In this document: piece after piece, positions 1 through 5,000 of the stretch
How the letters are laid out: each line of letters begins with the position of its first letter
Position numbering within the stretch: the stretch's first letter is position 1
IMG/VR virus record: IMGVR_UViG_2565956708_000003
DNA length: 5,000 bases
Source: a virus
Lineage: Duplodnaviria; Heunggongvirae; Uroviricota; Caudoviricetes
Direction: 5' to 3' (one strand)
The notes under the pieces: generated by a model
The model's input: only the letters and a program-made list of their open reading frames with translations
Told to the model about the DNA's origin: nothing
The model's database searches: none
Translations under genes and position numbers: made by a program

Positions 1-53
1 AAGCAGAAAAAGCTTATTATGCTTCCATCGGAAACGATGATCTGGCAGCCTGA
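1..53 (+). CDS. 3' end of the IS transposase orfB (partial, start outside window); frame uncertain
   Basis: Frame 3 reads AEKAYYASIGNDDLAA then stop (TGA 51-53), which looks like a transposase C-terminus ending shortly before the IRR. Frame 2 ends at 38-40 (SRKSLLCFHRKR-stop) and cannot be excluded. Not verifiable without the upstream sequence. Confidence 0.3.
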   Translation, partial: AEKAYYASIGNDDLAA

Positions 54-70
54 GTTCACAGATAAAACAC

Positions 71-95
71 TCTCCAGGAAACCCGGGGCGGTTCA
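71..95. repeat. Terminal inverted repeat (IRR) of the IS629-like element
   Basis: 25-nt terminus, 23/25 identical in inverted orientation to 4773-4797; mismatches only at the AA/TT dinucleotide in positions 15-16 of the repeat. Confidence 0.8.
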
Positions 96-941
96 ATCTT
101 TTGTGATCTGGTGTACGGAATTCACACCGGCAATGGTGAACGCATCACCAACCTGCAAGCCAGATGCAGATACCGTAATAGTCCCCTGTCGGTTATCAAC
201 TGGCATACCATTTGAATCTTTCGCTTCAACCTTGTGTTCAGGTTGGCCTGATACTGTCAAGGATTCAGTGCTTCCTTTCGGTAATCGACCAGAAATATCG
301 GTCTTGTAGCTATCGAAGGACGCAACCGGAGGGATTTGCGCTTTTTCGTATGCTGTCAGGGTTGCGCCCTGAGCATAGGCACGGTGACCAAGCTCGCCAG
401 CAAGGTCTTTGTAGTTGAAGGGGTTCCAGAAAGAGCGACGGTTGATACCCTGAGGTACACCAATCGCCGTCATGGTGGCATCAATACCTGCCGCACAGTT
501 CCACAAATCACGGCCCTGTGTACCTGCGGTTGAGTCAGCCATCGTGATCACGTTAGTAGCACGCTGCGTGACCATGGAAATCAGGTCAGAGTCAATCTGT
601 GCAGCAAGGCGCATACCTGCGGCGCGACCAGCTTCAGTTTTATGTTCCGGATCACGCATTTCACGCGCATCCAGAGTGTACAGAATGTTTTTCGGCTCCT
701 TGAACACTGAAGGAACAAGGCGCTGAACCAGTGCTGTTGGCGTTTTGCTGCTGAGGTCGAGGCCTTCCTCAATATTCATGTGGTAATGCTGCGGACGATA
801 CAGAACATCACCTGCTCGCTGCATTGCTGTATCACCGGGACGGAATTTTTTAGCGTTACGGGAAACTACGCAGGCGGCCTCAAAGCCTTCAACGTAGTTT
901 TCGAACATGATTTCAAGGTCTTTTGCTAATTGGTTAGCCAT
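93..941 (-). CDS. P22-like major capsid (coat) protein, N-terminal 282 aa only; C-terminally truncated at the IS junction, probably non-functional
   Basis: Translation aligns by eye with P22 gp5: [13 protein letters not shown] vs [41 protein letters not shown] vs [48 protein letters not shown] vs [46 protein letters not shown] vs [27 protein letters not shown]. P22 coat is about 430 aa, so roughly 150 C-terminal residues are missing. The stop TGA (93-95) lies entirely within the IS terminus. RBS GGAG (950-953, minus) sits 8 nt upstream of ATG (939-941). Confidence 0.8.
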   Translation of the reverse strand: [282 protein letters not shown]

Positions 942-959
942 GCTTAATGCTCCAATAGG

Positions 960-1853
960 TTATTTTTTTGCCTTTTTAGCGGCGAAATACGGCGTCCAGT
1001 CACCAGTTTCCAGCGCCTTGGCTTTCAATTTGTCGAGGTTGTTGATTACTGCGCCGTTGCTCCCCTTAACCGTCGGGGTTGTGGCTGCCGTGGTTTTTGC
1101 TTTTGGCATGATTCTGGCCTTCGATTCGATACGTTCCAGCAGACGACCAATTGCTACGGGGTTGGTAGCTTCTGCCAGTTGCTTGCGCAGTTCAGCGTTG
1201 CGACCAAGCGCCAGAACAACGATTTCCGGCTTCTCTGACTCAAACAGGATCGCGTTTTGTGTCTCGATGGGGATTTCCTCGAGTACGGCCTGCTCAGCTT
1301 CCTGATAGCCAGGAACTTTGAGAGCCTTAACACGTTGCTGATATTTGGATAATCGCTCTTGATAGGCAGCCTGAAGCTCCTGCTCCTTCTGCTTGCGAGC
1401 CATCTCCTGTTGCTGGTACTTGCCATTATCCTCTGCCCACTTAGCCATGCGTTGCTGGTAGATTTCTTCATCGAAACCGATGTCCTCATCATCCAGTTTT
1501 GGCATTCGCGGTGGTTGAGTGATTACCGGCTGCTGCTCGACGGGTTTCTGAGACTGACGCATCAGCTCTTTCAGCTCGCGGTCTTTCTCTTTAATCGTCT
1601 TGCGCAGGTGTTTTACCAGTCCATGCTCAGCGCCATCTTCGCTGGTTGGCGAATCCAGCTTTTCGTCACCAAAGTAGAATTCCTGTTCTGATTCGTCGTC
1701 ATCAGTTTCAGTAGCCTCCTCTGCATCATTGCCTGAGGACTCACTGCCATCTTCTGTTTCGACTTTTTCAGCCAGTTCGACATCATCAGGAATCTGCTCT
1801 GACGCGTCGGTTTCGATTTCAACTTCTGGTGTGTTTTCTGCCATCTGGTCCAT
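960..1853 (-). CDS. Phage scaffolding protein (P22 gp8-like), apparently full length (297 aa)
   Basis: Lies between portal and coat as in P22-like phages and is similar in size to P22 gp8 (about 303 aa). It has an acidic N-terminus, a central charged coiled-coil-like region rich in Q/E/K/R, and a basic C-terminal tail (KLKAKALETGDWTPYFAAKKAKK) resembling the P22 gp8 coat-binding C-terminus (...YRKLKAKLKGIR). RBS GGGG sits 6 nt upstream of ATG (1851-1853, minus). Sequence similarity to P22 gp8 is weak; the call rests mostly on synteny and architecture. Confidence 0.7.
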   Translation of the reverse strand: MDQMAENTPEVEIETDASEQIPDDVELAEKVETEDGSESSGNDAEEATETDDDESEQEFYFGDEKLDSPTSEDGAEHGLVKHLRKTIKEKDRELKELMRQSQKPVEQQPVITQPPRMPKLDDEDIGFDEEIYQQRMAKWAEDNGKYQQQEMARKQKEQELQAAYQERLSKYQQRVKALKVPGYQEAEQAVLEEIPIETQNAILFESEKPEIVVLALGRNAELRKQLAEATNPVAIGRLLERIESKARIMPKAKTTAATTPTVKGSNGAVINNLDKLKAKALETGDWTPYFAAKKAKK

Positions 1854-1943
1854 TTGTTACCCCTGTTTACTCGATGTTCAGCCCATCGGAAGGCAATAGG
1901 GTGCCAGGCCTCATAAAGACAGCCATTGCACGTTATGGGTTAA

Positions 1944-4142
1944 TTACTGCTGTGGTTGTTGCTGAGTTGATTTTTGCAGGATGCTGCTGATGTCCATGCG
2001 CTGCGCATGGCCCTGTGCCTGACTTTTCAGGACAAGCTCTGCATCAGCACGGGCATTGTCTCCTTGCTGTTGCTGGAACTGTCCGAGCAGTTTCAGAGCC
2101 TCGCGGATATCAGATTTCTGCTGGCTATCGGCAGATGCGAGGATTTTCACAACATTTGCCGCTGCAACCTGAGCATCAGTCTGTGCCTGGAATGCTTTAA
2201 CCTGAATGGCTGCCTGCTCGTTCTGCGCTTTCTGCAATTCAGCCTGACCAGCAAGAAGCTGACCTTGCGCAGCAACCATAGCCGGATCTGGCTGACTGGC
2301 CTGTTGTTGTTTCGCCTGCTCAACCATCTGCTGTTCTTCTGGCGTTCTCGGCTTGATAACTCCAGACAGAAGCAACTGATTGCGGTTGTATTCTTTAAGG
2401 TCGTCCATCCCTTCGCCGTCCATATTGTCGAGGATCATCGACGATACAAGGTCGTGTTTCGGCGTTCCGGGCGGGATAAGTGCCAGCATGGAAAGTAACG
2501 ACTTAACCGTTGCGTCACGGCGAGTAGCGAACGACTGACCGACATCGACAGTCACTTCATAGTTACCCTGCGAAAGGTCGTTAAGCGCGATAACCTGCCC
2601 TGTCTGACGGTCAACCACTTCACCAGTCATCAGCGCCACGTCATCGCTGCCGTCCTCATTAACGATACGCATCGGCGTATCGCTGCCATAGACTTCACGA
2701 GCCATAGAAAGCCACACAACGCCAGCGCGACGCATGGATTTAGCCATGTTGTCCATGTAGATATAGGACTGCGTATCCATCCGGTTAAAGATGCTATCAA
2801 CGGTATCGGTAGCAACGTTGCTCGGCATGTTCTCAAGCTGCGACGCACCTGTAATTTGCTGAATAGCCGTTCCGGTGTACTGCAATAGCCCGGCAAGAGC
2901 TGGAGGCATTTGTGTCGGAGGCGTATAACTGCTGACCTGAGCCTGCGCAGTAATATCTCCGTTTTTGTTTTTCAGACTGACCATCGGCAGGAACGCCGGG
3001 CGCTTTTTGTTGCGCTCCGCCCAATGAGTGGCGAGAGGACCAGGAATCATGTCAACATCAACTACAGGAATGCCATCACCGCCAGCCTGAGTAGCGTTAT
3101 CTGCAATCATGGAAACCATCAGGTTCTCAAGACGCTGTGCATCCATCGCTTTTGCTGCGTGGCCTTCGATTCGTTCCTGATTATCAACAAATGAGCGACG
3201 TCCATATACCGGGATGAGAGGAATATGTTCGCCCGGAATACGCTTCGGTTCTTCCAGCCATTCAGCGCCAGACAGAAGGCCGCAATAAACGCGGCGTTTC
3301 TTCACCGTTCGCTCGCCAATCAGTTCGAATGCACCATCGGTCAGCTCGTCGACAATATCTTTGATTTGCTCTTCATCATAGATTGCCGTTTCTCCGCTAA
3401 CAGGGTTGCGCCATGCCGTGAGCTTCACCTTCTCTATGCGAACTTCGTAGTAGCGCCCAACATAGATGGCATCTGGCGTTGACCAGTCATATTGAGTGCC
3501 AGTCTCATCACGAGAAAGGCCTGCCGCGATGGAATCAGGGTATTCAGCCTCGAACGCTTTAGGCGTCATGGAGAACATTTCCATAGCCCACATAGCATCA
3601 GAACGGTCATATTGCTTGCTGTCCTGATCGAAGAAGACGCATGTCGCTGGGTCGTAAACAGGAAGAAGGCTGATGCGTCGCTGCTCGTTACTTGGGTCCA
3701 TTTCATCTTCGTAATCGGCACACATGCGGAAACAACCGAATCCGCCCGTTACAGCATCATCAAATGCGTTATCACACGCTTCGCCACCTGATGTTTCCTG
3801 ATAGTCAGCGCGGAATTTGCCGTTCATCTTTTTGGCTAACGCTTCCGATGCCTTGTCATCCTTCGGCCTGAATTTAACGCTGATGCGATTCTGTCGATAC
3901 TCGCCAATGATGCGATCACATTCACGGGCAATCTTATTCAGTTCAAAGCGCGGGTAATGCTCAAACCTGCCTTCATCAAATGAGTAACCAGCGTTTGTGC
4001 TGCCTTCCCACTGTGCGCCGGATACCCGGACGAAACGTTGAGCCTCAATAATCTGCTCACGCATATCCTGCGTTGCTGACCAGGCATTATCAAAGTTGCA
4101 CAGCACCTTGCGATGCCAGTCAGTCATCTTTTTTTCTGCCAT
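1944..4142 (-). CDS. Phage portal protein, P22 gp1-like (732 aa) with long C-terminal helical extension
   Basis: Long collinear similarity to P22 gp1 (725 aa): DYEDEMDPSNEQ...DQDSKQYDRSDA vs DYEDQSPTSNNQ...DSNSKLMDKSDA; IGERTVKKRRVY vs IAERQIKRRRVY; GEHIPLIPVYG vs GEHIPIVPVFG; C-terminus PRTPEEQQMVEQAKQQQASQPDPAMVAAQGQLLAGQAELQKAQN vs [44 protein letters not shown] and DNARADAELVLKSQAQGHAQRMDISSILQ vs [29 protein letters not shown]. The start ATG (4140-4142) is separated by 1 nt from the upstream gene's stop (TGAtATG). Confidence 0.93.
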   Translation of the reverse strand: MAEKKMTDWHRKVLCNFDNAWSATQDMREQIIEAQRFVRVSGAQWEGSTNAGYSFDEGRFEHYPRFELNKIARECDRIIGEYRQNRISVKFRPKDDKASEALAKKMNGKFRADYQETSGGEACDNAFDDAVTGGFGCFRMCADYEDEMDPSNEQRRISLLPVYDPATCVFFDQDSKQYDRSDAMWAMEMFSMTPKAFEAEYPDSIAAGLSRDETGTQYDWSTPDAIYVGRYYEVRIEKVKLTAWRNPVSGETAIYDEEQIKDIVDELTDGAFELIGERTVKKRRVYCGLLSGAEWLEEPKRIPGEHIPLIPVYGRRSFVDNQERIEGHAAKAMDAQRLENLMVSMIADNATQAGGDGIPVVDVDMIPGPLATHWAERNKKRPAFLPMVSLKNKNGDITAQAQVSSYTPPTQMPPALAGLLQYTGTAIQQITGASQLENMPSNVATDTVDSIFNRMDTQSYIYMDNMAKSMRRAGVVWLSMAREVYGSDTPMRIVNEDGSDDVALMTGEVVDRQTGQVIALNDLSQGNYEVTVDVGQSFATRRDATVKSLLSMLALIPPGTPKHDLVSSMILDNMDGEGMDDLKEYNRNQLLLSGVIKPRTPEEQQMVEQAKQQQASQPDPAMVAAQGQLLAGQAELQKAQNEQAAIQVKAFQAQTDAQVAAANVVKILASADSQQKSDIREALKLLGQFQQQQGDNARADAELVLKSQAQGHAQRMDISSILQKSTQQQPQQ

Positions 4143-4143
4143 A

Positions 4144-4772
4144 TCAACCTACACCACAAGGAATTGAGTAACTGGAATAGTCGGGTTGCGCAGCCGACTC
4201 CGGGCAATGCATACACATCATCAGCGCATCAGCCAGGTTAGGAGATGGGATACCGAGCTTCTGCTTCATTTCGACCTTAGTCATAAGCTCCAGTTTCCCG
4301 TTATTATTGAATTTGCGCTGAATCTGCGTCAGTTCTGCAAACAGTTTCTCCAGCATCTTCTCGCCTATCGCTTCTTTGTCGAAGCTCAGCATGTCGTCGG
4401 GGTCTGCATACTCACCGTGGACAACCGCCCGATATGTCAGATACAGCCTGTCAGCCAGCGCGTAATAGAATTGCGCTCGCTTATTGCGGAATACATCGCC
4501 AATAGTGCGAACGTTGTCACCCTGTACGACTTCATCAGCCCATGCTCCGGCCTGATACGGAGCATCTTCATCGAATGGCGATTCGCTGCCCTTGAACATC
4601 GTGGCGGTAATTTTCTTGCCGGAGAATGCTTCCGTTGTCTGTCTGCGTAGCCCTGCACCGACACCATCGCCATCCCACAGGTAATGGTCAGCGCCGTCTT
4701 CAATCGCCAGCGAAGTAGCCCAGTCAGCACCCTCGTTGATGTCCATCAGCAGACCTTCGGCAATGCGCTTAA
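4144..4772 (-). pseudogene. Large terminase subunit (TerL), C-terminal nuclease-domain fragment of about 209 codons; N-terminal ATPase domain removed at the IS junction
   Basis: Sits immediately upstream of portal with a 1-nt gap, as TerL does in P22-like phages. It contains a C-terminal ...LGIPSPNLADALMMC... motif resembling the conserved acidic motif near the end of terminase nuclease domains. The reading frame is open from the IS boundary (4772) through the first Met (4746) to the stop at 4144-4146; the frame continues upstream into the IS for 8 codons before a stop, with no native start. TerL proteins are about 450-500 aa, so roughly 290 N-terminal residues are absent. Confidence 0.72.
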
Positions 4773-4797
4773 TGAACCGCCCCGGGAATCCTGGAGA
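4773..4797. repeat. Terminal inverted repeat (IRL) of the IS629-like element
   Basis: TGAACCGCCCCGGGAATCCTGGAGA; begins with TG, 23/25 inverted match to 71-95, and lies 29 nt upstream of the orfA ATG. Confidence 0.85.
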
Positions 4798-4826
4798 CTA
4801 AACTTCCTGAGAAAGAGGTAAACAGG

Positions 4827-5000
4827 ATGACTAAAAATACTCGTTTTTCCCCCGAAGTCCGTCAACGGGCAGTCCGTATGGTTCTGGAAAGTCAGAGCGA
4901 ATATGACTCACAATGGGCGACAATTTGTTCCATTGCTCCAAAGATTGGCTGTACGCCGGAGACTCTGCGTGTCTGGGTTCGCCAGCATGAGCGGGATACC
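4827..5000 (+). CDS. IS3-family transposase OrfA (N-terminal 58 codons; continues past window end)
   Basis: ATG at 4827 with upstream AGAGG; the translation is a typical IS3-family OrfA N-terminus with an HTH region ([18 protein letters not shown]). The frame is open to the window edge. Confidence 0.9.

Follow-up and report, generated by a model that had tools for sequence, protein, structure and literature searches.

The DNA analysed here, a stretch of 5,000 nt hereafter called the window, almost certainly owes its structure to IS629 having transposed, in a simple event, into codon 282 of the coat gene in an E. coli prophage that is CUS-3-like and of the P22 type. The locus represents a clean example of IS629 grounding a prophage, with two insertions in essential late genes. 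All phage genes in the window are encoded by the minus strand and correspond to the 3′ part of terL, the portal gene, the scaffold gene and the coat gene. The features that we recognized are as follows.

1..95, plus strand: right (orfB-distal) terminus of a copy of IS629/IS1203, an IS3-family element, with 100% identity to members of the IS1203 family
93..95, minus strand: TGA that closes the truncated coat ORF in frame, supplied by the outermost three bases of the IS (TGAACCGCC...)
96..98, minus strand: codon 282 (GAT, Asp), one copy of the target duplication, the second copy being beyond the IS, outside the window
941..96, minus strand, with stop TGA at 95..93: truncated coat ORF (ORF list and translation)
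96..941, minus strand: codons 1-282 of 417, the 5′ two-thirds, of a major capsid (coat) gene that is P22-like and of CUS-3 type (100% DNA identity to CUS-3)
950..953, minus strand: ribosome-binding site GGAG, intact, 8 nt upstream of the coat ATG (941..939), read from the sequence
960..1853, minus strand: intact scaffolding protein gene, 297 aa (ORF list; annotated as phage scaffold in CUS-3 and relatives)
1944..4142, minus strand: intact P22-like portal gene, 732 aa (PF16510, E = 2.1e-169; CUS-3 annotation)
4144..4772, minus strand: 3′ fragment of the terminase large-subunit gene terL (ORF list; intact terL is continuous across the site in UTI89)
4773..5000, plus strand: left terminus of another IS629 copy, 228 bases running to the end of the window (left inverted repeat TGAACCGCCCCGGGAATCC..., orfA ATG at 4827)

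The coat stop codon and the IS terminus

Translation of the minus strand from position 941 gives a 282-aa ORF that ends with ...HQITKD and is immediately followed by TGA at 95..93, and the original prediction had located both the end of the coat frame and its stop correctly to the base. Matches to intact coat genes start exactly at position 96 and extend to position 1000 with 100% identity in the prophages of UTI89, IHE3034, NU14, APEC O18 and many other strains, and position 95 is an a in the window and a t in the intact gene (UTI89; position 6000 of locus L001). Because identity begins at position 96 and position 95 differs, the boundary between IS and host DNA is unambiguous on the coat side and the TGA is IS sequence. 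At the place of this TGA the intact gene has ACC (Thr283), and the uninterrupted coat gene of UTI89 reads GAT ACC ACC GGT across the insertion site. The proposal that the IS terminus donates the coat stop codon was thus confirmed, and the observation is real.

The segment at positions 1-95 holds the last 16 codons of the transposase gene orfB and its stop codon (TGA at 51-53), and closes at position 95 with the right terminal inverted repeat ...CCCGGGGCGGTTCA. This segment matches, at 100% identity, the terminus of elements annotated as 'IS3-like element IS1203 family transposase', and it finds a match with at least 80% coverage in 4062 of the 5426 complete E. coli genomes searched. The complete element is seen at the coat site of L002, a gap-free chromosome of 4.97 Mb (GCA_964052585.1), where it measures 1310 bp (TGAACCGCC...GGCGGTTCA) and is bordered by a GAT/GAT target duplication. 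It encodes a 108-aa orfA product (HTH_Tnp_1, PF01527) followed by a 295-aa orfB product (PF13276, rve PF00665 and PF13683). The element shows near-identity to IS629/IS1203 and its two-ORF layout with a helix-turn-helix orfA and a DDE/rve orfB. Its termini TGAAC...GTTCA are inverted repeats with the 5′-TG...CA-3′ ends of this group, TGAACCGCCCCGGG... and ...CCCGGGGCGGTTCA being complementary at 14 of 14 terminal bases. IS629 reportedly duplicates 3-4 bp of its target (PMC3271280), and short duplications of this kind are found here, GAT at coat and TTA at terL.

Both ends of IS629 start with TGA, so that an insertion at a codon boundary terminates the host frame immediately, whichever way the element is oriented, and the chance of an immediate stop upon insertion of IS629 inside a gene is one in three. 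In the other two frames entering by this IS end, 53 or 13 codons are read into the element. The terL insertion fell in another frame, and the terL 5′ fragment gains 53 IS-encoded codons before stopping. The in-frame TGA in coat is real, yet it is no statistically remarkable coincidence. A promoter scan of window positions 1-1100 revealed no promoter-like site, and a terminator scan of the same region returned a single terminator-like hairpin (86..74, within the IS end), where chance alone would give 1.1; the hairpin was dropped as a meaningful signal.

Position of the break in the coat protein

Full-length homologs of the coat protein are not about 280 aa long: the intact protein has 417 aa in UTI89 and IMT5155 (PDB 8SKG was deposited without Met1 and has 416 residues), and that of P22 has 430 aa. 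Alignment to full-length coats, which the original prediction had proposed for mapping the breakpoint, puts the break at residue 282 of 417, upstream of the natural stop. The fragment matches PF11651 with an E-value of 2.7e-44 and 152 bits (cut-off 24) over profile positions 1-288 of 423, while the intact coat covers positions 1-423. This profile match assigns the protein to the P22-like major capsid family; the earlier assignment to a P22-like coat was refined to a CUS-3-type coat, as opposed to P22's own. Residues 2-282 are identical to residues 1-281 of 8SKG, the cryo-EM structure of the CUS-3 capsid, which puts the protein on the CUS-3 branch of the family. By comparison, P22 gp5 is only distant in sequence (phmmer E = 1.5e-38 over residues 13-357; 430 versus 417 aa).

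Domains were mapped on the solved CUS-3 and P22 structures and with the literature; a single-sequence AlphaFold2 model of the 282-aa fragment (mean pLDDT 36.9, pTM 0.26) was too poor for use. The I-domain (insertion domain) spans residues 223-337 in CUS-3 and 223-345 in P22 (PMC11243222) and separates beta1 from beta3 in the 5-stranded sheet of the A-domain, into which it is inserted (PMC5701804). Residue 282 is thus within the I-domain, as had been predicted for a P22-type coat. Aligned to the intact coat, the NMR structure of the CUS-3 I-domain (6MNT) covers residues 222-337, and of its 126-residue chain only residues 3-63 are matched by the 282-aa product. Coat K281 aligns with K286 of P22 gp5 (PDB 5UU5 and 2XYY; I-domain 2M5S), which places the break at about P22 residue 287, and Asp282 is located mid-way in the six-stranded I-domain barrel.

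The fragment is predicted to keep the region before the I-domain and the first 60 of its 115 residues. The 135 residues that it would lack comprise the second half of the I-domain barrel, the subsequent A-domain strands and the C-terminal segment. In a full-length subunit the I-domain is complete and is followed by A- and P-domain elements, and with its stop at residue 282 of 417 the product falls short of this. Because half of the I-domain, the later A-domain strands and the C-terminal segment are missing, the topology soundly argues that the fragment would be unable to form a complete HK97-fold subunit or to act as an assembly-competent one. Misfolding or degradation would be its probable fate.

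Since GGAG and the start codon are intact, the 282-aa fragment could be translated if the late operon is transcribed. We considered whether it is retained as a functional product, for example one that interferes with capsid assembly in a dominant-negative manner and thereby shields the host from related phages, and judge this very unlikely. The intact translation signals, the preservation of the N-terminal two-thirds of the coat, the presence of the allele in several samples and the lack of decay of the flanking 4.7 kb relative to CUS-3 are what such a role would lead one to expect. However, a recent event accounts better for the zero divergence from CUS-3, and sharing among samples fits clonal descent, given that the terL insertion is shared as well. 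In addition, late genes are silent in a lysogen, and half an I-domain barrel together with the missing part of the A-domain sheet predict misfolding. The allele is also absent from all 5426 complete RefSeq E. coli genomes searched, in which neither coat::IS junction was found and the best matches halt at the IS boundary. There is only a slim chance that the fragment, made when a superinfecting relative triggers late transcription, could poison the assembly of CUS-3-type or P22-like capsids; if it did, the 282-aa fragment would be an accidental, IS-generated superinfection defence.

Carrier loci and reconstruction of the insertion

The exact 282-aa product was looked up in public contigs, which returned 15 carriers. 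The reverse complement of the window occurs exactly in two of the returned loci, the gap-free chromosome L002 and the draft scaffold L003 (GCA_000494955.1). In L003, window positions 5000..1 correspond to positions 5942-10941, exactly between two runs of N. These N gaps are the unassembled interiors of two IS629 copies, and the boundaries of the window are set by assembly gaps, not by biology. The coat junction is read into the IS in L002, in the NCBI drafts L003, L004 and L005, and in L006, L007, L009 and L011, which are short Logan/ENA read-assembly contigs from separate samples. Two ENA metagenome contigs, L008 and L010, end at codon 282 or 2 nt past it, short of IS sequence, and L010 terminates with ...GATAC, consistent with an intact gene. 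Both were left out as evidence for the insertion, since their '282-aa' product may simply reflect truncation at the end of the contig.

The coat site of L002 reads ...ACAAAAGAT, IS, GATACCACC..., where uninterrupted UTI89 has ...ACAAAAGATACCACC. This is a simple 1310-bp insertion accompanied by a 3-bp duplication of GAT (codon 282, coat nt 844-846), and the remaining 135 coat codons are found directly beyond the IS in L002, outside the window. Removal of the IS and one GAT from L002 yields a gene of 1254 nt with 0 mismatches to the uninterrupted coat gene of E. coli APEC IMT5155, which bears out the proposal that the junction is base-precise and permits an exact reconstruction of the event. 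According to the mechanism that we propose, the transposase would have cut the two strands in a staggered fashion around GAT (coat nt 844-846), leaving the triplet duplicated on both sides of the IS. The transposase genes are convergent to coat, such that the coat frame enters the IS by its right end. Because the insertion fell on a codon boundary, the 5′-TGA of the IS is in frame and Asp282 is the last residue encoded.

The 3′ part of the coat gene (L002 positions 12157-12567) shows 10 differences from CUS-3 and UTI89 over its 411 nt, and they are confined to the final ~220 nt. Nine of the ten differences are synonymous and one changes Ala to Ser. This variant is 100% identical to the prophages of ATCC 11775, S88, APEC O1 and IMT5155. 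We rejected the possibility that the ten differences reflect decay after the insertion, since nine of them are synonymous and the variant is identical to intact genes elsewhere. They mark a mosaic boundary within coat.

The window ends inside the IS, so that the window alone would also be compatible with an IS-mediated deletion or rearrangement in which the 3′ third of coat was lost rather than interrupted, and two direct IS629 copies are a substrate for deletions. This is extremely improbable: the 3′ part of coat directly follows the IS in L002, L003 and L004, L002 is gap-free with a perfect 3-bp duplication, and its reconstruction yields an exact intact allele. The deletion is refuted for the assemblies examined, in which the event is an insertion with the 3′ part of coat kept beyond the IS. 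An assembly or scaffolding artefact joining an IS repeat to a prophage contig, suggested by the position of the window between two N runs of a draft scaffold and by the reputation of IS copies as classic misassembly sites, has a negligible probability and is ruled out because the identical junction recurs across drafts (L004 and L005 among them) and separate read-assembly contigs; it is also present in gap-free L002, and target duplications occur at both IS copies.

The second IS629 copy and the state of the prophage

The IS629 insertion into codon 282 of coat is accompanied by a second one in terL. In L002 the terL site reads ...GGTAGTTA, IS, TTAAGCGC..., a simple insertion with duplication of TTA, one copy of which corresponds to window positions 4770-4772. 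Both IS629 copies of L002 are 1310 bp long and point the same way, with a difference between them at only one of the 1310 nt; the terL copy is located at positions 4860-6169. The terL fragment gave a weak match to Terminase_3C, below the Pfam cut-off.

Unlike an intact CUS-3 prophage, in which terL and coat are uninterrupted, the prophage studied here carries IS629 in both genes. The separate copy in terL, 4.7 kb up the late operon, would independently destroy DNA packaging. Each insertion alone would be lethal for phage production, the one in coat by blocking capsid assembly and the one in terL by blocking packaging. The prophage is thus presumably defective, doubly disabled and grounded. The insertion is probably recent because the 4.7 kb are identical to CUS-3, without decay.

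Both insertions are common to three large assemblies. L003 contains a third N-filled gap with IS629 ends (positions 19026-20150) inside the gene for the ejection protein gp16, which suggests a further IS629 insertion in gp16 of the GCA_000494955.1 prophage; gp16 is intact in L002 and L004. Taken with this third gap, the shared insertions point to clonal inheritance with continuing IS activity. Within L002 positions 4860-12156, the two direct IS629 copies bracket a 4.68-kb 'terL-portal-scaffold-coat' segment in an arrangement that resembles a composite transposon and could serve as a deletion substrate. No deletion derivative between the two copies was found in the 5426 complete RefSeq E. coli genomes.

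Window positions 96-4772 (4677 nt) are 100% identical to phage CUS-3 (CP000711.1), the K1-specific P22-like prophage of E. coli RS218. The allele described here therefore shares with the CUS-3 coat (CP000711.1; 8SKG and 6MNT) residues 1-282 and the surrounding 4677 nt, and differs from it by being split after codon 282 and by a 3′ part of the IMT5155/S88/APEC O1/ATCC 11775 variant. On the side of the IS, the element is the same as the IS629/IS1203 of E. coli (e.g. O157:H7), with the same 3-bp duplication, preference for prophages and gene inactivation, and 62% of the IS629 copies in O157:H7 genomes sit in prophages (PMC3271280). In contrast to the lambdoid Stx phages, the host of IS629 is here a CUS-3-type P22-like phage of relatives of K1-type extraintestinal E. 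coli. A literature search for CUS-3 together with IS629 found no paper, and a broader one on CUS-3, neuO and insertion sequences found nothing describing a coat::IS629 allele. This allele may thus be undescribed, yet it is no new kind of thing: both partners, IS629/IS1203 and the CUS-3 coat, are fully characterized, and inactivation by an IS-end stop is textbook. Truncation of coat is an ordinary route to prophage disablement, and its biological interest is small.

The allele should carry a pseudogene annotation and not be listed as a 282-aa 'coat protein'. Its coat::IS629 junction and the terL::IS629 junction can serve as exact markers of the clonal sublineage in which they occur. A carrier strain should retain any lysogenic-conversion genes present in the prophage without releasing phage, which is relevant to studies in such strains of CUS-3-encoded traits such as capsule O-acetylation, whose genes are outside the examined sequence.

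Two other ORFs deserve a brief description. The N-terminal third of the 297-aa scaffolding protein (960-1853), which belongs to a well-known functional class, is strongly acidic; a Pfam search with this protein gave no match. In L002, an ORF at positions ~12062-12567 is open from ~95 nt inside the left end of the IS, antisense to orfA, and continues in frame into the 3′ part of coat. This ORF across the junction between the IS and the coat 3′ part is called in L003 and L004 as a 167-aa 'P22_CoatProtein' with a non-ATG start, a product that is predicted only.

Follow-up and report, generated by a model that had tools for sequence, protein, structure and literature searches.

What is a stretch of terminase large subunit (TerL) sequence doing on the minus strand of this 5,000-nt viral DNA (the window, i.e., the whole stretch that was analysed), where it stays open in frame and abuts the portal gene: has it outlived the rest of its gene, could it serve as a nuclease on its own, or does the remainder of the gene lie close by? 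A preliminary description had regarded it as an orphan nuclease-domain fragment of which only the C-terminal 200-odd codons remain. We conclude with high confidence that it is the downstream half of the terL gene of an E. coli CUS-3 (P22-like/Sf6-like) prophage, cut recently by an insertion sequence (IS), and hence an IS-disrupted pseudogene in a decaying prophage. The fragment and the genes that follow it are arranged as listed here.

4144..4772, minus strand: 3' part of terL, nt 788–1416 of 1416, encoding residues K264–G471 plus the TGA stop.
4144..4746, minus strand: 200-aa ORF from the internal Met272 of TerL, a separate gene according to gene callers.
4140..4146, minus strand: native terL stop/portal start junction TGAtATG, with the portal ATG at 4142–4140, one base past the terL stop.
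1944..4142, minus strand: portal gene, intact, 732 aa (P22_portal, Pfam PF16510, E 2e-169).
960..1853, minus strand: scaffolding protein gene, intact, 297 aa, annotated as scaffold in CUS-3, Sf101 and others, without a Pfam match.

The assignment of the fragment to TerL's C-terminal nuclease domain was borne out by sequence homology of the Sf6 gp2 type. The fragment is 100% identical to residues 264–471 of the TerL (471 aa) that the CUS-3/UTI89 prophage encodes; its residues 264–453 are identical to Sf6 gp2, with which the numbering is shared (phmmer, intact TerL against PDB 4IDH, E = 0). The N-terminal ATPase domain (Walker A/B) that a TerL carries in the same polypeptide is missing from the fragment. 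At the nucleotide level, positions 96–4772 of the window (4677 bp) are 100.0% identical to CUS-3 (CP000711) with zero substitutions, and many UTI89-like prophages are 100% identical over this same interval, every match ending exactly at 96 and 4772. Together with this nucleotide identity, the gene order terS-terL-portal-scaffold-coat (synteny in loci L001 and L003) places the DNA in a CUS-3 prophage of the P22-like kind. The stop-start junction with portal is indeed native, since the TGAtATG arrangement is likewise found in the intact UTI89 prophage (terL 10049–11464, portal 7849–10047 of locus L001). The frame, described as retained, is open without interruption from 4797 to the TGA at 4146–4144, with the codon at 4771–4773 straddling the IS/terL junction and the eight codons at 4774–4797 belonging to the IS inverted repeat; however, this openness has no evolutionary meaning, because zero substitutions relative to CUS-3 over 4677 bp imply that decay has had no time to set in.

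Native phage sequence ends at 4772 and an IS begins at 4773, and both ends of the window are occupied by copies of this element, as follows.

4773..5000, plus strand: left end of an IS3-family element (IS629/IS1203-like), its left inverted repeat beginning TGAACCGCCCCGGG, with orfA from 4827 and a Pfam HTH_Tnp_1 match.
4770..4772, no strand: one copy of the target-site duplication, 3 bp, TTA on the gene strand, terL nt 788–790.
1..95, plus strand: second IS copy, right end, with the last 17 orfB codons and the right inverted repeat ...CCCGGGGCGGTTCA, oriented as the copy at 4773.
93..941, minus strand: truncated coat gene, with native nt 1–846 (282 codons) at 96–941 and a stop codon supplied by the IS end.

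That only the C-terminal codons remain is true inside the 5-kb window only. The whole window is matched exactly in GCA_964052585.1 (locus L003, on a 4.97-Mb chromosome-scale record) and GCA_000494955.1 (L004), and in the former the order is terL nt 1–790, a 1310-bp IS and terL nt 788–1416, with a 3-nt overlap and no sequence lost, so that the 263 N-terminal codons are found 1310 bp off, past the IS. The same piece, terL nt 1–790, follows directly past the IS with 100% identity in L003, L004, L005 and L011 (of these, L005 is GCA_000460015.1, which matches 96–4772 exactly and has both insertions), and it bears the Pfam domain Terminase_3. The fragment is thus no orphan, the rest of its gene being present at the locus: it is one half of a terL split by a simple IS insertion, with the other half kept alongside. 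An exact search of a species-representative genome collection gave no match to the terL/IS junction, and megablast found no genome spanning it among 5,426 complete RefSeq E. coli genomes; the loci that contain it came from exact protein matches to the truncated coat ORF and to the 200-aa ORF.

The complete IS copy in GCA_964052585.1 (L003 4860–6169) is 1310 bp long and encodes an orfA of 108 aa and an orfB of 295 aa with rve domains. Its identity to IS1203 of O111:H- 11128 is 96.3%; many E. coli genomes have copies identical to it, which are annotated with a programmed frameshift and an AL1L pseudoknot, and the same two annotations accompany a 99.9% identical copy at locus L019. All the traits of the IS3 family (IS629/IS1203 group) are found, namely a length of ~1.3 kb, imperfect TG...CA inverted repeats, an orfA HTH and an orfB DDE/rve, a -1 frameshift and a 3–4 bp duplication. 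The second copy corresponds to L003 10847–12156 and is 99.92% identical to the first. Coat nt 1–846 and nt 843–1254 lie on either side of it in L003, L004 and L005, with a 4-bp duplication (blastn); the truncated coat in the window matches Pfam P22_CoatProtein over profile positions 1–288 of 423, and the 3' part of coat differs from UTI89 by 2.4%.

The sole start codon of the fragment frame is the ATG at 4746–4744, preceded by gccGAAGGtctgctg, and the resulting 200-aa ORF was called as a gene at loci L003–L006 and L011–L018. The internal Met and the GAAGG ahead of it, which had been proposed as a weak Shine-Dalgarno-like sequence, are both present, but the pairing of GAAGG with the anti-SD amounts to -3.5 kcal/mol against a mean of -2.35 (sd 2.43) for all 122 ATGs of the minus strand, so that the SD of the ORF does not stand out from chance. 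A promoter scan of the minus strand over 4747–5000 found no promoter-like site upstream of the ORF, and an Rfam scan of the window returned no match. Coupling of portal initiation to translation of the fragment would be plausible, because the SD of portal is itself weak (-3.9 kcal/mol).

If the 200-aa product (Met272–Gly471) is made, it might have been co-opted to hamper superinfecting CUS-3/Sf6-like phages, for instance by occupying the TerL docking sites on the portal or by poisoning terminase assemblies, and be kept beside portal by selection. This we hold to be very improbable. In its favour, the native C-terminus and the portal junction are kept, and one and the same 200-aa ORF results from several independent terL disruptions (the IS at nt 788–790, an IS at nt 757–760, another element at nt 742/743, W233* and a frameshift); however, the recurrence is largely a matter of ascertainment, as the loci with disrupted terL were gathered by exact protein match to the 200-aa ORF. 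Zero divergence from CUS-3 also means no time for selection, the ORF has neither a dedicated promoter nor a strong SD, and in the related lineage AH19K002 the fragment was deleted along with portal, scaffold and coat, so that the N-terminal terL piece, a single IS and the 3' part of gp10 are left. The analysis turned up no experimental precedent. An IS hot spot at terL nt 742–790 was considered and rejected, given that exact-match retrieval favours disruptions just upstream of Met272.

Whether the fragment could instead be a working nuclease depends on the parts of the domain that it holds. Domain boundaries were taken from Sf6 gp2 structures and papers and not from Pfam, because the Terminase_3C match is partial and below the cut-off: the profile search does point to a terminase nuclease domain, but at 23 bits against a cut-off of 26.7, and in the intact TerL too the match is sub-threshold, with only profile positions ~48–152 covered. 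In Sf6 gp2 the RNase H-like nuclease domain (gp2C) comprises residues 213–470, and its active site holds two metals through D244, D296 and D444, of which D244 binds both, together with N441 and K428 (PMC4678813). The fragment has D296, K428, N441 and D444, and the SPNLADALMM stretch that had been picked out as a nuclease-domain motif is present and carries N441 and D444. The first 51 residues of the domain (213–263) are missing, including D244, which is encoded upstream of the break; the fragment begins at K264, or at M272 from its sole start codon, and thus contains neither the complete domain nor the full metal-binding triad. The alignment to Sf6 gp2 that the preliminary description had called for therefore returned four of the expected residues and, in part, the absence of catalytic acidic residues that it had said would count against it.

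With D244 lost, the ligand of both catalytic metals, an active free-standing nuclease would be very unlikely to arise from this fragment. Aspartates equivalent to the Sf6 triad are indispensable in G20c TerL, and even complete nuclease domains in isolation are weak (SPP1) or inactive (P22) (PMC5389553). To read the fragment as an orphan, free-standing terminase nuclease domain that is apart from its ATPase partner and could, once expressed, work as a nuclease or toxin, one would rely on the four retained active-site residues and on the ATG, perhaps with a weak SD, from which gene callers predict the ORF; against an ATPase half lying 1310 bp away, the missing residues, an SD at background level and no upstream promoter-like site, we give this reading scarcely any credence. 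A single-sequence AlphaFold2 model of residues 264–471 was uninformative (mean pLDDT 36.5) and not used, and for the probable structural effect of losing residues 213–263 we rely on the active site as published and on standard RNase H topology.

The reading of the fragment as half of a split terL in a decaying prophage accommodates these results in a simple succession of events, and none of them speaks against its structural side. A 1310-bp IS629/IS1203-like element jumped into terL at codon 263/264 with nothing deleted; the upstream half keeps the ATPase domain and the first 51 nuclease-domain residues, including D244, and a second copy of the IS has split coat 4.7 kb downstream. Both insertions are recent, given that from one IS copy to the other the phage DNA is base-for-base that of CUS-3. 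The outcome is a defective prophage capable of neither DNA packaging nor capsid building, with the 200-aa ORF as a by-product of the terL split. On induction of the late operon, Q-antiterminated transcription probably crosses the IS and covers the fragment, by analogy with an induced lambdoid prophage in which late transcripts pass through an IS629 insertion (PMC7430833). A Met272 product, if made, would be catalytically dead and probably misfolded, since it would be without D244 and, on standard RNase H topology, without the D244-bearing strand. We find it barely credible that such a catalytically dead Met272–Gly471 product (e.g., from late read-through across the IS) binds portal or terminase as a dominant-negative decoy and so keeps superinfecting CUS-3/Sf6-like phages from packaging their DNA; if true, a gene fragment generated by an IS would be an accidental anti-phage factor. 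That the IS-phage junctions are mis-joined IS repeats and terL is really intact can for practical purposes be discounted, for although multi-copy IS repeats often break or mis-join short-read assemblies and many of the retrieved contigs terminate within the IS (L006–L008, L016–L018), the same junctions with clean 3-bp and 4-bp duplications recur in three independent assemblies, including the chromosome-scale record, and independent short-read contigs run over the junction into the IS ends.

Compared with Sf6 gp2 and CUS-3 TerL (PDB 4IDH for the full length; 5C10, 5C12 and 5C15 for gp2C), the fragment is alike in sequence, numbering, the N441/D444 helix, D296, K428 and the 1-nt portal junction, whereas the ATPase domain (residues 1–212) and residues 213–263 with D244 are separated from it by the IS. 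IS629/IS1203-type insertions have been described in other E. coli prophages, such as stx2::IS629 in O157:H7 and the IS1203-split scaffolding gene of a P22-like prophage in O111:H- 11128, in which the element is of this kind too (1310 bp, orfA/orfB programmed frameshift, TG...CA, 3–4 bp duplications) and the outcome is the same, structural genes of the prophage being broken into halves annotated as pseudogenes. The present case differs in the IS variant, which PGAP labels only as 'IS3 family', and in its target, codon 263/264 of CUS-3 terL. Cryptic or defective prophages in the course of IS-mediated decay likewise contain several IS copies, which here form direct repeats flanking the head genes; unlike them, this prophage is at a very early stage, with no substitutions relative to functional phage CUS-3 between the IS copies. 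An IS-split prophage gene is thus of a kind already known, and represents ordinary prophage decay with no new mechanism.

The import of the finding hardly extends past annotation. The NCBI PGAP pipeline marks comparable IS-split phage genes as pseudogenes, and the label of the 200-aa ORF should accordingly be that of the 3' half of a terL pseudogene interrupted by an IS and not that of a gene, while the prophage is to be counted as defective, both terL and coat being split. The CUS-3 prophage encodes NeuO, the K1-capsule O-acetyltransferase (PMC3046976); in CUS-3 strains, insertions of this kind would halt virion production and leave the prophage otherwise in place.

All sizeable genes of the window are carried on the minus strand, as follows.

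93-941, minus strand: truncated coat ORF
960-1853, minus strand: scaffold gene
1944-4142, minus strand: portal gene (Pfam P22_portal, E 2e-169)
4144-4746, minus strand: 200-aa ORF, beginning at the internal Met272 of the large terminase, TerL

The 90-nt portal-scaffold intergenic region (window 1854-1943) gave no Rfam match. Upstream of its ATG, the 200-aa ORF has an open frame as far as a TAG at 4800-4798. At the sequence level the preliminary description of this terL fragment was accurate: the peptide contains SPNLADALMM, GAAGG precedes the internal ATG at 4746, and the TGA stop (4146-4144) is followed one base on by the portal ATG (4142-4140).

Using megablast against complete E. coli genomes, we found 100% matches numbering in the hundreds (e.g., UTI89), all confined to window 96-4772; phage CUS-3 (CP000711, host E. 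coli RS218) matches this 4677-bp block at 100.0% identity, and the window sequence on both sides is insertion sequence (IS). From 4773 the inverted repeat TGAACCGCCCCGGG is followed by transposase orfA (HTH_Tnp_1), and window 1-95 comprises the last orfB codons and then the terminal ...CCCGGGGCGGTTCA. Since the IS begins at 4773, native terL sequence ends at 4772; codon 4771-4773 straddles the junction, and the eight codons at 4774-4797 are IS inverted repeat. The element encodes a 108-aa OrfA and a 295-aa OrfB with rve domains. It shares 96.3% identity with the copies annotated as IS1203 in O111:H- 11128, and copies identical to it occur in many E. coli genomes, where the annotation is “IS3 family transposase” with programmed frameshift.

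The terL/IS junction was absent from the complete RefSeq E. coli genomes and species-representative genomes searched, and exact-protein lookup, with the truncated coat ORF and the 200-aa ORF as queries, retrieved several assemblies bearing it. Two E. coli loci, L003 (GCA_964052585.1, a 4.97-Mb record) and L004 (GCA_000494955.1), match the entire window exactly in reverse complement, and L005 (GCA_000460015.1) matches window 96-4772 exactly. Alignment of the junction loci with intact UTI89 terL (1416 nt, 471 aa) gave the order terL nt 1-790, 1310-bp IS, terL nt 788-1416 in L003, each flank being 100% identical to the intact gene. terL was thus split by a simple transposition that duplicated 3 bp of target (TTA) and deleted nothing, and the fragment, previously taken for an orphan, is one half of an IS-split gene whose other half adjoins the IS. 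That half forms an open 316-aa upstream ORF (L003 4070-5020), consisting of TerL 1-263 plus 53 IS-derived residues, with a complete Terminase_3 ATPase domain and D244 included; if made during induction, its product would be a truncated ATPase lacking the greater part of the nuclease domain. The coat gene is likewise interrupted (nt 1-846, second IS copy ending at window 95, nt 843-1254), with a 4-bp target duplication (AGAT, window 96-99). The two copies share orientation and 99.92% identity (one differing base), and as direct repeats they flank the 4677-bp terL'-portal-scaffold-coat' block, an arrangement that resembles a composite transposon and lends itself to deletion by recombination. Disruption of a prophage gene by an IS629/IS1203-type element is an event of a well-known kind, and the prophage involved, CUS-3, is also well known.

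Intact TerL differs from Sf6 gp2 (PDB 4IDH) by one substitution over residues 1-453, with the same numbering. In the Sf6 nuclease-domain construct gp2C (residues 213-470), N441 and K428 join an acidic triad (D244, D296, and D444) to form the active site, and D244 coordinates both metal ions (PMC4678813). In this TerL the catalytic aspartates lie within AHDPSD (D244), WDGDG (D296), and NLADAL (D444), and the guess that SPNLADALMM is a terminase nuclease-domain motif was correct, as N441 and D444 are found there by Sf6 gp2 numbering. The break separates codon 263 from codon 264, and alignment with Sf6 gp2 shows that D296, K428, N441, and D444 are kept in the fragment but D244 is absent, together with the rest of the domain's first 51 residues; a product from Met272 would be without the first 59. 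Since the fragment is missing roughly one-fifth of the domain and a residue essential for catalysis, the proposal of a free-standing nuclease domain fails. The related G20c terminase has three metal-binding aspartates described as “indispensable for catalysis”, and even among complete isolated nuclease domains that of SPP1 is less active than the full-length protein and that of P22 is inactive (PMC5389553). A single-sequence AlphaFold model of the fragment (pLDDT 36.5) was too poor to use. The first catalytic Asp of RNase H-like folds occupies the central beta-strand in the standard topology, and loss of D244 should therefore harm the fold too.

A consensus scan of the minus strand over 4747-5000 found no sigma-70-like site. 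Predicted Shine-Dalgarno (SD) pairing at the 4746 ATG is −3.5 kcal/mol, against a mean of −2.35 (sd 2.43) kcal/mol for all 122 minus-strand ATGs and −5.6 to −6.6 kcal/mol at the scaffold, coat, and terS starts. Predicted pairing is also weak at the native starts of terL (−2.2 kcal/mol, L003 4070) and portal (−3.9 kcal/mol, window 4142), a pattern that fits translational coupling along terS-terL-portal. Such coupling implies that the insertion would be polar: ribosomes on the N-terminal half of terL would stop within the IS, probably reducing portal translation. In an induced stx2 prophage, transcripts have been detected on the downstream side of an IS629 insertion (PMC7430833); by analogy, the fragment may plausibly be transcribed during induction, with Q-dependent late transcription plausibly crossing the IS. 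Because the coat gene is also split, no procapsid would form and the prophage would be defective whatever the terL fragment does.

That the 4677 bp match CUS-3 without a single difference, and that only one base separates the IS copies, indicates that both insertions are recent. The fragment being still identical to CUS-3, its description as “retained in frame” is uninformative on selection. Judged from their sequences, related loci form a decay series from intact prophage to head-gene loss.

Decay series of the prophage
Intact prophage: CUS-3/UTI89
terL::IS, coat gene intact: L011 (GCA_964053155.1) 7875-15059, same terL::IS junction as the window
terL::IS and coat::IS: the window
terL nt 1-787, IS, gp10 nt 1064 to end: L019 (NZ_CP196258.1, E. 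coli AH19K002) 8411-10862

The identical terL::IS junction beside an intact coat gene in L011 suggests that the IS entered terL before it entered the coat gene. AH19K002 has lost the terL 3' half, portal, scaffold, coat, and the 5' part of gp10 (packaged-DNA stabilization protein); its left junction lies 3 bp from that of the window, so its terL insertion was probably independent.

The identical 200-aa ORF is also left by other, independent terL lesions.

L012 8634-9943: same IS at terL nt 757-760, 4-bp duplication
L016 1-125 and L017 1-27: another element at terL nt 742/743
L014 1649-3064: W233* nonsense mutation
L015 9187-10603: frameshift

A lesion hot spot in terL was rejected as an explanation, and the clustering does not count as evidence of selection either: the 200-aa ORF itself, matched exactly, served to fetch these loci, and the clustering is probably an ascertainment effect. 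More related IS3-family copies were seen elsewhere in the prophage (L011 1-1017, L013 464-918, L019 244-1553, and L004 18967-19025 and 20151-20244), among them a variant upstream of ninB with 98-99% identity; this IS family heavily colonises the prophage, and in L004 IS ends interrupt the gp16 ejection-protein gene.
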